Under the pieces are notes generated by a model. It had not been told where the DNA came from, made no database searches, and saw only the letters and a list, made by a program, of their open reading frames with translations. DNA of 64,000 nt from Sarea resinae (taxonomy: Eukaryota). Shown here piece by piece: positions 1-64,000 of this stretch; position 1 is the first letter of the stretch, and each line of letters begins with the position of its first letter. The stretch lies in the NCBI GenBank assembly GCA_026026165.1, contig JAPEUD010000012.1:124001-188000 (forward strand), written 5' to 3'. Both the position numbers and the translations under genes were made by a program.

Positions 1-1162
1 GCCTCGGCGTCCTTGGTGAGCTGGTAGAAGCGGGCCTCGGCAGCGGCGCGCGACGCGTAGGCGGCCGAGTCGGCCTCCTTGAGCGAGGCGTACGAGGCGG
101 CGTCGGCGGCCTGGGCGCGGCTCTCGCGCTCGATGATGGACCGCGTGACATCCGTGGCCCGGAGCCGCTCGAGCTCCATCTGGGCCCGCTTGAGCTCGAC
201 GTCGCGGTGCAGCTCGACGTCGCGCTGCTCGGCCTGGCGCCGCGCCGCGATCTTGCCCAGGTCGATCTCCATGTCCAGCTGCGTCTGCGTCTGCACCAGC
301 TGCGCGTCCGCCGTGGCCTTCTCCGACTTGCGCTGCGTCTCCAGCACCGCCGTCTCGGCGTCGATCTTCGACAGCTCTTGCTTGGTGCGCCCTTGCTTGG
401 CCGATTCGCCGATCGCGCCCCGCATCCGCGCTTCCGCCACGTCGATCTTGGCTTGGTTCGAGGCCCCTTCGTGCGCTTTGCGGCTGAGGAAGGCAAAGTA
501 TTCGCTGCCTGGCGTATCTTGGAGTTCTTTGACGTTGGCGTTGTAGCTGTTGAGTTCTTGCATTAGAGGGACTACATGGTAGAGGAAAGGCGTCGAGGAA
601 GATGTGGATGAGATGGGAAGAAACATACATTCTCAGGCCAAACTGCTCGAGTTCGCTCTGCACATTGGTCAGGATCTTCTGCTTGAAGACCTGGCGTTCC
701 TTGAACACCTCCTCCATGCTCATGCCGGAGACCAACACACGCGTCTCGCCCTCGATGATCCCCTTCACGATATCCTGGACATGGTGGCGGCCGGAGTTGG
801 TCGTCGACGGTATCGTGGATGACGAGGAATGATGACTGTCCTGTTGGTCGCCGGCGAGCAACTTGGCGTACTTGGCCAGCGCGGGCAGGTGGTCGTCAGG
901 CCCGATGGTGAAGACAGCCGGGAGCGAGAACTGCAGTTTCTCGATCGTCATGGCTTGCAGGGAGAGGGAAAAGTCAAACGGCGAGATTGAGATCCGCGCG
1001 ACCTGAGTTATCACGGCGTTAGCGGGGCATGTGGGATTTGTGGTGGGGCATGACAACCTTTTGCCATGGCCAGACAAAGGCCTTCTTGACGATCTTGACA
1101 TCGCTGATGCCGGCGCCCGTGACGACGAGATACTCGTTGCTGGCGGCAATAAAGTACCACAT
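1..1162 (-). CDS. Flotillin-like (SPFH/band 7) protein; 3' end runs off the window
   Basis: Spliced translation MWYFIAASNEYLVVTGAGISDVKIVKKAFVWPWQK|VARISISPFDFSLSLQAMTIEKLQFSLPAVFTIGP...YNANVKELQDTPGSEYFAFLSRKAHEGA, then an Ala/Glu coiled coil. Introns about 1003-1057 (weak GTTGTC donor, GCTAAC branch) and 547-628 (GTATGT..CAG). Confidence 0.9.
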
Positions 1163-2378
1163 GTTGATATGGTCTTACGACTCTGAGGGGATAGGTGGTT
1201 TTGAGGAAGAATCTCAGAGACGAGCAGGTGAGCGAGAAGGGGAGACAAAAGTGAGAGTTGAGTCCCTTATAAAATAGTAGAAGTGGTAATCTGATACTCT
1301 GAACAAAAATGGTACACCGGCAAGACACGAGCCTGTTATATAGGCGTCGCCATGAGCAAAGAAATGAATAGATCCTCCTGTTCGACGAAAACACCGCACA
1401 ACATTAAGGCCCCAAAACGGCTTAGTTCATCGCGGCCATTCGCCCTGAGCTTCAATGAAGCCCGTATTTCACTTAGGTTTGGGCTTCTGCCTTGGCCGTA
1501 GGATCGAACTAGAAGATCTCACTCAGATAATAGATGCATCACTGTACGTGACATCGTTCCGTCATCCATCTTGTTGTCCCTCTTGGCTTTGCGCTACCCG
1601 CTCCTCGCGCAGGGCACCCGAGTCAGCCTCGCAGGGTGATGGTCATCCCGTTCGGAGGAGAGCCAGTGGAGATATTCACGCCGTCCAAGCAGGGGTCTTG
1701 CTGGTCGGAAGATATAACATCTCAAACAGCAAGGCTGAGCCCCTCCGGCATTTCATCATCCCCAAGGGGTAAGGCTGAACGGGGCAGTGTCGTCCTGGTC
1801 GTCTCCAACTCGCTTACTCGGAGTCGTGCGGGTTGGGAACGGAATCAAGACACCGCTTCTGGAATCGCAATAGCTGATTCGCCAATTCGCCGTCATTTCT
1901 GCCGGTCTTTCGTACGACTCCTAACCGTCCAGGTATCCCCACACTTCCCGCGTCCCCAGGCAGCAGCAGCCCTACGGCAGTCTGCTGTCTGCTATCAAAA
2001 GCGCTCTCATAGCGGATCCATCCATAGCCTCGATTTGTTGCGGATATCCGGTCACTGCCCCGTCGTCGATGTGCTTGTGCAGTGGTAGTGTAAGGCTGAG
2101 ATAGAATATGATAGCATTCCCCAGTGCCCCGTGATTGATCCTTCTGGAATCATTCCACTTTCGTAATTGACCACGTCTGATGATCGTCGTTGACAGAAGA
2201 TAGGGCCAGAAGCTGTATTCGGCTGACACACTCAGTCTCAAGACACGGCTCGTCTCTGTAGTTGGCAGGAGATTATCAAGATCCTTCCCTGTTTGTTTTC
2301 TGCCAGAAGTCATACATTTACCCCAATAACTCCCAACCAGTCTCACGCACCACCACCCCAAATTGAAACTTACTCAAT

Positions 2379-3188
2379 ATGTCGTCCATATCACTCTCCA
2401 GCACTCTTCAAGAGGGGCGTATCCCAACCTACAAAAAGAGCCAACCCGATGCTGAAGTCACCGACCCCATCCCAGTCAACGAAAAGTCCTCAAACCCATC
2501 AACCGAATCCGGCCAGCGACGCATATGCTCTCCAGACCCGTGCCACCAACCCCTAGCCACAAAACTGCGAAACGTTCGCGGGAGCCGCATCCATGGGCTC
2601 ATGACCATACACATCTCGCCCGCCCTCGAAGACCTGAGTCTGCAAGGGATCCACAAAGCGAGTTTCGTCCTCGTACCCTCGAATGCTTTCCCGGCAAGGA
2701 ACGTTCGAGAAGAGGCCACAGATGCGGATGCGGATGCGGATGCGGATGCGGGCGAGACATCAGATACTGTGGCAGAGACCGCGGAGGAGATCATTGGATA
2801 TCCCGCACAGGAAGCAGGAGGGCTTGTGCGTGTGGTACGCCTCGAAGGTGAGGGTAACACGCTCGAGTTCTGGAGCCAAGGGATTGTGATCCAGGAGCTG
2901 CAACGAGATCTAAATGCGCGATATGATGCCGTCCAGGGTGAAACATCAAAGCCGTCCTTATCGATACGCTCTTCCGCAGGGCATTTCTCGAGAGAAAGAT
3001 CTGCAGGTCGCCCTCTGGGTAGCAGTCAAGCAGATCTTCGGACCCCGAAGGAAAGATCATTGCGCCCAGGTGACGTACGATTCGACGTCCGATTGGACGA
3101 AGTATGCTTCCGATCGGTCTCGGAGCTGGGACTATATGAGTCCCAGTCGGGCCGGGTGATCGTGATTGATGCCGAGATTGGAGGATGA
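2379..3188 (+). CDS. Hypothetical protein, 269 aa; start uncertain
   Basis: Uninterrupted ORF with a globular-looking C-terminus (VRFDVRLDEVCFRSVSELGLYES..VIVID). Contains an in-frame (GATGCG)5 repeat encoding (DA)5 at 2721-2750. Confidence 0.6.
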   Translation: MSSISLSSTLQEGRIPTYKKSQPDAEVTDPIPVNEKSSNPSTESGQRRICSPDPCHQPLATKLRNVRGSRIHGLMTIHISPALEDLSLQGIHKASFVLVPSNAFPARNVREEATDADADADADAGETSDTVAETAEEIIGYPAQEAGGLVRVVRLEGEGNTLEFWSQGIVIQELQRDLNARYDAVQGETSKPSLSIRSSAGHFSRERSAGRPLGSSQADLRTPKERSLRPGDVRFDVRLDEVCFRSVSELGLYESQSGRVIVIDAEIGG

Positions 3189-3557
3189 GCATCGTGTGTA
3201 GGGGCTGCTCACGACATGTTCTCGTTCTCAGCTGTAGATAGCCGTAAATACAGTTCTCATTGTCTATCATGGTCATCTCATGGTGTTGCTCAGCAATCTT
3301 CACACCTGAAGCGTCAAAGTCAAGTACCACGAATCCCCAGTGGGTCGATTGACTTAAAGGATATCTATCGTTTCTAACCTCGTAACAAACATCCATCTCA
3401 TCCATAATCCAATTCGCGCGCGCGCCAAAACCGCAAAGTGCACAGACTCCCAGTGTAAACAGACCCATCCGGCTGATATGACAAAAATAAACCAACAAGA
3501 GAATCAGATATGCACAATGCGAGCAACGAAAGTCTATCCAAAATATGCCGCATGACG

Positions 3558-5805
3558 TTATACCTTATCTATACTCCCATCTGTCGAGCAAGGCCTGGAC
3601 TTTCGTCCATCTATCCTCACAGCCACACCACCAGGCGCATCCGGATCCGCCACTCCAGCGCGAAGTTCAAGCTCGTTCATTTCGTCCTCGGTTGCATTAT
3701 ATCGGGAATAGAGCAACCAGAAAATGCATCCAGCAATGGTGCATGCGATACATAGCCCAATATACATCCACATTAATTTTTTCCCCTGCGATTTATGGTT
3801 AGATTGTGAATGGAAAATAAAAAGAACGAAAGAATGCAAAGTGAATTTACCTTGGCCGTAGGCGAGAGTGCAATGCCTAACGCGGATCCGAAAGCGGACG
3901 TCACGAGAAACATGGACATGACGAACGATTTCATCGATGGCGGAGCCTTGGTGTAAGCATATTCGAGCCCGGTGATGGAAGCGAAGATCTCAGAGATACC
4001 GATGAAGAGATAGGCGGGCGTCTGCACTGCCACGTGAACCTTGTTGGGCAACGTCCCCCCATCTGAGGCAGGGCAGGCCATGACGAGATCGTAGCAGGGC
4101 GGGGCGCTGTAGATTAGGTGTTGGACAATGGCGGCGTAGGCCATGGCGAGAGAGCCGAGGAAGAAGCCGAACGTGATACGAGTCATAGGCTTGAATGGAA
4201 TGCCAATCTTGCGAAGGAAGGGATAGAAGAAGTAGTCGCAGATGGGAATGAAGATGATGATGGTGATCGGGTCAATGTTCTGCATGATATCGTTGGGGAT
4301 GCCATGAAGCTCCATTGTACCCGCTTGAGATGTGAAATTATTCAACCTACGGGGATTTCGTGTTAGCTCAGTAAACAAGAAAGACAAAAGTGAGGCTCAC
4401 ATCTGTGAATAGACTACCCAGTATATCGGGAAGAAGAGAAACACTTTGCACGCAATCAGGGCTCGCTTGATCTCCTCGACGAAAAGATCATCCCAAGGTG
4501 TCTTGAAGCGGCGACCGTATTCTTCCTGATACGAGGGTTTCGCAGCATCCATGTTGAATTTGCTGACTAGGCCTATCCACATGCATCGGAAAGAGTCGAC
4601 TATAACGGAGCCTTGCGGTGGACGATTGATGGTAAATTTCTTGCTGAGGATAAGAACCGCAAACCCGATGAAGAACATCAGCATGGGTAGTAGGTATGCC
4701 GTCCAAAAGCCCACATTCTTCTCCAATTCGGTGGTAGCGATCGAGGAAAGGGATCCAACGTTGATACACATATAAAAGATCATGTATATCCTGTAGATTT
4801 GGTTAGCAGTGCTCTTTGCAAGGAGACCAAGTGAGCTACTATACCTTTGAATTGTAACGGCTGGATCGACAATCACGCGCTCCCCACCCTTCAATGTCTT
4901 GAGGAACATTTTCGTGCCTCGGTACTGCTCCGCAATCAATGGGCTGACGTTGGACTTGATGCCACCAGTGCCTAGTCCGATGATGATCATCGCAGCAATC
5001 AGACCGCCGAGACCGGCTCCATGTTCAATGGCAGATGGCAACGATGTCAAGAACAGGATGAGCAGGCCGACCATGTAGATGATGGAGAATACAACTGATT
5101 TAGTTAGTTTATAAAAGTAAGCTTGATTTTGACGGATACCCCGATCAATGGCGGCCTTACATATCGTTTTGTACTTTCCGAAGAGGCTGTCCGCCACAAT
5201 GGCACCAATGATTGGGGTTACGTAGCACCAAAATTGGAAGAAATCCGTAACTTTAGGGCGTCAGTCACAAGTTTATAAGCAGTGTGGTGATGATTCCTTA
5301 CGTCCTGTGGCGGCACTCTCCCCCATAGCTAGAGCACCGGGTACGCCGTCTGGATATACACCATCCTTCTTGAATGGATGCTGAATGTAGTTTTGAAAGG
5401 GGCCCGACAGTCCGTAATATGTGAATCGTTCGCAGAGTTCGACGGCGGCGACCAAAAATGCGGCCCACGGGAGTTTGTCAGAAACGTGTCGTAGAGAATT
5501 CCTCTCCTCGTCCGTCGGTTCGTCGCCATCCAGTGACGGCGCTATGCTGCTCGAGTAGCCATTTGCCTCGGTGGTTTCAAGCTCTTTCTTCTCGTCGAAG
5601 ACTGGAGGAGCCTCCTTTTCTTCTTCTCGGTATGCGGGTGCCGTGTCGATAGACCCAATATCCGTGCCACCGGCCATGTCTTCCATATCTTCTGTTCTAG
5701 GTTCCACCTCGGTTGCGTGAAGCCTGAAGGTGAGTCAGAGAGATAACTAAAAGCGGAGGCGGTCAATCAAACTTACACCGCAGTGTTCCCTATATGCTCA
5801 GCCAT
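3558..5805 (-). CDS. PTR2: POT/PTR2 family proton-dependent di/tripeptide transporter, about 7 exons
   Basis: Motifs ELCERFTYYG (ExxERFxYYG), GLGTGGIKSNVSPL, FYMCINVGSL, TGLEYAYTKAPPSMKS. ATG at 5805, first intron 5724-5776, last intron about 3786-3850, stop at 3558. Confidence 0.93.
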
Positions 5806-6370
5806 GATGGCGATGAGTGCGGTGATAGGTAATTGAGGGACAGAGAAGGATCCAATAGTATGGGGAATGCGTATGATCACGTATGTGGACAGTCACGGTG
5901 AGGAGGGGGCCCGTCGAGAGATTTAAGGAAGCTCTGCCACAGAACGGGGTGGGCGGCAAATGTCCAGCGGAGTGGCGCGACTAGGTAATGAGACTGTTGT
6001 GTGCTCTGTGCGGTGTGCGGATAGCAAAGGAGGGCCGGCCATGGCAGGGCCCGTGGCAGTCGGTGCCGATGAGTCGGACTGAGTGCGGGCATCTTGGTCG
6101 AGGGCAAGCCATCTAGGGCCATGAGGCCAAGGCGGGTAGTAGTCTGCCATAGTCTCACGCTGAAGTCGACCGGTCCATCTGGATGAGAAATGTCGCCCCA
6201 TTGCAACGGCGGGTGGCATCCAGCGTCGCGATGCGAGTAATACCTTGAGTGCGTTCCAGAAAGACACTGGAACCAGAATTGTGGGGAGAGAAAGGAACAC
6301 CTAAGGTAGGCGACAGCTAAGGTGGGCCCTAGCCGCTGGCTGGAGTGGATGCTTGTCCCTGCCCTGGTGT

Positions 6371-6424
6371 TGTGCATTGAGGGCATTGAGGGCATCCAGG
6401 GCTTCCAGGGCTTCCAGGGCATCA
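6371..6424. repeat. Degenerate 9-bp tandem repeat (GGGCATTGA / GGGCTTCCA)
   Basis: Read directly: gcattgagggcattgagggcatccagggcttccagggcttccagggcatc. Confidence 0.8.
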
Positions 6425-7305
6425 AGACTGACCATTACCATTGCCACTCTAAGGCATCGCTTGACCTCTTCCGAGATTGTAGTCTCAGATATTCCCTGAC
6501 GACCTCTCTGCCTTGGTCTGTCTTCTGATCTCATGAAAGTCTGTTCTGACCATCTGCGACCAAAGGCAGAGAGCAATGGATCATTGATGCGAGAAGAACC
6601 CGACTCGGGCCGAATTACGACTCACCAGGTCAGATGGGAGAGCGAGGACAAAGCAAATGCCCAAGAATCTCATGATCCCATCGAGTTTCTACCGCATTAA
6701 TAATATTGTCCGAGGTTGGAGGCTCTACTGTAGTACGACACGGGGCCACATCCTCTGGCCTCTGGCTGAGGTATGTGCTCTTCTGACTCCTCATCCGGAA
6801 AATCTCTTCTCCTGCTCTACTCCGTACATTGCTGTCTGTCCCCTCGAGGCAGTCCAAGCGAGTCATTTGTTCGCTGTAGGGCACACCCGACCGCACCTTA
6901 GCCTCAGGCACTTCCACTGAATCGTCTGCCCTCACTAAACCTGTCGATGACTAGCATGCCGGCCGTTAGGTAAAGGCGCCATGGTCCTCGTCTGAACTGT
7001 TATGTAATAATGTCTACTTCTCGATCACGCTGCCTTCTAGCAACAAATAGTTCTGGAGGCCGGTCGGCGATGATGCAAGTCACCTCGTGCTCGACTGCGG
7101 AGGGCCATCTAATGAAGGAGTGCATCAACAGATGTCGAGCATGCGACAGACAGACGTGCATGATCGGGAGCGAGCAGAGAGTTTACGAGCTGGATGAGGT
7201 CGTCGTAGGGCTCCGATCCTTGTAGCGATCTCAGCCATAACCGCCGCACGTCCATATTCCTTCTGTCGGACCCTGACTGCTGCAGGGATACAAGAAGAGT
7301 CTAAA

Positions 7306-7307
<2 letters not shown>

Positions 7308-7344
<37 letters not shown>
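7308..7344. repeat. (GAC)n microsatellite
   Basis: About 12 perfect copies, read directly. Confidence 0.95.
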
Positions 7345-7929
7345 CATCTCCAAGCACGGAATAAGCATGCGGGTGCGTGCGCGAGAGAGAGGAAGCGGGA
7401 CGGGAAGAGAGACGGCTAATGTAATGCAATGCGTGGCGTTCAATTCGTCGGAGAAGTCGTCGGAGGTGGCCGAAACGGCAACCTAACGGATCGAGAGACC
7501 TTTCTTACTCGATCGGTATTCTGTGCGAAGTACGAAGTACGAAGTACCTTGGCTTCTCCAGTCGCCCAGAAGGATCGGGACAGAGGTGTATTGACACAGT
7601 ATGAAATCCAGAAGAGAGTGCACGGAGATCTAATGCTATTGCTTCTCGTGCCAGACTCGATTGACCACCGGAAGAACAATGAGGATCAGGATCCCTCATT
7701 GATGGATGGGTTCATGGCTGAGGTACCTGTGGCGGAGTGCCCGAAGAGGCAATCTTCCAGAAAAGTTTAATTTCGAGGTCTCGCTACCGTGACAGTAGTG
7801 ACTGCCCTTTCGGCGCGTCCATCCCCCCCCCCGACATCTTCCGCAGATCTCGTGCTTTTACAGCTACGGAGTCCTCATCGAAGAGGGCGGGAGCCACCAG
7901 CTCACTGATGCCAAATCATCAGAGAGGGC

Positions 7930-7940
7930 TGATGATGATG

Positions 7941-7971
<31 letters not shown>
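7930..7971. repeat. (GAT)n microsatellite
   Basis: About 13 copies with one interruption, read directly. Confidence 0.95.
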
Positions 7972-8958
7972 GCAGCAGGAGGTTGATGCCGAAGCTGAAG
8001 CTGAAGAAGGCTCTTGATGCATCTCCACACGCTTGACACGACACAACCCCCACGATGGTCGCCTGCATGCAACGACGATGGATTTGCCAAATGAATGATC
8101 ATGTGGTGTGTCGCAGCAGTCCAGTACGAATAGCTTACATAGTACTCCACACTTCGGAGATGCGTCTTCATGTTTGCTTCTTCTGCTCCCCCGTCGTGGC
8201 TCGTTACATTCGGTTTGTCGCGGATGCAACTGGAAGCATACGAGCCCGTGTCGATCAAAGGGATCAAGCAGGTCGGCACGGGACCTGCTCTTCGCCGGAG
8301 CATTTCTCATCGACAGTGTGTGCGAACACGGAAGAGACCACAACAGCAACGACACTCAGTCACAACGACATTGCAATGTCGCGACTCATCTTACAGCCTG
8401 GGAGATGGAGACGGAGACGGCGATTGAGATTGAGATTGATGCTGATTGCCGATGATGATTCGAGATCCCGATCGCCAATTGCCATGTTTTCCCCTGTCGC
8501 TTCCCAGTTTTGATGTCTCGTGTCTCGCTTGCCGCCTTGGCTCACATCATACCCTCCCAGCTGTGAGGCGCCTTCCCCGTCAACAGTCAGTGAACTGAAG
8601 TCAACGCCTCTGTTGACCCTTCCTCTTGGTGTTGGTTTCATGTTGATTGCAACAGACGAGCACATCTCTTCTTCACGCGAGATCGCTCTTCTCCTTGATT
8701 CTGCGCTTCTTCTTCCTTCTGACCTGGACGGAAGATCGTGTTTCCAATTCACCGTCGACGACGGATACTGCTTCACGTCACTTGTCGAATCGCATGCCTC
8801 GAGCGACTACGCCACGTCCTCGCTTTCTTTTTAGCGGCAACGTAGCAATCTCCTGAGCCTCTCAGTTTGACATCCAGGACGGTTGTTGTGTCGCGTCTAC
8901 GCATGATACCCTCCACATCATTGATATAGTCTTCGTCACGACTTTCACGATAGCCACG

Positions 8959-10603
8959 ATGATCATGATAAGATGCGCGTTTCTCGTGACGCTCGTACCG
9001 TTGGCATGGGCATCTCCGGCTGCTCGTCCAGCGGCTGATCCTATTGCTGCACCACTTCCCGTCATCACCCCATCCCCGACGGAACAAGAGGCGACCCGCA
9101 CGATCGAGAGAAGAGGCATCAAAAGCGATCTCTCTGGAGATGTCAGCTCGATCCTCGGATCGCTTGGAAGCAATATACCGTCCTATGTCGCGTCGGGTGT
9201 GCCGAACTTTTTCCAGAACTGGCCTTCAGGCTCGGCAGTCCAGAGCTCGCTGGGTTTGAACGATTCGCAGCTGGCGGCATTGCCAACCCAGGTCCTCAAC
9301 TTACCGTACGTCTGACGTGCCAATTCGAGAGTTGTTCGTGCTGACGGATGCAGGCCTTATGCGAATTGGACCGAACAAGGCTGGAACGTGCGCTTCCACG
9401 GCAACGTCTACAAGCAACCAAACATCTCCGAATCCAAGCTGGATGACTTGACGGACACCTTTTTGTTTGGCACTTCGGTTGAGAAGTTGCCCGCATCCAA
9501 TGCCACCCAAGCCCGGAATCTGACATCGCAAATCTTCGTCGTCCAACAGGGCAATGAGACGGTGACGATGCATCTTGAACCTGCGCCGAGTGCCGGGTCC
9601 AGTGGCGAGACAGGGGGTGGAGGAGCAGTCACTCCGAGCGGAGGGACTCAGAACATCACTCTACCTTATGCCACCACTGGAGAAGGAGATTTCGACGTGT
9701 TCGTACCGATCAAGAATACCTCTGGAGCGGGCCTTGCGGCGGGAAATACTACCAACGAGATTCAGCGACTCAACGTCTATCCTGAAGGGGCAGCCGAATC
9801 AGGGAACGCGACGGCATACCTGGTCCCACCGGAAGGGTATACGATTGTCAGTGATATTGACGATATTCTCCGTGTCACCAAGATCTATGAGCCCACCACA
9901 GGCCTCTTGAACTCGTTTGCTCGCCCCTTTGTGCCCTGGATGAACATGCCAGACATCTACGCGAATTGGTCCCGCAGCATTCCGAACTTCCATTTTCACT
10001 ACTTGACGACCACTCCGGAGCAAGCTACGCGGCCTGTAAGTAACGTACCTCGTCGACAGATCATCATACTAATTGTACCAGTACGAAGACTTCATCTACA
10101 AGACGTATCCTGGCGGCTCCTTTGATACTCGACCGCTTAATTTCAGCGACGTCAACGCCACCCTTTCCATCCGCAAATTCCTCCTCAACAAAGTCGTCGA
10201 GACTTTCCCGCAAAGAAAGTTTATCCTCATCGCCGACACCAGCAACAGCGACGTCATGAAGGACTATCCCGCCTTGGCTACCGAATTCTCAAACATCCAG
10301 TGTATTTTCTTAAGGAACACTAGCAGTACCGACTCTGGCGATAGGTTTCCTTACGATACCAGTGGATTCAAGACTCTCAACCAGAAGATGTACATGTTCT
10401 TCAACGTGCCCGACGATCTTACCAATCTGGACATTGTCAATGGAAACTGCTATAATGCGAGCATCAAGCAGAATCTGACTTTCAGTGAGCAAGGACTTCC
10501 ATTGGGCCTTTCCAAGAAGAGCGATGCAGTCCACTTGTACTCCTCTCGAACGGTCCTTGTCACGCTTCTTGCTTTCTTGTTTGTCTTGTTTTCCGCGCTG
10601 TAG
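8959..10603 (+). CDS. App1-like phosphatidate phosphatase domain protein with signal peptide and hydrophobic C-tail
   Basis: N-terminal hydrophobic signal (IRCAFLVTLVPLAWA), HAD-like IVSDIDDILRV, FHYLTTTPEQ, FPQRKFILIADTSNSD. Introns 9306-9353 and 10036-10081 join three ORFs in frame. Start is ATG 8959 or 8965. Confidence 0.8.
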
Positions 10604-11290
10604 ATGGCGATGATTGGTTGAGGTTTCATCGATGCGGTGGCATAAAACTGCATCGGCAAAAACTGCATCGGCAAAATTTGCATTGGCTTGGTAGGCTGGC
10701 TTAGCGTCTGATTATCGTTGCTTGCGTCCAGGATGGCTTGGGGTTGGATTCGCTCTGCATTGTGTGGAAACAGAACCTGAATGAATCACTTGTCCGGGAA
10801 CATGGATGAATTGCTTGTCTGCGAACAGAACATGAATAAAAATCACTGCATACCCGTCCCTGGTTTCCCTACCTCACTGTGATGTTGAATGCAAAGGAAC
10901 GAGTTCATCAACGTGCCAATGCTTTCATCCTCCTACTGCCGCAGTAGGGGCAAGGATGGCCTGTCTTGCCCCATCATTGCCGTCTTTTCTTCTTCTACAA
11001 CCATGCACTTCTATTCTGTGTACGGATATGAATATGAATATGAGCATGAGCATGCTTGAGTTTCCCTACGTCCACTTTCTCATCCTTCCCTTCTCTCCCT
11101 CTTCCCTCCCACGGCCCAAGGACATCCAAATCCAATCCAATCCCATCTCATCCAGTCCAGTCTGTCTACCGATCCATACCGATACGGCGGAGAGTTGATA
11201 AAGATAGGACAGAGAGATGGTAGAGAGATGGTCGAGAGATGATGAAGACACATGGGGTACGGGTAGGTGGATCAGGAAAGTCTAGTCCCT

Positions 11291-11309
11291 GTCTCTCTTT
11301 CTCTTTCTC

Positions 11310-11343
<34 letters not shown>
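11291..11343. repeat. (CT)n-rich microsatellite
   Basis: Read directly. Confidence 0.9.
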
Positions 11344-12081
11344 ACGTTCTCTACCTTTACCTTACCACCAATACCCAATCCATCATACCCGCCACCGACA
11401 TGAAACCATTCCACCCAGAAGAAAATCCATTTCGATCACTCACTAATAGAGCAAGAGAACAGAGATCCGACATCACAACACATTCAGCTGTACACCACCT
11501 ACTATGTAGTAGATCAATCAGAAAAAGAAGAAGGAAGAGGGAAACACCTTGCATGCCATTACAGCTCGCTCGCTTGTTCGATCAATCTCCTCTCCTCTGC
11601 TCTGCTCTGCTTGACACAGGGGGGGGGAAAGGTGGGGGAGAATATAAGGGTGTCTGTCTTGAAGAACTTGAAGAAGCGGCGGCGGCGGCGGCGGCGGCTG
11701 TGTTCTTTCTTGATGATACTTGTAAGGGAAGGAAGGGCTAAGGTAGGTAGGTGGGTGGGTGGGTGCACCGGTGGTCGTGTTTGTGTGTTGGATTTGCGCT
11801 GGCTAGGTAGGCAAGGAACCCGTCGGCATCCAGGCGATTATCTCTGAACCTCTTTGTATTCGCGACCGTAGGGCATTCCCTCAGTAAGATATAAGACATG
11901 AGACTCGGTCGAAAGTAAAAGCGCCGATCGATTTATCATGATGCGTGTCTCTTTTTCCAAGAGGATATGCTAGCTAGAGGGCAAAGAGAGATGAGAAGAA
12001 CAGAAAGCCAGACTCTTCAAGTCAAGATCGCACCCATTGACAGACCTGCTAGCACCAGCAACCCAGCCAAACCAACCGAGC

Positions 12082-13528
12082 CTACGTGAGCAAGACCTTG
12101 GTGCCGCCCGCCGGCAGCGGCGCCCGAAAGAGCACGTACGGCTTGACCCTCCTATCCGTCCCCGGCGCGTACATGGGCGATCTCCAGAGCTGGTTCTCGG
12201 TAAAGTACAACCAGCCTTTTCCGGCGATAGTAGCTATGCTCATGGTATCGGTCCATCCGATGCGGGGGTCGCGCACAAAGACCTCCGTGGTGTCGTTGGA
12301 GGGGAAGAATATGTTGACCGCGTTTTGCTCGAGATCGCCGCCGTAGATGGCGTCGTTGCTATCGGTTTCCAGGCCGTCCGAACAGCCCTTTTGGCCGCGC
12401 GACACGACGGCCGATTGGGCGCGGAGTTCGGACCCGGGCGAGTGGTCCAAGAGGTACGAGGTGGGGATGCTGTAGAGGTAGCGATTCGAGACCGGGGCGA
12501 AGAAGAGCGTGGACCCGTCGGCGGAGAGCGCGATGCCGTCGGCGCCCGTGGTTTCATAGCTGATTTGCTGCGCGCTCGACGTCGAGCTGTACGAGTAGAC
12601 GGTCTCGCCCCATATCGATTTGATGAACTGTGCGGCGGGGTGGACTTGTGGGAGGCCGTCGAGGTGGCGCCACGAGATACCAGTGCCAAGGTCTACGATG
12701 ACGAGGCCGTTACGTCCTTCGTTGCTGGAGTCCGTGATGTAGGCTACGCCTTGGCCGGAGCTGGTGACGTTGGGGCGGAGATCAAATCGTACATCGTTGA
12801 GGTACTGAGAGAAAAATGTTGGTTATGATATAAACGGTTTGGAGCTAGGGGATCTTACGGAGACGGAGTAGGCGACGGTGGGAGGGAACACGATGGTTTG
12901 GAAGACTGAATTATTGGACAGATTCACGCCAATGAGCTTCGGACCTCCATAGGAAGCCGGGACGTTGGTGCCGTCTGGTGTCAGGGCCCGTCCAGTATCG
13001 AGAATCCAGAGTCTACCAGCGTGAGCCGGAGATCATAGTCGATGGATTATACAATGACATACCGGTCTTTTGCATCGATGACAACGCTCTGAACTCCAAT
13101 GAGATAATCGTGATAGTTGGCACCTTTTGCTGGATATGTAGAATAGCTGCTCAACTTAGTCGGGCCAATCGTGATAGATCTTATATACTAACTCAATGGG
13201 TCCTCCTGGAGGGGAATTCATCTCTAGATTAGGATATGGGGACTCGGTTGTGTTGGTGACGAGCTCTGCGACGGTATAGGCAATATTTTTGAAGTCCAGA
13301 GAGCGAGGGTAGTTTGAAAACATGCGGCCAGTTGAAGAGACGGCAATTCCTGATTCTTGTTAGATTGGAATCGATCTGGGATGAAGGCCAAGTACCCGTT
13401 GGAAATTCATCGTAATAGAGATGGACTATCTCTAGCGGAGGGCCTGCAACTCCTGGGTCCGAAGCTATTGATTGAGCCGACGCGATGGCGCAAAGGAGAG
13501 TCACGAAAACTCCAAGAATAATCATCAT
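12082..13528 (-). CDS. Secreted major royal jelly/yellow (MRJP) family beta-propeller protein, 5 exons
   Basis: Signal peptide; PTGIAVSSTGRMFSNYP, IGVQSVVIDAKDRLWILDTG, YLNDVRFD, AYITDSS, GADGIALSADG, SDGLETD. Introns about 13350-13395, 13147-13192, 13013-13062, 12805-12858. Confidence 0.88.
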
Positions 13529-14084
13529 CGTGAAATTCAAGCTACTGTTGCAGCCGAAAATGAATTGAAGTGGAAGATTTGCAAGAGATAAGATATGCTC
13601 AACATTCCAGAAAGTGGCGATAACGTCACGATATCGAGATCCGGTTCACCTTGGCGGTTATCCTCCCGCCTCTGACTTTCTGGGGTGCATGCTTCGTGGT
13701 ACATCATATCCATGTTCATGATGTTCCCCGCCGTCGAGAATGCTGTGTCGGCCGGAAGATCCGCATCCAGTCCCTTGGTACAACCTGGAAGCTGTGTTCC
13801 CGCCGTATTCGCTGGACGCCGCGGACGCGCCCAGCATCAAAACCTTCTTGCTAAAGAGTTCGCAGCATGATTTCATCGGTCGGGTCCTCATTCCATAATG
13901 CGCTTTCCTGCCTCGATTCCTCGCCCCCTTCCGTTCAGGTTCGACCATTGTCGACCGCTTACTTTGTGGTGTCTATCGAGCATAAGCACGCCTCCTATGA
14001 CGCCGTGATCTTCCCGTATGTATCTCGAAATATGGCCTGCGAGCGCCCAGTCTGGTACAGGTCAATGATCGCATCTTTCCACGA

Positions 14085-14484
14085 CTAGGTTCCAGCCTGC
14101 TGTATACCAGCCTTCTTTTTGCCAGCCTTCTTCGCGGGTTTTGCTTTCGCGGGTTTTTTAGAGGCTGTGTTGTCGTCGCGTAACGCGTCCGACTCGTCAG
14201 CCTGGTCGAGCGGCCGTTTCCTCGGTCGGCCGGGATGCTTCTTGGGCGTAGGAGGAGCGGAGCATGCATATTGAACCGCGCGTTGCGTAACTTTGAGGTG
14301 CGCAGCGATTCGGGCGTCAGTCCAGCCGATACCTCGTAAGATTTGGATCCTGATCCGTTGATCTCGATCAAGACGATGATTCTTCTGCGGAGTCGCAGGC
14401 CCGTCTTGCCCAGCTTCGGGAGTCGTAGGTCCATCTTGCAGCTTCGGGATGTTGCTCTTCCTCCGTGATGGGTTCTTCCTCCAT
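14085..14484 (-). pseudogene. Frameshifted small gene: Tc1/mariner-like HTH, AT-hook and Lys-rich tail
   Basis: LDRDQRIRIQILRGIGWTDARIAAHLKVTQRAVQYAC..TPKKHPGRPRKR resembles fungal Tc1-type transposase N-termini. ATG 14484 is out of frame by a 2-nt gap visible between two tandem repeat copies (14391-14420 vs 14421-14448). Confidence 0.55.
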
Positions 14485-15081
14485 GATGGACTCTGCCTCC
14501 GTGATGGATATGATGGTCTAATAATCAAAAGAGTAATGGGTCCCAGAGCGTGTCGATGATCTCCTGAATGACAAAGTGCTGGAGATGAATGACAAGTGTT
14601 TCATTAGGTGCGAGCGGTAAACTCGTGTGCACATCAGCTACTGGCATCACATGTGCTTGTAGCACAAGGACGCGTTTGTCAATGTCGCAACGACAAAGGA
14701 TCCCAGGAGACGTATGCAATGCGTGTCAATTGGTTGAGGAATCTCGAGAACCAAATTCGAATCCGATTACTGCTTGCTTCAATTATCAAACGTGTTCACA
14801 TTACGCATGTTGGGCCACCCAAGTATCACAATGAAGCCAGCCTCCCCTTGGTATGCTCATATATCATCTTTCCATCGCATCCGTCGTCCCGTGCAGACGA
14901 CACCATTCACAGTATAAAGACATTGATGAAATATAGACCTCAAATCAATAGACCTCAAATCAGCTTTATTTGATCATACGACTGGTACAATTCCTAAGGT
15001 CGCCTGAGGTAATAGTTCCTTCAACCCGTTTCTCATGCATGACTGGCAAAGCAAAGCCGCCGAGGTAGAAAAATGAAAAGC

Positions 15082-15936
15082 TTAGAAGACCAACGCAGCA
15101 CCCTTTGTCTTCTTGTCACCACTATCGAACAAATTAGTATAATCCATCAACGGTTTCCAAAGTAGACATACCCCAACTCGAAGTGCTTGCATCTCTTCAG
15201 AGCCAGTTGCGCCTTAGTCTTGCACGCCGTACACTCCAATCTTAGGACGACTTTCTTCGTGGTCTTTGCCTTCTTGTGAAAGACAGGCTTCGTTTGACCA
15301 CCATAACCGGCTTGCTTGCGGTCGTATCTTCGCTTACCCTGAGCGAAGAGGGAGGCCTAGAGAATTGTCAGACAGGAGATGGAATGTCGAAATCGATTGA
15401 TCGCACCTTTCCAGCCTTGTATTGGGTGACCTTGTGCTGGGTGTGCTTCTTGCAGTCTTTGCCCTTGCAATAGGTGCGGCGGGTCTTTGGAACGTTGACC
15501 TGAGACGAAGAGAGTCAGTATCGATACGTGAAGGTATGCTTGCAGATCCAGCGCCTGTGGAACGTCGATTTGAGGCATGAGGCAGAGTTCGGCGAGGCTC
15601 GTCGATCTATCCTTGTTCGCATTTGGTTTCATAGCCACATTCTCGCCATCGTCTTGCCGCATGCCATCCCAAGAGACTCTTTCAGCACACCACCCAGAGC
15701 ACATTCGTGACCGGACATTCCCCTTCTCCTTCTTGTTCAGGATCGAACCGTAGATGTTGATGTCGGCCATGCTGAGATCCTCGAATGGCTCCCGCTCTGT
15801 CATGTCGAAGTTGCAGCGTCTCCATCCCGTTCGGTCGCATCATCCACAGCATCAAACACGCAGTCGGCGGCGGCATTGTCGGGTCTTAGATCCACCTAGA
15901 TCTGCAGCAAGAAACGAGAATGAAATGGCTTACCAT
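15082..15936 (-). CDS. RPL42: 60S ribosomal protein eL42 (L36a/L44), 4 exons
   Basis: [74 protein letters not shown]...[16 protein letters not shown]. Introns 15500-15933, 15357-15406, about 15122-15171. Confidence 0.97.
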
Positions 15937-16059
15937 CTTGACTGTCGGGCGGAGGTCGAAGGTCACAAAGGTTGTTGTTGAATGTTGTCGCTGGCGTCGA
16001 TGATGAATTGAAGTCCCAATTCGATTTGTGCGCACTGCCAATCTCTCGCTTCTCGCTTG

Positions 16060-16124
16060 AGCCCTACTTGCCGTCGTCTGTCGTAGGCGCTAACCCCTTT
16101 TCGGAAAGACAACCTAGTCACGTG
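16060..16124. promoter_or_regulatory. Candidate RPL42 promoter elements AGCCCTA (16060-16066) and GTCACGTG (16117-16124)
   Basis: 120-190 bp upstream of the ATG. AGCCCTA also precedes RPL30 and RPL10; GTCACGTG matches the Cbf1-type bHLH site. Confidence 0.45.
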
Positions 16125-16399
16125 CACCTCGCATCTCGCCGAAGTACTTCGTACCTCTCTGCTTTCCGAACTCTTAGTAAGCTGGCCGAAGAATCCCGAT
16201 GAACTGCCGGGCGTTGACGGACCTTCAACATCATTGAATAGCATGGATATGCATCAAACTTTCAGCTCAGTCACGAGTATCAGGCAGACATAGCTGTGAA
16301 TACGATCAGCCATTTTCGGAGGAGCAGCAATTCACTCCCATTCAACCGAGATCCAGTGAAGTTTCCATGATATTGTTGAATACACCCAGGCTTTAAAGA

Positions 16400-17600
16400 T
16401 CCGTCACTAATGTCCTGAAATTAGAAAGGGATCTATCTGTAAGGTCCAGTAAAACAGGCAAACTTGTTCCTACGTGCGCCAAAAAGACTGCTATAGCCCG
16501 GCTCATCCGGGCTATGCCTATTTGTCTACTATATAGCAGCGCACCTCAAACTATCTCTTCTGAAGTCCCTGGTTATGAATCATCTAACATGAGGCTAGGA
16601 TTAATAGCTAGCTTTTTAATGCTCCTCTAGAAGGACAATTATAGACTGTCTGTCCTCTCCTATACAATGGCTGATCAAAGGGTTTTGATTAATACACTTA
16701 ATAATATCTCCTACATATTACTACTAGTAAGCTGACTACAGGATAGGAAACATCTTAAGCAGGTTGCTTTACAAACGTCTGAATAGTGCATTAAGTTCGA
16801 GGAGAAAGGCTTGCTAAATACTAAAGGGTGAACGCCTTACAAGGAGAAATATTCAGATGACCTTAAGTACAATAAACTTCTGCCTAAAGAAATTTATTAA
16901 TTCAAAAAGTTTAATGCCGTTTGGCAGGATCTTATATAGTTCTCTAGGTATGTTAAGGCGCGCTAGCGTTTGCCAGCTTATTTGACTTACATTAAAGAGC
17001 TAGTAACTAGGGTTCAATTATGCAGCAGAGCGCTAAGAAAACTTATAAGAATGACAAACTAGAGCTAAATAGAGCCGTCGAGACAAACGGTCCGATTATA
17101 ATGATGCCCTCAGCAAAGCGCAAGGCAGCAATTCAAGGGATACGACTAAACATAGATGTCTGTCCAGCAGAATTTGATCGATGTGGCGCTGTCTAGGCAT
17201 TGCGGGTTAGAAGTGCTGAATCTCAATCATCGAAACAGGTCTAAAGACACAGAGGCCTTGCCTTGGCTGGAGGTCCGTCGCCGCTTATTCAGAAGAAAAT
17301 CAATTCTTAACAGTACAATCGGTAAACACGGACGCGACATGGGTAGCGGTGGTGCCAATGATCTACTTACCACCTGCTTTTCGCTCAATGAAAGACAGGC
17401 TGCCAGACATCATGCTACGACATACAAAGGTCCTACCACATCTCCTGCAGTTTGTAATACTAACACAGATACTTAGAGAAGCATTAGACAGGATCAGACA
17501 TCTCGCCAAGCATAGAAACGGCGGCGATTACATCGTCCCAGGATCTACTATAAGCCTTCCTAAATTCTGTCCTGTGTCCCGTGTTTGTTAAAGGGGAAGC
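16400..17600 (+). pseudogene. Decayed, TpA-rich gene relic, possibly NACHT/NLR-like
   Basis: AT- and TpA-rich, many TAA/TAG stops, intron-like GTATGT at 16948, and RRKSILNSTIGKH at 17291-17329 resembling a mutated Walker A (GxGKS). Confidence 0.3.
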
Positions 17601-19875
17601 GGTGAGTCGGTGACAGTAAAAGAACGTTCACAAATTCGATCTAAAAATCACCTATGAGAGATCAGACGTGCTATACGCGCCTCTAAAGTTCCTTTGAGCT
17701 ACGAAACAGTGGATTCGCAGCCTTTGATCGCAGATCTTGGTCCTCGTGGGGCCAGAAGGGACTGAGTATGAGTACGCACCAGGATAGATCCTCTGAGGCT
17801 AGAGCAAATGCACCCTACAGACAATAACTCCTGCGTGATTCTTTCTTGATTACAGTTAATAACCTTTTGGAATTTTCAAATTTAGCCTGCTTCCTTTTTT
17901 CAGAATGCTCATTTTATGCACTAATAGATAGGGTATAATCGCATATTCAGTGCTAGGAGAAGCCTAGCAACTTACTGACGAGAAGAAACTACCTCCTAAC
18001 AATTTGGTATCGACGGCGTGATTCCGCCTCGTATTGCCTTCAGTTATTCGGCTTTCCGGTGACTAGTCTATCCCTGCGAGCTTTTGCTTCCTGCAGTGCT
18101 TCATGCTCCTAAGACGAGCTTCCCGTTGTTTGGCGTCTGTTTAACGCGTCGAACGACTCAGCGTCGAGCCCGTGCGCTCGAACTGATCCGTCTTCACGAC
18201 TTCGATTTTACATCTTCGCGTCTCTCCTTCCTCGGTGACATCGTAGCATCGATTAGTACTGGCTAAAGCCCACGACATTGAGGCTGACGAGAAGATCTCC
18301 CACCCTAAAGGGAAGAAAAATGACTCGCGAGGCAACAACTAATCAAAAAACAATACAAGCAACTCCACAAAAGGCAAAGATGACAGCCGTTCCAGCATCG
18401 ATAAGAGAAATAAGTGTGACCACTGCGAAGAAGGGCCACAGGCCTGCCTCTTTCTCTCATCGTACTAACCCTCAAGTGACAGTTTGCTCTGCACCTGAAG
18501 CCAGCAATGCAGCACCATATATAACAAAGGCTTGTTAAATATGTCTTATACTGCGCTGTTTTGAAGGGCTATATGAAGTATGCTGCGTCAGGCTAAAAGC
18601 GATAAGAAAACCAGCATGGAGGGCGATGAAAAGTCGAGGAAAAATCTCATTCCGAAATGTCTCAGCAATGGACTGCGATGAATCATTCAGAAGATCAGGT
18701 ATTAAGGACGTGCAAGCGGACAGCCAGCTGCGAGACAAAGATATCCATTTAGAACCTAATGATATTGGGACTACAGAAGTATTCTTGAAGAATCGTCATT
18801 TCCAATATCAGTGCTCAAGTATACTCGCGCTCGGCTTGTGGTGGGAATTCAGAAAGCATTAGTGTGTTTTCTTTCCTCGACTACGGCAGTTATCGCCGCG
18901 TATCCTTTGGGTTTGCAGCTTCTGTGAATGGTCAAATACAGCTATATGAGCCTTATTTAAAGATGTGCACATCTTCATTCAGGCCTACCTATATAGACGA
19001 GAAAGCAGAGAATCAAGCTGACAGGCTGTTTTAGAGAACAATATAAAGAGCCAGAGAGCTCTATGGAATCCGTGTTCCCGTCGTTGCTGCCCCCTCCGCC
19101 CTCTCTGCCCCCTCCCGCCTCCTCCTTTAGCTCGCGAGCCCTTGCCCTCCCCGACCCTGTCGCCAGAAAATTTTGAGTGCGAAGGGGCAGGAGGTGCGAC
19201 GTGCTTGCGCCCCGAGAACTTCTTTTGGATTGAAGCGCTCTTTCTCCTCTTGGAACTTTGGTTTATCTCGGGACTGCATCTCCTTCCCCCGCTGGCCCCA
19301 CTAGCCCCTATGTGCCTCTGTCTGGTCAAGGCTGGGACAATCCAGTTTCTATACAATACGTGTCTTCACTTGACTTGTTTTCTCCGACTACGACCGCCTA
19401 GGTCAGCTCGTCCTGGATGGATTTGCGTTCTCGGTTCTCACACCTGCCCAACCCGGCCCAGATTTATATCAACTTGGTACAGACCAATTATGAATCGCGA
19501 CCTACAATCCCCAACGACTTGAGATAATGACAGCAAGTCAGCTAGGATAGTCTCGGTAAAGCATACCGGGTGTTCCTCTCCTCGAACTCTCGTTGGTACT
19601 AAACCTGAAAAGGTTCCAAATACATACCACGAAAACAACACCAAGCCCGAAAGGCTTCATAAATCAGATGGATCGATCAAGCAAATACCTTATTATTATT
19701 TGCCCGTCTCCTTGCTTACATGAAAAGTATATCATGCTTCTCTTCTCTTTCCTCTTCTCTCGTTGGAGGCACTCATTTACTTGTCTCGCGCATTGTTTAA
19801 CGGCCACTTTATCTTCTCGAACAGTTAATATACTATACCCAACTTTTGACCAAGAGTCCTTCGAATAGAACCATC

Positions 19876-21482
19876 ATGTCATGGGCTACAAGCATGGTGT
19901 GGTTTGCGCGCCTTGTTGCACAACAAGTAAGTCTTCGTGGCTGTCGCGGTGCCGTAGAACTTGCTGACGTATCCATCTACCTAGATTGAACACGATGGCG
20001 ACCTGTTGAATCTCGCGCTCACATCAAAAGCGAACTACAAGGAGCTTCGAAGCGTGTTGCTCAGCAAGGTGGACTGCCACTTTGGGACCGAGCGTAGAGA
20101 CGGCCGGCCGCCTCGTCAGCGACTACTCGGGAGCTCAAAGCTCGCGGCCTGCGTACTCGAGGATGCCAGGCTTGTCCGGAGCCTTCGGTTTTCAAGAGCC
20201 TCACCCGTGGCTAATCGGTTTGATGGTTTGGGCGACAGTCCATGGGACCCTGAAGTCGCCGAGGAGATGGGCCGCCTCTACGAGTCCCTCGATTTCTTGG
20301 TGAATCTCCGAGAGCTTGTGTAAGACTCCCCCTATCTTGAGTGGTATCTGTCAAGGAAAGTAAGACTGATGACGGCCTTTCCGCACTGATAGGCTCGAGA
20401 TGGACTGGCGGTTCTTCAGGGCCATGATTGTGGTCTTGATCCCCAGCGAAGTCCTCTGCACGCTAGCTTTCCCGGTCAACCACCCAATAGACCTCCGATT
20501 CATAGGGCTGAAACTCCCGTCATTCCGACTCCTCAAAACGCTGCGAATCACCTCTCTGCCCTGCGAAGAATGCTTCATTTCACGGATGCCTTTGCTTGCG
20601 AAGGGTCTGGCGGGCCTGACATCCTCGCTCAAAGAGCTTTCGATCGAAATCATCGGCGTCAATCGCCCGTATTCCTGGGCCGAAGATGACTTTATTCCCC
20701 CAAGCAAGCCGCACGTCGTCTACATGGAGCTCTTCCCTACCCTCCCGGTCCCCCCACAGCATTTCAGCCTCACGGTTTTGCACCTCAAACACTTCGATCT
20801 CCCAACAGAAGCCTTCGACCCACTCGTGGGCCGCTTTGACGCCAGATCTCTGCGCCATCTTTCGCTGCCCCGCTGCACCTTCGGAGAAGGCTTCTGGGAA
20901 AACCTTGCGCTGGGCGGCGCCAATCTCATCTCCCTCACCAGCATCGACTACTCCGTCCTGCTCGCCAACGGCGGCGACCTCGTCTCCTTCCTCACCACAC
21001 AACGGCAGCTCGAGATATGCGAATTCGTGCGCGACCTCCCCCGCCGTGATGTCGTCGCCGTGGACGAGGGCTGGCTCATCACGCAGCCGAGCATCAGCCC
21101 CAGGGAGCCGCCAATGTCCAGTGGTGTCGCCGTCGAGGGCGTGACAGCGTTCCGGCAGATCGCGTTGCCCGGGCTCCCTGCGTTGAAGGTGGTCGCGTTC
21201 CCCGCCGTCTTCCTGGGCAAGGGCAGTGGCGCCAGTAAGGGAGGCAGGCTGGATGGGAATAACAAGACTAACGGAGGCGGAAGACAGACGAGCAGAGGCA
21301 GAGGCTGGCGCATGGGAAGCGCCACTCTGCCTTCTTCCCCTGCTTGCCCTGTCGGCGGAAACAGACGTGATCAGACGCGTAAGATCACCGCGAATAAAAG
21401 GGCCTTTGCGAAGCGGAAGGAGTTGAGGGTCATTTATTCGCCGGCCACCTTCGACGGCGTCGAAGCAGTAGCTAGTAGCTAG
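19876..21482 (+). CDS. F-box-like / LRR-like hypothetical protein, 3 exons
   Basis: Introns 19927-19984 (GTAAGT..TAG) and 20320-20392 (GTAAGA..TAG) give one frame: MSWATSMVWFARLVAQQ|IEHDGDLLNLALTSK...; repeated LxxLxL units (NLRELVL, LKTLRI, LKELSI, LRHLSL). Confidence 0.65.
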
Positions 21483-23049
21483 AAGGATGGGTAGTTGTCT
21501 GACCTTGAGAGGGGCTTCGATAGCGCGTAAGGATTGATGGATGGATGGGATGGACTGGTTAAATCGTAAATATGACTTTTTGGGTACTAAAACCGTCATC
21601 GTTGGTTGTCGTTTATAGCTCTCATATATGTATGTATAGATGGATGGATGGATAGAAGGATGCTTGGTTATAGTTCTGTGTCTTCTCATTAGCCTAGACA
21701 CGGATTAGGAGTTTTCTTCTTCTTCTGGGCCTTCTCGTCGTCAGGTGTCCCCACCTCTCCGCCTCTCCACCCGCCCTCCTCCCCTGATAGAATAACCTAG
21801 TTGATACGGACTACCTAACCTTATCACCCGTCCATCATATCCACCAATCCGCTATCATCCATACTCGTATCCTCAACTAAATCACTAGCCACACAATGAG
21901 GACCACAGTCTCAAAGGAAAGCCCCTACTCGGTGGAAAACGCAAATTTGAATAAAAAAGGACCCTAACAGAAGTCTCGACGTGATAAGAAGCCCAGCTCG
22001 ATCGAAAGATTCCCATACCGAGATCAGACAGCTTGTGTAGAGAAGTGTTTTGTAACGCACTCTTCTGGCGGAGAGTAGTTCGTAGATGGCGAGCGGATCG
22101 TGATAGGAGATAGAGATACAGGTGTGGATGTTGTGTTTGGCGTTTTGTCCTGTTCTGTGTTTTGGGATAGTACTATTAGGGGGGGGCATGTGGTATGTGC
22201 TCGAGCTGTATGAGCTTAGAGGTTGCTTGATTGATTGTTCAGCGGGATGGTTGATCAGACTGGTGGGTTCGTATAGTAGGCAGTTTGCAGTTTCTGGTTC
22301 ATAATGGCAAGGTGGATGGGTATATATAGAAGATTTATTTTTGTCCGTGACCAGCTGTCTGGGCTCGTCCTGCTGTACCGTGTTAAAGACAGATCTTTGA
22401 TGTGAGAGAAAGGCCAGGCAAGACAAGGTAAGTGAGGTAAGGTAGGATAAGGTGAAGTAAGATAACGTAAGAAGGTAAGGTAATCCGTGCAGTGCCCTAT
22501 CCCGCCCCGTCCTGCCCGAGCAGTGAGCCTTCACCTCACTTGGAGGCATATATACCTATTCAACGAGCAAGTATTCTAACAGAAAGGTCCGTTGGTGTAC
22601 CCCGGTGGAAGTCTTAAATTCGTGGCTAAAATCAATGATTCCGAATCGGGTGTTCGATGATCCGTTCCTGGCTCCTTCATTAGGAGGAGTGATCGTCATA
22701 GCCAACATTAGAAAAATGACATATAGAAATAGAGCAACAACTGAAGCTCTATAACGACAAACAACGACAAACAATAACAACACAAAACAATCAAATAAAT
22801 GTCAGCCTTTCGCATACTGGAGAGATCCATTGAGATAAACCGCGAGGTTTTCGTAGGACTATTCGTAAGGATAGTCTGAGCTTTTTGCTTGATGTTTTCA
22901 TTTTTCTTCGGTATTTAGCTTAGCTGCGCTATGTCTTTTCGGAAGCTTTGATAGGTCTGTAGCTAGATAAGCCAGCTTTTTACCTCGAGCTGGTTGATCG
23001 GGCGGACTGTAGATTGGAACCTGAATTTGGCATTTGAAATCGCGGAACG

Positions 23050-25215
23050 CTACCTTGACCGACGGTCGAGCGTCCGCAATACGTCTTCGCAGACGGAGCC
23101 TAGTTCCGTGACAGTGACATAGATTGCCAGCGCCATCTCGCCTTCCGTCTGTGCCTGACTCTGACTGTGGTACTCCCTCGCATTTGCGTTTCCTGTCTGA
23201 TGTTGTGCTCTTGAAGGCCCCGACCCAGCGTTTCGCGAGCGTTCGGATCCCATGCTAGATGGAGAATGCTGACTCCCTCTATTGACGAAGGTGGGAGAAT
23301 CATTATGGGGAGGAAGAGGATTTTGCTCGCCTATGCCGCGGATTCGGAGTCTATCAGCATGCCAGCGCACCTTCTCGGTCTTCATCTGTTTCCTCAGGGC
23401 CTCGACGCTCTGTCTCTGCTCTTCTTTTTCTTTTCTATATTCGTTCACCCTCTCCCTTTCCTTTCTCCCAAAGGGACCGTGATTCTGACTCCGTCTCCGT
23501 TGCGGGGCCGCGAATTCAATGCCCATCTCGATCCTGTTGTTGGTGTCTGAGCAGGTCGGGATGAGGCCGAACGCTTGCACGAAGAAAGAGTGCGCGTTGT
23601 ACTTTATCACGTCCGTGCTGCTCCAGCGAAGGATGTCCCTGACTCCGTGACGGGTTTGGAGATGTTTTTGATGGGGAGGTGTCGAGAGAGAGGTAGGAGC
23701 GAGGGAGAGAGTGGGGTACGGTGGAAGGGCTGTAGGGGGAAGAGACGCCCAGGTGATGTTGTATCTCATTAGAGCTTCGGCTACAAGGGTGGAGATAGAG
23801 AGCTGGTCGGAGAGGGTGGGCGAGTGCGAAGTATAAGGCGAGCGAGGGGGTGATGATGATGATGATGATGATGATGTCTGCCGCCGTCGTTGACTTCTCG
23901 GGTTGTCGCTACTAGTACTGCTGTATGGCCAATGGCGAAGAAAGTTTCTGTCGTCCTCTGCTTCTGACCATGACCATGACCATGACGACGATGAGCACGA
24001 AAAAGAATCTCTGACGGAGGAGCAGGAAGAGGAGCAGGAGCAGAATGATGTTCTCGAGAAGAAATTCAACAGAGATGGCTGTGCTGAAGGGTAATACCAG
24101 TCTCTCTTTTCATCTTCTCCTGGCCAGTTCGGTGCTTGCGGCGGCTCTCCTGGCTGTCCTGGGTTTTGATGCTGCCGTAGACGAAGACGGGCCCACGAGC
24201 TTCTGAGTCGGTGTCGTTCCGCTAGTAGCGAAGCATGCCATGCGCGCAGGGTCTCTTGGGCTTGTTTAATACGGCGCCATTCTGTTTGTAGGGGTGCTGT
24301 TTCTGCTTCTGAACCTGTTGGTGCTCTTTCTGCTGGTGGATGGGATGTTGAAGGCCGAGAATGGCTCGAGGGCATCGGTCTTTGGTATTTGGTTTGGCGG
24401 GAGAAATGGTGGAATGACGGATTCGCAGGACGCGAATAGGGTCTCGAGTGCATGGTTTGAGCAGAGAAGCGGGTTTGAGTAGAGGAGTCGTGAGCTTCGA
24501 AAGGGTCCCCTTGGACCTGTTGGGCATTTAAAGGAAATGACTGGGAATTGATTGACGCCCTCACGGGAGCCGTATCAGATGATTGAGCTCCAAAGGAGTT
24601 TGCAGAGACTGTCGAGGCTCCGGCTCCCCTTCTCCCACGGTAGCCCCATCCTGCATCATCGTCTGTAAAGTTAGAGTGTTTTGAGGCTGCAACATTCGGT
24701 CTTCCATCACCCGGTGCCCACACGCTTTCGAATCGACCTCGGAAAGATGCATGAGCGCATCCTGATTCAACAATGCTCGCTTCCGGGGAATCGTCACGCC
24801 ACTTGGGAAAAGCGTAATCTCGACGATTGTTCTCAGCGTATGAGCTTAGGCTTAGAGGAGCATCATTTAGATCGAAGGGACAGCCATAGCGGTATGGTGG
24901 ATCAGCCCTAGCATGATAGTCCGGACTTTTATACTCTTCTTGCTCATATGAAGCGTTCCATGGGCGACTACGCCTCACTGGGTGATGCTGATTCTCTGGT
25001 TTGCTGAACGAAAAACGACGCTTGCGGTACTGACGCGGCTGCGGCAAATCTCTTGGGAACGTGCTTCTGCGCTCATCATGCCCAGGAGAAAAGAGATAAT
25101 GTCTTCCATTCTGAAACCTTCGGTTCCTAACTAGGGCATCTTTGGGGCCACTATTGCTGTGTGCATACTCCGCCCTTGGCGGAAAAAGCGGACGGGGTTC
25201 GAAATATCCGTCCAT
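23050..25215 (-). CDS. Low-complexity hypothetical protein (ORF open to 25569; likely ATG 25215)
   Basis: Over 2 kb stop-free ORF, Ser/Arg/Pro-rich, short coiled coil, C-terminal LRKQMKTEKVRWHADRL; in-frame (TCA)n poly-Ser. Confidence 0.65.
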   Translation of the reverse strand: MDGYFEPRPLFPPRAEYAHSNSGPKDALVRNRRFQNGRHYLFSPGHDERRSTFPRDLPQPRQYRKRRFSFSKPENQHHPVRRSRPWNASYEQEEYKSPDYHARADPPYRYGCPFDLNDAPLSLSSYAENNRRDYAFPKWRDDSPEASIVESGCAHASFRGRFESVWAPGDGRPNVAASKHSNFTDDDAGWGYRGRRGAGASTVSANSFGAQSSDTAPVRASINSQSFPLNAQQVQGDPFEAHDSSTQTRFSAQTMHSRPYSRPANPSFHHFSRQTKYQRPMPSSHSRPSTSHPPAERAPTGSEAETAPLQTEWRRIKQAQETLRAWHASLLAERHRLRSSWARLRLRQHQNPGQPGEPPQAPNWPGEDEKRDWYYPSAQPSLLNFFSRTSFCSCSSSCSSVRDSFSCSSSSWSWSWSEAEDDRNFLRHWPYSSTSSDNPRSQRRRQTSSSSSSSSPPRSPYTSHSPTLSDQLSISTLVAEALMRYNITWASLPPTALPPYPTLSLAPTSLSTPPHQKHLQTRHGVRDILRWSSTDVIKYNAHSFFVQAFGLIPTCSDTNNRIEMGIEFAAPQRRRSQNHGPFGRKERERVNEYRKEKEEQRQSVEALRKQMKTEKVRWHADRLRIRGIGEQNPLPPHNDSPTFVNRGSQHSPSSMGSERSRNAGSGPSRAQHQTGNANAREYHSQSQAQTEGEMALAIYVTVTELGSVCEDVLRTLDRRSR

Positions 25216-26216
25216 AATACCGTTCAATGAAACTTCGACGAAATGGTCAGAACAGGCTATGCCTTTTCCTTCGCACTTGTTGTATGCATGAAGAAGCCCG
25301 TTGTCGAGCCCCGATGCAAAGACTGAATGGGCCCTGTTAGCATGAGGGAAGTATTTGTCACGACTGTGGGCTGCGGAGAGTATATTGGCTTGCTGCTTCC
25401 ATCGGATGAAGGAAACACGAACTGCATGTAGCAGTCGGAGGCGGTTCTTTCGTGGGAAGAAAGCTGGGACGGTATTGGATTGCGTATGTTCTCTCGAGCC
25501 TGGGTCTTCGCATTGGGGTCGACGATATGAGATATTCCCATATGCACACATATACATGATTGAACGCAAGTATGAATCAGGACTCTCGGATTTGGGTTTC
25601 TTGAGAATAGCAGAGACAGATCAAAATTCTCCTAGCCAGATGAGCGTCGGAACAATAATTTAAAATACTCTAGCCAACAAACAGTACCAAGTCGAAAGCA
25701 ATCAAGAAAGATATGACGCGCGAAAAAAGGAAAAGGAGACGGAAGCCCAATGACGCAGCCATTGGATTGAACAATTCAGCAAGATTTCCGGGAACCACGT
25801 CGATCACGATTGTTTGCTCTTTCGGGTCAGTGCAGGCGTATGACCTCGCAAGCGCAGTAGGCTTCCAGGAAGGTCGTGACCTAAGGCCGTGTCACAACTC
25901 AGCACGGTATGGCGATGGATGTGATAGCAATTGCAGTGAAGCTTTGGGCTATGAGCTCCATCTGGCATCAATTTGCCCTGGCGTACATGAAGTTACCTCT
26001 GAGTAGAAGAGGTTGATGAGTGAGGGGGGAAGTTGTGTTGTTCTGCAAAGGATGGCGGGCTTGCTGCGGCACTTACTACATGCGGTTAGCGGATATCTGC
26101 AGGCCGACGTTGTGACTTTGGCCCTTCGCGACCTGAGCGAGCTCGAGCTGATGCAGCAGATGAGAATTGTTTGCCAGTTTGGGGCAGACTGACGAGAAAT
26201 CCAACACCAAACAATC

Positions 26217-29200
26217 ATGGACTTACGTTTGTGGGTCTCTGATAATCTGATCAAGGTATGCAAATCATCTTCCACCCTTTGCTCGTCCTCACTAACCCCT
26301 AGTCAGCTCTCCGGAGTCTCTGATCCCACCATAGTCGACTTTGTGCTCGCCACCGCAAGCTCCGCCAAATCATCCTCGGCCCTCCACGAGAAGCTCTATG
26401 GCTTCCTGGACGGTTCTGAAGCCGAGGTCGAAAAGTTCAGCAATGACCTCTACCATCGTTTACCAAAGGCGAACGCGAACGGCGGCCATGCAGGGTCCAC
26501 GAAGAAGAAAGACAAGGAGGACGGCGCAAAGGAGGTGAAGAAGAGATACAAGCTTCTGGATATGGAAGAGGATGAGGCGTTACTGGGCCCGCCGAAAGTC
26601 CAGTCCACCGAACATAAGCGTGAGAGCAGGAAGCATCGCGGTGAGCGAGCTCGAGATGGTGAACATAAGAGGGAACCAAGTCGCGAACGCGATAGCACCC
26701 GCGAGCGGCCTTTACCCCATCGCTCCAAGAAGCTTCGACGGAGAGACGACGATGATTTTGACGAGAGATGGGGGGATGAAGAATTCGAGGAAGAGTTTGA
26801 GGAGTCTCCGGCAAAGCGGGTACGGTTGGATGACGAGGCGGCATCGCCGCGCGAAGAAGAATCCGACGTCGACGAAGAGACCAAGGCGGAGAGAGCGCGT
26901 GACCGCGACCTCGAAGAGAGGAAAGAGTTTGAGAGGCGACTCAAGGACAAAGACGATGAGAGGACCAAGAAATTGGTGGAAGATAGATCGTCAACCAAGG
27001 AAGGAAAGGCCCTGGCTCAACGTCGTGCTCTTGCAGAAGATGCAGCTGCGAGGAGTGCGGCTCTGCCCGACCTCCGAGAGCGGTCTCGACAGGAATATTT
27101 AAAGAAACGTGAGGTCGAGCGTCTAGCTCTTCTACGAAAGCAGGTCGCGGAAGAGACCGAGGAGCTGCGTAGCAATCCGGAAGGCTTGACCAGACGAGAA
27201 AAGGAGGAGTTCACCAAGAATAGAGAAGTCCTTCGGATTGCAGAGGAACGGCTGCGTGTTGACGATCACCGGGATGGCTACATGCTACCGGAAGATTATA
27301 TCACTGAGAAGGGCAAAATCGACCGAAAGCGCAAGGAAGAGGCTCTATACAAGAGATACGTGGACCGAGATGAGCATGGTCAAGAACGCTTTGTCTCCGA
27401 GCAAGAGGAGTGGGAGCGCGAGCAGACAGCCAAAGCCAAAGCCCAAATATCCAGGCCGGAGCTGGTCGATGAGGGCGATTATGAATACGTCTTTGATGAC
27501 GCCCAAAAGATCAATTTTATTATGGACACCAGGATGGAGGGCGATGGAAAGCCCATGACCAAGGAGCAAAGGATGGTACAGGATCAGCTCAAGGCCGCCG
27601 AACAAAAAGCTGCTACTATAGAGGAAACGAGGAAGAGTCTACCCATGTACACATTTCGTGAGGAACTGCTGGCCGCAGTCGCCGAGCATCAAGTTCTCAT
27701 CATCGTTGGAGAGACGGGAAGCGGGAAGACGACACAGATTCCGCAATACCTTCACGAGGCTGGGTACACCAAAGGAGGCCTCAAGGTTGGGTGTACGCAG
27801 CCTCGACGTGTTGCAGCTATGAGCGTGGCCGCACGTGTGGCAGATGAAATGGGAGTCAAAGTCGGCAATGAAGTTGGATACGCCATCCGTTTCGAGGATG
27901 CTACGAGCGACAAGACGGTTCTCAAGTATATGACTGACGGCATGCTACTGCGAGAGTTTCTCACCGAGCCAGATCTGGGCGGCTATTCCGCTCTGATGAT
28001 CGACGAGGCCCACGAGCGCACTCTTCACACGGATATTCTTTTTGGTCTAGTCAAGGATATAGCACGGTTCAGGCCGGAGCTCCGACTCCTCATCTCGTCG
28101 GCTACGATGGATGCGCAGAAATTCGCGAAGTTCTTCGATGATGCTCCCATCTTCAATATCCCTGGCCGCAGATATCCGGTCGACATCCACTACACCCCCC
28201 AACCAGAAGCCAATTACCTCGCCGCGGCCGTCACAACCATCTTCCAGATCCACATCACCCAGGGCAAAGGCGACATCCTCGTCTTCCTCACCGGCCAAGA
28301 AGAAATCGAGGCCGCAGAGCAGAACTTGCAAGAGACGGCGCGCAAACTAGGCAACAAAGTACCCGAGATGATCATCTGTCCCATCTACGCCAACCTGCCG
28401 TCAGAACTCCAAAGCAAGATCTTCGAACCCACACCGCCAGGGGCTCGCAAAGTCGTCTTGGCGACCAACATCGCAGAAACCAGTCTCACGATCGACGGCA
28501 TCGTCTACGTCATCGATCCGGGCTTCGTCAAGGAGAATGTCTACAACCCGCGCACAGGCATGGAATCGCTCGTCGTGACGCCGTGCTCGCGCGCGTCAGC
28601 CAATCAACGCAGCGGCCGCGCCGGTCGCGTTGGGCCGGGCAAATGCTTCCGCCTCTACACCAAATGGGCTTTTTACAACGAACTCGACGAGAATACGACA
28701 CCAGAGATCCAACGCACGAACCTGAACTCGGTCGTGCTTCTCCTGAAGTCGCTCGGCATCAACGATCTGATCGACTTCGACTTCATGGACCCGCCGCCGG
28801 CCGAGACGCTCATCCGCGCGCTCGAGCAACTATACGCGCTCGGTGCGCTCAACGACCGCGGCGAACTAACCAAAGTCGGGCGGCAGATGGCGGAGTTCCC
28901 CACGGACCCCATGCTCGCCAAGTCGATCCTGGCGGCCGACAAGCTCGGCTGCGTCGAGGAGGTCCTCTCGATCGTCTCCATGCTCGCGGAATCGTCGTCG
29001 CTGTTCTACCGGCCCAAGGACAAGAAAATCCACGCCGACTCGGCCCGGGCCCGCTTCACCATCAAGGACGGCGGCGACCACCTCACGCTGCTGAACATCT
29101 GGAACCAGTGGGTCGACAGCGACTTCTCGTTTGTGTGGGCGCGCGAGAACTTCCTGCAGCAGCGGTCGCTGACGCGGGCGCGCGACATCCGCGACCAGCT

Positions 29201-29618
29201 CAGCAAGCTGTGCGACCGGGTCGAGGTGACGCTGTCGACGGCGGGCGCGGCCGACATCCCGCGCATCGCCAAGGCGCTGACGGCCGGCTTCTTCCCCAAC
29301 GCCGCCCGCCTGCAGCGCGGCGGCGACTCGTACCGCACCGTCAAGAACGGCCTCTCCGTCTACGTCCACCCCAGCAGCGTACTGTTCGAGGTCAATCCCA
29401 AGTGGCTCGTCTACTACGAGCTCGTGCTCACGTCCAAGGAGTACATGCGCAGCGTCTTTCCCCTGCAGCCCGAGTGGCTCGTCGAGGTCGCCCCGCATTA
29501 TCACAAGCGCGCCGATCTGGATAAGTTGGGCGTCGAGAAGAAGATGCCCAGGGGCCAGGGCGCGGCCGCTGCTACTACTACTACTACTACTGCGACTGCT
29601 GCTGGCTCGGCGAGGTAG
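26217..29618 (+). CDS. PRP2: Pre-mRNA splicing DEAH-box helicase Prp2/Cdc28/DHX16
   Basis: [47 protein letters not shown]16-type N-terminus ([13 protein letters not shown]). Probable in-frame intron 26256-26306. Confidence 0.95.
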
Positions 29619-29831
29619 TGGAGAATTTGCTCAGGAGGGGCTCCTCCTGTAGGCCTCAGCGCGGACTTGGTGTATGGTACTTTTCAGACTGGCTTGTTCT
29701 TTGTACATGATTCTCAATCTTCAAGCATAGCGTGGTGATTGTTAATTCCGTAATCCATTTGACCAAATAGTAGCAAATGTAGAAAATCTTTTGGACAAGA
29801 ATAACAATCCCGTCTCCTTTATCACCGTCAC

Positions 29832-29832
<1 letters not shown>

Positions 29833-29880
<48 letters not shown>
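29833..29880. repeat. (CAT)n microsatellite
   Basis: About 16 perfect copies, read directly. Confidence 0.95.
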
Positions 29881-30321
29881 GAGAAAATATCGCCTTGCGT
29901 CATGCTTTTTGCTTCATTGGTTCATTCATTCAATCTACCGTATCTAACAAATCATAGCGGGGCTATCTGCAATCTCATCTATCTACTCTGCTGCATGCCT
30001 ATGTAACCATTGCCGTGCGTAATAATTACACAATCCTAGCCAGGCTGGTTTGCCAACAGCATGGTGCAGAAAGAAAGAGTTTGTGGGGTGGGGTGGGGAA
30101 AAGCGAGAGTGTGTGGTATCGTAAACAAATCATAGTCTTGTCATGCATGAGGTGGGACAGTGCAAAAGGAAAAAGCAAACGGAAAACAAAAAGATCCCAC
30201 ACCGGAAGAGACGAGAACTCCCCGCCTCCCTAGACCCGTATGAATTGTCAATGCGAATCGTGACAGTGATGACAATGGAATTTCCCATCGCATCGCATCT
30301 CATCTCATCTCATACGTGAGA

Positions 30322-32478
30322 CTAACTTCCAAAGGTCATGGACCGAGCCGGTCCAGTAGCAGGGGGATCGTCCTCCTTGTTCTTATTGAACCAGCCCATC
30401 CAACTTGACCGTTTAGCAGCGGCAGCGGCCTTCTTCGCGGCCTCCTCTGCCTCACGGGCCTGTTCGACATTCTCTTCCACGAGGCGCAGAGGTCTCAATT
30501 TGTTACCAGCAACGACCGCGCCCGAGCCCGGCAGCGAAGACGAAGATGCCACTCCCGGACCGCTGCTGCCGCCTGCGAAGCCCGAGCCGACGCCGACGCC
30601 GGAGAGACGCGGTGGACTCGCATTACTGTCGACCTCTCCAGAGTAGTCGCTGACAACACTATTAGAGCTGCTGCCCACCTTGTCCTTTTGATCAGGCGCG
30701 AGAGAGCCGGATGGGACGCGAGCAGCCGCATTCGGATTGCCTGAAACGAGCGGCGGGCTGAAGAAGCTGGATCGAGATGTGGCGGATGAGCTTGAGCCGG
30801 CGAGGACTCCTGCTGTTGGGCTAATTGGGCCAGAACCAGAGGAGGCATAAGACGGCGGGCCGCGGTACATATTATTGACGACAGTCGCGTGAGTCCATTC
30901 CGAGTTCGCTCTTCGATGCCCATGGGCTCGCACCGACTGAGATCGGTTGACCGGAATGCTAGGTGCCGTCGCGGCATCTCCACTCGGTGCCGGTCCGGGT
31001 GAAGCACCACTCGTCGATGGCGGTGAAGAAATATGACTCGCCGGTCTCGCCTTAGGCCTGATGCCGCCGCCTGCTACTGACTTAGCTCTTTGTAGCAGAG
31101 ATGGACCAGCGTTATCTTTTACCGGTGGGGTGGGTGGGAGCTCTTTGTCTCGCGAATTGGTCTGCCGACTGGGCTCAGGGCCGGACATGAGATTTGGAGT
31201 CTTGTCCAGGATCGCCTCGAAGTCCTTGTGCTGCAGAAGCCGCTCGATGATGTTGTTGATGTAAAGCGTGAGAGCCTTGTTTTGGTCCTTGAGGGTCTTG
31301 GCCTCGGACTCCAGCTTGCGGTAGTTTTCGCTTTCGCCCACGGCCGCGGATTCCAGTTCGTCGGCCAGGCTGGAGCCGAGTCTGCTCGACGTGTCCGAAG
31401 CTGAAGACCCTTGCATGAAGTCGGCTTTGGAGAAGTCGCCGTTCAATGTTTTCTCGCTCAGAAGCAGCTGAAAACTCTCGTTGTCCTCCATCAGTCTCGC
31501 GTTGGCCATGCGAGTCTCGAGCAGAACCCTCTCAAGGTCCTGCAGACGGCCGCCACCCATGTTTTCCATTTCGACTAGCTTGATCTGAGCCTCCGCGAGC
31601 TCAAGGCGTAGAGACTCGATGACCTTGTCCTTTTGCAGGATCAGCTTTGAGTTGCTCTTCGAGTCGCTGCGATTGAGCGACGTCGGCGGCGCAAAGTGGT
31701 CCCTGTCAAGACTTGGGGACGAATTACTTCGGATGGCAGCTGGTGTATATTAGCCGGTGAGTTCCGTAACAAGACTTTCGAGGGACATACAAGCTCGAGG
31801 GTCCCTGTCCTCGTCTTCAAAGCTAGCACGCATGTCGCGTTGCTGGGATAATGCCTCCTTGAGACGCTGAATCACCTCTTCCAGCTCCTCCTCGCGAGTC
31901 GCTTGCTCTTCCTTTTCTCGCATCATCGCCACTCGCTCTGATTCGTATATACTTTCCAGCTCACGCTTCTGCCTCAAGGTCTCCCTGTTGTCATTCTCGA
32001 GGCCCTCTATCCGCTCGTCGTTCTCGTGAGCTTTATCCTCGAGCTTGCCCTGTTCGCGGATCGCATCATCAAGTCGAGACTGGACCACGGCTAATTGACG
32101 CTGGTACTCCTCGGAGGCAGTCTCGGCCTTTTGGAGGCGTAACTTGAGATCGTCGATCAAGGCCGCCGTCTCTGCTCGAGTGTCATCGTCAACACCGTCG
32201 TGGGAGGTGGTGGAGATGGCGCTGGTGCTCCGAGTGGTGGTCGGGACTGGGCGTTTGGCCGCAGCACGAGCGGATACTGGAGTTCCAATGGAGCCTCTCG
32301 AAGACCGAGTCCGAGTGACACCGTTGGAGGCAGGAGCTGAAGATGGCGTCGGAGACCTGGCCGGCACACGCCCTGTCGCGGATGGTGGAGTGGGCGGGTT
32401 CGTTGATGACCGCCGACCATGAGCCGGGACGTGACCGTGGCCAGTCTGCGAGACTGGTTTCTTGATGGCTGCAGACAT
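30322..32478 (-). CDS. Fungal coiled-coil protein of unknown function, 2 exons
   Basis: Intron 31740-31790 (GTATGT..CAG, CTAAT branch) joins two ORFs; long heptad regions (LMEDNESFQLLL, LKDQNKALTLYINNIIERLL). Confidence 0.85.
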
Positions 32479-33510
32479 GGTGGACGTTGGATGAAGCGAC
32501 GCGTCAAAGTCGGAAAAAGGAGTCGGGCTTTTGACAGTTGTCGCTGACAACAAGCATGGACAGCTCGATACGTATAGACCGGCGCGATCGTGTCGATAGA
32601 GGTGTGGAGGTGACAGATGTTATGGGGACTTCATCTGGGTAAATAACCTCCTTTCAACTCTTTCAAGCGCTCGGAGAGGGGGGAGAGGATCGAGCAAAAG
32701 CTGCTCGACGATGACTGATGAGTTGATGGGAGAAAATCGGCAGATAGGAGAGAGCGAGTTGTTGTCCTGGGGGAAAGCGAAAGATAATTTGGGGCTACCC
32801 CGGCGACAGACTCTAGTACGGATTGGATACTTGGTCGACGGACAGCCCTGTAGGTCAGGCCCAAGTAGCGCCTCGTACCACGGGTCGTGCCTTGCAGTAT
32901 TCGTACATCAGACAACAACGACCACAACAACACAACCACAACGGACGCAGGACCGACCGACTGCGCCTTCTGTTGGGAGTCGTGATGGTGTGGCACAGCC
33001 CAGCACAGCACGCACTGCAGTGTAAAAACTCAGGCAGGCTGGCAAGCTGGCAGCTCGGCCGCCTTCTATCTTCTATAAATAAGGTGAATATTCAGGGAGA
33101 TACAAGGGATAGGAAGGAGAACAGCGAGAGGAAGGTGGATGGCCGTTGTCTACGTCTGGCTGCTGCAACTGGAACGGTAGTTTCACTGTAACCGTATCCT
33201 CGACTCCTTTTGCTAAGTGAAGGAGAGTCGTACGGAGTACGACAGGAAACAGCTGGAGGGTGATTACTATGTAGGGGACCAAAGGACGGCTTCCGAAGGG
33301 ATCAAACGAAGGGCCGGAAGGTCAACGGCCTTTAACGCGTTCCATCCAAGGGCGGCACTCAAGATGCCCGATCCAATCTCCTAGGTGTGGATCCGATTCC
33401 GATGCCCTGCAAGTACTCGTACTTTGTAGGTACGTAGACTCTCTGCCGACATGGGCCCCGAAAGAGGTATACCGGGTATGTCAGGTACAGCGCATGATCC
33501 TCCCTCCATC

Positions 33511-33567
33511 TAGGGCTCCATCGTCCAAGACCTCAAAGTAGTCCCTTCGTACTCTTCTCAAGCCCTA
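33511..33567. promoter_or_regulatory. Inverted pair TAGGGCT (33511-33517) / AGCCCTA (33561-33567) upstream of RPL30
   Basis: Same 7-mer found upstream of RPL42 and RPL10; 90-150 bp before the ATG. Confidence 0.45.
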
Positions 33568-33659
33568 GCATCTTCCTCTTTCCTCCATATTCACCCATAC
33601 AAAACACCAAAAGTCCGGAGTGCTTCTCAAGATCATTGCAATCCCCAAGAAGCGCAGCG

Positions 33660-34152
33660 ATGGCACCAAAGAAGACCAAGACAGCCGACAGCATCAACTC
33701 GCGCCTAGCGCTTGTAATGAAGTCCGGCAAAGGTGCGCTCGCTGTCTCATTCCTCGCGCCGATAGCACAAACCTGACAGTGGTCGCAGTCACCCTGGGCT
33801 ACAAATCCACCCTCAAGTCCCTCCGGTCTGGAAAGGCCAAGCTCGTCATCATTGCGGGCAACACGCCTCCTCTCCGAAAGAGCGAGCTGGAGTACTACTC
33901 CATGCTGTCAAAGACCAACGTGCACCATTTCTCTGGCAACAACGTAAGACGCAGCCCGCCGTCGGACCCATTTCGGGCTGGATGGCTTACCCAGCGAAGA
34001 AGTCTTCCTGTAAGACTTTGGAGGGTAATCGCATGACTAACATTTCATCGCAGATTGAATTGGGTACCGCGTGCGGAAAGCTCTTCCGATGCTCGACCAT
34101 GGCTGTCTTGGATGCCGGTGACTCAGATATCCTCAGCGGTCAGACCGCATAA
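33660..34152 (+). CDS. RPL30: 60S ribosomal protein eL30, 3 exons
   Basis: [89 protein letters not shown]...DAGDSDIL. Introns 33734-33788 and 33944-34053. Confidence 0.97.
33987..34028 (+). promoter_or_regulatory. Intronic kink-turn RNA hairpin, candidate eL30-binding splicing regulator
   Basis: UUACCC/GGGUAA C-stem, AGC bulge, G.A, A.G, A.G, G.U pairs, AAGUCUU/AAGACUU stem, 5-nt loop; ends 6 nt before branch motif GACTAAC (34035-34041). Confidence 0.7.
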
Positions 34153-34440
34153 GCCTTGAGCGAGGATGTGGAGGAAAGGGATTGTACTCCGTATGCGTCA
34201 GATAGACTATGAAATGACTGCGATCACTACCTTGCTCTTCGTTGCGCCTCTAACGTGACGAAGTGCAGCGTTCACTGCACAAGCAACGACTATTTCTCCA
34301 CAATCTGATCGTCGGCTTTTGGATGAGTCGTACTTCGTACTCCCGTCATTTTCCATCTACCTTACCTACCTTATGAATCAGACCCCAAATTGTGAATACC
34401 GTACTAGTAAAATCGCATGCCCGGGGCTGTTCGATGTGAG

Positions 34441-34447
34441 TAGGGCT
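34441..34447. promoter_or_regulatory. TAGGGCT motif upstream of RPL10
   Basis: About 200 bp before ATG 34647; shared with the other two RP genes. Confidence 0.4.
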
Positions 34448-34646
34448 CGCTTATGCGACTGCGATTTCCGTTTTCGCTTGTTTCGGATCAATGTGGGCGA
34501 ATTGCCACTAGCGTGCTTGGTAATCGAAATGCGCAATCGTGAGAGAATAGAGAGAACAAGGCGAAGACGACTTCCACTTAAACCTCGACCATCGACCATC
34601 TCCTACGACAACACATCCAGCGGATTCTTATCACAATACCGTCAAG

Positions 34647-35572
34647 ATGGCCCGTCGCCCAGCAAGATGTTACCGCTACTGCAAGAACAAGGTACGATTT
34701 TTGCTCTTTTGCGTGAATTCCTAGAGTCAAGTGGGATCGATCAACGACTCCAAAATCATCAGAGAGCCGTCAAAGATGATCCCTCGTGATCCCGTCGGAT
34801 TGGAATCAACGCGGTCTATGGCAGAGATCTGACTTTTCTGCAGCCGTACCCCAAGTCCCGCTTCAACCGTGGTGTACCCGACCCTAAGATCCGTATCTTC
34901 GATCTTGGCCGTAAGCGCGCCAACGTCGACGAGTTCCCTCTGTGCATCCACTTGGTCTCGAACGAATATGAGCAAGTGAGCTCCGAGGCTCTCGAAGCCG
35001 CCCGTATTTGCGCCAACAAGTTAGTTTTCATCATCCGGGACGAGATGTGAAAGGGTCTAATATGGTCGCTCTAGATACCTCGTCAAGGTTGCTGGAAAGG
35101 AAGGTTTCCATCTCCGTGTCCGCGCCCACCCGTACCACGTCGTCCGAATCAACAAGATGTTGTCGTGCGCCGGAGCCGATAGACTCCAAACCGGTATGCG
35201 TGGCGCTTTCGGCAAGCCCAACGGCAGTGTCGCTCGTGTCAACATTGGCCAGATCATCCTCAGTGTGCGAACGAGAGATGCTCGTAAGTCGCCTTTCTGT
35301 GAAGAATGGAAGATTTCTGTCTGACTGGATACGCAGACCGTGCTACCGCCATCGAAGCCCTCCGCCGCTCGCAATACAAGTTCCCTGGCCGCCAAAAGAT
35401 CATCGTCTCCAAGAACTGGGGCTTCACCCCCCTACGCCGTGAGGAGTACATTGAGAAGCGCCAAGAGGGCCGCGTTCGCGTCGACGGCGCCTACGTCCAG
35501 TTCCTCCGCAACAAGGGACCGCTCAAGTACAACGTTTCGCGTTTCCCGGAAGCTTTTGAGACTGCTGCTTAG
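34647..35572 (+). CDS. RPL10: 60S ribosomal protein uL16 (L10/QM), 4 exons
   Basis: [39 protein letters not shown]...[24 protein letters not shown]...[17 protein letters not shown]. Introns 34692-34843, about 35020-35074, about 35284-35337. Confidence 0.97.
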
Positions 35573-36933
35573 AGAAGATGCTCTGAAGACAAGTTTATGA
35601 TTTTCTCGTTTTCTACTATCCGGCAGGCTTCATTCATCATTCATGGCTCTGAGGGGACGGATGGTTGGGCAGCATGACGTTATGTCTTCCGTTCGTTTGA
35701 CATGTATATCTACAAAGACGTGCGCACGCAACTAGCTAGCTAGGCAGGCTCAGGTCGTTGGTCTCAGTAGACGATGGAATGCATACGCTTTGCTCCCATT
35801 TGGAAGGAACTTGAATATTGTCGTGTTTGCGATGGAGCTCTCATCCAGCAGAATCTCGTATCTGGGTCTCAGGTGGGATCTCGTAATTATGCCGAATTCT
35901 AAGAATACGTAACTTCGTACAACCGTCCCTTGCCATCGTCCCTTGCCATCGCCCAATGTACCATATATGCTACAGCTAAGGGGCTGTGTGAGATGTCAGC
36001 TTTCAAGCTCCAAATATATCAGGATATCATCACCCGTGAATGCTTACCCCATGAAGCTACATAGTAAGGCACTCTACGAAGTACTCTACCTACGATGGTT
36101 GTATTGACGCTGGTGGCGTTGTGGTGCTGGTGGCGCAGTGATCGAGTCAACGAAAAAGCAACGTTGACTCGCATCTCGATGACCGATCGAGTCAAGGGAG
36201 CGTGGGATGGAGCAGTCGTGAAGCTGAAGTCACTGGGGACTTCTGACACGGACAGATCACTCGTACTCGTCCGTCGTCGATGTAGCTGTACTTGGAGTTC
36301 TCCGCATCGCAAGGCGGTGTGAGGGGTCACTTGGACCAACGTGGCCAAGGCAATCTAATCGCTGGCGACTTGCGACCGGACACGATGACCTTCCTCGACG
36401 CTGCTTGGACGGTCAGGACAGACAGCAAATGTCGAGAGGAGATGATGTGATAGTAGAATAGAACATGCCATGCTCGATTGCCCCTCTGCTGCTACTGTGG
36501 TATCATGCCCATCTCACCGTCAGCCGCGACGCCATCAGCAGGTATTCGGACTGCTGTCATGGTCGATAAGCTACAAGCTATCGCGTGAACCCGGAAGCAG
36601 TTGGAGCTACTACTTGACTCTAGAGTAGAGCTCGAGACAACCAGACCAAGCCGGACAGACGGTCGATGATCAGGTCGTCTTCTCTCTCCTCTGCCCTACC
36701 TCTACTCGTACTCTTCCTCGAGCATCATTCAAACATCATCATCTTCTTTTTCTTCTTTTATGGGGTTCACCTGCTTGTGACTGTCATCTGATACCCCGTT
36801 CTGGTGGGCGGTTCCCAAATCTGTTGAGTGTGTCGACGTCAGAGACTCTTATCGCCTCGACGGCCTTCAAGGGGCGTCTATCTTGTAGCTTTTCATTTCA
36901 CCTCGATACCCGTACGACGACTTGCTTTCATCT

Positions 36934-38868
36934 ATGGCCTTTCACCAGCCAACCCGTGCTCTCGCCCCTCAACGCCCCTCCATCTCGACACCCGCCGAAT
37001 CGGCGACTGCTGCCCTCACAGCGCCGCAGCAGCAAGCCCAGCTCGAAGAATCTCAAGAATGGGTGCTCTTCTCGCCCTCCACCGCAACGTCAACCCGTCG
37101 AACGCGTACGTCGTTGACAGAGGAAACACGCCATGCCGCCAGTTTAACGCGACTAAGTGACTTTGGGTCCTTGGATACTGCTGCTCGCTCCGATGATGAG
37201 GAAGAACTTGAATCGGAGGGCACAGCGGATGCCACCGCCGAGGCGGATGAAGAAGGGGATTTGGACAGCTTGGACGATGGACTGCATGCTTTTCGAGAGC
37301 CGCCGGTCTTTCGAAATCCATATCGAAAACTACATCAGAGCGAGGGCATATTTCCGACGCATGATGGGCTCGGCACTTTTCCAGCTAGCGGTTCGCCCGT
37401 GCAAGAACAATTGTGGCAGTTTGAGCAATACAACCCGCAGGCTGCACGGGAACGCCATCGAAGAGCTTCGAGCGTACAGCAAACGCTAGATGCTCTCGAG
37501 GACGAAGTCGGGCCAGCTGACCGCAAGGCCGAGAAGATTCAAAGGATCGAGAGATGGCGGATGGAGCAGAGTAGAGCACTGCTCGACGAGATCGAGAAGG
37601 AGACACGGCGGCGGAGGATGAGCAGGACGAGTATTGGCTCTGCGAGGAGGATGAGTCTAGCTGCCGAGGAGAGCGTCACGATGGGCGATACTGAGGGATC
37701 ACTCTCCGGAGCCCAAGACGAAGAGTCGGATGATAACGAGCCGTTCTGGAAGCGCATTACTCGGCGGGTCATCCGGGATCTGATTGGAATCGACGAAGCT
37801 CTCCTGTCGGTCATCTTTGGAGAGTCTCTTCCCGCTGATGTTCAGGGGTCGTCTGAAAAGGTGCAAGCTGGCAGTTTCGGTCTTGGCGGCAGTCAGTTGT
37901 CGATCAGGTCTGCCGGTTGGGAGGACCGCCTCCTTGAACGCATCGCGCGCGAACTCGGCACTCTCGTCCACCAGCTCGCTGAGCACGACCATCCCGGCGC
38001 ATTCAGCACCTATCTGCGGACGCAAGAAGCGCCTCCATATGCAGGGTTGCCGTCGATCATTCCAGCGTCTGAGCAAACTCCTCCTACCGAAACATCTCTA
38101 GAGTCGACGACAGGACCACACTTCTCGCCCACGCTCCCGACGCTTCAAAGCGCGCCCTCACTTCCGGAATCCTCGTCGACTCAGCGTCTCGATCTCCAGC
38201 AAGAAAGTGACCGGGACCGGCAATACTGGGAGCAAGACCTGGACATCAAGCTGGTCTTTTCCTTTCTTCGCAAACGCTTCTCGTCCCGCCCCAATACGCC
38301 TCCTCCGACGCAGTCATCTGTCTTTCCGCCTCCGCAATTGAGCGACACCACACACCTTTCCTCTAGCAATAAGACACTCAACGACCCGGCCCGCCGTGCC
38401 GCTCTCATCCGTCAACACCACCCGCTCGTCTCGCAAGCCCATACTCATAAACGCAACCATGATCAGAATCTCAACCGCACGCCCATTTCACATCACATAG
38501 CCAGCACTCCCAATCCTCCGTCTCACGCCATAAATTCAAGCCCCACGCGACCCGCAGGCTTCAATTTAGGCTTAGGCTTAGCCCCGGGATTAGCCAAAGG
38601 CACAGCCACCGGCACCAGCACGATATCTCACCCCAGCCTCAAACGACGCAGCAGTTCGCCTTCGTCGTACTCGTGCGCCAGCCAGAGCCGAAGTCTCGGC
38701 ACGAAAGCATCGAAGACGGGCCGAAGCCGCAACAGCGGCAGTCGACGCAGCGCCAACTACTGGGACCTTGGCGGCGACAGCGGCGGTGCTGGTGCTGGTG
38801 CGGGCGGCAGTAGCAGCGTCATCAGTGCCGTGGGGGGGTGGGGCTGGGGCGAGGGCGTCGAGGCGTGA
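36934..38868 (+). CDS. Fungal hypothetical protein, about 644 aa, single exon
   Basis: Long ORF with ordered-looking blocks (SLDDGLHAF, RIERWRMEQSRALLDEIEKETRRRR, FWKRITRRVIRDLIGID, YWEQDLDIKLVFSFLR) in a disordered background. Confidence 0.8.
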   Translation: MAFHQPTRALAPQRPSISTPAESATAALTAPQQQAQLEESQEWVLFSPSTATSTRRTRTSLTEETRHAASLTRLSDFGSLDTAARSDDEEELESEGTADATAEADEEGDLDSLDDGLHAFREPPVFRNPYRKLHQSEGIFPTHDGLGTFPASGSPVQEQLWQFEQYNPQAARERHRRASSVQQTLDALEDEVGPADRKAEKIQRIERWRMEQSRALLDEIEKETRRRRMSRTSIGSARRMSLAAEESVTMGDTEGSLSGAQDEESDDNEPFWKRITRRVIRDLIGIDEALLSVIFGESLPADVQGSSEKVQAGSFGLGGSQLSIRSAGWEDRLLERIARELGTLVHQLAEHDHPGAFSTYLRTQEAPPYAGLPSIIPASEQTPPTETSLESTTGPHFSPTLPTLQSAPSLPESSSTQRLDLQQESDRDRQYWEQDLDIKLVFSFLRKRFSSRPNTPPPTQSSVFPPPQLSDTTHLSSSNKTLNDPARRAALIRQHHPLVSQAHTHKRNHDQNLNRTPISHHIASTPNPPSHAINSSPTRPAGFNLGLGLAPGLAKGTATGTSTISHPSLKRRSSSPSSYSCASQSRSLGTKASKTGRSRNSGSRRSANYWDLGGDSGGAGAGAGGSSSVISAVGGWGWGEGVEA

Positions 38869-39469
38869 TTTGCGGAGATGCCTAGTTGGGAAGGATGGGA
38901 AGGATGGGAAGGATGGGATATACGAGACGAGGGCGTCGAGGCATCTTTTTCCGCGTATTTGCATAGTCATGAGGAGGGGATAGACAGAGAGGCGGATGGC
39001 GTTGATGGCCTGGTGATGGTATGGTCTTGGTCTTGGTCTCCGTCTTTATGGGTATGGCAGGGTCAGTTTACTCACTCGCTAAGCGGCGTTTACTTCAGTT
39101 TTAGCAGTTTGCTCTCTCGGCGTTGGATCTATCTATCTATCTATCTACCTAGTCACGTTGGTATTCGTTCTACCGTCCATGCAGCATTTTTGGAAATATT
39201 AGAGGTGTCGTTCTTTTTCGTATGGTGTCTGTATCGTTGTAGTGTCGATATGTTGGAGTGTGTATTGTTGTAGTGTAATAGCGTATCTACTCATGTGCAA
39301 AGCAAGACGCGTCTCTTTTGTTTCAGAGAGAAACGAAACCCCGTTCTCCTGCTCTGTCCTTTTTTTGGTTTCTGTTTTTCAAAGGCGGTGGTAGTAGGGA
39401 CAGCATGTAGATCTAGAGTAGCAGAAAGAAGAGTCCGAGGATCTAGAGTCGAGGAAAGGAAAGAAGAGA

Positions 39470-40280
39470 CAGGTAGGAGAGAAGAGAAGAGAAGAGAAGA
39501 GAAGAAAATCAAGTGCAAACTTGGAAAGGACAAGATAAGTCAGGGCTAGAAGCTGAGAGAGAAAACACAAAAGTAGCGCGAGCACCTCTCTTTCTAAGGT
39601 ACTGGTAATTACTTGATCTTCTATAGCAAAAGTGCTATGATATATGTGATAGGTCTATCCAAGGCATTTTGCTTTCTTGTATATCTGGATCTATTATCGT
39701 GTTATACGCTGTCTGATATATTATTTCTATACTGCATGTGGTCCGGCTGATTCCTTAAGGTGTAGGGGGTAGAGTGTAAAGTGTAGGTGTAGGTGTAGAG
39801 TATAGCTTAGGCTTAGGGTATAGACTCTCTCTTCTAGTTACTATTGACTGTTTACCATTTATTATTCTAGTTCTATTTGCTGTTTGCTGTTTACTACAGC
39901 CTACAGCCTATATAGCCGATAGCCTATAGCCGATAGCCGATAGCCGATAGCCTATAGATAGATCACTTAGTAGTTGAGTCAATCTTAAATTATAACTTTC
40001 TAACACTACCTCAAAGTAGTGTTGTTGTTATCTTTATTAGCCCTTATTAGCCTTGTGATAATTAGAGGTGTTGTAGTCCTTATGTTTCTTATAGGTAGGT
40101 AGTAGTAGAGAGAAGAGGAGAGAAGAGGAGAGAAGAGGATAGAATAGGATAGGATAGGATAGGGAAAAAGAGAGCAGTTACTTGGTGATATAGAGGTGTG
40201 CTTTTTACTATCGCGGTTAGTATTAGTATCAGTGTTGCTGTTGTTACTTCTGCTGCTATAATTACTATTACCTTCTCTTC

Positions 40281-40340
<60 letters not shown>

Positions 40341-40770
40341 TTCCTACCTTTTCATTTTTTTGGGTTTCCTTAGCAGGATATATATCGAGAAGACTAATAA
40401 CAGACGTGCTTGCGATTAACGTGTGATTGCAATTGTATTATAACTGCGATTGTATTATAATTGTAGGTAACTTGTGACCGTGACCGTGACCACGGGCTTA
40501 GAAGAAAAGAGAAACAGAAATCGAGAGACAGACAGACAGACAGACAGAGATGGAAATAGAAACAGGACAAAGAGAGGCTTCTGTGTAGAGTGTGAGTGTG
40601 AGTGTCACAGCGGAGTACATGAGTCGGCGAGCCGGCGAGTAGGGGTAACGGACTCAGGAATCCAACGATTCCAAGGATGTGAAGGACACCACGGACACCA
40701 TGGACACCACGGACACCAACGACACCAACGACACCAACGATACCGAAGATTCCAAGCACACCAACGACAA
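39470..40770. repeat. AT-rich island of mixed simple repeats
   Basis: (GAGAA)n, (GCCGATA)n about 39913-39955, (AGAAGAGGAG)n, (GATAG)n, (CT)n 40284-40337, (GACA)n, 9-mer GACACCAAC-type repeats 40684-40770. Confidence 0.85.
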
Positions 40771-40787
40771 ACCCCTCCCCGACTCAC

Positions 40788-43310
40788 TCAAATAAACGCA
40801 TCCCTCAGCCCCCTCCTCGTAAGCTTCTTCAACGGCCCTCCGCCCGGAATCACAGCAGCGCCAGCACCACCTGCGCCTCCAGCAGCACCAGCACCACCCG
40901 CGCCAGGACCGCCAGCACCGCCAGCACCGCCCTGAGGCACCGTCGCCTGCGCCTGGAAATGTCGACACCACGTCTTATACTGGGGCTCCCACGTGCCGCC
41001 GAGGTTCTTGTGCACGGTCAGCAAGAGATGGTCTCTCTCGGTGTTGGTGTTGGTGGTGGCAGTAGTAGGATTGGGAGTGGCGGCGGGGGCGGGACGGCGG
41101 GGACGAGAAGGACGGGGACGAGGACCGCCGCGGCGGCCACGGGGACGGGTTGGAAGGGCGGTTGGGAGGGCAGCGGCGGATGTGGTGGACGTGGTGGTGG
41201 ACGTGGAAGGACCAGTAGAAGGACCAGTGTTAGTGTCAGTACCAGCGTTAGTGTCAGGCTGTGTCGACATCCTGCCAGAAGACGATTCCCCTTCCTCCTC
41301 GTTTTCGTCATCAGCGTCGGAATCAGCACCAGCATCAGCATGAGCATCAGCATGAGCATGAGCATGAGCATCAGCATGAGCATGAGCAGGCGCATGAGCT
41401 CCAGCACTGCGCCCCCCAGCACCACCACCACCACCACCCCAAAACCCAGACCCAAACCTAGAAAAAGACCCATCCCCCGACCCGCCAAACTGCACCTCGG
41501 TGCCACAGGTCGGACAGAACCTCAGCCCACCACAGTGACAGCAGCGGTTCCGGCGACGGGCGCCAAAGAAGTGCGACACGCGGCAGTTGAGCATGCGGGT
41601 AAAGGGCGTCTGCTGCGGTGGCGGCGGCGGCGGCGGCGGGACTGTGCCAGCAGGGGCGGCAGGGGCGGCAGGAACGGCAGGAACGGCAGGAACGGCAGGA
41701 GCGGCGGGGGCGGCCGGAGCGGCGGCGGGCGTGCGGTTGTAGAAGGCGTGCGGGCAGGCTTCGATGAAGCGTCGGCTTGCTGGTGAGGCGAGAAAGGCTT
41801 GCATGGCTTCTGTGGGCGTGGTGGGGGGCGCGGGGACGGCGGGGACGGCGGGGACGGCGGGGACGGCGGGGACGGCGGGGGCAGCTGCTGATTGCATGTT
41901 TGGGGCGCCTGCGGTGCCTGCGTTGGCGATGGGTGCTACCATGGGGGCAACGGGGGCGACCATGGGACCAACGGGGGGAATCATGTTGGCGACGGGGGCG
42001 ATCATAGGGGGCACTAGAGCGACTATGGGGGCCATGGGAGCAACCATGGGGCCAACGGGGCCGGCCATGGGGGCAACTGGGGCTACCATAGGAGCAATGG
42101 GGGCAACCATGGGGCCAACGGGGCCAACGGGAGCGTTCGTATTGGCGGCGTGGGTAGCCATGTCGGCGGCGTGAACAGTCATGTTGGCGGCGCCAGCGAC
42201 ACTTGGGGCCACAGGGGCTGCGTTGGCCGCGGTACCCGTAGAGCCCGCAGTGCCCGCATTGGTGGTACTGGCTGGAACGACTCTCCAAACTGCACCCAGG
42301 CCCGGGTTCTCGTCAGGCGTCTCAGCTGCCACGCCCTCAATCGCTGCCCGGACGGAAGCAGACATGGCGTTGCCCGGAAAGCCAAAAGGATCATAACGAA
42401 CCGCCGCGTTCGGGATCTGGCGCACACCCGTGACGAGGAAATATTCAATCCTGACGACGAAATTGCCGTTGTAGATCCGCGCCTGCACCTTGATCTTGAG
42501 CGCCAGACCCGGTGCCAGCTGCCACACGGACGTTCTGTCGAACACGTCCAGCGACACACCATGCATGGGGCCGAATGTGACGCGATTCATGGCCAGCTGA
42601 ATGGCGCTAAGGCAGATGTAGAAACGCACCTGCGGCGGGGGGTGACGAGCCGTGAGCCAGATTCGTTGGTCGCGGCGACACGGACTGCTGGAAACGAGGC
42701 GATGAAATATAACACATTCATAGCATAGCCGATACTGGTGCATCCGTTCCTCAAACTGCCTCAGCAAGAGAAACTTCTCGTCGGCGTGCTGGGGCTCTCG
42801 CAGACGTGTCCAATACTGCTTTCCAATGGTCAGGCATGTGCTCTTGCTGGCGAGAGCCAAGCACGCCGCCGATTCCCCGGGCAGGTAGCTGGCGATTTGC
42901 TGGAGGATCTCGGGAGGCATGTCGAGGAGGCCACAGTGCGTCGTTTGAGGAATGATCTTTGCAAACACCCGGCGCCGTTTGAGCGGGTAGAATAGATTGG
43001 ATAAGGTCAACATGTTGACCGATATCCTTGACTTGAGCGCCCAATAGGTCACCAATTGGTTAACAGGGTCCCGCGCAAAGACCCGTCCGACTGAGAAGTC
43101 AAACGCCAAGTGCGTGACCTCAAGCGGACGCGCACTTCTCACCCAGCAATATCGGTCCTGTGTAGTGATTTCAATCTGCCGATCACCATCACCCCAGATG
43201 TAAATTTTGCTCGTCGGGCTTGGAACTAAGAAGCCTAACCGTCTGGTTAGGGCTTGTGCCACCTCACGGTTATCATGATTATCATCGAATACGCAAAGAA
43301 AGGATGCCAT
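40788..43310 (-). CDS. F-box protein with large low-complexity insertions (start ATG 43310 or 43013)
   Basis: F-box signature GLLDMPPEILQQIASYLPGESAACLALASK; Cys motifs LCYECVIFH and CCHCGGLRFCPTCGTE; repeats of GPMVAPV, PAV, HA. Confidence 0.78.
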   Translation of the reverse strand: MASFLCVFDDNHDNREVAQALTRRLGFLVPSPTSKIYIWGDGDRQIEITTQDRYCWVRSARPLEVTHLAFDFSVGRVFARDPVNQLVTYWALKSRISVNMLTLSNLFYPLKRRRVFAKIIPQTTHCGLLDMPPEILQQIASYLPGESAACLALASKSTCLTIGKQYWTRLREPQHADEKFLLLRQFEERMHQYRLCYECVIFHRLVSSSPCRRDQRIWLTARHPPPQVRFYICLSAIQLAMNRVTFGPMHGVSLDVFDRTSVWQLAPGLALKIKVQARIYNGNFVVRIEYFLVTGVRQIPNAAVRYDPFGFPGNAMSASVRAAIEGVAAETPDENPGLGAVWRVVPASTTNAGTAGSTGTAANAAPVAPSVAGAANMTVHAADMATHAANTNAPVGPVGPMVAPIAPMVAPVAPMAGPVGPMVAPMAPIVALVPPMIAPVANMIPPVGPMVAPVAPMVAPIANAGTAGAPNMQSAAAPAVPAVPAVPAVPAVPAPPTTPTEAMQAFLASPASRRFIEACPHAFYNRTPAAAPAAPAAPAVPAVPAVPAAPAAPAGTVPPPPPPPPQQTPFTRMLNCRVSHFFGARRRNRCCHCGGLRFCPTCGTEVQFGGSGDGSFSRFGSGFWGGGGGGAGGRSAGAHAPAHAHADAHAHAHADAHADAGADSDADDENEEEGESSSGRMSTQPDTNAGTDTNTGPSTGPSTSTTTSTTSAAALPTALPTRPRGRRGGPRPRPSRPRRPAPAATPNPTTATTNTNTERDHLLLTVHKNLGGTWEPQYKTWCRHFQAQATVPQGGAGGAGGPGAGGAGAAGGAGGAGAAVIPGGGPLKKLTRRGLRDAFI

Positions 43311-43792
43311 GATAGCGATTCGGTCAGTTCAGAATGTGCTGAGTGTATGGTCTGGTGATGTCTGCAGAGCAACGCCGCTCATGTCAACAACACTTCTCAC
43401 CTCACTCGCTCGCACCGAACGAACGGAGCTGTGAATCAAGCCCATCTCTAGTGATATCCAATAGCTGGTGAATACGGGGTAAGAAGCGTCCCATGTCTGG
43501 GGACCCTTTGAGTGAATCTGCACGCGTCTGTGCACGCGAGGGTAGTAACACGTCGACATCGACCGAGGGTCTTTACTTAGCCAAGTCCTGTTCCCGCAGT
43601 TATGCCCAGCGAACTTCTTCCAACGGTTTGACAAGCTGCCGTTTTGGAAATGTGGCCGTCTCAAAAGGGGCTGGTACCCTAGATGCGACTCTGCCGAAAC
43701 GAAAAATGTGAGTTCATTTGTATATATCTACACTTACTACCGCCTCCGCAAATCACCCATGTCCATCCATGGTCATCCTGCCAACCCACCGA

Positions 43793-44798
43793 CTATAGTT
43801 CTCCATCCGTCCTCAACTTCTCATTCCCCCACATCTCGCCCGTCAAGCTCGTCAGTCCGGCCTTGGGCTCACACGTCTTCCTTGCTGCATCTCCGAGTGG
43901 GCCCGGAGATGGCAATTTTACCTCACTGGCGCCTCCAGTGGCCTCGGCAGATGCCTTGAGCGCTTTGAGAAGAGAGATGGTGGTCTCTGCGGTCAGATCC
44001 TCATAGTAGTCGTCGTTGATCTGGATCATCGGGGCATTCACGCAGGCGCCTAGGCATTCAACTTCTGTGACGGTGAAGAGGTTGTCTGCGGTTGTGTGAC
44101 CAGGGGTGACGCCGAGGACAGAGGTTACCGCTTCGACTATGCTGTCAGAGTTGCACAGTTGGCACGGTGTCTGGAGTTCATGGGCGACGTCAGTTTTGCT
44201 TCTGATGCCTTTCCAGCCCCGCTTTGGAGAAGGCTAGAAGTTATGAACGGGGCACGAACCGTGGTGCAGATTTGCACATGATACTTGCCCACGGGCTCCC
44301 GGTTATACATGGTATAAAAGGTCGCCACCTCGTACACTCGCATCGGAGGCATCTCCAGCAGTCTCGCCACCTCGTTCATGACACTGATGGAAGTGAAGCC
44401 GTGCTGACGCTGGCCGAGATCGAGCAGGGGCATCACAGCGGCCTTTTTGTACTGCGGGGGATAGCGGTGCAGGATCTCTTCGATGAGCTTTTCGTTGGTG
44501 GCATTGAACTTGAAGGGAATCGAGGGGTTGTTTTCGGGAGTGTTGCGGTGCTATGCATGGTCTTGTTAGCAATGCGACGACTTCAGCGCCGTTGGCCGTC
44601 AATGGCTTGATTGAGGAGATATGGAAGGGGCCGAAGTGGAGGCGGGAGAAGCGTGGATGGGAGACGTACGAGTGGAGGCGCCGTTGAAGCCACACGGGCG
44701 CTGGCCGTAAAGGCGCGGCATTGAAACCGTCCTCGGGGAAGTGTTCGTAGAGAGCGGGCACCGCTTCGAAGGGCGAATGGAACCATCTTGGATGCCAT
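43793..44798 (-). CDS. NDUFV2: NADH:ubiquinone oxidoreductase 24-kDa subunit (2Fe-2S), 3 exons
   Basis: Arg-rich mitochondrial presequence; [59 protein letters not shown]. Introns 44551-44669 and about 44171-44260. Confidence 0.96.
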
Positions 44799-45268
44799 GG
44801 CTGCTGATGCGGTTGGAGATCGATCTGGATATCCGGAGCTGCATACAGCAGTAGGTGTGGTTGTTGCTTCGCGATCGCTTAGGTAATCAGCACTGAGAAA
44901 CCGCCGAGCTCTGATTGGTGGGGAAGCAGTGCCTTTCGATGGGGACGAAGTGACAGAAACACTGCGCGTATATCATAGTATGGCGTGCACATTGCAGTAC
45001 GGGCAGGTCTCAGCATTGTTTACAGAGTATGAACATGCAAATCTTCATGACATTCGAGCTCTGCATAGACATCCCTTGCCCGCCGAGTCACCCGGTAATG
45101 TAAACATGGAATCATCAACAGCTCAAAGAAGTCCCAGGATGTAGAATGTAGATGATCCCCGCCGAAATGATCACCAACACCTTGAACGCCGCCGAAAAAG
45201 ACGCTTTCCTCCATTCTAGGCAGTCCTTCCTGGCCGATTGTTAAAAAAGGTCCCTCTTCCAACACGAC

Positions 45269-46079
45269 TTATAGCAAATCGAAATCATCCAGCTTGTCGC
45301 GATAGCGTAGGATGTTCCGCTTGATCTTAGACGAGTCGACCCAGGTGACGAAATCCTCCATGTTCCTGAACCGCGCCCCTCATGTCAGCGTGATCTGCTC
45401 AGGCCAGAAAGCAAGCAAGGAAAAGGGGAAGAAGAGGAAACTTACCGAGTGACAAGAAATGCGGGATCAGTAATGACCTCCGGCCCCACACGTACATGGC
45501 CCTGCTCGATGAATTTGATAGCCTGTATCCCCCAGATAGTACGACGGTCAGCCTCTAGAAAAAGGAAGTACAGTTGCAAAAGAGGTACGGCAAAAGGAGA
45601 TCGAATGGGAAACGCAAGGAAGAAAGGGAAGAACAGATGAGACTAACAGCTTGTACCGTCTCGCCCATGCCCAACCTAGTCATAACAACGGGCAGTCTCC
45701 TCCTGGCAAACGCAGAGACCGAAACCTTCTCAACCTCACTCAGCCCCTTGGCTCCACCAACGACCTTCCCACTGGCCTCCTCCCCCTCCCGGGCCGCACC
45801 CGCCACCCCGCCCTTGACAATCCCCATCTCCGCCAGCTTCCCGAGCATCAGATCCTCGTACTTCAAGCGGAACGGATCGGCGGCGTCGAGCTCCGAGAGC
45901 TTGTGTGCCAGCTGTCGGAGCTGCCCGCACACCCGATTGTACGCCGCGTAGTCGGCCGGCTTCTGGATCGCATAGCGCCGTGACACCGCCGCCGCTCGAT
46001 GCGACGCGTCTGAGGCGTAGGTGTGGAAGTCGACTTTGCGGAGGAGCTTTTGCTCGTGGTGTCGAAGCTTGCGCGGCAT
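45269..46079 (-). CDS. IMP3: U3 snoRNP protein IMP3, 3 exons
   Basis: [18 protein letters not shown]...[13 protein letters not shown]...|[57 protein letters not shown]. Confidence 0.95.
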
Positions 46080-46883
46080 GTTGGGCTTTGATTCCTTCGA
46101 AGCCGCTTGGAGGCCGTATTGCTGGGAGTGGACGACCGGAGACCTTTGTTGTCGGATGGGGCAGGGGAATTTTCGTTTTCGAGGGCTCGTCGTTGTGGTT
46201 GCGATTTGTGATTAGTCAGCGGTGATGGGAACTTTTTTCTTTCTGCCGATGCTGTGCGCTTCACCGCCTTTTGTTTTGGTGCGCTTATCGGGAAGCTTAT
46301 CGAGTGCCGGATCCATTTGGCTGGATTGAGAAAGCAAGTTCGATTATGTATGGTAATGTCCTGAATCACGATCGCTTTTATAACTTGTGTGTAATGCAAC
46401 AGAACGAGCAATGCGCCTCAAATGAAGGGGTGAATGCTTGCCCGAAGCCCAGAGGCATCGTCAGAAGACTCAACACTATCAAAGCACGATTAAGGGGCAA
46501 GATGAAGAAGGATGGATCTCTAGAGGACCTTGTTATCCACGATGCCTACACTCAACCTCCTTCAAAGGACAAATGAACCTGCTACGTTTGTGTCCGCGGA
46601 TGACTAAAGTCGGGTTCAACCATGAAACAATGGCTTGCAATGGTCGTTGTTGCCTAGATCAACAACCTCATGCTCAGAGTTTACGTCTATCATCAGGTCA
46701 TCACCCTTCGCGTCTTTTGGTGGTAGAGTCTGTTCAATGTTTGATGTCACAGTATCAGGCTATGCTACGCTACTGCATGCTTCTTGACCATCTAAGGATA
46801 TATGCATACAGCTACGCCAAGCCAAACCTCAAAACGAGGAAAGGAGTCTTATTTAAAGTGTGAAAAAAGGAGGAACAAGAGGT

Positions 46884-48821
46884 TCATCTCTGGAAGCGCC
46901 ATCTCCAATCCTCATCGCCTCGCCAGACCTCAGCGACGGCGGCACCATTATCGGTGTTAGCAATGTCTCTAGCGTTACCATCAACCTTACCATCATCCTT
47001 AATCTCCCGCTCATCCTCCCTCTCCTCAGCGCCAGCCACGGAAGACAACAATCTCTCCTTCTTCGTATTCTCCCGTCCCAGCACAGCCCAGAGCGTACCT
47101 ACGACGATACAGTTCGCGATTAGATAACCGCACGCGAAGCCATGGCCCAGAAAGAACCTTGGCGCGTCCTCGTTACGGTACAGCTGCGTGCCCAATACGG
47201 CCCCCAGATTGCCGATGGAGATCTGCATCGCGTTGGCAGTGGCACGCTTCGTCTGCCCAGAAACGTTGTTGGCGGGCCAGGCGAGCACGATGGCCGTGGC
47301 CGGGTAGATGCCGCCTGCGGCGAGAATGGTGCCGAAGTAGGAGACGCCTGGTGTCGGGTCACTGAGCAGGATTATGTAGCCGATAGCCGCGAGCAAGGAT
47401 GAGGGGATTATTAGGAAGGCCCGCAGACGGTGGCGTTCGGAGAGAATGGCGAGGAGGAGTGTCAGCGTTGTTGCTAGGGCGTAGGGCGGCACTGTCAGGA
47501 GCTGTGCCCTGGCGGAACTGAAGTGGAGGGCCTTGATAATCGTTGGCTTTCCAATTGAATGTTAGTGGTACGGCTTTGCAATAGATGAGGAAAGAATGCC
47601 AGACATCTGAGAGAGAAGTCTGGCACGAGAAGCACTTACAAGAAATAGAGAGAGGGTGTATAAGGGAAGGCTTAGCGTATGGAACGCAAGGCTATAAAGC
47701 CAGCATTTTGGATCCTTGAATGCGGCTGCGACGTTGGTCCAGGCGAAGGCCTCATCCCTGGTAGCATCAGAGTCGTCTCTAAGCCGATTGAGGACGTAGG
47801 TTCGTTCGTCGGGCGACAGAAACTTGGCTGTGGCCGGGTAGTTAACGATGAAGAAATACGAGATGGCGGAAACGAGCACGGTGAGGATGCCTTCCTAGAA
47901 AAAGGGGTAAGATATCTCCAAGACAGGATATTGTTCTCACGATATGTGGCTTACCAGGATAAAAATCCATCGCCAGCCATTGAGGCCTGCGACGCCTTTC
48001 ATATGAGCTATGCCCTATGAGAAGATTAGTCTCGTTGAGGCGAAGGTCCCGTTTTCTTGATGCAAGCTCTTACCCAAGCAAGTATCCCACCAAAAGCTCC
48101 CGCCAAAGACGCAGCGCTGAAAAAAAGCGCAACTCGATATTGCTGCTCATTGCGCTTATACCACATAGAGAGATAAAAGCAGACGCCAGGGAAAAGACCA
48201 CTCTCCGTGACGCCGAGAAAGAAGCGCACGAGCAAGAAGCCAGCCAGGGACTGGGTGATGCCCATCAGAGTGGAGACGACTCCCCATGCTAATGTCAGAC
48301 TAGGTAGCCACAACCTTGGAGTCGTGCGCTTCAGGACGATATTAGATGGAATCTGCACCTGTCAGTGATATGGACGAAAGGGGTTTTGAATTGAGCCGGA
48401 AATACTTCGAATAGAACATAGCCGATGAAATATAAAGTCAGACCGGTGAGATATTGGTCTCCGGCTATTAAGAACAATTAATGGCAATTCGATTCGATTA
48501 GGTAGGTAACAATTCTTACTCATGTGCAAGTCAGCAGTCAGACCCTCGATGCGCGCATTGGCAACTGCATTCTGTCAGCAAATGAGCCGGGCAACGCGTA
48601 GGTGACTTGCCATTGCTGCGATCTAGAAAGGACAGCAGGTAAAGCAGGGTCAGTGCCGGAAGAAGCGTCAGATCGAGCTTCCTGAGCAAAGATTTCTCAT
48701 TGATCTCTGAACCAGGATGTGCCTCGACATCGAGCTTGGGAGAGGATGATAGAGCATCCTCCTTCGAAATCGAGTCAATCGGTTCAGAGACGTCGTTGTC
48801 CAGTTTCTCTGGGACCGACAT
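46884..48821 (-). CDS. MFS anion:cation symporter (Dal5/Tna1-like permease), multi-exon
   Basis: LLRKLDLTLLPALTLLYLLSFLDRSN, RFFLGVTESGLFPG, YLSMWYKRNEQQYRVALFFSAASLAGAFGGILA, GWRWIFI, WPANNVSGQTKRA. Substrate cannot be inferred. Confidence 0.92.
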
Positions 48822-49858
48822 CCTTTGCGGCCGAATCTAACGCTGCGAAGTGGTACGAGCTCTTTTGCATTGGATTGGAGACATCAAGAAGCTATAAGAA
48901 GCTATAAGAAGCTTCCCGCAGTGGAGATGGTTTCATCAGCAACGATAAGCACATCATCCTCGACTTGCAGCTCTATCAAGATCGTGCCGTGCATGGGACA
49001 AAACGCGGATCACACGTGGGGAAACAAACCCCGGCAGCATAATACATCAATCCGGGGTCTTGTCAGAATAGTGACGTCAAAGGCCTGAGTACTCGAAAAA
49101 CCCAAGATTAAGAGTGCCAATGTTTTTGGCCCTCCCTCTAGAAACGTTTGATAACAAGTAAACATAAAGCATATGTAATGTATTTCTACTCTCAAGTAGT
49201 AAAGGGGAGCGGTTTTGTAAATGAGATCGTACATGCACAGCATCCACTTTTCTCACTGGCTAAGCTTTTTCCGATGACTGAAAGAATGAGAACGCACAGA
49301 GCAATGTGGCGGTCGATCGATGGAGTTTGGTAGGAAGATGAGGGCACGATATCCCAGGTCCCAATGTCGTGATGACGGGATCGACGGAGTCATCTCCGCT
49401 TCCGGCTTATCTCTCGCTGGAAGCGAGAAGCCACCATTCATTCGACGAACCCTCCTCGGATGTTTACCTCCACTCGTACTACAACCTTGACGAATGTATT
49501 GTCATCTACAAATTCATCCTCGTCTACTGCTTCTTCAATCCAGCTCGTTCGCGACAAATTAGACCGACATTTCTACCACGATAGAACTCGTCCGAGATGG
49601 GAGAGGAGTCAAAGTCAGGAGAGCATAAACAGACGAAGAACAGGAAAATGTTAATGGTCTGGTATTTGAGATGTATCGGAGACGGACCAAGGGAAACAGA
49701 GAACGTGGTCATTAAAATCGTGAATACTCGTGTACCCGTAAATGTGTCGTTCAAAATTACCGTCTTTAGGTCCCACCAAGTCAAAGAAAGAAGGGGTAAT
49801 AAACAAAACCACAAAGGGCTTTTCAAAAACATCATCGCTGGAAATAACAAAGCAGGTC

Positions 49859-52800
49859 TCATGCCAGAGTTTTGAACAATAGCCCGGCCAATTCCGCCAG
49901 CGGATCCTCACCGCGCTCCTGCTTGGGCCGGCCTTGCTCATCGAAGCGATCGGGGAGGTTGATGACCTCGGCCGAAGAACTCGAGGATGACGGCGAGGGA
50001 GATCGTTCTCGGTCACGGCGGAACCGGTCCCGATCTTGATTGCTGTGACGATCACGATCACGATCTCGGTCTCGATCACGGTCGTCCTGGCGCCTACGCC
50101 GGTGGCGATGGCGATCGCTGGGAGCGTCCATGGAGCTATCATCGTCTCCACGCCGCCGGTATTTGCGAAGAGGATCCACTACAAGCGGCTCTGCGCTCAG
50201 GTCAAACTGTACAGACTTTTCCGGCTGTGCAGACGACCCAGCCTGGGATGGAGGTGCTACACTGGACTCCGCTCGAGATGACCTTCGAGATTTCGTCCGT
50301 TGTTCCTTCTGAGGGTCTTTGCGAGGCTCTGGGCGAGACTCTTCACGAGATTTTGTCCGAGACTCTTTCCGAGATTCTTTGCGTGGCTCTTCGCGGGGTT
50401 CTTCACGAGACTTTGTCCGAGATTCTTCTCGAATTTGCGTTGGAATCTGAGGCTGGGTTTTGCTTGAAGGCTGAGCTGGAGCTGTTATGCTAGGTTCCGA
50501 TCGAGATGACCTGCGAGAGTGAGTTCGCTCTTCCCGAGGCTCTCGGCGAGATTTTGCTCGAGGCTCCGTTGGGGAGACTGGTGGAGCTTGAGAGAGGACT
50601 GCAGATTGCGGTTGAGCTTGGGGCTGGATCCAAGGTTGCGATTGGGCTGGAGGCTGGATTTGTGGTTGCAATTGAGCTTGAGACTGGGATTGAGGAGGCG
50701 GAGGTCGATACTTCGGCGGCGTTCGGGATCGATGTTGAGGCTGATATTGAGGAGGCGTTTGGGGTCGAGGCTGAGACTGGGATTGCGGTTGATACTGCGA
50801 CTGAGGTGGAGGCTGAAACTGAGGCACAGGCGAATATGGTTGTGGTTGATACTGAGGCTGGGGTAGATAAGGAGACTGAGGCTGGGCCGTAGGAGGAGGC
50901 TGAGGCTGGATCTGTTTCGGAGGAGGAACGTGAGGCTGAGAACGAGGTTGCTGGGTCGAGATCGGTTCCGGTCGTGATTTTCCTTTGAGCTTATCCTTCA
51001 ACTTGGACAGCTTGGACTTTTCCGGAGCAGGAGTTGCAACAGTTCTTAGACCATCTATCGAATCTATGATTAGTTACCTTAGTTCAGCCATTCGGCGCGA
51101 GTTGCGACCCACCCGCCACTGTATTATCAAACGTGGGCGTGACACTCACATTTTCATCTCCCGTTCGGCCCCTCGGTACATATGGGCCAGGCGAAGGTCC
51201 ACTTTGTGCAGGTGGGGGAGGATAGTAAGGGTTAGGATTGCCCTGAGGCTGGCCTGGCGAATAATCTGCAGGATTATAGCTCTGATTGGGCGCATAAGCA
51301 GCATTCTGCACGGGCGCAGGAGGCGGGGGGAAATTGTTCGTCGCCGGGTAGTAACTCTCAGGTTGGTAGTTGCCCACTGGCGGGGGTGGGGGATATGGTT
51401 CCGGTTGATAGCCTTGCGCGTAAGGATCAACCCCTTCCTCGGCGGCGTCTAAGGAAAGTTCAGCTATGCCGAATGATGCTTGAAATTGTATTCTGAGGAT
51501 TGTACTCACGTTTCCTCGCCTTCTTGCGATCTTTCCTCTTACTATACTCATGAGCAGCTAATCCGGCTGCACCAGCCGCCGCCGCAGCCCCTACGGCGCT
51601 CCTGCTTCTGCTTCGACTCCTACTCGAGCTCTTACGGCGTCTGGATCTCCTGTCATCCGCGCTTGAGTATTCGTCTTCGTCGTAAGGAGATCGAGCCGCG
51701 TATTCCGCGCCAGCTGCACCTGCCGCCGCGGCTGGGGCGGCCACCGCTGCTGGATCGCCCCCGTAATAGCTGTTCTGGCGAGCGACGGGAGCGGGAGCAC
51801 CATAATACTCCGGCTGGTAGGTATTACCATAGACCGGTTGACTGCCGTATTCGATGAGACCAGGATCAGAGGCCACACTTCTCGGGACCGATACAGATCG
51901 GGAACGGGATCTGGACATGGACCTCGACTGCTCCCTCTCTTGGCGTCGAGCTTCACGTCTCGCCTTCCTAGCTTCAGCCTCCTCCTTCGCCTGTCTATTC
52001 TTCTCGTAGAGTCCGGCAATGGCAGCTCCGCCGATCCCAGCAGCAGCAATAGGCACTCCCGTCCGAGCCCGGCTACGGGAACGGGATTTGCCCTTGCGCG
52101 ATTTGCTTCGACTGCGAGCTCGTTCGGCCAGGCCCGCGACAACGGCGGACGCAAGCCCAGCTTGTGCTATCCGACTGTTTCTATGCTTGGGATCACGATG
52201 CTTACTCTGGGACCGATCGCGTTCATCGTTCGCACCCGAGACAGAGTGTCGACGTCTCCTCGACCGGCTTCGACGCTCGCCTTGGACCTCACTCTTCTTC
52301 TTCTGGTGATTGGCGTAGCCCACAGCGGCAGCAAGAGCTGCACCAGCTAGTCCGAGCCCAGCAAGCTGCTTGACCCTAGATGGTGACCGGCTCCGGCGCG
52401 AGTGGCGATGCTTGTGTCGCCCGGATCTTTCGGGCGAGACCGACCTGGAGCCGTGGCGGCTTTTGGCTCTCGAGATGGCTTCCGCGCTGATGGCCCCGAG
52501 AGCGGCCGACCCGATCAGGTTTCTGCCGCGATGGCCAACATCCTCGCCTTCTTTCTTTCGATGATGCCGGATGAGCTCAGACGCTCCGATACCGGCAATG
52601 ACACCCTCAGCCAGATGTCGTCGGTGGTTTGGGCTGCGGTCTCTTCCATAGCTATCTCGACTTTCTTTTCTGACGTACTCTTCGTCACTGTAATAATCCT
52701 CCCGTGGTTCCCGGCGATAATCGCGTTCCTCGAAGTAGTCTTCTTCTCGCCTCCCATCCACGTCGCGGACCCTTCGATCGTAATAGTAATCGTCGTCTCG

Positions 52801-53280
52801 GGGCTCCTCGCGACGTACCACCATCTGTCGCTCTTCTCTCGGCTCCTCTCTTGGGATGACGATGGGAGCTCGGGGCGCTTCTTGTTGAATGATGATCGGC
52901 TGAGGCTCATTACGGATGATGATGGGTTGGGGAGGGTCCGGGCGAGAAAAATACTCGGTCGACCGAGAGTACTTTTCGAGATCGTACGGGCTACGTCTTG
53001 GTTCTCTGTCGAACTCGCGCTCGCGCTCGAAGCGGTATTCTCTCACCTCGGGGGCTTCACGACGCACGAGCTCCTGGTCGTAGCGGGGCTCTCGATCGAA
53101 ACGACGATCGATGACCTTGTTGATGCTCACGTCGTCGTCTTCATAGGGCCGTGGCGGGGTAGGTGCGGCAGGTGTCGCGCGATACCGTCGAACGGTGTAT
53201 TTTGGTATGCCAGGCCCACTCCGAACGCTCTCCTCGTCCCAGTCGCGCTCCCGCTCCCGCTCTTTGACGATGACGGACAT
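49859..53280 (-). CDS. DUF3824-like Arg/Ser/Pro-rich fungal protein, probably 3 exons
   Basis: Repeated HLAEG..AGIGA / AALGA hydrophobic units between RS tracts; introns 51449-51509 and probably 51055-51112 join the 606, 155 and 380 aa ORFs; C-terminal LPDRFDEQGR. Confidence 0.75.
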
Positions 53281-53889
53281 GTCGACTTTCGCTGTCGTCG
53301 TCGATGTATGGACGGACAGTGGATGGATAGATGGATGGAATAGGTGCAGAATGAGGGATCTCGCAGGTCTTTGCTTTTGTTCGCTTGGTTCCGGGGAACA
53401 GTCCAGGTGAGATGAGATGGTAGTGTCTGGAGTGACGCACTGATGTCTCGCTTTGATAAGTGAAAGTCAAGCAGGTAGGCTGAGACAAGTCTCGCTACCT
53501 TGGATTAGGTGCAGCTCGAAAGTGGATTCCCACCTCTCACATACACCGACTCGGTCCGAGCGGCGGCGGAAGTGCGTGAGCGATAGAGCGATCTTACGTA
53601 GTACGAGGCGAACGATGCACGCGATACCTTAGAGCGGCAGAAGGGCAGAAGGGGACGGAAGGCTGAGGACAAAGAGGGCTGAAGAGGAAACGCTTCAGAG
53701 ATGATGGCGACGGGCAAGATGAAGGGGAAGAGATGGGCTCCGAAGAGAGCAGATGATGCCAAAACACCGAGCGTGTAGCGCTTGGAAGGATTCGAGGCAC
53801 GGTCGGGTATCAGATTGGGTATCGTTGAAGAAGGCAAGATTGACGAGGACGAACGCAGGGAGAAAATGGTGATCGCACGCTTGAGGAGT

Positions 53890-55700
53890 TGAGGACGGAG
53901 TACAGGCGTGACCGGGACATGACCACGACAGGGCAGGGCCGAGGGGCTCAGGCTGTGGTTTGTACCTCCGAAGAGACGAAAGCCGGTTCCAAGCTTCCAT
54001 CTACTCTACGGAGTACTCATAGTAGTAGTAGCCATGCTTGCTCGAGGAAGAGACGGCCCAGTACGAATACTGCGAGTGACCTCGAAGCAAGTGAGGGGCA
54101 TACTCTCGCGTAGGTACCCAAATATGCATACCCTACTACCTCCTGCTGCGCGGTATGTCAGTGTGCATTCAAGACGACTGGAGTCAGCCAAGGCAAGCTC
54201 CAGTGCTGTCGAGTGCGAACACGAGTATTCTCCAGTACGGACCACGTCGTTGCTCGAGCACGGGGCAGATCATCCACGATGGCTGTCCTGCAGTTCGAGA
54301 CCCCGAGGCCCACTTGCGACCATCGTACGTCGGCAAATCTCTAGCTGTCGAGGACGCCGGTGAGTTTCTAGTGTGCGGCAAGAGAGTGTCGAGGTCTTCC
54401 ATCGACTTCCATTCGTTCTCTCCGACGTAGCACTCATCGTACTGCGCATGTCTCTGGGGGATCTCTTTGCCATCTGTCTCGCATTCATTTCCGCCCGAGC
54501 ATGGATGATCGTCTGTTGTCTGTTGTCGTCTCTGGTCGTCGTCTCCTGTGTCTCTGTGCCCCTAAGGTACTAGTACTTCAGCGCGATGGTCAACAAGGGT
54601 CCAGGGTGCCAGGGAGGAACTAAGAGTACTCTGGAGTAGAGTGCTTCGAGAGTAGAGTAAAGCGACGAGGTGGTGGGCGGGCACTCCTGGCGGGCACCGT
54701 GGCTACCGTCGAGGAACCAAGGTCCGAGGTACTGCTGGCACTCGGTCAAGGCCTGGCACCGTACCACAAGGTAAATAGAAGGTACCTTACCTTACCCGAG
54801 TCGCGATGACGTGTAAAGCTGACCGATAGTCCCAATATCCCCCCTGCCGTCGCCTTTTCCTTTGCCATCCATGACATGGAATTTACAGGTTCGCAGCTTA
54901 GAATACTACATAGTAGAGTATTCCCACTACTACCTGAATACTCCGGAGTAGTAAGATGCAGACAGACCACGACGTATGGTACCTACTAGGTAGGATTAAT
55001 ATGCTCGAAAGCACCTAAAAGATGACTTGACTTAGTAGCACTTCCGAGTAGGTACGGGTTTGATAACAACAAACCTCCCTCGCCCCTCCCCTCATCTAAT
55101 CCATTCCAGGTTTCCCTGTGTATTTCGATACGGGCCTACCCACCTGCCTAATGAGAAATCCCACCGTCTGCCTCGGCGCCCAACCCCAAACTCCGAACCT
55201 GCTCGACCCAACCCGACCCAGCCCAGCCCAGCCCAACCCAACAGAGCAGCATGGATCAACCTTACCTTAACCTTAACGACCGGCGAGCCAGACAAGGCAA
55301 CGCCAGGCAGCGGCCGGGCCACCCAGAGTACTCTCGAGGAGAGTCCTTCAAGTACTCCACGGGTACGGAGCAAGTAGCAGAGTAGGTACTGCGAGTACCA
55401 TGCAAACTCGAGGCAGACTGATTATTAGCCCCTCAAGAAAGAAACAACGGGCGTCAGAACCTGTGACGTGCCCCTCCGTCTTCTGATAGGCTCGGCCTCG
55501 TGTGCAAGCGATGAGTACTCCGGAGTATGCGGTTGCTATTTGCCTCCATGCGCCATGCGCCATGCGCCATGCGCCACTCCAAAAAGAGTAGAGTAGCTAG
55601 TCTACTGCGGAACTTCGTACATGGAGTAGTAGAGTAGGGGATGTCAATCAGTCACAAGCCCAAGGCAAAGCACTTTTTAGGAGTGGGTACCCTCGTACTT
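53890..55700. promoter_or_regulatory. Cluster of GTAC / GAGTACTC / TACTCCGGAGTA palindromes upstream of the DUF3824-like gene
   Basis: TACTCCGGAGTA at 54939-54950 and 55516-55527, variant TACTCTGGAGTA 54627-54638, GAGTACTC at 54011, 54624, 55326, 55513. Regulatory role is inferred only. Confidence 0.4.
55546..55577. repeat. (GCGCCAT)n 7-mer tandem repeat
   Basis: About 4 copies, read directly. Confidence 0.85.
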
Positions 55701-57003
55701 CAGTGTTCTCGCTTTCCTCCAATGAGGGCGTTTGCTCATTCCAAACCACAGGATATCGAACCAGAACAAGATGACTAATATAGGGAGACTGATCTTTCCA
55801 TGATCATCATGATATCAGAAAGGTGAATGGATAATAGTCTGTATATGGGGAGAACGGATAAGAGGATGGGAGATTTTGTATGTCTGAGCTCGAATTTCGA
55901 TAATCGATTTCGCGGGAGTTTTATTTCTTTGTGTAGATGTAAAATTGACTCCCATCCAACCTCTGGGCTGAGAAAAAAAAAGTAACCTTCGCTTTTAGAA
56001 GACAGAGAATAGCTGATGACTGAGAGGAGCGATAAACTCGCCAGGAGGAATAGAGTGGGTGATGCGGTTCTTCAATGCTGATATGGGCGAACTCTAGCTG
56101 GCGGGGGAATGACAATGTATGAACGCGACGATAATTGAATACACCTCTGATAAGGTTTTCGAATGGGAAAAGAAGTTGGGCAGCTGGCTTCGACGACTAT
56201 GCACGTCCGGTGCTGTAGTCATAAGCCAAAGCATGCAGTTTGATAGAAGCATCATACTTGACTGATCCTAGAAAACAAACATCAGTCGGCGGTAAAGCCT
56301 TGATAACGTTAGAGAACGGCATAAAAGGTTCTCTGAACGGGAGCGACATCGTATAAGCACGGCCGTCTTGCTTTACCATGTACTTGGTGTGGCTTAAGAG
56401 GTAAAAGACTTCTTGGATTGTGTCCATGATATCTAGGGATTGCCTAATTCGTCCAGCTGTGCAAAAAAGGTAGGTATAGCCTATTGAGCAGATGACAACT
56501 TCAGATGCCAGCAGAGAGGGAGAGAGAGGAAAAGGTGATGGCAGGACAAAGAGCGAGGAGTGAATAGTAGTGAGCTTTCTATTTAATATTCTCCTATCCT
56601 CCCGCATCCCATCCTATGGATCGAATGCTCATCTACAGCTACAGAGAGATAGATGAGAAATACAAGTCGATGGCCAACCAAGTGCTTGAAAAAACTTTTG
56701 TTACATTTCCGTCCTTCGCTGTCCGTCTCTGCACCAATTGACAAGAGCATTCTGGTATATATCTACCCCCGGCCCTTCAACCCAGAAAGAACCCAACCTG
56801 GTATTCCAGAAAATAGATAGGAAAGGAAGCCATTCTGATAAAATCCCAACCCGTAATAAGATCCTGATAGATCTCCCACTGGCTCGCCGTTCTGAGCTTC
56901 GCCATTATCCCCGCGCCCGCAAATGTTAAGCAGGGCTCCCGTTGACTGATTCCGTGAGTATTTTCGTCTTCCTACGTATTGGTTCTCCGCTTGAGGATAG
57001 GAT

Positions 57004-60000
57004 TTAGGTGCATAGATTTCCCTCGAGGTCGTCATCTTCGTCATCTTCGACCTTTTCATCCTCTTTATCCTCTTCATCCTCTTCATCATCTTCATGGTCG
57101 TCGTTATCTTCATCATCATCATCTTCTTCTTCCTCGCAAGCATCTTCCCCGCCTGTATCACTTCCATCATTGCAAGGCCCCTTCCTTTCCTTTGCATCAC
57201 CGATGAACATAAAGGGTGAAGGTAGCCTGAACTGACTGGACTTCTGCGATTCGAGACCTTCATCGATGGATGGAGCCATCAGTCTAGCATTCTCTTCGTC
57301 GCTCTCATCGCTGGGGCTTTCATCGTCGTCATCTCCACTCTGATCACTTCTATTGTCATCACGAACGCCCTCCCAAGGAAGATCCTCACCGTTAGAATCC
57401 TCAGCAGCATCGGCAGTTATCACGCCGCCAACATCTGTAGCCTCGAGATCGATCCCCTCGTCATCGCCAGTATCCTTCCGCTCTATCCTAACAGGGCCGG
57501 TACTGTGTGGTGTCGCGTATGCAAATGGAGTGCTTCCTCTCTTCACATTCGCATGCATACCACCAGCAGTGACAACACTGGGCCCCTGACTTCTCGTCTC
57601 GGGGGGTACAACATCCTCGGAAAAGAATGGACTTAGCTGACGCTCGGATTGTCGTTCAAGAGTAGTGGGCGAGCGAGTGATGCGGGAACGCTTGCCATTG
57701 CTAGGCCTAGATGGAGATTTGCCAGTCTCGAAGGATGAGGCCATACGGCGTTTCGATGGTAAAGATATAGACGGAGCAGCTGCAGAGCGGCCCGGGTTGA
57801 TGGGCATGGATGCAGTGCGGCTGGCTTGGGGTATTTGTTTAGGACGATCCGGTGGGAATTCCGAGAGTGGAGATATGGGCAGACGCTCATGAGGTGAAGA
57901 GGTTATCGAATGATAGCTATCTGCGGATTCGAATGGCGGCGGTTGATGGCGGAGTGGAAGCATCGAATGCGATGTGTGATGCGAGGAGAAGGAGGATTGG
58001 GCGCTCGGCGGAATATCCAAACGTGAATTCCATTCCCAGCACTCTTCTCGCGCGTCCGCTTCACGCACCTGGCTCTCTGCCTGACCTTCAGAAGTGCCAT
58101 CATCTTGATAAAATCGAGGTAGTTCTCGGAGCCTCTGCCAATTCCAGCTCACATCCTTTCCAATGTCGTGCTGCATGTACGCATGGCGCTGTGTGATGAA
58201 GAGCTTCTTCTGCCCATGCGCTGCTCGCATGAAGACGCTCGAAGAAAGGAATTCGACAGTCCAGAGAGCCGGTGTAACGAGTTCGTCCGGACCGAGAAAG
58301 CGGAGGCGAGAAGCCTTGTGGACTTTGCGAAGTGGGACAAAAGGAGCTGTTAGGCCGAGTGAAGTACTCGATTGTGATTTATATGAACTCTGGGATCCAT
58401 CATACGTCACCGAGGCGTTATCCCCACCATTCAATGTTTTCAAGAGATCACCGAATGCTTCGAGAATGGCAGTCTTTACATCTCGTGCACTGCTACCTGC
58501 GATTAGGACCGTTTTCACAAATCCTCGACTGCGTAGCCGTTGGTGGACACGACTCTTTGATCCGACAGCCTTGGCCCATCTTTCTTGATCAGCAGTGTCC
58601 GCCCATTGAGAGATTGCGTCCCATTCGTGTCCCGTCGCTCCGAAGGGTCGATTTGGCTCGTTCCTCGAGGTCATACTATACGCTTGGCTCCATTCTTCGG
58701 TGTCCTGCGTCCGTAAATGATTTGGCTGATGGGGCTCGTCTGCAGTATACCAAATGCCCTTTAGGCGTTCACCCCAAGGTATAAGAATGACCTCTACTTC
58801 CCAAGGTCGACTGGCAGATGGCGGCAGAGATGATTCAAGTTGTTCTAACTTGGACTGTAATGTGTCGAATCGGTTCGTCAAGACATCGGTCGCTCGTGTA
58901 AGAAGCACAGCAGAGGAATGAGCTGAGATGTCCGTCGCGAATGATCCGTTTGATGAGAAAGATCTAGAATGCGCCTCCGCAGGGTGTACAAAATGCTTAG
59001 GCTTCGCTGAAGCCTGTCGTGGACCACTACTGTCTTCACTTGCAACAGTGAGTCGAGTTTCATGGTCATCGATTCTGCTCTCAGCTGCGGCCAATTTTTC
59101 ATCGAAAACATCGACTCTTTCTTGCAGCTCTTCAACCGGTCCCTGACAGAACGATGCATTTTCCAGCAAGTCAAGCCGATGGGCGTGAGACTTTAATGAT
59201 GAAGAGAGTGTAGGGTATTCGCTCACATGTGAGATCAGTGATCGAAGAAATGGTAGGATTCGGTATATGCTCGAAGCAATACTCTGGTCATTATTTTGGG
59301 AATTGTCTGGACGAGGCGAGCTTTGTTGCGAGTTATGATTGCCAGTTTGAGCCTTGTCAATTCCTTGCCGCTCAAGAGCGTCAATCCAGGCTTTTACCTG
59401 GCCTATGGTACGGCTAATTTCTCCAGCGTTCGGAGTGCCAGCCATAGTCGGGGTGGCCACTTCTGTAGCGCTTTGGGGTATGTCATTTGTCATCTGGATA
59501 GCAACCTGTGGATCCTGGTGTATCTCTAGCGGCGGACGCAGTCTACGAGCCTCGGTGACGTGATTCATGAACGTTCGGCTGGGGCTGTGGCCATAAGGGT
59601 TGTTCATATCAACAGTTGATGCCAACTCGGAGTGAGGCCCTGCCACTAGATGGCCAGCGGTCTGTGGTACTGGCTGTGGTAGCTCTTCGGGCCTCCCAAA
59701 GGGCCCATTTGGCACCCTAGGAATGGTATTGAAACAATCCTTGCCGGCTTCTGCGATGCCTTCGATTCCCAGGGCACTACCATGGTGAAGCGGAGGATCC
59801 AGGCTTTGCTTATCGCCGACTAAGGGGGCCAGATCTTGCGAGTTGAGAAGGCATTGAGAAGGAATAGGAGGGAATTCCGGACTGCCATGAGAATTCGGAG
59901 CCCTTTTCTTTGGGTTATTGCTAGAAAGATTCTGGTCGCCACCCAACGCAAGGTCGTTTCGAACTTCATGTTGTAGCGGTGGAGGTCCGCCGCTAGATCG

Positions 60001-60507
60001 ACAATTTGCATCCCTCGGTATACTCTCCGCCCCGAGCAGTCGTGCACTCTGGTCGAAAGCGTTGGAAATTGTAGCCATATCCCTCTGCTGAGCATCCATC
60101 TGAATGCTGTCCTTGGCGGTAGTTGAAGGACGCACGATTTGTAAATAGAAAGGTCCAGAAGTTCCCTCCGATAAATGTTTCTGAGCAGCAGGTAGATGGT
60201 TATTGGCGTCCCTCATAGGAATCGCATTTGTCGGGATTGGATGGATTTCCAGATCGTGAAAGCAGGCATGATGACCACACATGCACCACGGTTGCTGGAT
60301 CCCCGAGATATTCAGATTAGCATCTTTGCGAGAGCCATCTTGCCAGAAGCTTCGGCAGCCGCATCGAGAGTTTTGACCGGATCGTAAGTCACAGAAACCG
60401 CATGCGCCCTTTGGCAACTGGTTGCCCGACCGAGTCGAAGAATTGCTTCCTGAAATGTTCCTGGCCCATGGATCTGGCTGAGAGAACGCTGGAGCGAGAG
60501 CTGCCAT
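57004..60507 (-). CDS. Hypothetical protein, 1167 aa, with N-terminal Cys/His cluster, coiled coil and acidic tail
   Basis: Single long ORF; CGFCD..CGCRSFW..WCMCGHHACFH; central block PWEVEVILIPWG..RLRSRGFVK..FVPLRKVHKASRLRFL; poly-D/E C-terminus. Confidence 0.85.
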   Translation of the reverse strand: MAALAPAFSQPDPWARNISGSNSSTRSGNQLPKGACGFCDLRSGQNSRCGCRSFWQDGSRKDANLNISGIQQPWCMCGHHACFHDLEIHPIPTNAIPMRDANNHLPAAQKHLSEGTSGPFYLQIVRPSTTAKDSIQMDAQQRDMATISNAFDQSARLLGAESIPRDANCRSSGGPPPLQHEVRNDLALGGDQNLSSNNPKKRAPNSHGSPEFPPIPSQCLLNSQDLAPLVGDKQSLDPPLHHGSALGIEGIAEAGKDCFNTIPRVPNGPFGRPEELPQPVPQTAGHLVAGPHSELASTVDMNNPYGHSPSRTFMNHVTEARRLRPPLEIHQDPQVAIQMTNDIPQSATEVATPTMAGTPNAGEISRTIGQVKAWIDALERQGIDKAQTGNHNSQQSSPRPDNSQNNDQSIASSIYRILPFLRSLISHVSEYPTLSSSLKSHAHRLDLLENASFCQGPVEELQERVDVFDEKLAAAESRIDDHETRLTVASEDSSGPRQASAKPKHFVHPAEAHSRSFSSNGSFATDISAHSSAVLLTRATDVLTNRFDTLQSKLEQLESSLPPSASRPWEVEVILIPWGERLKGIWYTADEPHQPNHLRTQDTEEWSQAYSMTSRNEPNRPFGATGHEWDAISQWADTADQERWAKAVGSKSRVHQRLRSRGFVKTVLIAGSSARDVKTAILEAFGDLLKTLNGGDNASVTYDGSQSSYKSQSSTSLGLTAPFVPLRKVHKASRLRFLGPDELVTPALWTVEFLSSSVFMRAAHGQKKLFITQRHAYMQHDIGKDVSWNWQRLRELPRFYQDDGTSEGQAESQVREADAREECWEWNSRLDIPPSAQSSFSSHHTSHSMLPLRHQPPPFESADSYHSITSSPHERLPISPLSEFPPDRPKQIPQASRTASMPINPGRSAAAPSISLPSKRRMASSFETGKSPSRPSNGKRSRITRSPTTLERQSERQLSPFFSEDVVPPETRSQGPSVVTAGGMHANVKRGSTPFAYATPHSTGPVRIERKDTGDDEGIDLEATDVGGVITADAAEDSNGEDLPWEGVRDDNRSDQSGDDDDESPSDESDEENARLMAPSIDEGLESQKSSQFRLPSPFMFIGDAKERKGPCNDGSDTGGEDACEEEEDDDDEDNDDHEDDEEDEEDKEDEKVEDDEDDDLEGNLCT

Positions 60508-62754
60508 GGGCAGCTAGCTGAGCATGCCAGCGGCCTCGAATGATGATTTAGTTCGGGTGCATCCTTTGCGCAATCCAGACTGTAGAGTAGAATCTGACTC
60601 TTTAGTCTCGAGTGGTTGTTGAGAGATGTTGGCCAGCAGGAAGCGTACGCGTACTTGATGCCTGGGATCCCCAGACCAAGCCGTGCTCGCCGACCGAATT
60701 CTCAGGATTATGGCACGGATCAAGGTCATAGTATGTAGAAGGCATCGACAGAAGCAGCTGCTGGAGTAGCGCCTGTGACTCTTTGCAACCAAAAAGTGCA
60801 ATGCCAAAGGTAAGGTACCATTGCTGTACGAAGCAGATATGCATGCACCGCCTTGGTTCTTCTTCGTCTTCTTCTTGATCGGGAACTAATAGCGGACGAT
60901 CGGCCCGTCTATTCTTTCCTCGACCCCCACACGTGCCTATCTGCCCGTCCCAGGGTTGACAGCGGCAGCCAGTGGGAGGCCGAGACATCGAACGACCGCA
61001 GCTGGAGGTAAGACGACCCAGAGACAGGCTGAAACAACTCTCGAGTAATCTCGATATCCACGGCCCCTTGATACTGAGAAGGAAAATGCAGTTTCAACGG
61101 GAGGTTATTGGTCCGATGGTACCGGGACACATGCAGGCCGTGCCGTCAAGTATCTGAACATTCGAATGGCGCCCCGGGGAAGAGGTCCCGGCTGCGCCAT
61201 CACTGTTGCCGGTCCGCCCACCGGACCAGGTTCGCTAGCAACAACATGGATTGGTTCATTTGATGGGCGGCACGGGGCTGCGGGAAGCAGCGTAGTGCGA
61301 TCGGTGAAGATCTTAATATCAAAAACACTCAAAATTAGCTTGATTCCCGCCAGCTGAGCCCGCCAGCTGAGACGCATGATAAGGCAAGATATCGCAAGTA
61401 AGAGTGAAGAGATCAAATCAAGCGCCAGCACATCGATAATGGGGTGATTATTGATAGGGTACAGTGCTGTAGCCAGTAAATACCGGCGTAGGTCCCGTTC
61501 CTGCGAGATTGCGAGTTCGCATCATCGACGAGATCGATCATATCGCATTTTCCTCAGATTGCGGGCTGATGAATCATATGAGCAGGCTGTATCCTTACCA
61601 TTATACACCATCGATCAATAGTATGACGATCGTCTGTGATGTTTCTCGGTGATGCTGTCCAATGGGCTTCGGACCGTGGTGTTCATTGATGTAGCAGAAT
61701 GAAGAGATTCATCGGGCTGTAATGATGAGAAAATAAAGGATACCTGGCAGAGAGAGTGAGAGAAATCGAGGAACGCGTCACCATGAGTCGATGAGATGAT
61801 GTTACTTGTCTTGACCATTCCCAGCTCTCCATCGCATATCAACCTGACTCCTAAAAACCTACGCCAGTCCTGTGTGGCCGCCGATCATGAGTACGATCTT
61901 CTTCTCGTTCTCGTTCGAAGCTCCAGGCATGGCGAATGATTTCCCGGAGGAGGCGTGCTTGGTTTTGTTGTTGCCGTTTATAGTCTATCTCGGCATCGAA
62001 TATAGTTTCCATGATCTGATGTTCCTACCCTTTCGATCGATCTCATATGCCCGACTCAAGCATTTACATATACTCAAGCTCCTGTCCAGAGTTCTCTAGA
62101 GCAAAGGAATATTTACACAATGCTGTGCCTCCAGCTTCATCTGTTAGAGACCTTTGCTGGCCGAAAGTAGTCCGCACTCGAAAGGTCTACGATCTTAATT
62201 GGAGATGAAGGCATATCGGACCTTACGGATTCTTAAACCCACATCATGCCCGATTGCGCAAAGGAGTCATCCATTCTGCTTTCATTGATCGTTCTATTAC
62301 TGGCATTGATGCCATTGTGATACATCAAAACGTGTCTGGTTTACGACATTTGATCATGCCAGAGACGGGAAAACCAGACCGTAACGATATAAACACCGCG
62401 CGGGAGCCAGATTTTCCAGTAAGAGAAACGATAGAGAGGTAGGTACATGATTCGTGTATCGAGCGAATCGCAGCATTCACTCGCATAAAGTTGCATATTG
62501 CAGACGGGACGAAATCAAGCCATCAGCCACTGCGTGAACGAAGTGAACGCAAACCCGTGCTTCATATAGACCTTACTCAAGACTGGGGATCTTACACGCT
62601 GATATCAGAATTCATAAATAAGATTATACAAGTATATTGCGTGCCTGGGTCTACCCGCGCTGTGATTTCCCTCTACATAGGCATCCGCCCCGCTCGACTT
62701 CGCAGCCTGCCGTCCTGCCGCAGCCCCCTTCGCCCCTAGAGTTTCTCGCGACCC

Positions 62755-64000
62755 TCACGGCTTGACCTCACGGTTAATCTTGAACGCCCTTGATCCATCC
62801 CTCCTCGACATCTGACCCAGCGCAGACAGATCCTGCCATGCTTCGGGATAGGTCTTCAGTCCCCATTCCTCAACGAGATCTTTCTGATTCTGGCCAGGGA
62901 TGGCGTTGTAGAACGTGCCGAGCCTATTGGGTGGTGGATGGAGTATCAGTAAAATGAAAGGAGAAAATTTTAAGGGAAGAATTCGGGCGGGAAGAAACTT
63001 ACACCAAAGCATCAGGTTTATATCCAATATCTTTCTCCATGCCATCAATCGTTTTGATGACTTCATCGTAGAGAGACTGTCCTGCCAGAGCCCCAACGTA
63101 AGCAGCAAACGTTTCTGTATTGACTTCAATTTCCAGTGTTCGAAGTCGCTGCCAGATAGCCCTGGCCTGCTTATCTCCAAATGGCGCTGCCTCACACGCA
63201 CGAAACGCAATCTGGATGCTACTATAGGTTGGCCCCTCCCGGGACTTGGTGATGTCATCCCAGTAGTCCAGACTCCTCCTCGGCATCTCGCACGCCGTGT
63301 AACCCAACATTAGAGCGTTGTAAAGTCGTGTGTTGGGCTCAATGTCCATGTCCAGCTTCAGCATGTTGTGCACTGTTTCCAGTCCTTCCAGATCCGCGGC
63401 GCGCGCTATGCCCTCGAGACACTGGACATAAGTGTCGAGCGTTGGCCGCCATTCAGGCCGTTGTGATTGGCGCATGTGCCCGAAGACATGGACGGCCATG
63501 TCTGAACGACCACGGGCGAAGAATTCCCGCATCACATGTGTGCGAGTCTCAACGGGCGTTTCGGCAAAGATGTGACGGAAGATGGTGTAAGCTTCCCATA
63601 TTAGAGCGGTCGAGTTCGAGCGGTCAAGGCAGAAGGACACGAAGACGTCGCAGACACGAGCACGCTGGTTCATGGAGTAGTGGAAAGTGTGGGCTTGTAG
63701 GAGGTCGATGACGTCGTCGAATTCTTCTCGCCGTAAGTGGAGTTGGCAAAGAGCGCATAGTGTATCAGGCTCCAGCCTCGCTTTCCGCTCATTGAGATCC
63801 TCAACTAAATCCATGATGGCGTTGTGGTCGACGCGGCGCATGCCGCACATAGCTGTGATGAGCTTATTGAGCACTGGGATGTCTTCGCCTGCTTCAATCT
63901 CTTCGGCTTGGAGGTTGCGATAGGCGGTTCTGGCGCCGTCGATATCGCCGACGGATATTCGGTAGTCCATCTGCAGGATGTAGGTTCGGCCATTTGGCTG
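62755..64000 (-). CDS. Mitochondrial PPR/TPR-repeat protein resembling complex I intermediate-associated protein CIA84; 5' end outside the window
   Basis: PPR-like repeats (TYVQCLEGIAR, LYNALMLGYTAC, TFAAYVGALAG), SREGPTYSSI; intron 62924-63002 (GTAAGT..TAG) leads to last exon LGTFYNAIP...EVKP*. Confidence 0.75.

Follow-up and report, generated by a model that had tools for sequence, protein, structure and literature searches.

The DNA analysed here is a window of 64,000 nt of the Sarea resinae genome (contig JAPEUD010000012.1, positions 124,001 to 188,000), and all coordinates are those of the window. Its forward strand carries the RPL30 gene for ribosomal protein eL30, the ATG of which was placed at 33660 by reading of the sequence (Table 1). 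The exon 2 product belongs to the Pfam family PF01248 (E = 2.7e-12), and it also matches the eL30 chains of the PDB, with E values down to 3e-24. Both results agree with the first-pass annotation of this DNA, which had named the gene RPL30 from its letters. Residues 2-28 of exon 3 align to residues 76-102 of the chain 1t0k_B, and the Phe of the GKLF segment falls at the position of F85 of yeast L30. This F85 is given as the main RNA contact of yeast L30 in the accessible part of PMC3706390.

Both introns of the RPL30 gene are real, since RNA contigs join across each of them. The joint of intron 2 (33943>34054, GT..AG) is found in three RNA contigs of run X2, which is a wood-decay metatranscriptome; one of these contigs has only 2 mismatches. 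The earlier claim that retention of intron 2 would lead the ribosome to a stop codon at 34034-34036 is also correct, as an in-frame TGA lies at this place. In run X2 there is a small depth over 33968-34039, and the depths there mix organisms. From relatives, these runs contain intron sequence only in loose ends of 30 letters.

Table 1. Features of the RPL30 locus of Sarea resinae, in window coordinates
Feature	Coordinates	Strand	Remarks
Second kink-turn candidate, 5'UTR and start codon	33615..33663	+	sequence reading
RPL30 exon 1	33660..33732	+	ATG to phase-1 end; RNA contig joint confirms exon end
RPL30 intron 1	33733..33788	+	56 nt, GT..AG; RNA joints in 3 contigs of X2 and 1 contig of X4
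RPL30 exon 2	33789..33943	+	encodes the core of the L7Ae-type fold
RPL30 intron 2	33944..34053	+	110 nt, phase 0, between ...SGNN / IELGT...
Donor GTAAGAC	33944..33950	+	start of intron 2
Kink-turn C-stem, 5' strand TTACCC	33987..33992	+	pairs with 34023..34028
Bulge L1-L3, AGC (3 nt)	33993..33995	+	letters vary among relatives
G, A, A (1b, 2b, 3b) of the predicted tandem sheared pairs	33996..33998	+	
NC-stem, 5' strand (8 nt)	33999..34006	+	G33999.U34019, then 34000-06 with 34012-18
Hairpin loop (5 nt)	34007..34011	+	MFE and centroid folds
Second GTAAGAC, copy of the donor heptamer inside the hairpin	34010..34016	+	
NC-stem, 3' strand	34012..34019	+	
G, G, A (3n, 2n, 1n), partners in the predicted sheared pairs	34020..34022	+	
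C-stem, 3' strand GGGTAA	34023..34028	+	
In-frame TGA	34034..34036	+	reached upon intron 2 retention; ORF 33569..34036
Branch-site motif GACTAAC	34035..34041	+	starts 6 nt after the hairpin
RPL30 exon 3 with stop codon	34054..34152	+	encodes the GKLF segment

Intron 2 contains a hairpin (33987-34028) that is wholly intronic; it lies 43 nt past the donor, and the ATG is 284 nt upstream. A Watson-Crick C helix stands beside a 3-nt bulge, and tandem G.A/A.G pairs follow right after it. The purine pairs after the bulge are G33996.A34022, A33997.G34021 and A33998.G34020. The hairpin thus fits the kink-turn consensus, from which a kinked three-dimensional geometry with sheared pairs is predicted. 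The first-pass annotation had proposed the same assignment, and its letters and coordinates for intron 2 were all correct on re-reading, including the C-stem, the 3-nt bulge, the G.A/A.G/A.G pairs, the G.U pair and the 7-bp stem. The kink-turn Kt-7 has A.G at the 3b.3n position. The Sarea element resembles Kt-7 in the 3-nt bulge, the G.A and A.G pairs, the third A.G and the C-G pair that closes the C-stem; it differs in being part of an mRNA intron, and in that its kink is predicted from the letters.

Both the MFE and the centroid folds contain the hairpin, with mean pair probabilities of 0.95 (C-stem) and 0.81 (NC-stem). The folding energy does not stand out (z = -1.5 with the intron folded as a whole, -1.8 with the hairpin); such modest scores are expected, since the key pairs are non-canonical. 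The branch A is 34040, which lies 13 nt from the 3' splice site, and the A at position 1n is 18 nt from the branch A and 31 nt from the 3' splice site. A search of Rfam 15 (E up to 10, positions 33400-34400) returned no family at the hairpin and only chance-level matches elsewhere. The two-hairpin fold that had been drawn for the intron held for the second hairpin only, as the first (33952-58 / 33974-80) is disfavoured in folding. The two strands of this first hairpin are a true 7-bp complement, but a competing pairing wins, and its mean pair probability is 0.015. It also has no counterpart in the orthologous intron of another fungus described below.

The motif by itself is unconvincing; the weight is carried by its location in an eL30 gene and by its conservation. 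Under a loose definition (C-stem at least 4, NC-stem at least 5), seven kink-turn-like hairpins occur on both strands of the window, whereas 4.4 +/- 2.0 were found in 30 block shuffles. The intron 2 hairpin is the best of these seven (C-stem 6, NC-stem 8). When the third A.G pair is required, it becomes the sole find in the window, against 0.4 expected. By simple arithmetic, a given 110-nt intron would hold such a hairpin with a chance of about 0.004 for the loose definition and about 0.0003 for the strict one.

A scan of metagenomes revealed a contig of 64.7 kb (L001) that carries the eL30 gene of another fungus. This gene has four introns, whereas the Sarea gene has two, and the position of intron 2 (...SGNN / IELGT...) is the only one in common; at the position of RPL30 intron 1 the ortholog has no intron and reads straight through. 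Its matching intron (1421-1557) includes CCC, a TGC bulge, GAA, a 7-bp stem, a 3-nt loop, GGA and GGG, and TGCTAAC begins 6 nt past the hairpin. The 1n A lies 32 nt from the 3' splice site, close to the 31 nt of Sarea resinae. The two introns were compared by eye. The NC-stem of the ortholog shows two compensatory changes relative to the window (U-A to C-G and U-A to G-C) and two one-sided changes (G.U to A-U and A-U to G.U), with zero broken pairs. A scan of the genome_contigs set gave three archaeal L30e loci and an intronless, cDNA-like contaminant of 286 nt (L002), and nothing was found among the viral_contigs when these were scanned for eL30 orthologs.

Further orthologs were found among predicted proteins. 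The exon-3 frame is open throughout intron 2, and therefore gene callers often place the start of a short ORF within the intron. A protein search with the intron 2-exon 3 ORF gave 145 candidates, of which 133 passed; the counts given here refer to the matches listed, which are the best 120 of the 133. Among these 120, 11 are spliced forms and a further two are mis-spliced. A set of 64 ORFs among the matches listed has at least 20 intron-coded residues; the strict 3'-strand motif is present in 50 of them, the strict 5'-strand motif in 41, and both motifs in 38. The peptides P[AE]KK, TQR[RK] and LPxEE are three readings of the 5' strand CC-NNN-GAAGAAG; likewise, the peptides TLEG, DFGG and RLWR are three readings of the 3' strand CTTTGGAGGG. 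Each motif was found in every one of the three frames; the 50 anchored sequences of the matches listed show all 9 combinations of frames and fall into 43 similarity groups. Since all reading frames are used, the hairpin is conserved as RNA or DNA and not as a peptide. In a back-translated test, 51 of 68 sequences among the matches listed were compatible with the full kink-turn hairpin, whereas 9.6 were expected from residue shuffles.

The individual pairs were counted in those cells where the peptide fixes both letters, using back-translated degenerate letters. Among the matches listed, the three inner pairs of the C-stem are C-G in 62/62 determined cells, 1b is G in 30/30, 2b is A in 32/32, 2n is G in 49/49, 1n is A in 19/19, and NC-stem pairs 4-7 are paired in 47/47 cells; these core counts are partly circular, since the anchors themselves contain the core. 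The bulge has 3 nt in 50/50 anchored relatives among the matches listed, a spacing that is assumed by the anchors, and its letters are mostly A at L1, mostly G at L2, and C or A at L3. Counts that do not depend on the anchors are those of pairs 8-11 and of the outer C-stem only. At pairs 8-11, 33/39 cells are paired among the matches listed, against 22/36, 24/38, 27/39 and 27/47 in the slid controls; the controls pair this often since the strands are repetitive. The pair types vary among the matches listed, for example U-A and C-G at pair 8, and U-A, A-U and C-G at pair 10. At the fourth pair of the C-stem, 15/20 cells are paired (controls 0/30, 0/19, 8/27 and 4/16), whereas the outer C-stem is not kept, as pair 5 is paired in 9/19 cells and pair 6 in 2/9 (again among the matches listed).

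The position of the hairpin relative to the splice signals is also similar in the relatives. In 50/50 anchored sequences among the matches listed, the distance between the 1n A and the 3' splice site is 24-46 nt (median 34), and in 39/50 the GGG is followed by its first CURAY-compatible site after 0-14 nt (median 11). The back-translated test was failed by 17 of the 68 sequences, of which six were too short for the 5' strand and two have U, not A, at 3b. The motif is wholly absent from P0021, P0029, P0031, P0101 and P0108, which are among these 17. Conservation of the stems and of the G.A pairs in orthologous introns had been named beforehand as a check on the proposal, and it was found both in L001 and in the proteins listed. 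Judged from these sequences, most of which are indirect evidence since they are peptides translated back into degenerate letters, the predicted kink-turn hairpin of intron 2 is conserved as RNA across many related fungi, adjoining the branch point.

A second copy of the donor heptamer GTAAGAC, identical to that at 33944, lies inside the hairpin at 34010, and it had been regarded as part of the regulatory device. The fold or a bound protein might then choose between the two donors. Use of the inner donor would keep the frame, as by arithmetic it adds 66 nt or 22 extra in-frame codons. On the other hand, GUAAG is possible in at most 9/50 orthologous hairpins among the matches listed, and the intron of L001 has no GUAAG. 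Among the RNA joints listed, which are all but one, none starts from 34009 or 34010. A switch between alternative donors is thus very improbable, and the earlier suggestion was dropped; from the comparison of the relatives, the second GTAAGAC is probably incidental and outside the conserved design.

In yeast, L30 (RPL30), which is the L32 (RPL32) of the old nomenclature, blocks the recruitment of U2, and the U2 snRNP must contact the region upstream of the branch site. We consider it rather probable that the hairpin 33987-34028 is a sensor of free eL30, and that binding of eL30 there blocks recognition of the branch site; this would be the RPL30-type autoregulation of yeast at a relocated position. 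The accessible part of PMC3706390 states that L30 binds kink-turns in helix 58 of the rRNA and in its own pre-mRNA and mRNA, by which splicing and translation are controlled. The first-pass annotation had relied on the same yeast precedent, and this part of PMC3706390 bears it out.

The following steps might be involved; we infer here that eL30 is the ligand, that the branch site is blocked and what becomes of the unspliced RNA. If more eL30 is made than ribosome assembly takes up, the surplus would bind to the kink-turn in the transcript being made from its own gene. With 6 nt between this kink-turn and the branch motif, the bound protein and the kinked helix would therefore cover the stretch just upstream, which would otherwise be held by the branch-point factors and the U2 snRNP. 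Recognition of the branch site and stable binding of U2 would then fail, and intron 2 would be kept in the RNA. The unspliced RNA would meet the stop at 34034-36, giving a protein without exon 3 and its RNA-contact Phe, and would be degraded or remain unproductive. With little eL30 present, the kink-turn would be free and splicing would go ahead. A point against this scheme is that intron 2 is the last intron, so that any decay of the RNA left unspliced would have to do without an exon junction further downstream.

Several other explanations of the hairpin can be considered. It might set the efficiency of splicing as a purely structural element, by presenting the branch site or by shortening the distance from donor to branch point, without sensing of eL30. 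Structural stems are known to tune the splicing of ribosomal protein introns in yeast, for example the 'zipper stem' of RPL7B described in the accessible part of PMC12311795; the distance between the hairpin of intron 2 and the 3' splice site is also fixed. However, a plain stem would have no need of a 3-nt bulge and of G, A / G, A letters that stay invariant where the distal stem changes, and the element belongs to the one gene that encodes a binder of such motifs. A protein-independent role is therefore unlikely. The kink-turn likeness might also have arisen by chance in a GC-rich intron, in line with the commonness of loose hairpins, 7 in the window against 4.4 expected, and with the weak folding z-scores. 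This is refuted by the conservation in L001, by the excess in the back-translated test and by the use of all three frames among the matches listed; the hairpin is not a chance find, since it is conserved, and such an origin is hardly credible.

The kink-turn might instead be bound by a different L7Ae-family protein, for example Snu13 (15.5K); the element would then give a stable intron-derived RNA or act as a general brake on splicing. Kink-turns are targets common to the whole family, and any L7Ae-family protein could in principle be the ligand, which speaks against a reading specific to eL30. The consensus of the C box is RUGAUGA and that of the D box is CUGA; the strands of the element are unlike them, with GAAGAAG after the bulge on the 5' strand and TGGA at the end of the 3' strand. 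No snoRNA family was found at the hairpin in the Rfam search, and the only such match was sR32, on the other strand in exon 2, with a chance-level E value of 0.74. Moreover, the element sits in the eL30 gene itself across the relatives. Intronic K-loop RNAs bound by 15.5K have been reported to suppress excision of their host introns, according to the accessible part of a 2026 bioRxiv preprint (10.64898/2026.08.03.742641). These mammalian RNAs would be analogous to the Sarea element in having an intronic kink motif and a suppressed host intron; however, as described in the same part of the preprint, they are stable small RNAs with terminal C/D motifs, whereas C/D boxes are absent from the Sarea element, and its occurrence is specific to the gene of eL30. 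Another L7Ae-family ligand thus appears quite unlikely.

The closest known system is RPL30 of S. cerevisiae, in which the kink-turn is formed at the 5' exon and 5' splice site (Vilardell and Warner 1994, 1997; Li et al. 1995, as cited in the accessible part of PMC5640933). Structures of the yeast L30 kink-turn are credited to Mao 1999 and to Chao and Williamson 2004 in the accessible part of PMC3706390. Both systems belong to the same gene family and have a purine-rich asymmetric internal loop in their own transcript, placed on a splicing signal; by analogy, the expected ligand in Sarea would be eL30, and the expected outcome would be a block of spliceosome assembly. They differ in that the Sarea element lies inside a different, downstream intron and would mask the branch-site region, not the 5' splice site, and in that a hairpin loop closes its NC-stem. 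The yeast-type build, which combines the 5' exon or 5'UTR with the 5' splice site, is not found in the intron 2 element. What is found at this locus is a conserved predicted kink-turn that adjoins the branch point of a conserved eL30 intron. No description of an intronic kink-turn in the RPL30 of filamentous fungi was found in the literature searched, and the terms L30, RPL30, k-turn and kink are all absent from Gao et al. 2021 (PMC8216456).

A structured RNA in fungal L30 genes has been described before. The rpl30 motif of Li and Breaker (2017, BMC Genomics 18:785, PMC5640933) comprises 47 examples in L30 genes from 26 species of Pezizomycotina, which include Aspergillus, Coccidioides, Botryotinia, Gibberella and Magnaporthe. 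The motif folds into a large hairpin whose purine-rich internal loop is conserved, and it was proposed as an autoregulatory site that binds L30. Most of the examples are located in 5'UTRs, after a long unstructured region; the words k-turn and kink have 0 occurrences in the text of that paper. The first-pass annotation had cautioned that earlier surveys might limit the novelty of the intron element, and the rpl30 motif, mostly in 5'UTRs, is such a case. Compared by text description and not by alignment, the intron 2 element is similar to it in being a hairpin with a purine-rich internal loop in L30 genes, whereas it is intronic and not placed in a 5'UTR after a long unstructured region.

The Sarea gene has a second kink-turn candidate, which spans the end of the 5'UTR and the start codon. 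As read from the sequence, it has CC at 33615-16, GGA at 33617-19, a 7-bp C-stem (33620-26 with 33649-55), a 22-nt loop and an AGC bulge at 33656-58. The pairs after the bulge would be G33659.A33619, A33660.G33618, T33661.G33617, G33662-C33616 and G33663-C33615, with the A of the ATG (A33660) in the 2b position. The C-stem is present in both the MFE and the centroid folds, and no splice site lies beside the candidate. The same layout around the start codon is found in L001 (1022-1075), with a covarying stem pair and a different bulge. In a protein search for read-through of the 5'UTR, with 8 usable extensions among 55 matches, the layout was compatible in 4 of the 8 ORFs that read through the 5'UTR, against 0.87 expected. 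Judged from its published description, the rpl30 motif fits this candidate better than the intron element; its 47 examples in 26 species would agree with two in each gene. From these sequence comparisons, it is possible, though we hold it only tentatively, that the RPL30 of filamentous ascomycetes has two sensors of eL30, namely a start-codon kink-turn for translation and a branch-point kink-turn for splicing.

If this two-sensor reading is true, the composite of 5'UTR and 5' splice site in S. cerevisiae would be a condensed descendant or a convergent version of the two elements, and the retention of the intron 2 position would be explained. The splicing feedback of eL30 is a textbook case, which was found described only for budding yeast, where the 5' splice site is hidden. 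If the proposed branch-site mechanism is true, this feedback would be old and widespread, and the same pair of protein and RNA would have been wired to a different splicing signal. Repression of a branch site through a ribosomal protein kink-turn would also add a so far undescribed mode to splicing autoregulation. It would offer a simple natural system for studying how a small RNP upstream of the branch site stops the recruitment of U2. The compact hairpin (about 40 nt) may also serve as a protein-responsive splicing switch in fungal synthetic biology. The mechanism would further account for numerous 'L30e' ORFs of public databases that are wrongly called with a start within the intron, and it would give a functional reason for the keeping of intron 2 in these fungi.

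Only one intron position is common to the eL30 gene of the window and that of L001, a metagenome contig from a different fungus, and it is the position that bears the kink-turn. The L001 gene lacks intron 1 of the window gene, and carries three further introns, of which two interrupt SIN/SRL and TAC/GK and one follows YYSM. In the L001 intron, a second GGAGGG lies immediately 5' of the kink-turn and is complementary to the CCC of the C-stem, one of the two kink-turn helices. The predicted lowest-energy fold of L001 pairs these two segments, which could represent an alternative structure in competition with the kink-turn.

Both fungi also have a second kink-turn candidate, which extends from the 5'UTR across the start codon and contains a stem pair that covaries between the two. 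Its C-stem is capped by a hairpin loop, and the adenine at position 2b of the tandem G.A/A.G pairs is the A of the ATG. By its description, this candidate probably corresponds to the 'rpl30 motif' published for the 5'UTRs of Pezizomycotina L30 genes (Li and Breaker 2017, PMC5640933) and probably serves as a site of translation control. A kink-turn-like hairpin also lies antisense to the RPL30 leader; its resemblance to a kink-turn is taken as a chance one.

Features in the window and in L001
Feature	Window	Strand	L001	Details
eL30 gene	33660-34152	+	1072-1700	
Start-codon kink-turn candidate	33615-33663	+	1022-1075	
Kink-turn-like hairpin	33525-33568	-		C-stem 8 pairs, G.U-rich; NC-stem 5 pairs
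Exon-3 open frame	33766-34152	+		128 codons, stop to stop
Upstream GGAGGG			1485-1499	

The frame of exon 3 is free of stops across exon 2 and the whole of intron 2, which accounts for the numerous short public ORFs, named 'L30e', whose starts lie in the intron (such as P0004, P0013 and P0017). Two pieces of eukaryotic eL30 also occur in bacterial records, apparently as contaminants. P0119, a fungal intron and exon-3 fragment on a 232-nt contig, is recorded under E. coli as a partial protein, and L002, a 286-nt cDNA-like contig encoding an eL30 without introns, lies within a Pseudophaeobacter assembly.

The next gene 3' of RPL30 starts at 34648 on the same strand (+), with an intron after its first coding stretch, and its product resembles the ribosomal protein uL16 (RPL10). 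If it is uL16, the two would form a tandem pair of ribosomal protein genes.
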